Shown here: one piece after another, positions 1-64,000 of the stretch
Numbering within the stretch: the first letter of the stretch is position 1
Layout of the letters: each line of letters starts with the position of its first letter
NCBI GenBank assembly: GCA_040954595.2
Contig: CM082580.2
Location: forward strand, 1,354,783 to 1,418,782
Direction: 5' to 3'
Origin: Balanoglossus misakiensis
Lineage: Eukaryota; Animalia; Hemichordata
DNA: 64,000 bases
The notes under the pieces: generated by a model
The model's database searches: none
Told to the model about the DNA's origin: nothing
The model's input: only the letters and a program-made list of their open reading frames with translations
Program-made: the position numbers and the translations under genes

Positions 1-3000
1 AAAGTTTTCCACTACAGACTCTGTAGATCGAGAGATAGTTCTAAAATGTCCATGGTTGCTTCCAAACACAGCCTCGTTTATTTACCGATTTCTGTTGTGA
101 TGCGCATAACACATAGATAGGCCTATGCGCATAAGAACGTTTTCCACTAGACTCTGTAGATCGACGGATAGCTGTAAAATTTCCATGGTTGCTTCCAAAC
201 AGCCTCGTTTATTTACCGATTTCTGTTGTGAGGCGCAGAACACATGATAGGCCTATGCGCATGAGACATTTTTCCACTAGACTCTGTAGATCGACGGATA
301 GTTGTAAAATTTCATGGTTGCTTCCAAATACAGCCTCGTTTATTTACCGATTTCTGTTGTGATGCGCATAACACATTGATAGGCCTATGCGCATAAGAAC
401 GTTTCCACTAGACTTTGTAGATCGACGGATAGTTGTACAATGTCCATGGTTGCTTCCAAACAGCCTCGTTTATTTACCGAATTCTGTTGTGAGGCGCAGA
501 GCACGTAATAGGCCTATGCGCATAAGAAAGTTTTCCACCAGACTCTGTAGATCGACGGATAGTTGTAAAATTTCCATGGTTGCTTCCAAACAGCCTCGTT
601 TATTTACCGATTTCTGTTGTGATGCGCAGAACACATAGATAGGCATATGTGCATAATAAAGTTTTCCACTAGACTCTGTAGATCGAGAGATAGTTCTAAA
701 ATTTCCATGGTTGCTTCCAAACACAGCCTCGTTTGTTTACAAAATTCTGTTGTGATGCGCAGAACACATATATAGGCCTATGCGCATAATAACGTTTTCC
801 ACTAGACTCTGTAGATCGACGGATAGTTGTAAAATTTCCATGGTTGCTTCCAAATAGCCTCGTTTATTTACCGAATTCTGTTGTGAGGCGCAGAACACAT
901 AGATAGGCATATGTGCATAATAAAGTTTTCCACTATAGACTCTGTAGATCGAGAGATAGTTCTAAAATGTCCATGGTTGCTTCCAAACACAGCCTCGTTT
1001 GTTTACAAAATTCTGTTGTGATGCGCAGAACACATATATAGGCCTATGCGCATAAGAACGTTTCCACTAGACTCTGTAGATCGACGGATAGCTGTAAAAT
1101 TTCCATGGTTGCTTCCAAACAGCCTCGTTTATTTACCGAATTCTGTTGTGAGGCGCAGAACACATAGATAGGCATATGTGCATAAGAAAGTTTTCCACTA
1201 CAGACTCTGTAGATGGAGAGATAGTTCTAAAATGTCCATGGTTGCTTCCAAACACAGCCTCGTTTACTTACCGATTTCTGTTGTGATGCGCATAACACAT
1301 AGATAGGCCTATGCGCATAAGAACGTTTTCCACTAGACTCTGTAGATCGACGGATAGTTGTACAATTTCCATGGTTGCTTCCAAACAGCATCGTTTATTT
1401 ACCGAATTCTGTTGTGAGGCGCAGAACACGTAATAGGTCTATGCGCATAACGAAGTTTTCCACCAGACTCTGTAGATCGACGGATAGTTGTAAAATTTCA
1501 TGGTTGCTTCCAAATACAGCCTCGTTTATTTACCGATTTCTGTTGTGATGCGCATAACACATAGATAGGCCTATGCGCATAAGAACGTTTTCCACTAGAC
1601 TCTGTAGATCGACGGATAGTTGTACAATTTCCATGGTTGCTTCCAAACAGCCTCGTTTATTTACCGATTTCTGTTGTGAGGCGCAGAACACATGATAGGC
1701 CTATGCGCATAAGACATTTTTCCACTAGACTCTGTAGATCGACGGATAGTTCTAAAATTTCCATGGTTGCTTCCAAACAGCCTCGTTTATTTACCGAATT
1801 CTGTTGTGAGGCGCAGAGCACGTAATAGGCCTATGCGCATAAGAAAGTTTTCCACCAGACTCCGTAGATCGACGGATAGTTGTAAAATTTCCATGGTTGT
1901 TTCCAAACACAACCTCGTTCATTTACAAAATTCTGTTGTGATGCGCTGAACACATACATATGCCTATGCGCATAAGAAAGTTTCCACTAGACTCTGTAGA
2001 TCGACGGATAGTTCTAAAATTTCCATGATTGCTTCCAAACACATCCTCGATTGTTTACAAAATTCTGTTGTGATGCGCAGAACACATAGATAGGCCTATG
2101 CGCATATGAACGTTTTCCACTATACACTGTAGATCGAGAGATAGTTCTAAAACTTCCATGTTTGCTTCCAAACAGCCTCGTTTATTTGCGGAATTCTGTT
2201 TTGAGGCGCAGAACACATAGATAGGCATATGTGAATAAGAAAGTTTTCCACTATAGACTCTGTAGATCGAGAGATAGTTGTAAAATTTCCATGGTTGCTT
2301 CCAAACAGCCTCGTTTATTTACCGATTTCTGTTGTGAGGCGCAGAACACATAGATAGGCCTATGCGCATAAAAAACTTTTCAACTTTAGATCAACGGATA
2401 GTTCAAAAATTTCCATGGTTGTTTCCAAACAGCCTCGTTTATTTACCGAATTCTGTTGTGATGCGTAGAACACATACATATGCCTATGCGCATAAGAAAG
2501 TTTTCCACCAGACTCTGTAGATCGACGGATAGTTGTAAAATTTCCATGGTTGCTTCCAAACAGCCTCGTTTATTTACCGATTTCTGTTGTGATGCGCAGA
2601 ACACATAGATAGGCATATGTGCATAATAAAGTTTTCCACTAGACTCTGTAGATCGAGAGATAGTTCTAAAATTTCCATGGTTGCTTCCAAACACAGCCTC
2701 GTTTGTTTACAAAATTCTGTTGTGATGCGCAGAACACATATATAGGCCTATGCGCATAATAACGTTTTCCACTAGACTCTGTAGATCGACGGATAGTTGT
2801 AAAATTTCCATGGTTGCTTCCAAACAGCCTCGTTTATTTACCGAATTCTGTTGTGAGGCGCAGAACACATAGATAGGCATATGTGCATAAGAAAGTTTTC
2901 CACTATAGACTCTGTAGATCGAGAGATAGTTCTAAAATGTCCATGGTTGCTTCCAAACACAGCCTCGTTTGTTTACAAAATTCTGTTGTGATGCGCAGAA

Positions 3001-5675
3001 CACATATATAGGCCTATGCGCATAAGACCGTTTCCACTAGACTCTGTAGATCGACGGATAGCTGTAAAATTTCCATGGTTGCTTTTAAACAGCCTCGTTT
3101 ATTTACCGATTTCTGTTGTGAGGCGCAGAACACATAGATAGGCATATGTGCATAAGAAAGTTTTCCACTATAGACTCTGTAGATAGTTCTAAAATGTCCA
3201 TGGTTGCTTCCAAACACAGCCTCGTTTATTTACCGATTTCTGTTGAGATGCGCATAACACATAGATAGGCCTATGCGCATAAGAACGTTTTCCACTAGAC
3301 TCTGTAGATCGACGGATAGTTGTACAATTTCCATGGTTGCTTCCAAACAGCATCGTTTATTTACGGAATTCTGTTGTGAGGCGCAGAACACGTAATAGGT
3401 CTATGCGCATAAGGAAGTTTTCCACCAGACTCTGTAGATCGACGGATAGTTGTTAAATTTCATGGTTGCTTCAAAATACAGCCTCGTTTATTTACCGATT
3501 TCTGTTGTGATGCGCATAACACATAGATAGGCCTATGCGCATAAGAACGTTTTCCACTAGACTCTGTAGATCGACGGATAGTTGTACAATTTCCATGGTT
3601 GCTTCCAAACAGCCTCGTTTATTTACCGATTTCTGTTGTGAGGCGCAGAACACATGACAGGCCTATGCGCATAAGACATTTTTCCACTAGACTCTGTAGA
3701 TCGACGGATAGTTCTAAAATGTCCATGGTTGCTTCCAAACAGCCTCGTTTATTTACCGAATTCTGTTGTGAGGCGCAGAGCACGTAATAGGCCTATGCGC
3801 ATAAGAAAGTTTTCCACCAGACTCCGTAGATCGACGGATAGTTGTAAAATTTCCATGGTTGTTTCCAAACACAGCCTCGTTCATTTACAAAATTCTGTTG
3901 TGATGCGCTGAACACATACATATGCCTATGCGCATAAGAAAGTTTCCCACTAGACTCTGTAGATCGACGGATAGTTCTAAAATTTCCATGATTGCTTCCA
4001 AACACATCCTCGATTGTTTACAAAATTCTGTTGTGATGCGCAGAACACATATATAGGCCTATGCGCATATGAACGTTTTCCACTATACTCCGTAGATCGA
4101 CGGATAGTTCTAAAATTTCCATTGTTGCTTCCAAACAGCCTCGTTTATTTACCGAATTCTGTTGTGAGGCGCAGAACACGTAATAGGCCTATGCGCATAA
4201 GAAACTTTTCAACTTTAGATCGAGAGATAGTTCTAAAATTTCCATGGTTGTTTCCAAACACAGCCTCGTTCATTTACAAAATTCTGTTGTGATGCGCTGA
4301 ACACATACATATGCCTATGCGCATAAGAAAGTTTCCCACTAGACTCTGTAGATCGACGGATAGTTCTAAAATTTCCATGATTGCTTCCAAACACATCCTC
4401 GATTGATTACAAAATTCTGTTGTGATGCGCAGAACACATAGATAGGCCTATGCGCATATGAACGTTTTCCACTATACACTGTAGATCGAGAGATAGTTCT
4501 AAAACTTCCATGTTTGCTTCCAAACAGCCTCGTTTATTTGCGGAATTCTGTTTTGAGGCGCAGAACACATAGATAGGCATATGTGAATAAGAAAGTTTTC
4601 CACTATAGACTCTGTAGATCGAGAGATAGTTGTAAAATTTCCATGGTTGCTTCCAAACAGCCTCGTTTAATTACCGATTTCTGTTGTGAGGCGCAGAACA
4701 CATAGATAGGCCTATGCGCATAAAAAACTTTTCAACTTTAGATCAACGGATAGTTCAAAAATTTCCATGGTTGTTTCCAAACAGCCTCGTTTATTTACCG
4801 AATTCTGTTGTGATGCGTAGAACACATAGATATGCCTATGCGCATAAGAAAGTTTTCCACTAGACTCCGTAGATCGACGAATAGTTCTAAAATGTCCATG
4901 GTTGCTTCCAAACAAAGCCTGGTTTGTTTACAAAATTCTGTTGTGATGCGCAGAACACATAGATAGGCCTATGCGCATATGAACGTTTTCCACTATACTC
5001 TGTAGATCGAGAGTTAGTTCTAAAATTTCCATGTTTGCTTCCAAACAGCCTCGTTTATTTACGGAATTCTGTTTTGAGGCGCAGAACACATAGATAGGCA
5101 TATGTGCATAAGAAAGTTTTCCACTATAGACTCTGTAGATCGAGAGATAGTTCTAAAATGTCCATGGTTGCTTCCAAACACAGCCTCGTTTGTTTACAAA
5201 ATTCTGTTGTGATGCGCAGAACACATATATAGGCCTATGCGCATAATAACGTTTTCCACTAGACTCTGTAGATCGACGGATAGTTGTAAAATTTCCATGG
5301 TTGCTTCCAAACAGCCTCGTTTATTTACCGAATTCTGTTGTGAGGCGCAGAACACATAGATAGGCATATGTGCATAAGAAAGTTTTCCACTATAGACTCT
5401 GTAGATCGAGAGATAGTTCTAAAATGTCCATGGTTGCTACCAAACACAGCCTCGTTTGTTTACAACATTCTGTTGTGATGCGCAGAACACATATATAGGC
5501 CTATGCGCATAAGAACGTTTCCACTAGACTCTGTAGATCGACGGATAGCTGTAAAATTTCTATGGTTGCTTCCAAACAGCCTCGTTTATTTACCGATTTC
5601 TGTTGTGAGGCGCAGAACACATGATAGGCCTATGCGCATGAGACATTTTTCCACTAGACTCTGTAGATCGACGGA
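1..5675. repeat. Satellite A: tandem array of ~130-133-bp monomers (~43 copies), continuing beyond the left window edge
   Basis: TTTCCACTAGACTCTGTAGATCGACGGATAG... recurs at 141 and 271 (period 130) and throughout. The ORF-track hits here are repeated translations of the same unit. Confidence 0.98.
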
Positions 5676-8600
5676 TTTTGAGATTTTGCAAATTCGAAAA
5701 TTTGTCATTTTTTGATGATTTTCACCCATGATTTTTTTCAAAAATCGACGAAATTTTGAGATTTTGCAAAGTCGAAAATTTGTCATTTTTTGATTATTTT
5801 CACCCATGATTTTTTTCAAAAATCGACAAAATTTTTAGATTTTGCAAAGTCGACAATTTGTCATTTTTTGATGATTTTCACCATGATTTTTTTTTAAAAA
5901 ATGACGAAATTTTGAGATTTTGCAAAGACGAAAATTTGTAATTTTTTGATGATTTTCACCCATGATTTTTTTTCAAAAATGTACGAAATTTTGAGATTTT
6001 GCAAAGTCGAAAATTTGTAATTTTTTGATGATTTTCACCCATGATTTTTTTCAAAAATCGACGAAATTTGAGATTTTGCAAAGTCGAAAATTTGTCATTT
6101 TTTGATGATTTTCACCCATGTTTTTTTTCAAAAATCTACGAAATTTTGAGATTTTGCAAAGTCGAAAATTTGTCATTTTTTGATGATTTTCACCCATGAT
6201 TTTTTTCAAAAATCGACAAAATTTTTAGATTTTGCAAAGTCGAAAATTTGTAATTTTTTGATGATTTTTACCCATGATTTTTTTTTTTCAAAAATCGACG
6301 AAATTTTGAGATTTTGCAAAGACGAAAATTTGTAATTTTTTGATGATTTTCACCCATGACTTTTTTTCAAAAATTTACGAAATTTTGAGATTTTGCAAAG
6401 TCGAAAATTTGTCATTTTTTGATGATTTTCACCCATGATTTTTCTCAAAAATCGACGAAATTTTGAGATTTTGCAAAGTCGAAAATTTGTAATTTTTTGA
6501 TGATTTTCACCCATGATTTTTTTTCAAAAATCAACGAACCCATGATTTTTTTTCAAAAATCGACAAAATTTTGAGATTTTGCAAAGTCGAAAATTTGTCA
6601 TTTTTTGATGATTTTCACCCATGATTTTTCTCAAAAATCGACGAAATTTTGAGATTTTGCAAAGTCGAAAATTTGTAATTTTTTGATGATTTTCACCCAT
6701 GATTTTTTTTCAAAAATCGACGAAATTTTGAGATTTTGCAATGTCGAAAATTTGTCATTTATTAATGATTTTCACCCATGATTTTTTTTCAAAAATCGAC
6801 AAATTTTTGAGATTTTGCAAAGTCGAAAATTTGTAATTTTTTGATGATTTTCACCCATGTTTTTTTTCAAAATTGAACGAACCCATGATTTTTTTCAAAA
6901 ATCGACGAAATTTTGAGATTTTGCAAAGTCGAAAATTTGTCATTTTTTGATGATTTTCACCCATGATTTTTTTCAAAAATCGACAAAATTTTGAGATTTT
7001 GCAAAGTCGAAAATTTGTAATTTTTTGATGATTTTTACCCATGATTTTTTTTTTCAAAAATCGACGAAATTTTGAGATTTTGCAAATTCGAAAATTTGTA
7101 ATTTTTTGATGATTTTCACCCTTTTTTTTTTCAAAAATCAACGAACCCATGATTTTTTTTCAAAAATCTACGAAATTTTGAGATTTTGCAAAGTCGAAAA
7201 TTTGTCATTTTTTGATGATTTTCACCCATGATTTTTTTCAAAAATCGACAAAATTTTTAGATTTTGCAAAGTCGAAAATTTGTAATTTTTTGATGATTTT
7301 TACCCATGATTTTTTTTTTCAAAAATCGACGAAATTTTGAGATTTTGCAAAGACGAAAATTTGTAATTTTTTGATGATTTTCACCCATATTTTTTTTCAA
7401 AATTGAACGAACCCATGATTTTTTTCAAAAATCGACGAAATTTTGAGATTTTGCAAAGTCGAAAATTTGTCATTTTTTGATGATTTTCACCCATGATTTT
7501 TTTCAAAAATCGACGAAATTTTGAGATTTTGCAAAGTCGAAAATGTGTCATTTTTTGATGATTTTCACCCATGATTTTTTTCAAAAATCGACAAAATTTT
7601 GAGATTTTGCAAATTCGAAAATTTGTAATTTTTTGATGATTTTCACCCATGTTTTTTTTCAAAAATCAACGAACCCATGATTTTTTTTCAAAAATCGACA
7701 AAATTTTGAGATTTTGCAAAGTCGAAAATTTGTCATTTTTTGATGATTTTCACCCATGATTTTTCTCAAAAATCGACGAAATTTTGCAAAGTCGAAAATT
7801 TGTAATTTTTTGATGATTTTCACCCATGATTTTTTTTCAAAAATCGACGAAATTTTGAGATTTTGCAAAGTCGAAAATTTGTCATTTATTAATGATTTTC
7901 ACCCATGATTTTTTTTCAAAAATCGACAAAATTTTGAGATTTTGCAAAGTCGAAAATTTGTCATTTTTTGATGATTTTCACCCATGATTTTTTTCAAAAA
8001 TCGACGAAATTGTGAGATTTTGCAAAGTCAAAAATTTGTCATTTTTTGATGATTTTCACCCATGTTTTTTTTTAAAAAATCGACGAACCTATGATATTTT
8101 TCAAAATCGACGAAATTTTGAGATTTTGCAAAGTCGAAAATTTGTAATTTTTTGATGATTTTCACCCATGATTTTTTTCAAAAATTGACGAAATTTTTAG
8201 ATTTTGCAAAGTCGAAAATTTGTCATTTTTTGATGATTTTCACCCATGATTTTTTTTCAAAAATCGACGAAATGTTGAGATTTTGCAAAGTCGAAAATTT
8301 GTAATTTTTTGATGATTTTCACCCATGATTTTTTTCAAAAATCGACGAAATTGTGAGATTTTGCAAAGTCGATAATTTGTCATTTTTTGATGATTTTCCC
8401 CCAATATTTTTTTTCAAAATCGACGAAATTTTGAGATTTTGCAAAGTCGAAAATTTGTCATTTTTTGATGATTTTCACCCATGATTTTTTTCAAAAATCG
8501 ACGAAATTTTGAGATTTTGCAAAGTCGAAAATTTGTCATTTTTTGATTATTTTCACCCATGATTTTTTTCAAAAATCGACAAAATTTTTAGATTTTGCAA

Positions 8601-11600
8601 AGTCGACAATTTGTCATTTTTTGATGATTTTCACCATGATTTTTTTTTAAAAAATGACGAAATTTTGAGATTTTGCAAAGACGAAAATTTGTAATTTTTT
8701 GATGATTTTCACCCATGATTTTTTTTCAAAAATGTACGAAATTTTGAGATTTTGCAAAGTCGAAAATTTGTCATTTTTTGATGATTTTCACCCATGATTT
8801 TTTTCAAAAATCGACGAAATTTGAGATTTTGCAAAGTCGAAAATTTGTCATTTTTTGATGATTTTCACCCGTTTTTTTTCAAAAATCTACGAAATTTTGA
8901 GATTTTGCAAAGTCGAAAATTTGTCATTTTTTGATGATTTTCACCCATGATTTTTTTCAAAAATCGACAAAATTTTTAGATTTTGCAAAGTCGAAAATTT
9001 GTAATTTTTTGATGATTTTTACCCATGATTTTTTTTTTTCAAAAATCGACGAAATTTTGAGATTTTGCAAAGACGAAAATTTGTAATTTTTTGATGATTT
9101 TCACCCATGACTTTTTTTCAAAAATTTACGAAATTTTGAGATTTTGCAAAGTCGAAAATTTGTCATTTTTTGATGATTTTCACCCATGATTTTTCTCAAA
9201 AATCGACGAAATTTTGAGATTTTGCAAAGTCGAAAATTTGTAATTTTTTGATGATTTTCACCCATGATTTTTTTTCAAAAATCAACGAACCCATGATTTT
9301 TTTTCAAAAATCGACAAAATTTTGAGATTTTGCAAAGTCGAAAATTTGTCATTTTTTGATGATTTTCACCCATGATTTTTCTCAAAAATCGACGAAATTT
9401 TGAGATTTTGCAAAGTCGAAAATTTGTAATTTTTTGATGATTTTCACCCATGATTTTTTTTCAAAAATCGACGAAATTTTGAGATTTTGCAATGTCGAAA
9501 ATTTGTCATTTATTAATGATTTTCACCCATGATTTTTTTTCAAAAATCGACAAATTTTTGAGATTTTGCAAAGTCGAAAATTTGTAATTTTTTGATGATT
9601 TTCACCCATGTTTTTTTTCAAAATTGAACGATCCCATGATTTTTTTCAAAAATCGACGAAATTTTGAGATTTTGCAAAGTCGAAAATTTGTCATTTTTTG
9701 ATGATTTTCACCCATGATTTTTTTCAAAAATCGACAAAATTTTTAGATTTTGCAAAGTCGAAAATTTGTAATTTTTTGATGATTTTTACCCATGATTTTT
9801 TTTTTCAAAAATCGACGAAATTTTGAGATTTTGCAAATTCGAAAATTTGTAATTTTTTGATGATTTTCACCTTTTTTTTTCAAAAATCAACGAACCCATG
9901 ATTTTTTTTCAAAAATCTACGAAATTTTGAGATTTTGCAAAGTCGAAAATTTGTCATTTTTTGATGATTTTCACCCATGATTTTTTTCAAAAATCGACAA
10001 AATTTTTAGATTTTGCAAAGTCGAAAATTTGTAATTTTTTGATGATTTTTACCCATGATTTTTTTTTTCAAAAATCGACGAAATTTTGAGATTTTGCAAA
10101 GACGAAAATTTGTAATTTTTTGATGATTTTCACCCATATTTTTTTTCAAAATTGAACGAACCCATGATTTTTTTCAAAAATCGACGAAATTTTGAGATTT
10201 TGCAAAGTCGAAAATTTGTCATTTTTTGATGATTTTCACCCATGATTTTTTTCAAAAATCGACAAAATTTTTAGATTTTGCAAAGTCGAAAATTTGTAAT
10301 TTTTTGATGATTTTTACCCATGATTTTTTTTTTTCAAAAATCGACGAAATTTTGAGATTTTGCAAAGACGAAAATTTGTAATTTTTTGATGATTTTCACC
10401 CATGACTTTTTTTCAAAAATTTACGAAATTTTGAGATTTTGCAAAGTCGAAAATTTGTCATTTTTTGATGATTTTCACCCATGATTTTTCTCAAAAATCG
10501 ACGAAATTTTGAGATTTTGCAAAGTCGAAAATTTGTAATTTTTTGATGATTTTCACCCATGATTTTTTTTCAAAAATCAACGAACCCATGATTTTTTTTC
10601 AAAAATCGACAAAATTTTGAGATTTTGCAAAGTCGAAAATTTGTCATTTTTTGATGATTTTCACCCATGATTTTTCTCAAAAATCGACGAAATTTTGAGA
10701 TTTTGCAAAGTCGAAAATTTGTAATTTTTTGATGATTTTCACCCATGATTTTTTTTCAAAAATCGACGAAATTTTGAGATTTTGCAATGTCGAAAATTTG
10801 TCATTTATTAATGATTTTCACCCATGATTTTTTTTCAAAAATCGACAAATTTTTGAGATTTTGCAAAGTCGAAAATTTGTAATTTTTTGATGATTTTCAC
10901 CCATGTTTTTTTTCAAAATTGAACGATCCCATGATTTTTTTCAAAAATCGACGAAATTTTGAGATTTTGCAAAGTCGAAAATTTGTCATTTTTTGATGAT
11001 TTTCACCCATGATTTTTTTCAAAAATCGACAAAATTTTTAGATTTTGCAAAGTCGAAAATTTGTAATTTTTTGATGATTTTTACCCATGATTTTTTTTTT
11101 CAAAAATCGACGAAATTTTGAGATTTTGCAAATTCGAAAATTTGTAATTTTTTGATGATTTTCACCTTTTTTTTTCAAAAATCAACGAACCCATGATTTT
11201 TTTTCAAAAATCTACGAAATTTTGAGATTTTGCAAAGTCGAAAATTTGTCATTTTTTGATGATTTTCACCCATGATTTTTTTCAAAAATCGACAAAATTT
11301 TTAGATTTTGCAAAGTCGAAAATTTGTAATTTTTTGATGATTTTTACCCATGATTTTTTTTTTCAAAAATCGACGAAATTTTGAGATTTTGCAAAGACGA
11401 AAATTTGTAATTTTTTGATGATTTTCACCCATATTTTTTTTCAAAATTGAACGAACCCATGATTTTTTTCAAAAATCGACGAAATTTTGAGATTTTGCAA
11501 AGTCGAAAATTTGTCATTTTTTGATGATTTTCACCCATGATTTTTTTCAAAAATCGACGAAATTTTGAGATTTTGCAAAGTCGAAAATGTGTCATTTTTT

Positions 11601-14600
11601 GATGATTTTCACCCATGATTTTTTTCAAAAATCGACAAAATTTTGAGATTTTGCAAATTCGAAAATTTGTAATTTTTTGATGATTTTCACCCATGTTTTT
11701 TTTCAAAAATCAACGAACCCATGATTTTTTTTCAAAAATCGACAAAATTTTGAGATTTTGCAAAGTCGAAAATTTGTAATTTTTTGATGATTTTCACCAT
11801 GATTTTTTTTTAAAAAATGACGAAATTTTGAGATTTTGCAAAGACGAAAATTTGTAATTTTTTGATGATTTTCACCCATGATTTTTTTTCAAAAATGTAC
11901 GAAATTTTGAGATTTTGCAAAGTCGAAAATTTGTCATTTTTTGATGATTTTCACCCATGATTTTTTTCAAAAATCGACGAAATTTGAGATTTTGCAAAGT
12001 CGAAAATTTGTCATTTTTTGATGATTTTCACCCGTTTTTTTTCAAAAATCTACGAAATTTTGAGATTTTGCAAAGTCGAAAATTTGTCATTTTTTGATGA
12101 TTTTCACCCATGATTTTTTTCAAAAATCGACAAAATTTTTAGATTTTGCAAAGTCGAAAATTTGTAATTTTTTGATGATTTTTACCCATGATTTTTTTTT
12201 TTCAAAAATCGACGAAATTTTGAGATTTTGCAAAGACGAAAATTTGTAATTTTTTGATGATTTTCACCCATGACTTTTTTTCAAAAATTTACGAAATTTT
12301 GAGATTTTGCAAAGTCGAAAATTTGTCATTTTTTGATGATTTTCACCCATGATTTTTCTCAAAAATCGACGAAATTTTGAGATTTTGCAAAGTCGAAAAT
12401 TTGTAATTTTTTGATGATTTTCACCCATGATTTTTTTTCAAAAATCAACGAACCCATGATTTTTTTTCAAAAATCGACAAAATTTTGAGATTTTGCAAAG
12501 TCGAAAATTTGTCATTTTTTGATGATTTTCACCCATGATTTTTCTCAAAAATCGACGAAATTTTGAGATTTTGCAAAGTCGAAAATTTGTAATTTTTTGA
12601 TGATTTTCACCCATGATTTTTTTTCAAAAATCGACGAAATTTTGAGATTTTGCAATGTCGAAAATTTGTCATTTATTAATGATTTTCACCCATGATTTTT
12701 TTTCAAAAATCGACAAATTTTTGAGATTTTGCAAAGTCGAAAATTTGTAATTTTTTGATGATTTTCACCCATGTTTTTTTTCAAAATTGAACGATCCCAT
12801 GATTTTTTTCAAAAATCGACGAAATTTTGAGATTTTGCAAAGTCGAAAATTTGTCATTTTTTGATGATTTTCACCCATGATTTTTTTCAAAAATCGACAA
12901 AATTTTTAGATTTTGCAAAGTCGAAAATTTGTAATTTTTTGATGATTTTTACCCATGATTTTTTTTTTCAAAAATCGACGAAATTTTGAGATTTTGCAAA
13001 TTCGAAAATTTGTAATTTTTTGATGATTTTCACCTTTTTTTTTCAAAAATCAACGAACCCATGATTTTTTTTCAAAAATCTACGAAATTTTGAGATTTTG
13101 CAAAGTCGAAAATTTGTCATTTTTTGATGATTTTCACCCATGATTTTTTTCAAAAATCGACAAAATTTTTAGATTTTGCAAAGTCGAAAATTTGTAATTT
13201 TTTGATGATTTTTACCCATGATTTTTTTTTTCAAAAATCGACGAAATTTTGAGATTTTGCAAAGACGAAAATTTGTAATTTTTTGATGATTTTCACCCAT
13301 ATTTTTTTTCAAAATTGAACGAACCCATGATTTTTTTCAAAAATCGACGAAATTTTGAGATTTTGCAAAGTCGAAAATTTGTCATTTTTTGATGATTTTC
13401 ACCCATGATTTTTTTCAAAAATCGACAAAATTTTTAGATTTTGCAAAGTCGAAAATTTGTAATTTTTTGATGATTTTTACCCATGATTTTTTTTTTTCAA
13501 AAATCGACGAAATTTTGAGATTTTGCAAAGACGAAAATTTGTAATTTTTTGATGATTTTCACCCATGACTTTTTTTCAAAAATTTACGAAATTTTGAGAT
13601 TTTGCAAAGTCGAAAATTTGTCATTTTTTGATGATTTTCACCCATGATTTTTCTCAAAAATCGACGAAATTTTGAGATTTTGCAAAGTCGAAAATTTGTA
13701 ATTTTTTGATGATTTTCACCCATGATTTTTTTTCAAAAATCAACGAACCCATGATTTTTTTTCAAAAATCGACAAAATTTTGAGATTTTGCAAAGTCGAA
13801 AATTTGTCATTTTTTGATGATTTTCACCCATGATTTTTCTCAAAAATCGACGAAATTTTGAGATTTTGCAAAGTCGAAAATTTGTAATTTTTTGATGATT
13901 TTCACCCATGATTTTTTTTCAAAAATCGACGAAATTTTGAGATTTTGCAATGTCGAAAATTTGTCATTTATTAATGATTTTCACCCATGATTTTTTTTCA
14001 AAAATCGACAAATTTTTGAGATTTTGCAAAGTCGAAAATTTGTAATTTTTTGATGATTTTCACCCATGTTTTTTTTCAAAATTGAACGATCCCATGATTT
14101 TTTTCAAAAATCGACGAAATTTTGAGATTTTGCAAAGTCGAAAATTTGTCATTTTTTGATGATTTTCACCCATGATTTTTTTCAAAAATCGACAAAATTT
14201 TTAGATTTTGCAAAGTCGAAAATTTGTAATTTTTTGATGATTTTTACCCATGATTTTTTTTTTCAAAAATCGACGAAATTTTGAGATTTTGCAAATTCGA
14301 AAATTTGTAATTTTTTGATGATTTTCACCTTTTTTTTTCAAAAATCAACGAACCCATGATTTTTTTTCAAAAATCTACGAAATTTTGAGATTTTGCAAAG
14401 TCGAAAATTTGTCATTTTTTGATGATTTTCACCCATGATTTTTTTCAAAAATCGACAAAATTTTTAGATTTTGCAAAGTCGAAAATTTGTAATTTTTTGA
14501 TGATTTTTACCCATGATTTTTTTTTTCAAAAATCGACGAAATTTTGAGATTTTGCAAAGACGAAAATTTGTAATTTTTTGATGATTTTCACCCATATTTT

Positions 14601-17600
14601 TTTTCAAAATTGAACGAACCCATGATTTTTTTCAAAAATCGACGAAATTTTGAGATTTTGCAAAGTCGAAAATTTGTCATTTTTTGATGATTTTCACCCA
14701 TGATTTTTTTCAAAAATCGACGAAATTTTGAGATTTTGCAAAGTCGAAAATGTGTCATTTTTTGATGATTTTCACCCATGATTTTTTTCAAAAATCGACA
14801 AAATTTTGAGATTTTGCAAATTCGAAAATTTGTAATTTTTTGATGATTTTCACCCATGTTTTTTTTCAAAAATCAACGAACCCATGATTTTTTTTCAAAA
14901 ATCGACAAAATTTTGAGATTTTGCAAAGTCGAAAATTTGTCATTTTTTGATGATTTTCACCCATGATTTTTCTCAAAAATCGACGAAATTTTGCAAAGTC
15001 GAAAATTTGTAATTTTTTGATGATTTTCACCCATGATTTTTTTTCAAAAATCGACGAAATTTTGAGATTTTGCAAAGTCGAAAATTTGTCATTTATTAAT
15101 GATTTTCACCCATGATTTTTTTTCAAAAATCGACAAAATTTTGAGATTTTGCAAAGTCGAAAATTTGTAATTTTTTGATGATTTTCACCCATGTTTTTTT
15201 TCAAAATTGAACGAACCCATGATTTTTTTCAAAAATCGACGAAATTTTGAGATTTTGCAAAGTCGAAAATTTGTCATTTTTTGATGATTTTCACCCATGT
15301 TTTTTTTTTCAAAAATCGACGAAATTTTGAGATTTTGCAAAGTCGAAAATTTGTCATTTATTAATGATTTTTACCCATGATTTTTTTTCAAAAATCGACA
15401 AATTTTTGAGATTTTGCAAAGTCGAAAATTTGTAATTTTTTGATGATTTTCACCCATGTTTTTTTTCAAAATTGAACGAACCCATGATTTTTTTCAAAAA
15501 TCGACGAAATTTTGAGATTTTGCAAAGTCGAAAATTTGTAATTTTTTGATGATTTTCACCCATGTTTTTTTTCAAAAATCAACGAACCCATGATTTTTTT
15601 TCAAAAATCGACAAAATTTTGAGATTTTGCAAAGTCGAAAATTTGTAATTTTTTGATGATTTTCACCCTTTTTTTTTCAAAAATCAACGAACCCATGATT
15701 TTTTTTCAAAAATCTACGAAATTTTGAGATTTTGCAAAGTCGAAAATTTGTCATTTTTTGATGATTTTCACCCATGATTTTTTTCAAAAATCGACAAAAT
15801 TTTTAGATTTTGCAAAGTCGAAAATTTGTAATTTTTTGATGATTTTTACCCATGATTTTTTTTTTCAAAAATCGACGAAATTTTGAGATTTTGCAAAGAC
15901 GAAAATTTGTAATTTTTTGATGATTTTCACCCATATTTTTTTTCAAAATTGAACGAACCCATGATTTTTTTCAAAAATCGACGAAATTTTGAGATTTTGC
16001 AAAGTCGAAAATTTGTCATTTTTTGATGATTTTCACCCATGATTTTTCTCAAAAATCGACGAAATTTTGCAAAGTCGAAAATTTGTAATTTTTTGATGAT
16101 TTTCACCCATGATTTTTTTTCAAAAATCGACGAAATTTTGAGATTTTGCAAAGTCGAAAATTTGTCATTTATTAATGATTTTCACCCATGATTTTTTTTC
16201 AAAAATCGACAAAATTTTGAGATTTTGCAAAGTCGAAAATTTGTAATTTTTTGATGATTTTCACCCATGTTTTTTTTCAAAATTGAACGAACCCATGATT
16301 TTTTTCAAAAATCGACGAAATTTTGAGATTTTGCAAAGTCGAAAATTTGTCATTTTTTGATGATTTTCACCCATGTTTTTTTTTTCAAAAATCGACGAAA
16401 TTTTGAGATTTTGCAAAGTCGAAAATTTGTCATTTATTAATGATTTTTACCCATGATTTTTTTTCAAAAATCGACAAATTTTTGAGATTTTGCAAAGTCG
16501 AAAATTTGTAATTTTTTGATGATTTTCACCCATGTTTTTTTTCAAAATTGAACGAACCCATGATTTTTTTCAAAAATCGACGAAATTTTGAGATTTTGCA
16601 AAGTCGAAAATTTGTAATTTTTTGATGATTTTCACCCATGTTTTTTTTCAAAAATCAACGAACCCATGATTTTTTTTCAAAAATCGACAAAATTTTGAGA
16701 TTTTGCAAAGTCGAAAATTTGTAATTTTTTGATGATTTTCACCCTTTTTTTTTCAAAAATCAACGAACCCATGATTTTTTTTCAAAAATCTACGAAATTT
16801 TGAGATTTTGCAAAGTCGAAAATTTGTCATTTTTTGATGATTTTCACCCATGATTTTTTTCAAAAATCGACAAAATTTTTAGATTTTGCAAAGTCGAAAA
16901 TTTGTAATTTTTTGATGATTTTTACCCATGATTTTTTTTTTCAAAAATCGACGAAATTTTGAGATTTTGCAAAGACGAAAATTTGTAATTTTTTGATGAT
17001 TTTCACCCATATTTTTTTTCAAAATTGAACGAACCCATGATTTTTTTCAAAAATCGACGAAATTTTGAGATTTTGCAAAGTCGAAAATTTGTCATTTTTT
17101 GATGATTTTCACCCATGATTTTTTTCAAAAATCGACGAAATTTTGAGATTTTGCAAAGTCGAAAATGTGTCATTTTTTGATGATTTTCACCCATAATTTT
17201 TTTCAAAAATCGACAAAATTTTGAGATTTTGCAAATTCGAAAATTTGTAATTTTTTGATGATTTTCACCCATGTTTTTTTTCAAAAATCAACGAACCCAT
17301 GATTTTTTTTCAAAAATCGACAAAATTTTGAGATTTTGCAAAGTCGAAAATTTGTCATTTTTTGATGATTTTCACCCATGATTTTTCTCAAAAATCGACG
17401 AAATTTTGCAAAGTCGAAAATTTGTAATTTTTTGATGATTTTCACCCATGATTTTTTTTCAAAAATCGACGAAATTTTGAGATTTTGCAAAGTCAAAAAT
17501 TTGTCATTTATTAATGATTTTCACCCATGATTTTTTTTCAAAAATCGACAAAATTTTGAGATTTTGCAAAGTCGAAAATTTGTAATTTTTTGATGATTTT

Positions 17601-20600
17601 CACCCATGTTTTTTTTCAAAATTGAACGAACCCATGATTTTTTTCAAAAATCGACGAAATTTTGAGATTTTGCAAAGTCGAAAATTTGTCATTTTTTGAT
17701 GATTTTCACCCATGTTTTTTTTTTCAAAAATCGACGAAATTTTGAGATTTTGCAAAGTCGAAAATTTGTCATTTATTAATGATTTTTACCCATGATTTTT
17801 TTTCAAAAATCGACAAATTTTTGAGATTTTGCAAAGTCGAAAATTTGTAATTTTTTGATGATTTTCACCCATGTTTTTTTTCAAAATTGAACGAACCCAT
17901 GATTTTTTTCAAAAATCGACGAAATTTTGAGATTTTGCAATGTCGAAAATTTGTAATTTTTTGATGATTTTCACCCATGTTTTTTTTCAAAAATCAACGA
18001 ACCCATGATTTTTTTTCAAAAATCGACAAAATTTTGAGATTTTGCAAAGTCGAAAATTTGTAATTTTTTGATGATTTTCACCCTTTTTTTTTCAAAAATC
18101 AACGAACCCATGATTTTTTTTCAAAAATCTACGAAATTTTGAGATTTTGCAAAGTCGAAAATTTGTCATTTTTTGATGATTTTCACCCATGATTTTTTTC
18201 AAAAATCGACAAAATTTTTAGATTTTGCAAAGTCGAAAATTTGTAATTTTTTGATGATTTTTACCCATGATTTTTTTTTTCAAAAATCGACGAAATTTTG
18301 AGATTTTGCAAAGACGAAAATTTGTAATTTTTTGATGATTTTCACCCATATTTTTTTTCAAAATTGAACGAACCCATGATTTTTTTCAAAAATCGACGAA
18401 ATTTTGAGATTTTGCAAAGTCGAAAATTTGTCATTTTTTGATGATTTTCACCCATGATTTTTCTCAAAAATCGACGAAATTTTGCAAAGTCGAAAATTTG
18501 TAATTTTTTGATGATTTTCACCCATGATTTTTTTTCAAAAATCGACGAAATTTTGAGATTTTGCAAAGTCGAAAATTTGTCATTTATTAATGATTTTCAC
18601 CCATGATTTTTTTTCAAAAATCGACAAAATTTTGAGATTTTGCAAAGTCGAAAATTTGTAATTTTTTGATGATTTTCACCCATGTTTTTTTTCAAAAATC
18701 AACGAACCCATGATTTTTTTTCAAAAATCGACAAAATTTTGAGATTTTGCAAAGTCGAAAATTTGTAATTTTTTGATGATTTTCACCCTTTTTTTTTTTC
18801 AAAAATCAACGAACCCATGATTTTTTTTCAAAAATCTACGAAATTTTGAGATTTTGCAAAGTCGAAAATTTGTCATTTTTTGATGATTTTCACCCATGAT
18901 TTTTTTCAAAAATCGACAAAATTTTTAGATTTTGCAAAGTCGAAAATTTGTAATTTTTTGATGATTTTTACCCATGATTTTTTTTTTCAAAAATCGACGA
19001 AATTTTGAGATTTTGCAAAGACGAAAATTTGTAATTTTTTGATGATTTTCACCCATATTTTTTTTCAAAATTGAACGAACCCATGATTTTTTTCAAAAAT
19101 CGACGAAATTTTGAGATTTTGCAAAGTCGAAAATTTGTCATTTATTAATGATTTTCACCCATGATTTTTTTTCAAAAATCGACGAAATTTTGAGATTTTG
19201 CAAAGTCGAAAATGTGTCATTTTTTGATGATTTTCACCCATGATTTTTTTCAAAAATCGACAAAATTTTGAGATTTTGCAAATTCGAAAATTTGTAATTT
19301 TTTGATGATTTTCACCCATGTTTTTTTTCAAAAATCAACGAACCCATGATTTTTTTTCAAAAATCGACAAAATTTTGAGATTTTGCAAAGTCGAAAATTT
19401 GTCATTTTTTGATGATTTTCACCCATGATTTTTCTCAAAAATCGACGAAATTTTGCAAAGTCGAAAATTTGTAATTTTTTGATGATTTTCACCCATGATT
19501 TTTTTTCAAAAATCGACGAAATTTTGAGATTTTGCAAAGTCGAAAATTTGTCATTTATTAATGATTTTCACCCATGATTTTTTTTCAAAAATCGACAAAA
19601 TTTTGAGATTTTGCAAAGTCGAAAATTTGTAATTTTTTGATGATTTTCACCCATGTTTTTTTTCAAAATTGAACGAACCCATGATTTTTTTCATAAATCG
19701 ACGAAATTTTGAGATTTTGCAAAGTCGAAAATTTGTCATTTTTTGATGATTTTCACCCATGTTTTTTTTTCAAAAATCGACGAAATTTTGAGATTTTGCA
19801 AAGTCGAAAATTTGTCATTTATTAATGATTTTCACCCATGATTTTTTTTCAAAAATCGACAAATTTTTGAGATTTTGCAAAGTCGAAAATTTGTAATTTT
19901 TTGATGATTTTCACCCATGTTTTTTTTCAAAATTGAACGAACCCATGATTTTTTTCAAAAATCGACGAAATTTTGAGATTTTGCAAAGTCGAAAATTTGT
20001 CATTTTTTGATGATTTTCACCCATGATTTTTTTCAAAAATCGACAAAATTTTGAGATTTTGCAAAGTCGAAAATTTGTAATTTTTTGATGATTTTTACCC
20101 ATGATTTTTTTTTTCAAAAATCGACGAAATTTTGAGATTTTGCAAATTCGAAAATTTGTAATTTTTTGATGATTTTCACCCTTTTTTTTTCAAAAATCAA
20201 CGAACCCATGATTTTTTTTCAAAAATCTACGAAATTTTGAGATTTTGCAAAGTCGAAAATTTGTCATTTTTTGATGATTTTCACCCATGATTTTTTTCAA
20301 AAATCGACAAAATTTTTAGATTTTGCAAAGTCGAAAATTTGTAATTTTTTGATGATTTTTACCCATGATTTTTTTTTTCAAAAATCGACGAAATTTTGAG
20401 ATTTTGCAAAGACGAAAATTTGTAATTTTTTGATGATTTTCACCCATATTTTTTTTCAAAATTGAACGAACCCATGATTTTTTTCAAAAATCGACGAAAT
20501 TTTGAGATTTTGCAAAGTCGAAAATTTGTCATTTTTTGATGATTTTCACCCATGATTTTTTTCAAAAATCGACGAAATTTTGAGATTTTGCAAAGTCGAA

Positions 20601-23600
20601 AATGTGTCATTTTTTGATGATTTTCACCCATGATTTTTTTCAAAAATCGACAAAATTTTGAGATTTTGCAAATTCGAAAATTTGTAATTTTTTGATGATT
20701 TTCACCCATGTTTTTTTTCAAAAATCAACGAACCCATGATTTTTTTTCAAAAATCGACAAAATTTTGAGATTTTGCAAAGTCGAAAATTTGTCATTTTTT
20801 GATGATTTTCACCCATGATTTTTCTCAAAAATCGACGAAATTTTGAGATTTTGCAAAGTCGAAAATTTGTAATTTTTTGATGATTTTCACCCATGATTTT
20901 TTTTCAAAAATCGACGAAATTTTGAGATTTTGCAAAGTCGAAAATTTGTCATTTATTAATGATTTTCACCCATGATTTTTTTTCAAAAATCGACAAAATT
21001 TTGAGATTTTGCAAAGTCGAAAATTTGTAATTTTTTGATGATTTTCACCCATGTTTTTTTTCAAAATTGAACGAACCCATGATTTTTTTCAAAAATCGAC
21101 GAAATTTTGAGATTTTGCAAAGTCGAAAATTTGTCATTTTTTGATGATTTTTTCCCATGATTTTGTTTTTCAAAAATCGACCAAATTTTGAGATTTTGCA
21201 AAGACAAAAAATTGTCATTTTTTGATGATTTTCACCCATGATTTTTTTCAAAAATCGACGAAATTTTGAGATTTTGCAAAGACGAAAATTTGTCGTTTTT
21301 TGATGATTTTCACCCATGATTTTTCTCAAAAATCGACGAAATTTTGAGATTTTGCAAAGTCGAAAATTTGTCATTTTTTGATGATTTTCACCCATGATTC
21401 TTTTCAAAAATCGACGAAATTTGAGATTTTGCAAAGTCGAAAATTTGTCATTTTTTGATGATTTTTACCCATGATTTTTTTTTTCAAAAATCGACCAAAT
21501 TTTGAGATTTTGCAAAGACGAAAATTTGTCATTTTTTGATGATTTTCACCCATGATTTTTCTCAAAAATCGACGAAATTTTGAGATTTTGCAAAGTCAAA
21601 AATTTGTCATTTTTTGATGATTTTCACCCATGATTTTTTTCAAAAATCGACGAAATTTAAGATTTTGCAAAGTCGAAAATTTGTCATTTTTTGATGATTT
21701 TCACCCATGATTTTTTTCAAAAATCGACGAAATTTTGAGATTTTGCAAAGTCGAAAATTTGTCATTTTTTGATAATTTTTTCCTATGATTTTTCTCAAAA
21801 ATCGACGAAATTTTGAGATTTTGCAAAGTCAAAAATTTGTCATTTTTTGATGATTTTCACCCATGATTTTTTTCAAAAATCGACGAAATTTAAGATTTTG
21901 CAAAGTCGAAAATTTGTCATTTTTTGATGATTTTTTCCCATGATTTTGTTTTTCAAAAATCGACCAAATTTTGAGATTTTGCAAAGACAAAAAATTGTCA
22001 TTTTTTGATGATTTTCACCCATGATTTTTTTCAAAAATCGACGAAATTTTGAGATTTTGCAAAGACGAAAATTTGTCGTTTTTTGATGATTTTCACCCAT
22101 GATTCTTTTCAAAAATCGACGAAATTTAAGATTTTGCAAAGTCGAAAATTTGTAATTTTTTGATGATTTTTACCCATGATTTTTTTTTCAAAAATCGACG
22201 AAATTTTGAGATTTTGCAAAGACGAAACTTTTTAATTTTTTGATGATTTTCACCCATGACTTTTTTTCAAAAATTTACGAAATTTTGAGATTTTGCAAAG
22301 TCGAAAATTTGTCATTTTTTGATGATTTTCACCCATGATTTTTTTCAAAAATCGACGAAATTTTGAGATTTTGCAAAGTCGAAAATTTGTCATTTTTTGA
22401 TGATTTTCACCCATGATTTTTTTCAAAAATCGACAAAATTTTTAGATTTTGCAAAGTCGAAAATTTGTCATTTTTTGATTATTTTCACCCATGATTTTTT
22501 TCAAAAATCGACAAAATTTTTAGATTTTGCAAAGTCGACAATTTGTCATTTTTTGATGATTTTCACCATGATTTTTTTTTAAAAAATGACGAAATTTTGA
22601 GATTTTGCAAAGACGAAAATTTGTAATTTTTTGATGATTTTCACCCATGATTTTTTTTCAAAAATGTACGAAATTTTGAGATTTTGCAAAGTCGAAAATT
22701 TGTAATTTTTTGATGATTTTCACCCATGATTTTTTTTCAAAAATCAACGAACCCATGATTTTTTTTCAAAAATCGACAAAATTTTGAGATTTTGCAAAGT
22801 CGAAAATTTGTCATTTTTTGATGATTTTCACCCATGATTTTTCTCAAAAATCGACGAAATTTTGAGATTTTGCAAAGTCGAAAATTTGTAATTTTTTGAT
22901 GATTTTCACCCATGATTTTTTTTCAAAAATCGACGAAATTTTGAGATTTTGCAATGTCGAAAATTTGTCATTTATTAATGATTTTCACCCATGATTTTTT
23001 TTCAAAAATCGACAAATTTTTGAGATTTTGCAAAGTCGAAAATTTGTAATTTTTTGATGATTTTCACCCATGTTTTTTTTCAAAATTGAACGAACCCATG
23101 ATTTTTTTCAAAAATCGACGAAATTTTGAGATTTTGCAAAGTCGAAAATTTGTCATTTTTTGATGATTTTCACCCATGATTTTTTTCAAAAATCGACAAA
23201 ATTTTGAGATTTTGCAAAGTCGAAAATTTGTAATTTTTTGATGATTTTTACCCATGATTTTTTTTTTCAAAAATCGACGAAATTTTGAGATTTTGCAAAT
23301 TCGAAAATTTGTAATTTTTTGATGATTTTCACCCTTTTTTTTAAAAAAATCAACGAACCCATGATTTTTTTTCAAAAATCTACGAAATTTTGAGATTTTG
23401 CAAAGTCGAAAATTTGTCATTTTTTGATGATTTTCACCCATGATTTTTTTCAAAAATCGACAAAATTTTTAGATTTTGCAAAGTCGAAAATTTGTAATTT
23501 TTTGATGATTTTTACCCATGATTTTTTTTTTCAAAAATCGACGAAATTTTGAGATTTTGCAAAGACGAAAATTTGTAATTTTTTGATGATTTTCACCCAT

Positions 23601-26600
23601 ATTTTTTTTCAAAATTGAACGAACCCATGATTTTTTTCAAAAATCGACGAAATTTTGAGATTTTGCAAAGTCGAAAATTTGTCATTTTTTGATGATTTTC
23701 ACCCATGATTTTTTTCAAAAATCGACGAAATTTTGAGATTTTGCAAAGTCGAAAATGTGTCATTTTTTGATGATTTTCACCCATGATTTTTTTCAAAAAT
23801 CGACAAAATTTTTAGATTTTGCAAAGTCGAAAATTTGTAATTTTTTGATGATTTTTACCCATGATTTTTTTTTTCAAAAATCGACGAAATTTTGAGATTT
23901 TGCAAAGACGAAAATTTGTCATTTTTTGATGATTTTCACCCATGATTTTTTTCAAAAATCGACAAAATTTTTAGATTTTGCAAATTCGAAAATTTGTAAT
24001 TTTTTGATGATTTTCACCCTTTTTTTTAAAAAAATCAACGAACCCATGATTTTTTTTCAAAAATCTACGAAATTTTGAGATTTTGCAAAGTCGAAAATTT
24101 GTCATTTTTTGATGATTTTCACCCATGATTTTTTTCAAAAATCGACAAAATTTTTAGATTTTGCAAAGTCGAAAATTTGTAATTTTTTGATGATTTTTAC
24201 CCATGATTTTTTTTTTCAAAAATCGACGAAATTTTGAGATTTTGCAAAGACGAAAATTTGTAATTTTTTGATGATTTTCACCCATATTTTTTTTCAAAAT
24301 TGAACGAACCCATGATTTTTTTCAAAAATCGACGAAATTTTGAGATTTTGCAAAGTCGAAAATTTGTCATTTTTTGATGATTTTCACCCATGATTTTTTT
24401 CAAAAATCGACGAAATTTTGAGATTTTGCAAAGTCGAAAATGTGTCATTTTTTGATGATTTTCACCCATGATTTTTTTCAAAAATCGACAAAATTTTGAG
24501 ATTTTGCAAATTCGAAAATTTGTAATTTTTTGATGATTTTCACCCATGTTTTTTTTCAAAAATCAACGAACCCATGATTTTTTTTCAAAAATCGACAAAA
24601 TTTTGAGATTTTGCAAAGTCGAAAATTTGTCATTTTTTGATGATTTTCACCCATGATTTTTCTCAAAAATCGACGAAATTTTGCAAAGTCGAAAATTTGT
24701 AATTTTTTGATGATTTTCACCCATGATTTTTTTTCAAAAATCGACGAAATTTTGAGATTTTGCAAAGTCGAAAATTTGTCATTTATTAATGATTTTCACC
24801 CATGATTTTTTTTCAAAAATCGACAAAATTTTGAGATTTTGCAAAGTCGAAAATTTGTAATTTTTTGATGATTTTCACCCATGTTTTTTTTCAAAATTGA
24901 ACGAACCCATGATTTTTTTCAAAAATCGACGAAATTTTGAGATTTTGCAAAGTCGAAAATTTGTCATTTTTTGATGATTTTCACCCATGTTTTTTTTTTC
25001 AAAAATCGACGAAATTTTGAGATTTTGCAAAGTCGAAAATTTGTCATTTATTAATGATTTTCACCCATGATTTTTTTTCAAAAATCGACAAATTTTTGAG
25101 ATTTTGCAAAGTCGAAAATTTGTAATTTTTTGATGATTTTCACCCATGTTTTTTTTCAAAATTGAACGAACCCATGATTTTTTTCAAAAATCGACGAAAT
25201 TTTGAGATTTTGCAAAGTCGAAAATTTGTCATTTTTTGATGATTTTCACCCATGATTTTTTTCAAAATCGACAAAATTTTGAGATTTTGCAAAGTCGAAA
25301 ATTTGTATTTTTTTGATGATTTTTACCCATGATTTTTTTTTTCAAAAATCGACGAAATTTTGAGATTTTGCAAATTCGAAAATTTGTAATTTTTTGATGA
25401 TTTTCACCCTTTTTTTTTCAAAAATCAACGAACCCATGATTTTTTTTCAAAAATCTACGAAATTTTGAGATTTTGCAAAGTCGAAAATTTGTCATTTTTT
25501 GATGATTTTCACCCATGATTTTTTTCAAAAATCGACAAAATTTTTAGATTTTGCAAAGTCGAAAATTTGTAATTTTTTGATGATTTTTACCCATGATTTT
25601 TTTTTTCAAAAATCGACGAAATTTTGAGATTTTGCAAAGACGAAAATTTGTAATTTTTTGATGATTTTCACCCATATTTTTTTTCAAAATTGAACGAACC
25701 CATGATTTTTTTCAAAAATCGACGAAATTTTGAGATTTTGCAAAGTCGAAAATTTGTCATTTTTTGATGATTTTCACCCATGATTTTTTTCAAAAATCGA
25801 CGAAATTTTGAGATTTTGCAAAGTCGAAAATGTGTCATTTTTTGATGATTTTCACCCATGATTTTTTTCAAAAATCGACAAAATTTTGAGATTTTGCAAA
25901 TTCGAAAATTTGTAATTTTTTGATGATTTTCACCCATGTTTTTTTTCAAAAATCAACGAACCCATGATTTTTTTTCAAAAATCGACAAAATTTTGAGATT
26001 TTGCAAAGTCGAAAATTTGTCATTTTTTGATGATTTTCACCCATGATTTTTCTCAAAAATCGACGAAATTTTGAGATTTTGCAAAGTCGAAAATTTGTAA
26101 TTTTTTGATGATTTTCACCCATGATTTTTTTTCAAAAATCGACGAAATTTTGAGATTTTGCAAAGTCGAAAATTTGTCATTTATTAATGATTTTCACCCA
26201 TGATTTTTTTTCAAAAATCGACAAAATTTTGAGATTTTGCAAAGTCGAAAATTTGTAATTTTTTGATGATTTTCACCCATGTTTTTTTTCAAAATTGAAC
26301 GAACCCATGATTTTTTTCAAAAATCGACGAAATTTTGAGATTTTGCAAATTCGAAAATTTGTCATTTTTTGATGATTTTCACCTATGTTTTTTTTTCCAA
26401 AATCGACGAAATTTTGAGATTTTGCAAAGTCGAAAATTTGTCATTTTTTGATGATTTTTTCCCATGATTTTGTTTTTCAAAAATCGACCAAATTTTGAGA
26501 TTTTGCAAAGACAAAAAATTGTCATTTTTTGATGATTTTCACCCATGATTTTTTTCAAAAATCGACGAAATTTTGAGATTTTGCAAAGACGAAAATTTGT

Positions 26601-29600
26601 CGTTTTTTGATGATTTTCACCCATGATTTTTCTCAAAAATCGACGAAATTTTGAGATTTTGCAAAGTCAAAAATTTGTCATTATTTGATGATTTTCACCC
26701 ATGATTTTTTTCAAAAATCGACGAAATTTAAGATTTTGCAAAGTCGAAAATTTGTCATTTTTTGATGATTTTCACCCATGATTTTTTTCAAAAATCGACG
26801 AAATTTTGAGATTTTGCAAAGTCGAAAATTTGTCATTTTTTGATGATTTTCACCCATGATTTTTTTCAAAAATCGACAAAATTTTTAGATTTTGCAAAGT
26901 CGAAAATTTGTAATTTTTTGATGATTTTTACCCATGATTTTTTTTTTCAAAAATCGACGATTTTTTGAGATTTTGCAAAGACGAAACTTTTTAATTTTTT
27001 GATGATTTTCACCCATGACTTTTTTTCAAAAATTTACGAAATTTTGAGATTTTGCAAAGTCGAAAATTTGTCATTTTTTGATGATTTTCACCCATGTTTT
27101 TTTTTCAAAAATCGACGAACCCATGATTTTTTTTCAAAAATCGACGAAATTTTGAGATTTTGCAAAGTCGAAAATTTGTCATTTTTTGATTATTTTCACC
27201 CATGATTTTTTTCAAAAATCGACAAAATTTTTAGATTTAGCAAAGTCGACAATTTGTCATTTTTTGATGATTTTCACCATGATTTTTTTTTAAAAAATGA
27301 CGAAATTTTGAGATTTTGCAAAGACGAAAATTTGTCATTTTTTGATGATTTTCACCCATGATTTTTTTTCAAAAATGTACGAAATTTTGAGATTTTGCAA
27401 AGTCGAAAATTTGTAATTTTTTGATGATTTTCACCAATGTTTTTTTTTAAAAATCAACGAACCCATGATTTTTTTCAAAAATTGACACCAATGTTTTTTT
27501 TTTAAAATCAACGAACTCATGATTTTTTTAAAAAATTGACATTTTGAGATTTTGCAAAGTCGAAAATTTGTCATTTTTTGATGATTTTCACCATGATTGT
27601 TTTTTTCAAAAATCGACAAAATTTTTAGATTTTGCAAAGTCGAAAATTTGTAATTTTTTGATGATTTTTACCCATGATTTTTTTTTCCAAAAATCGACGA
27701 AATTTTGAGATTTTGCAAAGACGAAAATTTGTAATTTTTTGATGATTTTCACCCATGACTTTTTTTCAAAAATTTACGAAATTTTGAGATTTTGCAAAGT
27801 CGAAAATTTGTCATTTTTTGATGATTTTTTCCCATGATTTTGTTTTTCAAAAATCGACCAAATTTTGGAATTTTGCAAAGACGAAAATTTGTCATTTTTT
27901 GATGATTTTCACCCATGATTTTTTTCAAAAATCGACGAACCCATGATTTTTTTTTCCAAAATCTACGAAATTTTGAGATTTTGCAAAGTCGAAAATTTGT
28001 AATTTTTTGATGATTTTCACCCATGTTTTTTTTTCCAAAATCGACGAAATTTTGAGATTTTGCAAATTCGAAAATTTGTAATTTTTTGATGATTTTCACC
28101 CATGTTTTTTTTCAAAAATCAACGAACCCATGATTTTTTTTCAAAAATCGACAAAATTTTGAGATTTTGCAAAGTCGAAAATTTGTCATTTTTTGATGAT
28201 TTTCACCCATGATTTTTCTCAAAAATCGACGAAATTTTGAGATTTTGCAAAGTCGAAAATTTGTAATTTTTTGATGATTTTTACCCATGATTTTTTTTCA
28301 AAAATCGACGAAATTTTGAGATTTTGCAAAGTCGAAAATTTGTCATTTATTAATGATTTTCACCCATGATTTTTTTTCAAAAATCGACAAAATTTTGAGA
28401 TTTTGCAAAGTCGAAAATTTGTAATTTTTTGATGATTTTCACCCATGTTTTTTTTCAAAATTGAACGAACCCATGATTTTTTTCAAAAATCGACGAAATT
28501 TTGAGATTTTGCAAAGTCGAAAATTTGTCATTTTTTGATGATTTTCACCCATGATTTTTTTCAAAAATCGACAAAATTTTTAGATTTTGCAAAGTCGAAA
28601 ATTTGTAATTTTTTGATGATTTTTACCCATGATTTTTTTTTTCAAAAATCGACGAAATTTTGAGATTTTGCAAAGACGAAAATTTGTAATTTTTTGATGA
28701 TTTTCACCCATGTTTTTTTTTCAAAAATCAACGAACCCATGATTTTTTTTCAAAAATCGACAATATTTTGAGATTTTGCAAAGTTGAACATTTGTCATTT
28801 GTTGATGATTTTCACCCATGTTTTTTTTTTTCAAAAATGGACGAACCCATGTTTTTTTTTTTCAAAAATCGACGAATTTTTGAAAATTTTGTTAAGTCGA
28901 AAATTTGTTATTTTTTTGATGATTTCCCCCCCCCCCCCACGATTTTTTTTTTCAAAAATCGACGAAATTTTGAGATTTTGCAAAGTTGAACATTTGTCAT
29001 TTGTTGATGATTTTCACCCATGTTTTTTTTTTCAAAAATGGACGAACCCATGTTTTTTTTTTAAAATCGACGAATTTTTCAAAATTTTGCAAAGTCGAAA
29101 ATTTGTCATTTTTTTGATGATTTCCCCCCCCCCCACGATTTTTTTTTCAAAAATTGACGAAATTTTGAGATTTTGCAAAGTCGAAAATTTGTCATTTTTT
29201 GATGATTTTTACCCATGATTTTTTTTCAAAAATTGACGAAATTTTAAGATTTTGCTGTCGAAAATCTGTCTTTTTTTGACGATTTTACCCATGATTTTTT
29301 TCAGAAATCGACGAAATTTTGAGATTTTGCAAAGTCGAAACTTTGTCTTTTTTGATGATTTTCACTCATTATTTTTTTCAAAAATCGACGAAATTTTCAG
29401 TTTTTGCAAAGTCGAAAATTTGTCATTTTTTGAAGATTTTCACCCATGTTTTTTTTCAAAAATCGACGAACCCATGATTTTTTTCAAAATCGACGAAATT
29501 TTGAGATTTTGCAAAGTCGAAAATTTGTCATTTGTTGATGATTTTCATCAGCTATAACCCATTTTTTTTTCAAAAATCGACGAATTTTTGAAAATTTTGC

Positions 29601-32600
29601 AAAGTCGAAAATTTGTCATTTTTTTATGATTTTCACCCATGATTTTTTTCAAAAATCGACGAAATTTTGAGATTTTGCAAAGTCGAACATTTTTCATTTA
29701 TTGATGATTTTTACCCATGATTTTTTTTCAAAAATTGACGAAATTTTAAGATTGTGCAGTCGAAAATTTGTCATTTTTTGATGATTTTCACCCATTTTTT
29801 TTCAAAAATCGACGAAATTTTGAGTTTTTGCAAAGTCGAAAATTTGTCATTTTTTGAAGATTTTCACCCATGTTTTTTTTTAAAATCGACGGACTTTTGA
29901 GATTTTGCAAAGTCGAAAATTTGTCATTTTTTGATGATTTTCACCCATGTTTTTTTTTCGACGAACCCATGTTTTTTTTTCCAAAATCGACGATATTTTG
30001 AGATTTTGCAAAGTCGAAAATTTGTCATTTTTTTATGATTTCCCCCCCCCCCACGATTTTTTTTTTCAAAAATCGACGAAAATCTCGAAGTTCTTGCAAA
30101 GTCGAAAATTTGTCATTTTTTGATGATTTTCACCCATGATTTTTTTTAAAAATCGACGAACCCATACTTTTTTCAAAATCGACAACATTTTGAGATTTTG
30201 CAGTCGAAAATTTGTCAATTTTCGATGATTTTCATCCATGTTTTTTTTCAAAAATCGACGAAATTTTGAGATTTTGCAAAGTCGAAAATTTGTCATTTAT
30301 TAATGATTTTCACCCATGATTTTTTTTCAAAAATCGACAAATTTTTGAGATTTTGCAAAGTCGAAAATTTGTAATTTTTTGATGATTTTCACCCTTTTTT
30401 TTTCAAAAATCAACGAACCCATGATTTTTTTTCAAAAATCTACGAAATTTTGAGATTTTGCAAAGTCGAAAATTTGTCATTTTTTGATTATTTTCACCCA
30501 TGATTTTTTTCAAAAATCGACAAAATTTTTAGATTTTGCAAAGTCGAAAATTTGTAATTTTTTGATGATTTTTACCCATGATTTTTTTTTTCAAAAATCG
30601 ACGAAATTTTGAGATTTTGCAAAGACGAAAATTTGTAATTTTTTGATGATTTTCACCCATATTTTTTTTCAAAATTGAACGAACCCATGATTTTTTTCAA
30701 AAATCGACGAAATTTTGAGATTTTGCAAAGTCGAAAATGTGTCATTTTTTGATGATTTTCACCCATGATTTTTTTCAAAAATCGACAAAATTTTGAGATT
30801 TTGCAAATTCGAAAATTTGTCATTTTTTGATGATTTTCACCCATGTTTTTTTTCAAAAATCAACGAACCCATGATTTTTTTTCAAAAATCGACGAAATTT
30901 TGAGATTTTGCAAAGTCGAAAATTTGTCATTTTTTGATTATTTTCACCCATGATTTTTTTCAAAAATCGACAAAATTTTTAGATTTAGCAAAGTCGACAA
31001 TTTGTCATTTTTTGATGATTTTCACCATGATTTTTTTTTAAAAAATGACGAAATTTTGAGATTTTGCAAAGACGAAAATTTGTCATTTTTTGATGATTTT
31101 CACCCATGATTTTTTTTCAAAAATGTACGAAATTTTGAGATTTTGCAAAGTCGAAAATTTGTAATTTTTTGATGATTTTCACCAATGTTTTTTTTTAAAA
31201 ATCAACGAACCCATGATTTTTTTCAAAAATTGACACCAATGTTTTTTTTTTAAAATCAACGAACTCATGATTTTTTTAAAAAATTGACATTTTGAGATTT
31301 TGCAAAGTCGAAAATTTGTCATTTTTTGATGATTTTCACCATGATTGTTTTTTTCAAAAATCGACAAAATTTTTAGATTTTGCAAAGTCGAAAATTTGTA
31401 ATTTTTTGATGATTTTTACCCATGATTTTTTTTTCCAAAAATCGACGAAATTTTGAGATTTTGCAAAGACGAAAATTTGTAATTTTTTGATGATTTTCAC
31501 CCATGACTTTTTTTCAAAAATTTACGAAATTTTGAGATTTTGCAAAGTCGAAAATTTGTCATTTTTTGATGATTTTTTCCCATGATTTTGTTTTTCAAAA
31601 ATCGACCAAATTTTGGAATTTTGCAAAGACGAAAATTTGTCATTTTTTGATGATTTTCACCCATGATTTTTTTCAAAAATCGACGAACCCATGATTTTTT
31701 TTTCCAAAATCTACGAAATTTTGAGATTTTGCAAAGTCGAAAATTTGTAATTTTTTGATGATTTTCACCCATGTTTTTTTTTCCAAAATCGACGAAATTT
31801 TGAGATTTTGCAAATTCGAAAATTTGTAATTTTTTGATGATTTTCACCCATGTTTTTTTTCAAAAATCAACGAACCCATGATTTTTTTTCAAAAATCGAC
31901 AAAATTTTGAGATTTTGCAAAGTCGAAAATTTGTCATTTTTTGATGATTTTCACCCATGATTTTTCTCAAAAATCGACGAAATTTTGAGATTTTGCAAAG
32001 TCGAAAATTTGTAATTTTTTGATGATTTTTACCCATGATTTTTTTTCAAAAATCGACGAAATTTTGAGATTTTGCAAAGTCGAAAATTTGTCATTTATTA
32101 ATGATTTTCACCCATGATTTTTTTTTCAAAAATCGACAAAATTTTGAGATTTTGCAAAGTCGAAAATTTGTAATTTTTTGATGATTTTCACCCATGTTTT
32201 TTTTCAAAATTGAACGAACCCATGATTTTTTTCAAAAATCGACGAAATTTTGAGATTTTGCAAAGTCGAAAATTTGTCATTTTTTGATGATTTTCACCCA
32301 TGATTTTTTTCAAAAATCGACAAAATTTTTAGATTTTGCAAAGTCGAAAATTTGTAATTTTTTGATGATTTTTACCCATGATTTTTTTTTTCAAAAATCG
32401 ACGAAATTTTGAGATTTTGCAAAGACGAAAATTTGTAATTTTTTGATGATTTTCACCCATGTTTTTTTTTCAAAAATCAACGAACCCATGATTTTTTTTC
32501 AAAAATCGACAATATTTTGAGATTTTGCAAAGTTGAACATTTGTCATTTGTTGATGATTTTCACCCATGTTTTTTTTTTTCAAAAATGGACGAACCCATG

Positions 32601-35600
32601 TTTTTTTTTTTCAAAAATCGACGAATTTTTGAAAATTTTGTTAAGTCGAAAATTTGTTATTTTTTTGATGATTTCCCCCCCCCCCCCACGATTTTTTTTT
32701 TCAAAAATCGACGAAATTTTGAGATTTTGCAAAGTTGAACATTTGTCATTTGTTGATGATTTTCACCCATGTTTTTTTTTTCAAAAATGGACGAACCCAT
32801 GTTTTTTTTTTAAAATCGACGAATTTTTCAAAATTTTGCAAAGTCGAAAATTTGTCATTTTTTTGATGATTTCCCCCCCCCCCACGATTTTTTTTTCAAA
32901 AATTGACGAAATTTTGAGATTTTGCAAAGTCGAAAATTTGTCATTTTTTGATGATTTTTTCCCATGATTTTGTTTTTCAAAAATCGACCAAATTTTGGAA
33001 TTTTGCAAAGACGAAAATTTGTCATTTTTTGATGATTTTCACCCATGATTTTTTTCAAAAATCGACGAACCCATGATTTTTTTTTCCAAAATCTACGAAA
33101 TTTTGAGATTTTGCAAAGTCGAAAATTTGTAATTTTTTGATGATTTTCACCCATGTTTTTTTTTCCAAAATCGACGAAATTTTGAGATTTTGCAAATTCG
33201 AAAATTTGTAATTTTTTGATGATTTTCACCCATGTTTTTTTTCAAAAATCAACGAACCCATGATTTTTTTTCAAAAATCGACAAAATTTTGAGATTTTGC
33301 AAAGTCGAAAATTTGTCATTTTTTGATGATTTTCACCCATGATTTTTCTCAAAAATCGACGAAATTTTGAGATTTTGCAAAGTCGAAAATTTGTAATTTT
33401 TTGATGATTTTTACCCATGATTTTTTTTCAAAAATCGACGAAATTTTGAGATTTTGCAAAGTCGAAAATTTGTCATTTATTAATGATTTTCACCCATGAT
33501 TTTTTTTCAAAAATCGACAAAATTTTGAGATTTTGCAAAGTCGAAAATTTGTAATTTTTTGATGATTTTCACCCATGTTTTTTTTCAAAATTGAACGAAC
33601 CCATGATTTTTTTCAAAAATCGACGAAATTTTGAGATTTTGCAAAGTCGAAAATTTGTCATTTTTTGATGATTTTCACCCATGATTTTTTTCAAAAATCG
33701 ACAAAATTTTTAGATTTTGCAAAGTCGAAAATTTGTAATTTTTTGATGATTTTTACCCATGATTTTTTTTTTCAAAAATCGACGAAATTTTGAGATTTTG
33801 CAAAGACGAAAATTTGTAATTTTTTGATGATTTTCACCCATGTTTTTTTTTCAAAAATCAACGAACCCATGATTTTTTTTCAAAAATCGACAATATTTTG
33901 AGATTTTGCAAAGTTGAACATTTGTCATTTGTTGATGATTTTCACCCATGTTTTTTTTTTTCAAAAATGGACGAACCCATGTTTTTTTTTTTCAAAAATC
34001 GACGAATTTTTGAAAATTTTGTTAAGTCGAAAATTTGTTATTTTTTTGATGATTTCCCCCCCCCCCCCACGATTTTTTTTTTCAAAAATCGACGAAATTT
34101 TGAGATTTTGCAAAGTTGAACATTTGTCATTTGTTGATGATTTTCACCCATGTTTTTTTTTTCAAAAATGGACGAACCCATGTTTTTTTTTTAAAATCGA
34201 CGAATTTTTCAAAATTTTGCAAAGTCGAAAATTTGTCATTTTTTTGATGATTTCCCCCCCCCCCACGATTTTTTTTTCAAAAATTGACGAAATTTTGAGA
34301 TTTTGCAAAGTCGAAAATTTGTCATTTTTTGATGATTTTTACCCATGATTTTTTTTCAAAAATTGACGAAATTTTAAGATTTTGCTGTCGAAAATCTGTC
34401 TTTTTTTGACGATTTTACCCATGATTTTTTTCAGAAATCGACGAAATTTTGAGATTTTGCAAAGTCGAAACTTTGTCTTTTTTGATGATTTTCACTCATT
34501 ATTTTTTTCAAAAATCGACGAAATTTTCAGTTTTTGCAAAGTCGAAAATTTGTCATTTTTTGAAGATTTTCACCCATGTTTTTTTTCAAAAATCGACGAA
34601 CCCATGATTTTTTTCAAAATCGACGAAATTTTGAGATTTTGCAAAGTCGAAAATTTGTCATTTGTTGATGATTTTCATCAGCTATAACCCATTTTTTTTT
34701 CAAAAATCGACGAATTTTTGAAAATTTTGCAAAGTCGAAAATTTGTCATTTTTTTATGATTTTCACCCATGATTTTTTTCAAAAATCGACGAAATTTTGA
34801 GATTTTGCAAAGTCGAACATTTTTCATTTATTGATGATTTTTACCCATGATTTTTTTTCAAAAATTGACGAAATTTTAAGATTGTGCAGTCGAAAATTTG
34901 TCATTTTTTGATGATTTTCACCCATTTTTTTTCAAAAATCGACGAAATTTTGAGTTTTTGCAAAGTCGAAAATTTGTCATTTTTTGAAGATTTTCACCCA
35001 TGTTTTTTTTTAAAATCGACGGACTTTTGAGATTTTGCAAAGTCGAAAATTTGTCATTTTTTGATGATTTTCACCCATGTTTTTTTTTCGACGAACCCAT
35101 GTTTTTTTTTCCAAAATCGACGATATTTTGAGATTTTGCAAAGTCGAAAATTTGTCATTTTTTTATGATTTCCCCCCCCCCCCCACGATTTTTTTTTTTC
35201 AAAAATCGACGAAAATCTCGAAGTTCTTGCAAAGTCGAAAATTTGTCATTTTTTGATGATTTTCACCCATGATTTTTTTTAAAAATCGACGAACCCATAC
35301 TTTTTTCAAAATCGACAACATTTTGAGATTTTGCAGTCGAAAATTTGTCAATTTTCGATGATTTTCATCCATGTTTTTTTTCAAAAATCGACGAAATTTT
35401 GAGATTTTGCAAAGTCGAAAATTTGTCATTTATTAATGATTTTCACCCATGATTTTTTTTCAAAAATCGACAAATTTTTGAGATTTTGCAAAGTCGAAAA
35501 TTTGTAATTTTTTGATGATTTTCACCCTTTTTTTTTCAAAAATCAACGAACCCATGATTTTTTTTCAAAAATCTACGAAATTTTGAGATTTTGCAAAGTC

Positions 35601-38600
35601 GAAAATTTGTCATTTTTTGATTATTTTCACCCATGATTTTTTTCAAAAATCGACAAAATTTTTAGATTTTGCAAAGTCGAAAATTTGTAATTTTTTGATG
35701 ATTTTTACCCATGATTTTTTTTTTCAAAAATCGACGAAATTTTGAGATTTTGCAAAGACGAAAATTTGTAATTTTTTGATGATTTTCACCCATATTTTTT
35801 TTCAAAATTGAACGAACCCATGATTTTTTTCAAAAATCGACGAAATTTTGAGATTTTGCAAAGTCGAAAATGTGTCATTTTTTGATGATTTTCACCCATG
35901 ATTTTTTTCAAAAATCGACAAAATTTTGAGATTTTGCAAATTCGAAAATTTGTCATTTTTTGATGATTTTCACCCATGTTTTTTTTCAAAAATCAACGAA
36001 CCCATGATTTTTTTTCAAAAATCGACAAAATTTTGAGATTTTGCAAAGTCGAAAATTTGTCATTTTTTGATGATTTTCACCATGATTTTTTTTTAAAAAA
36101 TGACGAAATTTTGAGATTTTGCAAAGACGAAAATTTGTAATTTTTTGATGATTTTCACCCATGATTTTTTTTCAAAAATGTACGAAATTTTGAGATTTTG
36201 CAAAGTCGAAAATTTGTAATTTTTTGATGATTTTCACCCATGATTTTTTTTCAAAAATCAACGAACCCATGATTTTTTTTCAAAAATCGACAAAATTTTG
36301 AGATTTTGCAAAGTCGAAAATTTGTCATTTTTTGATGATTTTCACCCATGATTTTTCTCAAAAATCGACGAAATTTTGAGATTTTGCAAAGTCGAAAATT
36401 TGTAATTTTTTGATGATTTTCACCCATGATTTTTTTTCAAAAATCGACGAAATTTTGAGATTTTGCAATGTCGAAAATTTGTCATTTATTAATGATTTTC
36501 ACCCATGATTTTTTTTTCAAAAATCGACAAATTTTTGAGATTTTGCAAAGTCGAAAATTTGTAATTTTTTGATGATTTTCACCCATGTTTTTTTTCAAAA
36601 TTGAACGAACCCATGATTTTTTTCAAAAATCGACGAAATTTTGAGATTTTGCAAAGTCGAAAATTTGTCATTTTTTGATGATTTTCACCCATGATTTTTT
36701 TCAAAAATCGACAAAATTTTGAGATTTTGCAAAGTCGAAAATTTGTAATTTTTTGATGATTTTTACCCATGATTTTTTTTTTCAAAAATCGACGAAATTT
36801 TGAGATTTTGCAAATTCGAAAATTTGTAATTTTTTGATGATTTTCACCCTTTTTTTTTAAAAAATCAACGAACCCATGATTTTTTTTCAAAAATCTACGA
36901 AATTTTGAGATTTTGCAAAGTCGAAAATTTGTCATTTTTTGATGATTTTCACCCATGATTTTTTTCAAAAATCGACAAAATTTTTAGATTTTGCAAAGTC
37001 GAAAATTTGTAATTTTTTGATGATTTTTACCCATGATTTTTTTTTTCAAAAATCGACGAAATTTTGAGATTTTGCAAAGACGAAAATTTGTAATTTTTTG
37101 ATGATTTTCACCCATATTTTTTTTCAAAATTGAACGAACCCATGATTTTTTTCAAAAATCGACGAAATTTTGAGATTTTGCAAAGTCGAAAATTTGTCAT
37201 TTTTTGATGATTTTCACCCATGATTTTTTTCAAAAATCGACGAAATTTTGAGATTTTGCAAAGTCGAAAATGTGTCATTTTTTGATGATTTTCACCCATG
37301 ATTTTTTTCAAAAATCGACAAAATTTTGAGATTTTGCAAATTCGAAAATTTGTAATTTTTTGATGATTTTCACCCATGTTTTTTTTCAAAAATCAACGAA
37401 CCCATGATTTTTTTTCAAAAATCGACAAAATTTTGAGATTTTGCAAAGTCGAAAATTTGTCATTTTTTGATGATTTTCACCCATGATTTTTCTCAAAAAT
37501 CGACGAAATTTTGCAAAGTCGAAAATTTGTAATTTTTTGATGATTTTCACCCATGATTTTTTTTCAAAAATCGACGAAATTTTGAGATTTTGCAAAGTCG
37601 AAAATTTGTCATTTATTAATGATTTTCACCCATGATTTTTTTTCAAAAATCGACAAAATTTTGAGATTTTGCAAAGTCGAAAATTTGTAATTTTTTGATG
37701 ATTTTCACCCATGTTTTTTTTCAAAATTGAACGAACCCATGATTTTTTTCAAAAATCGACGAAATTTTGAGATTTTGCAAAGTCGAAAATTTGTAATTTT
37801 TTGATGATTTTCACCCATGATTTTTTTTCAAAAATCGACGAAATTTTGAGATTTTGCAAAGTCGAAAATTTGTCATTTATTAATGATTTTCACCCATGAT
37901 TTTTTTTCAAAAATCGACAAAATTTTGAGATTTTGCAAAGTCGAAAATTTGTAATTTTTTGATGATTTTCACCCATGTTTTTTTTCAAAATTGAACGAAC
38001 CCATGATTTTTTTCAAAAATCGACGAAATTTTGAGATTTCGCAAAGTCGAAAAGTTTGTCATTTTTTGATGATTTTCACCCATGTTTTTTTTCAAAATTG
38101 AACGAACCCATGATTTTTTTCAAAAATCGACGAAATTTTGAGATTTTGCAAAGTCGAAAATTTGTAATTTTTTGATGATTTTCACCCATGATTTTTTTTC
38201 AAAAATCGACGAAATTTTGAGATTTTGCAAAGTCGAAAATTTGTCATTTATTAATGATTTTCACCCATGATTTTTTTTCAAAAATCGACAAAATTTTGAG
38301 ATTTTGCAAAGTCGAAAATTTGTAATTTTTTGATGATTTTCACCCATGTTTTTTTTCAAAATTGAACGAACCCATGATTTTTTTCAAAAATCGACGAAAT
38401 TTTGAGATTTCGCAAAGTCGAAAATTTGTCATTTTTTGATGATTTTCACCCATGTTTTTTTTTTCAAAAATCGACGAAATTTTGAGATTTTGCAAAGTCG
38501 AAAATTTGTCATTTATTAATGATTTTCACCCATGATTTTTTTTCAAAAATCGACAAATTTTTGAGATTTTGCAAAGTCGAAAATTTGTAATTTTTTGATG

Positions 38601-41600
38601 ATTTTCACCCATGTTTTTTTTCAAAATTGAACGAACCCATGATTTTTTTCAAAAATCGACGAAATTTTGAGATTTTGCAAAGTCGAAAATTTGTCATTTT
38701 TTGATGATTTTCACCCATGATTTTTTTCAAAAATCGACAAAATTTTGAGATTTTGCAAAGTCGAAAATTTGTAATTTTTTGATGATTTTTACCCATGATT
38801 TTTTTTTTCAAAAATCGACGAAATTTTGAGATTTTGCAAAGACGAAAATTTGTAATTTTTTGATGATTTTCACCCTTTTTTTTTCAAAAATCAACGAACC
38901 CATGATTTTTTTTCAAAAATCTACGAAATTTTGAGATTTTGCAAAGTCGAAAATTTGTCATTTTTTGATGATTTTCACCCATGATTTTTTTCAAAAACGA
39001 CAAAATTTTTAGATTTTGCAAAGTCGAAAATTTGTAATTTTTTGATGATTTTTACCCATGATTTTTTTTTTCAAAAATCGACGAAATTTTGAGATTTTGC
39101 AAAGACGAAAATTTGTAATTTTTTGATGATTTTCACCCATATTTTTTTTCAAAATTGAACGAACCCATGATTTTTTTCAAAAATCGACGAAATTTTGAGA
39201 TTTTGCAAAGTCGAAAATTTGTCATTTTTTGATGATTTTCACCCATGATTTTTTTCAAAAATCGACGAAATTTTGAGATTTTGCAAAGTCGAAAATGTGT
39301 CATTTTTTGATGATTTTCACCCATGATTTTTTTCAAAAATCGACAAAATTTTGAGATTTTGCAAATTCGAAAATTTGTAATTTTTTGATGATTTTCACCC
39401 ATGTTTTTTTTCAAAAATCAACGAACCCATGATTTTTTTTCAAAAATCGACAAAATTTTGAGATTTTGCAAAGTCGAAAATTTGTCATTTTTTGATGATT
39501 TTCACCCATGATTTTTCTCAAAAATCGACGAAATTTTGAGATTTTGCAAAGTCGAAAATTTGTAATTTTTTGATGATTTTCACCCATGATTTTTTTTCAA
39601 AAATCGACGAAATTTTGAGATTTTGCAAAGTCGAAAATTTGTCATTTATTAATGATTTTCACCCATGATTTTTTTTCAAAAATCGACAAAATTTTGAGAT
39701 TTTGCAAAGTCGAAAATTTGTAATTTTTTGATGATTTTCACCCATGTTTTTTTTCAAAATTGAACGAACCCATGATTTTTTTCAAAAATCGAAGAAATTT
39801 TGAGATTTTGCAAATTCGAAAATTTGTCATTTTTTGATGATTTTCACCCATGTTTTTTTTTCCAAAATCGACGAAATTTTGAGATTTTGCAAAGTCGAAA
39901 ATTTGTCATTTTTTGATGATTTTTTCCCATGATTTTGTTTTTCAAAAATCGACCAAATTTTGAGATTTTGCAAAGACAAAAAATTGTCATTTTTTGATGA
40001 TTTTCACCCATGATTTTTTTCAAAAATCGACGAAATTTTGAGATTTTGCAAAGACGAAAATTTGTCGTTTTTTGATGATTTTCACCCATGATTTTTCTCA
40101 AAAATCGACGAAATTTTGAGATTTTGCAAAGTCAAAAATTTGTCATTATTTGATGATTTTCACCCATGATTTTTTTCAAAAATCGACGAAATTTAAGATT
40201 TTGCAAAGTCGAAAATTTGTCATTTTTTGATGATTTTCACCCATGATTTTTTTCAAAAATCGACGAAATTTTGAGATTTTGCAAAGTCGAAAATTTGTCA
40301 TTTTTTGATGATTTTCACCCATGATTTTTTTCAAAAATCGACAAAATTTTTAGATTTTGCAAAGTCGAAAATTTGTAATTTTTTGATGATTTTTACCCAT
40401 GATTTTTTTTTCAAAAATCGACGAAATTTTGAGATTTTGCAAAGACGAAACTTTTTAATTTTTTGATGATTTTCACCCATGACTTTTTTTCAAAAATTTA
40501 CGAAATTTTGAGATTTTGCAAAGTCGAAAATTTGTCATTTTTTGATGATTTTCACCTATGATTTTTTTCAAAAATCGACGAAATTTTGAGATTTTGCAAA
40601 GTCGAAAATTTGTCATTTTTTGATGATTTTCACCCATGATTTTTTTCAAAAATCGACAAAATTTTTAGATTTCGCAAAGTCGACAATTTGTCATTTTTTG
40701 ATGATTTTCACCATGATTTTTTTTTAAAAAATGACGAAATTTTGAGATTTTGCAAAGACGAAAATTTGTCATTTTTTGATGATTTTCACCCATGATTTTT
40801 TTTCAAAAATGTACGAAATTTTGAGATTTTGCAAAGTCGAAAATTTGTAATTTTTTGATGATTTTCACCAATGTTTTTTTTTTAAAAATCAACGAACCCA
40901 TGATTTTTTTCAAAAATTGACACCAATGTTTTTTTTTTAAAATCAACGAACTCATGATTTTTTTAAAAAATTGACATTTTGAGATTTTGCAAAGTCGAAA
41001 ATTTGTCATTTTTTGATGATTTTCACCATGATTGTTTTTTTCAAAAATCGACAAAATTTTTAGATTTTGCAAAGTCGAAAATTTGTAATTTTTTGATGAT
41101 TTTTACCCATGATTTTTTTTTCCAAAAATCGACGAAATTTTGAGATTTTGCAAAGACGAAAATTTGTAATTTTTTGATGATTTTCACCCATGACTTTTTT
41201 TCAAAAATTTACGAAATTTTGAGATTTTGCAAAGTCGAAAATTTGTCATTTTTTGATGATTTTTTCCCATGATTTTGTTTTTCAAAAATCGACCAAATTT
41301 TGGGATTTTGCAAAGACGAAAATTTGTCATTTTTTGATGATTTTCACCCATGATTTTTTTCAAAAATCGACGAACCCATGATTTTTTTTTCCAAAATCTA
41401 CGAAATTTTGAGATTTTGCAAAGTCGAAAATTTGTAATTTTTTGATGATTTTCACCCATGTTTTTTTTTCCAAAATCGACGAAATTTTGAGATTTTGCAA
41501 ATTCGAAAATTTGTAATTTTTTGATGATTTTCACCCATGTTTTTTTTCAAAAATCAACGAACCCATGATTTTTTTTCAAAAATCGACAAAATTTTGAGAT

Positions 41601-44227
41601 TTTGCAAAGTCGAAAATTTGTCATTTTTTGATGATTTTCACCCATGATTTTTCTCAAAAATCGACGAAATTTTGAGATTTTGCAAAGTCGAAAATTTGTA
41701 ATTTTTTGATGATTTTCACCCATGATTTTTTTTCAAAAATCGACGAAATTTTGAGATTTTGCAAAGTCGAAAATTTGTCATTTATTAATGATTTTCACCC
41801 ATGATTTTTTTTCAAAAATCGACAAAATTTTGAGATTTTGCAAAGTCGAAAATTTGTAATTTTTTGATGATTTTCACCCATGTTTTTTTTCAAAATTGAA
41901 CGAACCCATGATTTTTTTCAAAAATCGACGAAATTTTGAGATTTTGCAAAGTCGAAAATTTGTCATTTTTTGATGATTTTCACCCATGATTTTTTTCAAA
42001 AATCGACAAAATTTTTAGATTTTGCAAAGTCGAAAATTTGTAATTTTTTGATGATTTTTACCCATGATTTTTTTTTTCAAAAATCGACGAAATTTTGAGA
42101 TTTTGCAAAGACGAAAATTTGTAATTTTTTGATGATTTTCACCCATGACTTTTTTTCAAAAATTTACGAAATTTTGAGATTTTGCAAAGTCGAAAATTTG
42201 TCATTTTTTGATGATTTTCACCCATGTTTTTTTTTCAAAAATCAACGAACCCATGATTTTTTTTCAAAAATCTACGAAATTTTGAGATTTTGCAAAGTCG
42301 AAAATTTGTCATTTTTTGATGATTTTCACCCATGATTTTTTTCAAAAATCGACAAAATTTTTAGATTTTGCAAAGTCGAAAATTTGTATTTTTTTGATGA
42401 TTTTTACCCATGATTTTTTTTTTCAAAAATCGACGAAATTTTGAGATTTTGCAAAGACGAAAATTTGTAATTTTTTGATGATTTTCACCCATGTTTTTTT
42501 TTCAAAAATCAACGAACCCATGATTTTTTTTCAAAAATCGACAATATTTTGAGATTTTGCAAAGTTGAACATTTGTCATTTGTTGATGATTTTCACCCAT
42601 GTTTTTTTTTTCAAAAATGGACGAACCCATGTTTTTTTTTTTCAAAAATCGACGAATTTTTGAAAATTTTGTTAAGTCGAAAATTTGTAATTTTTTTGAT
42701 GATTTCCCCCCCCCCCACGATTTTTTTTTTCAAAAATCGACGAAATTTTGAGATTTTGCAAAGTTGAACATTTGTCATTTGTTGATGATTTTCACCCATG
42801 TTTTTTTTTTCAAAAATGGACGAACCCATGTTTTTTTTTTTAAAATCGACGAATTTTTCAAAATTTTGCAAAGTCGAAAATTTGTCATTTTTTTGATGAT
42901 TTCCCCCCCCCCATGATTTTTCTCAAAAATCGACGAAATTTTGAGATTTTGCAAAGTCGAAAATTTGTAATTTTTTGATGATTTTCACCCATGATTTTTT
43001 TTCAAAAATCGACGAAATTTTGAGATTTTGCAAAGTCGAAAATTTGTCATTTATTAATGATTTTCACCCATGATTTTTTTTCAAAAATCGACAAAATTTT
43101 GAGATTTTGCAAAGTCGAAAATTTGTAATTTTTTGATGATTTTCACCCATATTTTTTTTCAAAATTGAACGAACCCATGATTTTTTTCAAAAATCGACGA
43201 AATTTTGAGATTTTGCAAAGTCGAAAATTTGTCTTTTTTTGACGATTTTACCCATGATTTTTTTCAGAAATCGACGAAATTTTGAGATTTTGCAAAGTCG
43301 AAACTTTGTCTTTTTTGATGATTTTCACTCATTATTTTTTTCAAAAATCGACGAAATTTTCAGTTTTTGCAAAGTCGAAAATTTGTCATTTTTTGAAGAT
43401 TTTCACCCGTTTTTTTTCAAAAATCGACGAACCCATGATTTTTTTCAAAATCGACGAAATTTTGAGATTTTCCAAAGTCGAAAATTTGTCATTTGTTGAT
43501 GATTTTCATCAGCTATAACCCATTTTTTTTTCAAAAATCGACGAATTTTTGAAAATTTTGCAAAGTCGAAAATTTGTCATTTTTTGATGATTTTCACCCA
43601 TGATTTTTTTCAAAAATCGACGAAATTTTGAGATTATGCAAAGTCGAACATTTTTCATTTATTGATGATTTTTACCCATGTTTTTTTTTCCAAAATCGAC
43701 GATATTTTGAGATTTTGCAAAGTCGAAAATTTGTCATTTTTTTATGATTTCCCCCCCCCCCCCACGATTTTTTTTTTTAAAAATCGACGAAAATCTCGAA
43801 GTTCTTGCAAAGTCGAAAATTTGTCATTTTTTGATGATTTTCACCCATGATTTTTTTTTAAAAATTGACGAACCCATACTTTTTTCAAAATCGACAAAAT
43901 TTTGAGATTTTGCAGTCGAAAATTTGTCATTTTTCGATGATTTTCATCCATGTTTTTTTTCAAAAATCGACGAAATTTTGAGATTTTGCAAAGTCGAAAA
44001 TTTGTCATTTTTTGATGATTTTCACCCATGATTTTTCTCAAAAATCGACGAAATTTAGAGATTTTGCTAAGTCGAAAATTTGTCATTTTTTGATGATTTT
44101 CACCCATGATTTTTTTTTTCAAAAATCGACAAAATTCCCATTTTTTGAAGATTTTCTCCCATGTTTTTTTTCAAAAATCGACGAACCCATGATTTTTTTT
44201 CAAAATCGACGAAATTTTGAGATTTTG
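5676..44227 (+). repeat. Satellite B, T-rich orientation: ~78-bp monomer (77-81 bp) with an optional ~28-bp sub-unit; roughly 450 copies
   Basis: Unit TTTTGAGATTTTGCAAAGTCGAAAATTTGTCATTTTTTGATGATTTTCACCCATGATTTTTTTCAAAAATCGACGAAA starts at 5676 and again at 5754. The ORF track shows a 26-aa period (78 nt). An extra GAACCCATGA(T)nCAAAAATC unit occurs in some monomers. Confidence 0.98.
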
Positions 44228-45158
44228 CAAAATCTCAATATTTCGTCGATTTTGAAAAAAATCATGGGTTCTTGCAAAATCTCAAAATTTCGTCGATTTT
44301 GAAAAAAATCATGGGTTCGTTGAATTTTGAAAAAAAAAACATGGATGAAAATCATCAAAAAATGACAAATTTTCGACTTTGCAAAATCTCAAAATTTCGT
44401 CGATTTTGGAAAAAAATCATGGGTTCGTCGATTTTTGCAAAAAATCATGGGTGAAAATCATCAAAAAATGACAAATTTTCGACTTTGCAAAATCTCAAAA
44501 TTTCGTCGAATTTGAAAAAAATCATGGGTTCTTGCAAAATCTCAAAATTTCGTCGATTTTGAAAACAATCATGGGTTCGTTGAATTGTGAAAAAAAACAT
44601 GGATGAAAATCATCAAAAAATGACAAATTTTCGACTTTGCAAAATCTCAAAATTTCGTCGATTTTGAAAAAAAATTATGGGTTCGTCGATTTTTGAAAAA
44701 AAAAAATGGGTGAAAATCATCAAAATGACCAATGTTCGACTTTGCAAATCTCAAAATTTCGTCGATTTTTGAAATAAAAAATCATGGGCTATAGCTCATG
44801 AAAATCATCAACAAATGTCAAATTTTCAACTTTGCGAAATCTCAAAATATCGTCGATTTTTGAAAAAAAAACATGGGTTCGTCGATTTTGAAAAAAAAAT
44901 CATGGGCTATAGCTCATGAAAATCATCAACAAATGTCAAATTTTCAACTTTGCGAAATCTCAAAATTTCGTCGATTTTGAAAAAAATTATGGGTTCGTCG
45001 ATTTTTGAAAAAAATCATGGGTGAAAATCATCAAAAAATGACAAATTTTCGACTGCAAAATCTCAAAATTTCGTCGATTTCGAAAAAAATCATGGGTTCG
45101 TCGATTTTTGAAAAAAAAACATGGGTGAAAATCATCAAAAAATTACAAATTTTCGACT
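44228..45158 (-). repeat. Satellite B, inverted (A-rich) orientation, left of the Academ insertion
   Basis: Sequence reads CAAAATCTCAAAATTTCGTCGATTTTGAAAAAAATCATGGG, the reverse complement of the upstream monomer. Confidence 0.97.
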
Positions 45159-46020
45159 TAGTGTGGTATGATGTGTATTCCCGTAGGATTTTTGTGCTAA
45201 AATTGATTTTTTTGCTGTTTTGGCTTCTACGGGGACCCAACTACCCGAAAATGATGGGGTGCAATTTTAAGGGCCCCTCCATCATATTTTTCTGGGGGGG
45301 GGGGTACTTCCGTTTTGTGGTATGATGTGTATTCCCGTAGGATTTTTCTGCTAAAATTGATTTTTTTTGCTGTTTGGCTTCAATGGGGACCCAACTACCC
45401 AAAAATCATGGGGTGCAATTTTTAGGGCCCCTCCATCAATTTTTTTCGGGGGGTCTCTTCTGTTTTGGTCACTCGAGGATATTTGTTCACCTATTTACTC
45501 TATCATCATGGGAATTTGGGCTACAATTAATTTGTTTTTGTTGTGTTTGCTTTGGAGGAGACCAACCTGGCCAAAAATAATCGGGTGCAAATTATAGGGC
45601 CCCTCCATCATTTTTTATTTGGGGGGGGGGGGCACTTCCATTTTGGCCACTCCGAAGTTGTTTGTTGGCCTATTTACTCCCTTCTCATAGAATATTTTGC
45701 TAAAAATATTATTTTTCTTTGATGTTTTGGTTTCAATGGGGCTCCACCAGAACTAAAATGATGGGGTTCAAATTTTTGGAACCTTCCATCATGTCTTGGG
45801 GGGGGGGAGGGTAATCATTTCTGTTTTGGCCACCCTGAAGATACTTATTCACCTATTTACTATACGGTTAGTATTGTCGTGGTATTTCTTGCAATTTGGT
45901 TTGCTCCTTTGGCTTGAATGCAGACTGACTGCCGAAAAGTGATGGTGTGCAAAATGTTGGACCCCTTTACCACATTTTTTGGTGGGGGGGGGGGGGGTTC
46001 TCTATATTTGTTTTCGCCAA
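45159..46020 (+). repeat. Left long terminal inverted region made of ~5 sub-repeats (~155-185 bp) with poly-G tracts
   Basis: GTGGTATGATGTGTATTCCCGTAGGATTTTT...GGGCCCCTCCATCA...(G)n repeats at ~45163 and ~45318 and decays inward. The inner boundary is approximate. Confidence 0.85.
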
Positions 46021-46294
46021 CCCGTTGTAACAGTAGTTTTTTTTTATCTTAGATTTTTTCGTTTATTCTAAATTTAGTATACTAAGGTAAATTAAAACTC
46101 CTTTATATATAATAAAGTACATAATGTGTATTTTAGTTTATTTTCCGAGCTACAGTCCCATCTCATAAAATGGACCCTTGAGGCACCCTCCCTACCACGG
46201 ACGGTGCAATAAACAACCCAAGAAGCATAACGATTCTTTTCTGATATCTTGGTATTCTCAATCATCATTTTCACGAAACCCAGTTCTGTTTGAT

Positions 46295-46590
46295 CTACTC
46301 ATCGCCAGTGTCGTTATCTTCAAGAACATTTCCCCCTGGTTTTCAGTCTCCACCATAGCATTTGCAGAGGGGAGTACATAGTAAATCATTCTTTGAGCAA
46401 CTGCAACGTCCCCTACAACCTGCTTTGCAGCCACATTTGATAAGCTCTAGTACTGCCTTTGGTGCAGGGAGAGCAAGACATTTTACTGGATAAAACACGC
46501 CATTCTCCGATTTCCACCCATTCTTTTTGATTGGGGGAAGTTCAGGACAATTTGTTGCGTATGATTTATCTCTCATTGTGATGAAGGGGT
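46295..46590 (-). pseudogene. C-terminal fragment of an Academ-type transposon protein (tesmin/CXC-like Cys-rich domain)
   Basis: Translation ELPPIKKNGWKSENGVFYPVKCLALPAPKAVLELIKCGCKAGCRGRCSCSKNDLLCTPLCKCYGGD*. The TGA at 46343-46345 sits where a final Cys is expected, and the frame continues KPGGNVLEDNDTGDE* to 46295. Confidence 0.8.
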
Positions 46591-47494
46591 GGCACCCTTT
46601 TCACAGATCACGCAAATCTTATTTTTATCTACATATTAATTCTGTAGTTTATTGCAAAATGTCCTAATAGCTATCGAACTGGAACGTAAAACGCTGCTTA
46701 CGGTGCTAAGAAAATAGCCAATATGTATTTAGTAATAAAACTGAGATGTAGTTCACAGACTTGTTTTATTTTCAGTAGTATTGAGCTACAAAATGAGCCA
46801 AATTTGATATTGTTAATGTTTACCAAAACAAGTTTTAGAAGTAAGACATAGTTCAAGGGCTTTTTACAGCACTATTTTGCTATTGGCATGAAAATTTTGA
46901 AAATACTACTTTAAAATAGACAATACTTCAACTGATATGGCTTTATTTACGACAGTATTTAACTTTGAAATGAGTTCAACTGAATATCGTTTTAATACCC
47001 CAAAAAACAAGTGTTGATTAAAACGTACTTCAGAGTTTATGCACAGACTTATATCGATGAGAATTTTAGTACAATGGTAAATATCTCAGACATTGATTGT
47101 GCTACGAAAGAATAAACAACTCTTAACGAAAAAGTTACCAGAATCATATGCATATGATTCTGGTAACTCACGGCCCCTCGGGTGTAATAAACGGCTGCTA
47201 TGGCCCTCATGGCCAGGCAATAGGTGTTCACTATTTGGTATAGCCTAGTATACTATATTTTTGTAAACCATAGAAAACATGAGTGTGGTGATGAGTTGGG
47301 TGGCGGTCCAAGGTGAGGGGAGGTATATTATGCTAAGTCCAAACCAGAGAGATATTTGTGGTTGATTTGTTAGTGTCAAAATTCAACTAAGTATATTTAT
47401 AAAAATAAGATAGCGCTGTAGTATATATGACAACTGATACAAATGTAGGTAACTGATATGTTTACCCATAAACCGTCTAATATTTAAGATTCCC

Positions 47495-48310
47495 AATATG
47501 TGGAGAGGCCCTAAAATTTGACCTCATTTTTGAGCAGTTAGGTCCCCATAGAAGTTAAAAAAAAAGAAATTGGAAGAAATCCTTTACAAATACACATGTC
47601 ACACTATGAACAAATATCTCCAGGGCTGCTAAAACTAAAGTGACCCCCCCCCCCCCCCCTGCAAGAAAATGTGATGGAGGGGTCCAACAAATTGATTTCC
47701 ATCATTTTGGGGATGTTTATTCATCATTGAAACCAAAACAGCAAACAAAACAAATAACTATTAGCAAAAACTCCTACGAGAATACACGGTATAGGTGAAC
47801 AAATACCGTTAAGATTGTCGGAATGTAAGTGCCCCCCCCCCCCCACAAATGTAATAGAGGGGCCCTAAAATTTGCATGTGATCTTTTGTGACCAGGTGTC
47901 AAAACAGCAAAAAAAAAATTCTTTAGCAGAAAATTCTACGAAAATGGAGTAGATAGGTGAATAAATATCTTCGGGGAGGCCAAAACAGGAGTGACGACCC
48001 CCCCCCCGAAAAAATATGATGGAGGGGCCCTAAAAATTGCACCCCATCATTTTCGGGTAGTTGGGTCCCCATAGAAGCCAAAACAGCAAAAAAATCAATT
48101 TTAGCACAAAAATCCTACGGGAATACACATCATACCACAAAACGGAAGTACCCCCCCCCCCCCGAGAAAAATATGATGGAGGGGCCCTTAAAATTTCACC
48201 CCATCATTTTCGGGTAGTTGGGTCCCAATAGAAGCCAAAACAGCAAAAAAATCAATTTTAGCACAACAATCCTACGGGAGCTGTTTTTCATGACATACCA
48301 TACCGCACTA
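47495..48310 (-). repeat. Right long terminal inverted region with poly-C tracts (mirror of 45159-46020)
   Basis: GATGGAGGGGCCCT..AAAT..CACCCCATCATTTTCGGGTAGTTGGGTCCC..AGAAGCCAAAACAGC is the reverse complement of the left sub-repeats. The inner boundary is approximate. Confidence 0.85.
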
Positions 48311-51093
48311 ACTGCAAAATCTCAAAATTTGGTCGATTTTTGAAAAAAATCATGGTGAAAATCATCAAAAAATGACAAATTTTTGATTTTGCAAAATCTC
48401 AAAATTTCGTCGATTTTGAAAAAAATTATGGGTTCGTCGATTTTTGAAAAAAAACATGGGTGAATTTTCGACTTTGCAAAATCTCAAAATTTCATCGATT
48501 TTGAAAAAAATCATGGGTTCGTTGATTTTTTTAAAAAACATGGGTGAATTTTCGACTTTGCAAAATCTCAAAATTTCGTCGATTTGGAAAAAAAATCATG
48601 GGTTCGTTGATTTTTAAAAAAAAACATGGGTGAAAATCATCAAAAAATGAAAAATTTTCGACTTTGCAAAACCTCAAAATTTCGTCGATTTTGAAAAAAA
48701 TCATGGGTTCGTCGATTTTTGTAAAAAAATCATGGGTGAAAATCATCAAAAAATGACAAATTTTCGATTTTCCAAATCTCAAAAGTTCGCCGATTTTGAA
48801 AAAAAATCATGGGTTCGTCGATTGTTTAAAAAAAACATGGGTGAAAATCAACAAAATGACAAATTTTCGACTGCAAAATCTCAAAATTTCGTCGATTTTT
48901 GAAAAAAAAATCATTGGCTGTAGCTCATGAAAATCATCAACAAATGTCAAATTTTCAACTTTGCGAAATCTCAAAATATCGTCGATTTTTGAAAAAAAAA
49001 CCATGGGTTCGTCGATTTTTGAAAAAAAACATGGGTGAAAATCATCAAAAAATGACAAATTTTCGACTTTGCAAAATGTCAAAATTTCGTAGATTTTGAA
49101 AAAAATTATGGGTTCGTCGATTTTTGAAAAAAATCATGGGTGAAAATCTTCAAAAAATGACAAATTTTCGACTGCAAAATCTCAAAATTTCGTCGATTTT
49201 CGAAAAAAAATAATGGGTGAAAATCATCAAAAAAATGACAAATTTTTGATTTTGCAAAATCTCAAAATTTCGTCGATTTTGAAAAAAAATCACGGGTTCG
49301 TCGATTTTTTAAAAAAACATGAGTGAAAACCATCAAAAAATGACAAATTTAAGACTGCAAAATCTTAAAATTTCGTCGACTTTTGAAAAAAAGCATGGGT
49401 TCGTTGATTTTTTAAAAAAACATGGGTGAAAATCATCAAAAATTTACAAATTTTCGACTGCAAAATCTCAAAATTTCGTCGATTTTTGAAAAAAAAATCA
49501 TGGGTGAAAATCCTCAAAAAAACGACAAATTTTTGATTTTGCAAAATTTCAAAATTTCGTCGATTTTGAAAAAAAATCATGGGTTCGTTGATTTTTTAAA
49601 AAAACATGGGTGAAAATCATCAAAAAATGAAAAATTTTCGACTTTGCAAAATCTCAAAATTTCGTCGATTTTGAAAAAAATTATGGGTTCGTCGATTTTT
49701 GAAAAAAAATCATGGGTGAAAATCATCAAAAAATGACAAATTTTCGATTTTGCAAAATCTCAAAAGTTCGTCGATTTTGAAAAAAAATCATGGGTTCGTC
49801 GATTGTTTAAAAAAAACATGGGTGAAAATCAACAAAATGACAAATTTTCGACTGCAAAATCTCAAAATTTCGTCGATTTTTGAAAAAAAAATCATAGGCT
49901 ATAGCTCATGAAAATCATCAACAAATGTCAAATTTTCAACTTTGCGAAATCTCAAAATATCGTCGATTTTTGAAAAAAAAAAACATGGGTGAAAATCATC
50001 AAAAAATGACAAATTTTCGACTTTGCAAAATCTCAAAATTTCGTCGATTTTGAAAAAAAATATGGGTTCGTCGATTTTTGAAAAAAATCATGGGTGAAAA
50101 TCATCAAAAAATGACAAATTTTCGACTGCAAATCTCAAAATTTCGTCGATTTTTGAAAAAAAATCATGGGTGAAAATCATCAAAAAAATGACAAATTTTT
50201 GATTTTGCAAAATCTCAAAAATCACGGGTTCGTCGATTTTGAAAAAAATCACGGGTTCGTCGATTTTTTAAAAAAACATGGGTGAAAACCATCAAAAAAT
50301 GACAAATTTTCGACTGCAAAATCTCAAAATTTCGTCGATTTTTGAAAAAAAACATGCGTTCGTCGATTTCTGAAAAAAAAAATTTTTGATTTTGCAAAAT
50401 CTCAAAAATCACGGGTTCGTCGATTTTGAAAAAAATCACGGGTTCGTCGATTTTTTAAAAAAACATGGGTGAAAACCATCAAAAAATGACAAATTTTCGA
50501 CTGCAAAATCTCAAAATTTCGTCGATTTTTGAAAAAAAACATGCGTTCGTCGATTTCTGAAAAAAAAACATGGGTGAAAATCATCAAAAAATGACAAATT
50601 TTTGATTTTGCAAAATCTCAAAATTTCGTCGATTTTGAAAAAAAATCACGGGTTCGTCGATTTTTTAAAAAAACATGGGTGAAAACCATCAAAAAATGAC
50701 AAATTTAAGACTGCAAAATCTCAAAATTTCGTCGACTTTTGAAAAAAAACATCGGTTCGTCGATTTTTGAAAAAAAAACATGGGTGAAAATCATCAAAAA
50801 ATGAAACATTTTAGACTGCAAAATCTCAAAATTTCGTCGATTTTGAAAAAAATTATGGGTTCGTCGATTTTTAAAAAAAAATCATGGGTGAAAATCATAA
50901 AAAAATGACAAATTTTCGAGTTTGCAAAATCTCAAAATTTCGTAGATTTTTGAAAAAAATCATGGGTGAAAATCATCAAAAAATGAAAAATTTTCGACTT
51001 TGCATAATCTCAAAATTTCGTCGATTTTGAAAAAAATCATTGGTTCGTCGATTTTTGAAAAAAAAAACATCGGTGAAAATCACCAAAAAAAAA
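48311..51093 (-). repeat. Satellite B, inverted and more diverged monomers; end of array
   Basis: Same A-rich monomer with many substitutions and small indels. It stops abruptly at CACCAAAAAAAAA before non-repetitive sequence. Confidence 0.97.
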
Positions 51094-54000
51094 TAGGTAT
51101 TTGACTCAGAGTAAACAAGATTGTGTAATTGATACATGTCAGAACGAGATAGAGATATCACGCGCTAAGTTCATGTTTAAGAAATATTAAGATGACGTGT
51201 TCCTTTTATGACATAATACTTGACTAACGTATTAATAAGAGGTGGTGAAATTTGATATCACATTATTATCACCGGAGATCCGTGACGGGAGTCAACGAGC
51301 ATGGATAGAGTCGTGTAATTCTTACGTGTGACCAGTAATAAACCACAACTATTTGTGTTACTCGGAAAACTTGTTGAAAGTCTCGTTATGCCTCTCGTTA
51401 AGTTTACGATATGCCGGGTACCTCTCTCTGACTCTATGAATATGTTGGGTGGAGAAGGAGAGGGAGAGAATTTACACTCTCACCCTTCGGACGTGGCTGA
51501 TTCCCCAAAGAAGCCCCGATGAGGTAAACGTCCGAAGGATGGCGGGCGTAACAAAACTACAGTGTTCGCAACATGACCTCAGGTCCGCCGCAGGTTTTGC
51601 ATGTTACAGCAGAAAACGTCTCCGTCAGACCACTAAAAGTAATACCTTTAGGACATAAATTATTTATCTTGAAAGATATTGCTGTATGCAAATTTCATCT
51701 CCGGATTGCTATCGGCGAAACATACCGAGGCTGTCGTCGCTATAGTTGGGACCGACAGTCGAGACCCACATTGTATTGTAAGGAAAGTTTTAGACGCAAC
51801 TTAATCAAAGCAGGTATAGTTAGCAGAGCAGATTAAGTTAGCAGAGGAGTGTCGGTATCGTCCACCGTAAACAGGTGTATTCCTATCGGATTTCAAGCGA
51901 CAGTCAATTCCACTGGTCATCGATGTTTTTCTCCAAGGTGTTTGAAATACGTCTGTTCGATAGAGTCGTTGTTCCAAAATATGCACGGATGCACGGAATG
52001 CGACCACATCTGGTTGTTGACAACAAACTAAGGTAGATTATGACTATAATCCCAACTGTCTCCTGTGTGACACACTCCTGTTGTGATTATTGCTGGAATA
52101 GGCAATGTTTTAATCTGCCTGCAAAGACTCGTGTGACAAAGATTGTCGGCCAGTCAACATCACCAACGATATTAACAATATAAAATAAATAAAATTTCAA
52201 CGATTCAACTTCTTTTCTAGCTTCCTATCTGGATAGTTTGTTTTTTTTACTCTAAAGATCGCCTTTCTTCCAGGCCACGTGGCAAGAGACGTTATCAACT
52301 TCTACTATGATCGATGCGAGAGTACTATAGTATTCTCATATACACAGACAAAGGCCACCAAAATAAGAGAATCATTTGGTCAAATGGTAGAGGGCGCAAA
52401 AACAGATATTTCAAATGACAAAATTTTCCGATAAACGTGTTTAATCAAATCAAACTGTGCTCAATGGTATGCTTGCAAAAATTGAATACAAATGAAACAA
52501 AACACAGCAACTGCCATGAACAAGAAGTTTATTCATGTCAAAATTCAATTTTTTTGAATCATTGATTTCAATTATCAGCTGAAAACTAAAATTAGATTGT
52601 CATCTTGAACAGTATAAAATCAGCGAGCCATTAGACATTAAGTACCCAGCATACTAAAATAAAACCATGTAAACATGCACAATTAGATAATCAAATAATT
52701 TTTATTTATTCACCATGATGTTTTTAATGTATGTCAAGTCAAAGTACTTGAAGTTATGGACGATCAATTAAAATAGAAAACTGTAATTTTAATGGCTGGG
52801 TAATGTATCCAATTTCTGCCCAATATATGAAATTTCCGAGTTAGCAACTGAAGAATTCGTGGGGAAAATAGTTACGTGATGTGTAACAGAATTCACTTGG
52901 AAGTAAGGAGTTTTTGTAAAATCAACATGCATATTACAATTTATTTGTAAAAACTTGATTGGCAATGGAAAATTGGCGTTTAAATATATAGTACTTCAAG
53001 ATGAACAGATAAAATATAAGTTATTACAGATGTCATTTTACGACAACAAGGAATGGTAAATCGTTCTTTAATATCTTTAAAGATGCCAGGTCAAAGGTCA
53101 CCTTTGCAAATTCAACCACTGGTACCATAGCCATTTCAAATGTAGCCAAAAGTGCGCCACCACTTTCTTCAAACATACTGAAACCATCTACAGGTTACCG
53201 TAGTCATATATCTCTTGGCATCCATGGCAGTTTAGCTAGTCATGAGCTGGCAAGGGGTGACCTGTAAGCTTTAAACTCTGGCTTCGGTAATGTCGACTCT
53301 GGCTCTGGCATATACTTGCAGGTCCATATGACCTTGGGGTGAACATGGTCATGAAGAAATAAATAGAATCTGTTTGGTGCATTGTCAACTTCATTTTATA
53401 GTTTCAAAAAATTACAATATGATGAGTAATATTGTTGTTGTTTTCAAAGAGACTCACCACACACTTTAGTAAATCAATGACTTGAAAAAGTTTTGAGGAC
53501 TATCATTTGTCAGAATCTCGGACCGCGAGGCACATACTACCTTAAATAGTTTCACTCGCAGCTTCTTGTGGGCAGTTTCTCCTTGCGTACCTGTACAGAC
53601 ACACCAGGAGGCCGTTCCCGATGAACAACTCAACCCACATGAAAACATTCAAGCGTCTGGTCACACCCATTTCCGTCAAACAAGAACATGAATGAAACTG
53701 CGGAGGAAGAGAACGGGAGAGTGCCCATTAACCCTGTAATGACCAATCATTTACTGGAACAAGGTTCAGGATGTACGATCACTGGAGTTGAAAATAAGGT
53801 CATGGATTTGAAAATTATTTTGAGTTATGAAATTGAAAATACATATTTTTCATTGTGGATTCTCCGACATAAATATTATCAAAAACAATAAGGGTTGTCT
53901 TTTTAATTTATGACATATAACGCCATGAATCTAGCCCATTAATACAAAGGCAATACTAAAACACATTTCGGGTTAGCGTTATGACAACTTGAAGAAAGTA

Positions 54001-54158
54001 TGAATACAAACTTTCTAAAGTAATATTTTAAAGGTTGGCGTATTGATTACAGCTTGTTTGTTCTGCTATTAATGGAAATTCGGTTAGAGCCGTTTGAGGC
54101 AACTCTTATTCTGTCAAAGTTATGGCGTTAACTTATTCTGATAAAGTTATGTTAACGC

Positions 54159-54269
54159 TAATCTGATTAAAATCAGATGTAGGGAACGGCGACGTGTTTT
54201 TTATGCTGTCGCAGCATCAAAAAACTACGTCGCCATTCCCTAGGCCTACATCTGATTTCAAACAGATTG
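54159..54269. mobile_element. ~110-bp palindromic MITE, copy 1
   Basis: Arms AATCTGATTAAAATCAGATGTAGGGAACGGCGACGTGTTTTTTATGCTG and CAGCATCAAAAAACTACGTCGCCATTCCCT..ACATCTGATTTCAAACAGATT. The flanks TGTTAACGC and TGTTAACAT resemble a decayed 9-bp TSD. Confidence 0.7.
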
Positions 54270-54304
54270 TGTTAACATCAGGAACACTTTACATACATAA
54301 ACTA

Positions 54305-54511
54305 CTGTAAAACACTTTATTTTAGCGAGTTGAAATTTTCACGATATCGAGAGAGGCTACTGTTTCGCGAGTATTAATTTTCGCGTTCTCTTATTTCATT
54401 CACTGCATCGTTATCTTCAAAAATAATTATGCGACCTCTTATTTTCATACCATTTTGGCTCTCACGTATCTCGCGAAAATGTATTGCTCGCGAAAATAAC
54501 TTGTTTCACAG
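54305..54511. mobile_element. 207-bp MITE flanked by TA (Tc1/mariner-type target)
   Basis: TIR CTGTAAAACACTTTATTTTAGCGAG versus CTGTGAAACAAGTTATTTTCGCGAG (right end reverse-complemented; 21/25 match). TA lies at 54303-54304 and 54512-54513. Confidence 0.8.
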
Positions 54512-54528
54512 TATATGCAAATATGCAG

Positions 54529-54633
54529 TAATCTGAATAAAATCAGATGTATGGTACGACGACGTCTTTTACTTATGTGGTACAGTATTATTAGTATGCT
54601 GTCGTCATACCAACTGCGATTTTAGTCAGATTG
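54529..54633. mobile_element. ~105-bp palindromic MITE, diverged relative of 54159-54269
   Basis: Shares the start TAATCTGA.TAAAATCAGATGTA and the end GATTT....CAGATTG. Internal arms are TGGTACGACGAC and GTCGTCATACCA. Confidence 0.65.
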
Positions 54634-54944
54634 TATGTACGTCAACACTGATTGTTGTGGCTGCCTTAAATAGGTTTTCACTTTGCGCTACCTCTATACG
54701 TAACGCGTTCACTCAGTAGACCAAAGTACACGGATGTCCAGCAGACAAGAGTTCCTGTTTATACCATGAGGCTAGAAGACTGTATTGTGTTATTATACAG
54801 TGGTGCAGTCTAGATTTTAGTGAGGGATTGAAGCGAATCCAATTGCTTGCTTGAAACTCGCCCATCGTGATTGTGCATTGATAAAATACAATAATCATAC
54901 CACAGAAACATAAATTCCAGCTGCGCCTATCAGCGAGATTGTCA

Positions 54945-55872
54945 TAGCCTGGAGACCAGGGCGTCGGGGAAAAGAAACGCCCGGGGACAGTCTCTATTTA
55001 CGAACAGAATTCTGTTCGTAGAACGACACGTGTGGTAAATCTTGCGTGTAAGCTAATTGGTCACTCAATGTTAACCACATGACATCGTCGCCTTCTAAAT
55101 AAGGAAATAGAGGTGGAGTCATGTGTGAAATTCCCGCGATGGGATGTGGGAGTGGTTTTGAAAGTGTATGAATATTCATAACCAAGCTTTGTTAAAGGCA
55201 CGTAAGGTGTAACTTTTGGGATAATTTTCATAATTTTTGTTTCAAACTGCACTACCATTAGTCCATGCAGATGGAGGTAGTGAACAATACACAAGCATTA
55301 TAAACCCTAAGTATGAGTGCATATGCAAGTTTTAACCAGATAAATAATAAAGCTTTGCCGCAAGCGATTATGGCCGCCACCGTGGGAAAATGCAAGAAAC
55401 AATGAAAATGTTGCATTTCCGGTTGTGAAACTTCATAAACAAAACATGATCTCATCCACTTGAGCTCATGGAAGTAAATGTACACCACTGAGACATCAGA
55501 TTTTCATTTTTCACTGCAATATTGCGCTTTTTTTAAAATTGCAGGAATTTTCGTTTTTCTTTAATTTTTGGCCATTTTGTCATAAATAAGTGTTGAGCTT
55601 GATATATTATCATGAAATAGCATTTAATAGACATAATTAAAAGCATATATGAGATTATTTAAAACTTTAATTTTTTATCCAGTTACAGCTTACGTGCCTT
55701 TAATTATATCATCCAACCACTGGCGCCCGTCAACATTTGATAGATCACTCGTTATCCATTTGTTACTAAGCGACCTCGATCGTTGCCAAGACTACTATCT
55801 TTCAGCTCAGCAGGACTTGCTCGACTGTCCCCGAGCGTTGTATTTTAGATCGACGCCCTGGTCTCCCGGCTA
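54945..55872. mobile_element. 928-bp non-autonomous DNA transposon with 9-bp TSD (AcademH-like; Mutator-like is the alternative)
   Basis: ~50-bp TIRs: TAGCCTGGAGACCAGGGCGTCG..AACGCCCGGGGACAGTC versus TAGCCGGGAGACCAGGGCGTCG..AACGCTCGGGGACAGTC. Perfect TSD AGATTGTCA at 54936-54944 and 55873-55881. Confidence 0.88.
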
Positions 55873-56366
55873 AGATTGTCAATATATACGCCGCATGTTG
55901 CCAGCCAGGGCCCCGACTGACATTCCCTCTGAATATACACACCCCTCTATTGAAAATGGAACATTCCTGCAAGCAAAGCATGTTGTACTTGCTTACATCA
56001 GCTGTAGTGACTTGTGTAGACCCCCAGCGCGCGGCCTCTACTGTCTGTATATGGTCTGTCACAGTCCCCGGGAGTAACTGTCATGACAGAAATCGGTTTG
56101 TCAACGGCAAAACGGAGATAAGGTGTTTTTTCCGAATATAGAATATTCAATTCTGTTTGATTCGGTCATGCCCAAAGTGTGCGTAGCTGTCGTCCTCTGA
56201 CAACGCTCGCTCATATTTCATGCGGAGAACTTAAGTAGGTTCAAGCCAAGTTTTAATAGTTGGGCTAAGGTCTTCCCTGATAAGTGTTGAAATGTTTGGG
56301 GTGTTACTGTCCGGGCTGTAACGACTTGGGTCGTGGAAAATGGGGGCTGAAACGACTGGGGCCGAA

Positions 56367-56422
56367 AGGGTCAGAGTGCCGGAACGACCTGTTTAAACAT
56401 GTCGTTCCAGCACTATGACCCT
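56367..56422. repeat. 56-bp near-perfect palindrome centred on TTTAAA
   Basis: AGGGTCAGAGTGCCGGAACGAC-CTGTTTAAACAT-GTCGTTCCAGCACTATGACCCT. The outer arms match 20/22. Short GGGC(C/T)GAAA sub-repeats precede it. Confidence 0.8.
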
Positions 56423-57374
56423 AAAGTGTTACCTAAGATAGTGTCCAGCGTCTAGCCGTTATTGAAATTATAGACCCTGCAGCGAGACTGAGCATGATTT
56501 GTTGTTGTCATGAAACTCATCTCGTACTCCAGTCACTTTCATACAAAACGGCTATGAGTGTCCAATGGTCTTTGTTGAGACTGTTTGACATTGAATGGCA
56601 TTGACCTCGCGGGAGGATATCCTTCATGAATACAATGCAGGATATAATTTACATTGGCAAAGGGCTTTGAGGTGCACCAAATTAGTAATTTAGACACACC
56701 TTAATTATTACATGCCACCCCAAACTTTTTTAAAGCAAGAAACAAAATTGCAGTGCTTTTCCAATGACGCTTTTTAAAATGTAGAATCAGATTGTTTTCT
56801 TGTCGCTCAGGTGTCCAAAATAAATATAGCTGTGATCAATTCCTACTTAAAGCAAACAAAAGTAAATTGAGTTGAATGGGCACGTCCGGCCCATATTTGA
56901 CCCATTTCACATTTTTTCTTTCTTAGGCTGCATTCACAAACACCTCTGGAGGGGGGGGGGGGGAATTCATCTTTTACCGCTAATTTTCACATGCCCCCCC
57001 CCCCCCTTTCACAACCCGAAATATTTTGAAATCCCCCTTCCGAACTGCCAAAATTTTGAAATCCCCCCATTTTCTTTCACAGAGCAAAACTCATAACTCT
57101 GCTCAAGCGCTCCCATGAAAAGAATTTGAAACTGATGTTTCCCCTCATCAGTGGGTATTAAAACTGAACATTGTTTTTATTTTTTAAGTATTTTGTATGA
57201 TTATAATTAAAAAATATACAACTTAGCTAAAATGCTTAGATGAGTTAATCAGATTTTCAAAGTCCACCTAAAAGATCATTTAATCTTTCCAGGGTGCGGT
57301 TTATGTTGGAGATAGTATCAGTTAGGCTATTTCTCAGAAAATCAATGAACGATCTGCGGACACCCCGAATAATA

Positions 57375-57766
57375 TGTTACCACAACGCTAGCCAGGAAGC
57401 ACATGGGACATTTCACAATGAGGCAGTGAACACTGGGGGGACCAGACTGACACGTTAACCAATCAGGGAGCTGTATGGTGAATAAATACATATTAATAAG
57501 ACCTAACCTACAAGGTCCTGCATAATGAGGCAGTGAACACTGGAGGACCAGACCTACACATTAACCAATCAGGGAGCTGTAAAGTGAATAATGCATTGTA
57601 ATAAGACCTAACCTACAAGGTCTGGTGAATAATACATAGTAATAAGACCTAACACATAAGGTCCCTCCAATCAGCGAGCCGCAAGTGGACCTTAGAGAAG
57701 TGGATAAACCAATCAGAACATGTAATACGTGTGCATAGGACCTGTAATGTAGGTCATTTTGAAACA
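57375..57766. mobile_element. Possible LTR or LTR fragment abutting the gypsy pol relic
   Basis: Begins TGTTAC and ends GAAACA. Contains four CCAATCAG boxes and an internal tandem repeat. No TSD or polypurine tract was found, and orientation is unresolved. Confidence 0.35.
57417..57664. repeat. Tandem duplication, 2 x ~107 bp plus a partial third copy
   Basis: AATGAGGCAGTGAACACTGG occurs at 57417 and 57524. TAATAAGACCTAAC occurs three times. Confidence 0.9.
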
Positions 57767-57769
57767 GGA

Positions 57770-59781
57770 CTAGTTCACCATGACCAACCACATGACCCAG
57801 GAAATCGATCTGCTCATAACCCACATAACACTTAGTTGGTCTCGCTGTTAACTTTGCCTTTCGTAGTCTGCTCATCAAATCTGTAATTGTCTTGATATGT
57901 TCTTCCCATGATGCAGTGTGGATCAGTATGTGATCGATATAGTTGTCTACGTTCTTCATATCTCTTAACAATCTTCTCATAATTCTGCTAAAAGTCGCAG
58001 CACTATTTACAAGTCCGAAAGGCATTTTGATAAATTGGTATAGCCCATCATGCGTGATAAATGCCGTCAATTGTTTAGAATTATCAGTCAACGGGACTTG
58101 CCAATATTCTTTGCTGAGATCTACTTTAGTGAAATAGTGATCCTTGGATAACTTAGCAAAAAGCAAAAAGCTCACTCAGGTCTGGTGTAGGCTCTGCATC
58201 AAACACTGTTATGCGATTGAGCTTTCTCATGTCAACACAACAACGATTGGACCCATCAGATTTCTTCACCATTACCAGTGGAACAGCATATGGACTCTCT
58301 GAAGGTTCAGCTACTCCCATCTTAATCATCGTTTTGACTTCATCTTTCACTGCTTCACGGAGTGCATGAGGGATGGGGTATGGCCTACTGCATACTGGTG
58401 TTGGATCCATCAACTTGATGTCATGGAAACCCAGGTTGGTGTTACCACGAATATCAGTTAACATATCTTTGTAATTGATCAGCAACCTCCTCACCACTTG
58501 CTTCTGTATGTCTGACAAGTTGTCACATACATTCACATCTGCAGCAAATTCTTTCTGCTTGAATGCAGGAACCCGCAGTAAGTCATCGTTTACTTTAACC
58601 CCTGTGTTCTCTTGTACTTCTGAAGATTCATAACTCTGCTCATCTATCACAGATACACACACAATCTCAAGAAGTCCAGCTGATACTTCATCTAGCTGAT
58701 CAGTTCTTCGATAGTACCTCTTCAACAGGTTGGCATGGAATGTTTTCACCCTATGACCAAAGTCAATCTTGTAATCCATATTGCTCGCTTTCTCCACCAC
58801 TGGAAAAGGACCCTTCCAGTGCATAAGTAGTTTATTATGGTCAGTAGGTAGTAGCAATAACACCTCGTCACCTTTGTTGAACTTCCTCCATTTGGCCTTT
58901 CTATTGTAGTAGGACTTGTATTTGCCTTGTGATATCTTCAGTTCTTGTCTTGCTAAATCGCATGCCTTCTTTAATTTCTTTTGAAGATCAAGGATGTATT
59001 GATAAGTCGTTTTGGTTTCTGGTTCACTGATCTCTCCAGTCCATAGTTCTTTCAAGATAGCCATTGGACCACGCACACTCCTCCCATAAAGTAACTCAAA
59101 CGGAGAGAATCCTGTGCTCGATTGAGGCGTTTCTCTGTAGGCAAATAGTAAAGCATTCAGATAACGATCCCAATATGTTGGACGTTCCTCACACATCTTC
59201 CTGAGCATGAGTTTCAATGTACCATTGAACCGTTCCACTAGACCATTGAATGCTGGGTGGTATGGGGTGGTAGTCATCTGCTTTATAGACAAAAGCCGGC
59301 TGACCTCACGCATCACATCTGATGTAAATTGAGTTCCTTGATCTGTCAGAATTTCACGTGGACACCCCACTCTTGAGTAGATGTCCAGGAGCGCCTCTGC
59401 AACAGTCTTGGTATCAATGTTAGTCAATGCAACAGCCTCCGGATAGCGTGTTGCATAATCAACAACAGTAAGTATGTACCTATTCTTGCGTTCAGTGCAT
59501 GGATGAATAGGGCCAACCAGGTCTACTGCAATACGTAGGAAAGGGATATCTATTAGTGGCATACTTCCAAGTGGTACCTTGGTCACCCGTCCCTTTGGTT
59601 GTGTCCGTTGACATGAATCACAGGACTGACAGTAACGGGAAACATCTGATGTTAGCCCAGGCCAAACGAAGTTGCTGAGGATCTTGTCTGTGGTCTTGTG
59701 AGTTCCGTGGTGACCACCCAGCACTGATTCATGGGCTAGTCTCATCACCTGGTTACGATACACTCTGGGAACCACCACCTG
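57770..59781 (-). pseudogene. pol: Truncated Ty3/gypsy pol with integrase upstream of reverse transcriptase (Gmr1-like order)
   Basis: Integrase: HHCC (AHESVLGGHHG..CDSC), DDE (IAVDLVGP, ILTDQG, GLVERFN) and GPF motif. A gypsy-type RT follows in frame (RPYPIP, SPYAVPLVMVKKSDGSNRCCVDMRKLN, then DLSKEYWQ, MPFGL, YIDH, FLGH). A 7-bp duplication at 58155-58168 shifts the frame. RNase H is absent. Confidence 0.93.
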
Positions 59782-59911
59782 TCACTACAGCTTGAACGAC
59801 GCCACCTATGGGCAGTATTTCCGTGGCAGCCTATGAAGCTCATGAATATTTAATTAGACACAGTAATGGCGTTCGCGATCGAACACAGCTGTCGATGCAC
59901 AGCATAATTCG

Positions 59912-60615
59912 GTGAGTAATATTGCTTTATTCCAAGTTTTGTTTAGTAAAATTAGCAAGATGTCAGAGACAATATGAAATAAAGTTGCGATTCTGCTGTG
60001 TTATTTATGTGTATCAGCCAAATAACTTGAACATTTTGATCACCCGCTGACAGTCCCTGGCCGTTGCTATAGCAGAAGCCGTCCTAAGCAACCATAAACA
60101 AACACTAAAAATTACAACGATTCAGCTTCACAGAATTGTTTTTTTCAATTTGAAAACCATACGAATTTAGTCTTTTATACGTAAACATAGGATTCCATGT
60201 TTAAAATGCTGCTACAAGCAATATGACGAAATCATACCAAGCGAAAATATACGACCCTGTGTGTTCCTTGGCAGCAGCACGGGTTACATTGATTGTAATG
60301 GCGGCGCTTCGAATTTTCGGCGACATGGTGATATTGTTCATAGAATTGACAGAAAATAAGACCGTAACTGAAAAATCAGAAACCAATAGTTTGTGCTAAA
60401 ATATATTCTTGATATAATTCGCTGGAAATTCGAGGGTGAAAACGAAATAAGAAAAAAATGAATGGGCGAGATTGTTATGGTAAGGTTACCCACATTCTTT
60501 CTATGTCACCTTTGACCTCAATTTCTGGAGGAAGTATAATGAGCAGGTGTTTTGTTTTTGCTTCCCTCGGATAGATAATTATTGTAAAGATATTTCTCTT
60601 GTTCACCCTTTTCAG
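59912..60615 (+). other. Predicted 5'-UTR intron of the transposase-like gene
   Basis: Donor G|GTGAGT at 59912. Pyrimidine tract plus TTTTCAG| at 60615, 16 nt before gccATG (60632). Pairing of the two sites is inferred. Confidence 0.45.
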
Positions 60616-60631
60616 GTATAGATTTAGAGCC

Positions 60632-61075
60632 ATGTGGGGCAAACTATTCAACAGGAGTAGCGCACTTCTTAAAAGTTTGTCTATTGTTATGCCGAATAGA
60701 AAAGGGAAAAGTTACTTCAACATAGGCCAGTGGGCAAAGGACCAAAAGATAGCGAGACAGGTAGCTGAAGAGAAGTGTTTACAACAACTATATCAGGAGA
60801 AATTGAAGACTAGATCTTTGTCTGGGAGCGTGGCCAACAACCTATTGGTAGTTAGAACAAAGAGAGGACAGACTAAACACAGGTTTAACTTAGGAGAGTG
60901 GTGTAGACAGAGAAAGAGAAAGAGAGATGAGGAAGAAAGCATAATTCAGGATAAGTTGAATAAGTTGAGTGCAGCTAGGAGACTAGTAAAAAGATCCTCA
61001 ACCCAGCTAGCTAGACTAGAGAAGAAGAACAGTAAGATTTGTGAGATCTTAGCTACAAAGAATAATAAGAGAAAG
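60632..61075 (+). CDS. Coding exon 1 (148 aa, basic/helical N-terminus) of the RAG1/Transib-like protein
   Basis: MWGKLFNRSS...NNKRK ends in AAG|GTAAG (phase 0). It splices in frame to the acceptor TCTTTCAG| at 61428. Contains an NLS-like RKRKR. Confidence 0.7.
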
Positions 61076-61428
61076 GTAAGCTAGATCAGATAAATAGACT
61101 TAGTCATAATTTTAAAAATCTCAGATTTGTATAAATCCTCTTCAAATTTTAGCCCAAATTCGCTTTTTGAACTTCATGTCACATGATCCTGTGTAAACAA
61201 TGATAACAAAATGGGTTCAGCTTTGATGCAAAACATCTAGGTTTTCCAACAAACTATGTATATTTTTTAGGATTTTTATTGCAGAAGTTGTCAGAAAAAT
61301 ACAGGCTACACGTGTGTATTTCTTATCAAGGACATTTAAATTAATGATTAACTTGTAAGAAGATTTTATTTTATATATAATGATTATATTCTAATTAGTA
61401 TATATTTATCACACACTTAATCTTTCAG

Positions 61429-63669
61429 ATTCCTGTTGATGTTGTTAATGTGAAACGCTCTAAATGGGTCCACAAGAACACTGAAGTATGTGCAGATAAT
61501 AGTGAATCTTTGAAGCTGTCGCGACGTCAACAGTATGAACGTAGGTGTGAAACCTTATCAGCAGCCATAAATATTCATGTAGCAACTACAGATGTAAGCC
61601 CAGCCAAAGGTATAAATAAACCGAATGTACTACATCCACCAAAAGCAGCACTTGATGGTTTGTGGTATACTCTTGTTAATTCTGCCACTCCTGACCAAAT
61701 GAAAACATTCTTCAGAACCTCTCCCCAAATCAGTAAAAAAGTAATGCCATCAGTATTTGATAAATACATCAGTAAATTTGAGAAAAGTGAGAACAATTTG
61801 GTGAGGAGTGTCAGAACTATGTATGAGGGCGGAGTACTATCCAAACGAAAATATAACTGTCTGAGGCAGAGTGAACTTCAGATGTTCTCCAACTTGAAAC
61901 ATCCTAGGAAAGCAGTAGAAATTCATTCTGGCTGTAGAATACCAAGACTGCTCCCATACACAAAAGTTGTACAGTATGTAAGTAACCTTGACATTGGAAA
62001 TCTTGAGCCAATTATATCATCTGAAGGCAAACAAGTCGGCTTAAAAAGAAACCCTGAGGAGTTGCTTATTAAGATTGCCAGTTTATATTTAAATATGGGG
62101 GAAACACAGCCTGATATTCTTAACTGGTTCGGTAAACAGGAGGGCTCATTTCAAATCAGTATAGGTGCTGACGGGGCTCCGTTTGGCAAACATGGACAGG
62201 CCACTGCATGGCTAGTTAGTTTCTTGAATGTGACCCACCGTGTTGCTAGCCCAGACCACAATTTTCTCCTATTAGGGGCAAACATAAAAGAGGATGACCC
62301 CATAATGATTGAATTTGCAATTGCATTGTCAAAAGACCTTGAGTGTATTGAGAAACGTAAATATAAAGTTGGCAGTCTTGATGTAACTTTTCAGGTGTCA
62401 CTTTTACCCTTTGATCAGAAGGGATTGGCCAGTGTGTCTGGAGAACTAAGCAATGCAGCAAAGTATTTCAGCTCATTTGCTAACGTTCCAAAAATGATAT
62501 TGATTGTATTGGAGCAGAAATTGGCCCAGGTCAGAAGTGGGATGAATGGAAATATCAGAAAAGAATTAAAGATGCAGAAGCTGTTGAAAAGTTGAAGTCA
62601 ACTAAGAAAATTAAAACTGGAAAGCCCAAAACAGTGCGACCCAAAATCACACAATTTATAGCCAGTCTGAGGTCAAGACAGGAATTTGTACCACCGTTGG
62701 GTAGATTTATTGATTGTGCCAAGGCTGAGCCATTGCATTTAAAGAACAATGCATGGCAATACTACTTCCAACGATTACTGATTGACGCAGTTGCCCACAC
62801 TTCGGAAAAGGGTCGTGAAAATGGAGTTAAAATTGAGAATCTACCTAACGAGTCATATCTGTACAAATTCCTGTCTGCCCTAAAATATCAAGTAAAAGCT
62901 GGAAAGTTGTATAATAAGATTGTAAAATACTTCAATGAAAATAGTGTCAAGTCAAATGCCAACATTAATGTGGTTTATCGCTTCACTGGTGAGGAGTCTC
63001 GCAAACTTGCTTGGCATTTCATAGGATTGGTATTAGCATTGAGAAGCGATACAGACAGACCAAAGCGTCGGGCTCAATTAGCTCTCTACACATATACTGG
63101 TATCTTGCTTAGAGATATCACTTTGTTATTCTCACGATTCAACATAAATGAGGGAGATTTGCTTGTACTTAGGCATAAGTGTCGGTGGTACTTTAATCTA
63201 CATTCCCTGTTTCTGAATGTCAATAATACTGTGTGGCACATTGGTTATGTAGTCCCAAAACACACCACTAGTATCTATAAGCAATTCAGTCTGGGATTAG
63301 GCCTAAACACAATGGAAGGCAGAGAGGCAAAGCATCTACGCCTGCTAGAATTCAGTGAAAATTCTACACCTCAAAATAGGTGGGCCCTCATATTTCGACA
63401 CGAATATGTGATGCTTTTTTGGCTGAGGAACAAAAGTCCAAAAGCTGACAACTATAGAAATGCAAATGTAGGTCAATTTGAGCTTAAAGAAAAAGAAAAA
63501 TACATTCCCAGTCGATATTATGAGAATGCAGGCTACTGTATGTGTGGCAATTTAAAAAAATGAAACAATGACTGCCTGTGAAATATGTGTTGACCCAATT
63601 ATGGATGACATAAAAAAAGCAGCTGTCACTGGTAAAATATCAAATAAACTCAAGAAACTTATGCTGTGA
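61429..63669 (+). pseudogene. Coding exon 2 (~746 aa): RAG1/Transib-like DDE transposase core plus C-terminal Cys4 motif; two 1-bp frameshifts
   Basis: Motifs in order: LSKRKY (61837), IGADG (D 62170), PFDQK..GELSNAAKY (D 62413), EPLH (62727), FTGEESRKL (62982), MEGREAKH (E 63324). One base is missing at ~62487-62494 and there is one extra A in 63554-63560. The repaired end reads CMCG..CEICVDP..KKLML*. Confidence 0.72.
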
Positions 63670-63792
63670 ACAATGATTGAATTTGAAACAGTGGATTGTG
63701 TCACTGTGTGCTACTTTAGAATTAAAGGATAACTATAGTATTAATTACATTACAGAATTATAAAGACTCATCTGTAGTTGAGAGCTGCATTT

Positions 63793-63798
63793 AATAAA
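63793..63798 (+). terminator. Candidate polyadenylation signal AATAAA (a second lies at 63932-63937)
   Basis: Lies 124 nt after the repaired stop codon at 63669. The motif is common in AT-rich DNA. Confidence 0.35.
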
Positions 63799-64000
63799 AA
63801 TGGAGATCACAAATCACATGAATTCACACTTTTTGAACTGGAGATGATATGTTTCTTATGGGATTTTGTATATGTGTGCATGTATGGGGACAGGGAAATT
63901 GAAACTTATCTTACCACTATTAAGTATTGTGAATAAACCCTTAATCGTATAGTGATTGCAGTGCTTTGCAAAATTAAAATGTATGACATACATAAGCTTG

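Follow-up and report, generated by a model that had tools for sequence, protein, structure and literature searches.

The window, that is, the whole 64,000-nt stretch of Balanoglossus misakiensis DNA analyzed here, consists largely of satellite DNA as far as about 51 kb, and a transposase gene is located in its last 4 kb. The neighborhood of the gene consists of satellite arrays and transposon debris. The following features make up the gene and its immediate downstream region:

60632..63669, + strand: transposase gene, about 894 aa over one predicted GT-AG intron and two opposite one-base frameshifts
60632..61075, + strand: predicted exon 1, an open frame of 148 codons; a Met at 60689 is an alternative start
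61076..61428, + strand: predicted phase-0 GT-AG intron, 353 nt, with consensus donor and acceptor
61429..63669, + strand: exon 2, encoding the transposase core and a Cys-rich tail and interrupted by both frameshifts; collinear with the Ptychodera flava homologue at 58-74% identity
62485..62494, + strand: frameshift 1, one base short of the family frame; the product ends at the stop closing the frame at 62595
63554..63560, + strand: frameshift 2, in an A7 run, one base more than the family frame
63793..63798, + strand: possible polyadenylation signal AATAAA, assigned from sequence only; second copy at 63932

The first-pass annotation of this DNA had joined three ORF fragments into one protein of about 890 aa, and this reconstruction held. 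The stop-to-stop frames found in the region are 60575-61084, 61399-62595 and 62484-63563, along with a short fourth piece, 63556-63669. An intact protein of Ptychodera flava, denoted P0001 here, aligns with the window in three collinear pieces (74%, 71% and 58% identity, tblastn), with 74% identity over 661 aligned columns; two one-base shifts would connect these pieces. With the predicted GT-AG intron, the exons of 444 and 2238 nt encode 894 aa. The predicted intron is bounded by AG/GTAAGC and TTTCAG/ and has a GC content of 27%, compared with 39-40% in the exons. Exon 1 carries two occurrences of a [RY]F[PN][IL]G[EQ]W-like motif (F-x-I/L-G-E/Q-W) and weakly resembles the N-termini of the Lineus, Desmophyllum and Owenia homologues (blastp E 0.09-0.4, against 220 collected proteins), so that the support for its assignment from these similarities is modest.

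Frameshift 1 cuts the product off upstream of the catalytic Glu, at the end of the frame at 62595, and therefore the window copy is most likely inactive and likely to be a pseudogene. In contigs from one sample, possibly the source, frameshift 1 is spanned gap-free by X1 record 3, and frameshift 2 by X1 record 8 and X2 record 14; one X2 contig contains an extra T after 62485, that is, at the first break. Conceivably, the gene might instead be intact and functional in the animal, either domesticated or represented by live copies, the breaks being assembly errors or confined to the window copy. The only in-frame stops are those that result from the shifts, the second break falls in a homopolymer, the extra T is present at the first, and the 74%-identical P. 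flava protein carries four RefSeq accessions, all of which would fit an intact gene. Nevertheless, given the gap-free contigs across both breaks, the mobility of the relatives, with their defined ends and target duplications (see below), the satellite and transposon surroundings, and the other diverged copies in the X1 and X2 runs, we consider a functional gene improbable and retain the interpretation of the window copy as a likely pseudogene.

Further diverged copies of the window gene are present in the X1 and X2 runs. The depth of the X1 contigs is about 1,400-1,600 across the 55.8-64 kb segment, compared with 132 and 262 for the diverged copies; contig depth, which is itself not copy number, hints that the entire segment exists in several near-identical copies.

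The window protein is a member of a large family: a profile built from 64 homologues retrieved 3,341 clusters at 50% identity (E<=0.001, fragments counted). The hosts are corals, anemones, ribbon worms, annelids, a lancelet and an acorn worm, and the named members, from Acropora, Porites, Desmophyllum, Actinia, Nematostella, Lineus, Owenia, Branchiostoma and Ptychodera, are annotated only as uncharacterized, hypothetical or unnamed. P0001 is the best among the 76 matches listed and pairs with the window copy in a quick tree of 60 rows (SH-aLRT 100). A few family members bear SAP or C2H2 tails.

Sequence searches failed to connect this family to any named one. No precomputed Pfam domain is attached to any of the 76 and 120 homologues among the matches listed. 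When 64 and 25 members were scanned, no transposase Pfam family was detected, and in the 64 members there was no match to Transposase_21 or DUF1280 (Transposase_21 in 0/64 at E<=0.1). Pfam and PDB sequence searches with the window frames and with profiles A1, A2 and A3 produced nothing relevant. The RAG1 or Transib match that the first-pass annotation had proposed to look for did not turn up in sequence searches: no RAG1 or Transib chain in the PDB was retrieved at E<=10 with single sequences and two profiles. No relatives were found in viral contigs, and there was no BFVD match at E<=0.001. A description of the family was not found in the literature searched, which left out most subscription papers and Repbase Reports.

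Conservation was assessed over 324 aligned rows derived from 308 collected family proteins, with residues numbered as in P0001. The most conserved positions map to the window as follows:

62170..62172, + strand: first catalytic Asp, D181; Asp in 260 of 263 rows
62290..62292, + strand: conserved Glu, E221; Glu in 266 of 269 rows
62413..62415, + strand: second catalytic Asp, D262; Asp in 275 of 277 rows, with no CxxC after it
62736..62738, + strand: His of the LH motif, H370; His in 266 of 266 rows
62979..62990, + strand: RFTG motif; Arg in 244 of 248 rows
63234..63263, + strand: W...P-x-H helix where the H(3-4)H zinc motif would be expected; Trp in 233 of 237 rows, H545 in 223 of 234
63324..63326, + strand: catalytic Glu, E566; Glu in 225 of 227 rows
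63537..63588, + strand: C-terminal CxC...CxxC tail; four Cys in 206-208 of 207-211 rows; crossed by frameshift 2

All the window-side motifs quoted in the first-pass annotation are present in the window frames, and the spacing it gave (81 for D-D and about 304 for D-E) coincides with the computed 81 and 304 codons, close to the family medians of 81-82 and 301. The three acidic residues it singled out, D181, D262 and E566, are conserved, along with E221, in 98-99% of the aligned rows. Under our mapping, E221 is likely the middle Glu of the DEDE tetrad of RAG1, so named in PMC10629977.

The zinc-binding cysteines of the core are missing, a feature that the first-pass annotation did not mention. 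The C(2)C motif, said to be universal among the CACTA/Mirage/Chapaev/Transib/RAG1 enzymes, and the H(3-4)H motif are shared by EnSpm, Chapaev, Mirage and Transib alike according to Kojima 2025 (PMC12730594), which used Repbase sequences. In the present family, 0/277 rows have a CxxC in the 30 residues around the second Asp, and 0/64 and 0/45 have one at the C(2)C site; the cysteine positions are occupied by Ser/Thr and Ala/Gly. An H(3-4)H pair precedes the catalytic Glu in 77/234 rows, the window copy not being among them, with an uncertain register relative to RAG1, and Trp536 is nearly invariant. From this pattern, we infer that the core zinc site was lost in the family. The CxC...CxxC tail, conserved in about 99% of rows, is likely to bind zinc.

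Under the motif pairing with RAG1 proposed in the first-pass annotation, the Arg of RFTG falls in what we take to be the R848 position. In RAG1, R848 suppresses transposition, and in invertebrate RAG1L proteins, the residue at this position is hydrophobic (PMC10629977). The putative equivalence of the two arginines is a lead, not a result.

The fold was modelled on P0001 as a stand-in for the window protein (pLDDT 92.1, pTM 0.89). A Foldseek search of the PDB with this model ranked RAG1 first (E 1.5e-11), followed by HzTransib (4e-7), BbRAG1L (1.4e-6) and the P element (2.9e-3). Pairwise comparison of the P0001 model yielded Z 22.7 for RAG1 (rmsd 3.9 over 470 residues, 9% identity), 20.1 for HzTransib (rmsd 4.1 over 425 residues), 19.9 for BbRAG1L, 11.3 for the P element and 6.0 for Hermes; the identity in the structural alignments with RAG1, HzTransib and BbRAG1L is 9-12%. 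The top rank of RAG1 is due in part to the fact that RAG1, BbRAG1L and HzTransib are the sole members of their group among the PDB matches listed. The ESM Atlas contains separate clusters of the family, unnamed and for the most part cnidarian (TM 0.82-0.85); after these come RAG1 (0.63), a cluster of Transposase_21 (0.62), Plavaka (0.59) and DUF1280 (0.58). Because the CACTA-type models tie with RAG1, the predicted fold places the family in the CACTA/Mirage/Chapaev/Transib (CMCT) group rather than specifically beside RAG1, and the models do not show that RAG1 is any nearer to it than to CACTA. Thus, of the original identification of the protein as a RAG1/Transib-like recombinase, the fold is supported, whereas "recombinase" and a special closeness to RAG1 are not, considering the 9-12% identity, the lack of a profile match and the tie with the CACTA-type models.

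Multicopy relatives with terminal inverted repeats and target duplications, as envisaged in the first-pass annotation, were found among metagenome contigs; we analyzed the best 80 of 206 confirmed stretches, which group into 45 families when the DNA identity threshold is 85%. Nearly identical elements are found with different flanking sequences and end in the inverted repeats CACG[CG][CT][GT][GA]G (CACG...CGTG). At the short-read loci, a 3-bp duplication is present in 3/9 testable left-right pairs as against 8/243 unpaired combinations (p about 0.003); among the 6/9 pairs without it, a 2-bp match was detected in 1 and a match of 4-6 bp in none. The six misses include contigs that have one flank in common and differ at the other (L069/L072, L043/L047 and L008/L009), which suggests chimeric assembly.

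The decisive case is L081, an 8,542-bp element inserted in an array of 294-bp satellite units between two copies of ATA. Removal of the element together with 3 bp recreates the neighboring satellite units (2 exactly and 14 within 2 substitutions), whereas removal with 0, 1, 2, 4 or 5 bp recreates none. Comparison with these empty sites proves a 3-bp target duplication at L081. The four duplications observed are ATA, GAT, TAG and ATT (4 of 4). L081 is the only match among prokaryote genomes (a MAG); we rejected it as a bacterial member since it sits inside a satellite array, and read the contig as mis-binned animal DNA.

In the window itself, one candidate end was identified:

59783..59792, + strand: candidate left terminus CACTACAGCT, with the CAC start exactly at the truncation of a Ty3/Gypsy integrase frame (two stops)

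The candidate CACTACAG at 59783 coincides with the abrupt cut of the integrase frame and lies 1,847 nt before the position that matches the start of P0001, the range in the relatives being 849-3,275 nt; it differs from the CACG[CG][CT][GT][GA]G termini of the relatives. No partner right end was found downstream within the window. Right ends of the relatives are located mostly 0.9-3.6 kb past the transposase, and hence that of the window element, along with any second gene, would fall beyond 64000. Two other sequences were rejected as right ends: positions 56000-56009, where 10 bp match the candidate left end in inverted orientation but point away from the gene and have no adjoining second-gene homology, and CACTGTG at about 63702, which precedes the AATAAA signals and is far nearer the stop than the right ends of the relatives.

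The complete relatives encode a second protein. In all 8 element families for which both ends are available (L002, L003, L007 group, L043 group, L063, L069 group, L075 and L081; 4.2-8.5 kb), a gene of 205-265 aa faces the transposase on the opposite strand and starts 49-106 nt inside the right end. Overall, the second gene is present in 13/17 families with at least 1.5 kb downstream, the exceptions being L033 (6.1 kb downstream), L052 (3.0 kb), and L014 and L039 (1.5-1.8 kb); no homologue of it was detected within the window. Inverted pieces of the second gene recur near the left end of several elements. In a quick-method tree, the window copy and P0001 belong to a 40-row group (SH-aLRT 87, not starred) that holds 15/16 loci with the second gene, plus one locus without it. 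Across 15 families, second-gene identities track transposase identities (Mantel r 0.5, p 1e-4); this shows long co-residence, not interaction, as linkage predicts such a correlation.

Most of the 113 homologues of the second gene carry the Pfam family PF26709, of which we found no mention in the literature searched; the named homologues come from Acropora only. The model of the second protein (pLDDT 87.5, pTM 0.69) consists of three long helices and a small alpha/beta part. It has no PDB match at E<=0.001, and the best comparisons (Z 5.7 and 7.2) involve a helical hairpin alone, which does not show a new fold. By the size and topology of the model, rather than by the lack of a match in fold searches, the second protein has too few residues and too much helix to form a kelch propeller.

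Comparison with the known members of the CMCT group clarifies the position of the family. Its attribution to the wider Transib/RAG/Chapaev/CACTA assemblage, proposed at the outset, is borne out: the P0001 model has the RAG1/Transib-like DDE fold, and the relatives have CACG..CGTG ends and a 3-bp duplication, in agreement with the 5'-CA..TG-3' termini and 2-5-bp duplications of the CMCT clade (Kojima 2025, PMC12730594). The deviation is the absence of C(2)C after the second Asp. Like RAG1 and the RAG1L of ProtoRAG (5zdz, 6dbo, 6b40), the family combines the predicted core fold (about 460-470 residues), the acidic tetrad, CAC termini, a convergent two-gene layout (in the relatives) and a Cys-rich C-terminal tail. 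RAG1 differs in its D-E distance (253, compared with about 301), its 5-bp instead of 3-bp duplication and its C(2)C motif; the tail of invertebrate RAG1L is CCGHC, as opposed to CxC..CxxC. The RAG2L of ProtoRAG is a kelch-PHD protein, whereas the second protein of the family is predicted to comprise a helical hairpin and a small alpha/beta domain; the two occupy the same tail-to-tail position but are unrelated in size and predicted shape.

These similarities bring up the possibility that the family represents a genuine RAG1-like (RAGL) lineage near the ancestor of the V(D)J recombinase, in which the second gene replaces RAG2L. Such a relationship would be compatible with RAG1 being the best PDB fold match, with the Cys-rich tail and with the Arg in the presumed R848 position. 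The convergent arrangement of the two genes also resembles that of RAG1L and RAG2L in ProtoRAG (PMC9435367). However, the structure-based identity of 9-12% is far from the more than 30% over about 600 aa between TransibSU and RAG1 (PMC4411706), there is no profile match to RAG1 chains, the CACTA-type models tie with RAG1, and the duplication length, the D-E distance and the absence of C(2)C all deviate. We therefore consider a RAGL branch highly improbable.

Transib itself (HzTransib, 6pqx) shares the fold, the DDE residues and the CAC ends with the family. Transib elements have a D-E distance of 206-214, an SxxCxxC motif and 5-bp duplications (PMC1131882), whereas the family has a median D-E distance of 301 (304 in the window), no CxxC, a 3-bp duplication (L081) and a second gene. 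Duplication length is reportedly labile, with 3-bp duplications in some Transib relatives (bioRxiv 2026.08.26.747230). Two pattern scans for Chapaev3 or Transib reference sequences detected no such stretch. Chapaev and Chapaev3, compared by published description, have in common with the family the CAC..GTG ends, the 3-bp duplication and the LH motif; of their motifs C(2)C, LH and H(4)H, the family conserves LH alone, H(4)H being present in a third of the members, and no Chapa-type Cys/His pattern was seen in exon 1. The Chapaev3 duplication is TWA (PMC4079192), unlike the four duplications listed above. The EnSpm/CACTA (Transposase_21), Plavaka and DUF1280 models resemble the family in the Atlas (TM 0.58-0.62), and the 3-bp duplication and CAC ends fit EnSpm; the family differs from this set by the lack of Transposase_21 or DUF1280 matches in the 64 members, the absence of the zinc cysteines and the convergent PF26709 gene.

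The first-pass suggestion of a possibly unclassified lineage is supported insofar as no name for the family was found in Pfam, the PDB or the literature searched, and its sequence features appear to set it apart from EnSpm and Chapaev as described. Alternatively, the family could already be catalogued in Repbase or Dfam under EnSpm or Chapaev, which would leave the mechanism unchanged and lower the novelty. EnSpm and Chapaev3 are both characterized by CAC..GTG ends and 3-bp duplications (PMC12730594, PMC4079192), the hosts include the well-curated genomes of Nematostella, Acropora and Branchiostoma, and the Atlas ties involve Transposase_21 and DUF1280. Against this stand the absence of C(2)C from all 277 rows, despite its reported universality in EnSpm, Chapaev, Mirage and Transib (Kojima 2025, PMC12730594), the lack of Transposase_21, DUF1280 and precomputed Pfam matches among the homologues noted above, and duplications other than the Chapaev3 TWA. 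On balance, we view such a prior classification as somewhat unlikely.

Taken together, these observations make us fairly confident that the window contains a transposase gene that carries two frameshifts, is likely inactive and comes from a family of DNA transposons. In this family, the complete relatives, rather than the window copy, exhibit CAC...GTG ends, a 3-bp target duplication and a convergent second gene, and the enzyme is predicted to adopt a DDE fold of the RAG1/Transib type that lacks the zinc cysteines of the core. Given the modelled fold, the family likely works like the Transib/RAG-type cut-and-paste elements. The transposase would bind both ends of the element and excise it, probably via nicks and hairpin intermediates in the manner of RAG and HzTransib, if the fold is a guide to the chemistry; the excised ends would then be joined to the target with a 3-nt stagger. 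Hydrophobic residues, namely, the near-invariant Trp and Ser/Ala at the Cys positions, may stand in for the zinc site. By analogy with the CCGHC tail of invertebrate RAG1L, the Cys4 tail would bind the element ends. The 205-265-aa protein would be an accessory factor, either a partner of the transposase or an end-binding regulator. The window element itself would extend past 64000.

A more far-reaching scenario, which we offer tentatively, is that the family is an undescribed, superfamily-level branch of the RAG1 fold, abundant in marine invertebrates, that discarded the core zinc site and independently recruited, in the tail-to-tail position of RAG2, a small partner (PF26709) that binds and activates the transposase. 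These elements would then transpose with an Arg in the Arg848 position, which blocks transposition in vertebrate RAG1.

The family breaks the stated rule that C(2)C is present in all CACTA/Mirage/Chapaev/Transib/RAG1 enzymes. It also provides a second natural case in which a RAG1-fold transposase and a partner gene are arranged tail-to-tail, and is thus relevant to the manner of and reasons for the recruitment of RAG2. For the orphan Pfam family PF26709, as well as for thousands of "uncharacterized" coral and worm proteins, these transposons are the likely context. Finally, with complete elements whose frames are open, for example L081, it becomes practical to probe the partner gene and the Arg position by transposition assays in cells.

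The repeats that accompany the transposase gene in the window are the following.

1-51100, satellite DNA of two types
45159-48310, 3.15-kb insertion that interrupts the satellite
55000-55900 and 56950-57770, high-copy repeats (contig depth)
57561-59782, minus strand, Ty3/Gypsy fragment (Pfam)

The first satellite, with a 133-bp unit, fills positions 1-5676 and is followed by an AT-rich 78/106-bp satellite that contains higher-order repeats and changes orientation at about 44.1-44.3 kb. The insertion has long inverted arms built of 150-180-bp subrepeats, ends in TAG...CTA, is associated with an ACT duplication and contains no long ORF; by its ends and duplication, it resembles non-autonomous Academ elements. 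In the Ty3/Gypsy fragment, the integrase domain lies upstream of the reverse transcriptase, as in Gmr1-like elements; according to contig depth, this fragment is split by high-copy repeats near 57.6-57.8 kb, and it is broken off at 59782.

Contig depth in X1, a sequencing run possibly from the source sample, is even (about 1,400-1,600) over 55837-64000, a stretch that takes in the Ty3/Gypsy fragment as well as the transposase gene, and small bubbles occur at 60138 and around 63058; this pattern hints at a multi-copy segment. The runs also contain at least two diverged copies of the transposase family, one with a 700-bp skip. Within the family, four proteins (P0176, P0190, P0198 and P0216) comprise a divergent subfamily, represented in Branchiostoma belcheri among others, with an extra SAP domain at the C-terminus, accompanied in three of the four by a C2H2 finger.

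Two features were identified in database loci (L-numbers) that hold relatives of the window transposase.

L081 4241-12782, complete element with an open transposase and the second gene
L043 3128-3240, inverted partial copy of the second gene (equivalents in L002, L007, L063, L069 and L081)

The L081 element, surrounded by a 294-bp satellite, encodes a transposase in an open frame of 742 codons and a second-gene product of 251 aa. Its contig is assigned to an Anaerolineae MAG but is likely to be host DNA placed in a bacterial bin. The inverted copies, 100-340 bp long, lie near the left end of their elements, and the L043 group has an additional internal terminus. These copies could form a hairpin RNA directed against the second gene or could be relics of an end duplication.
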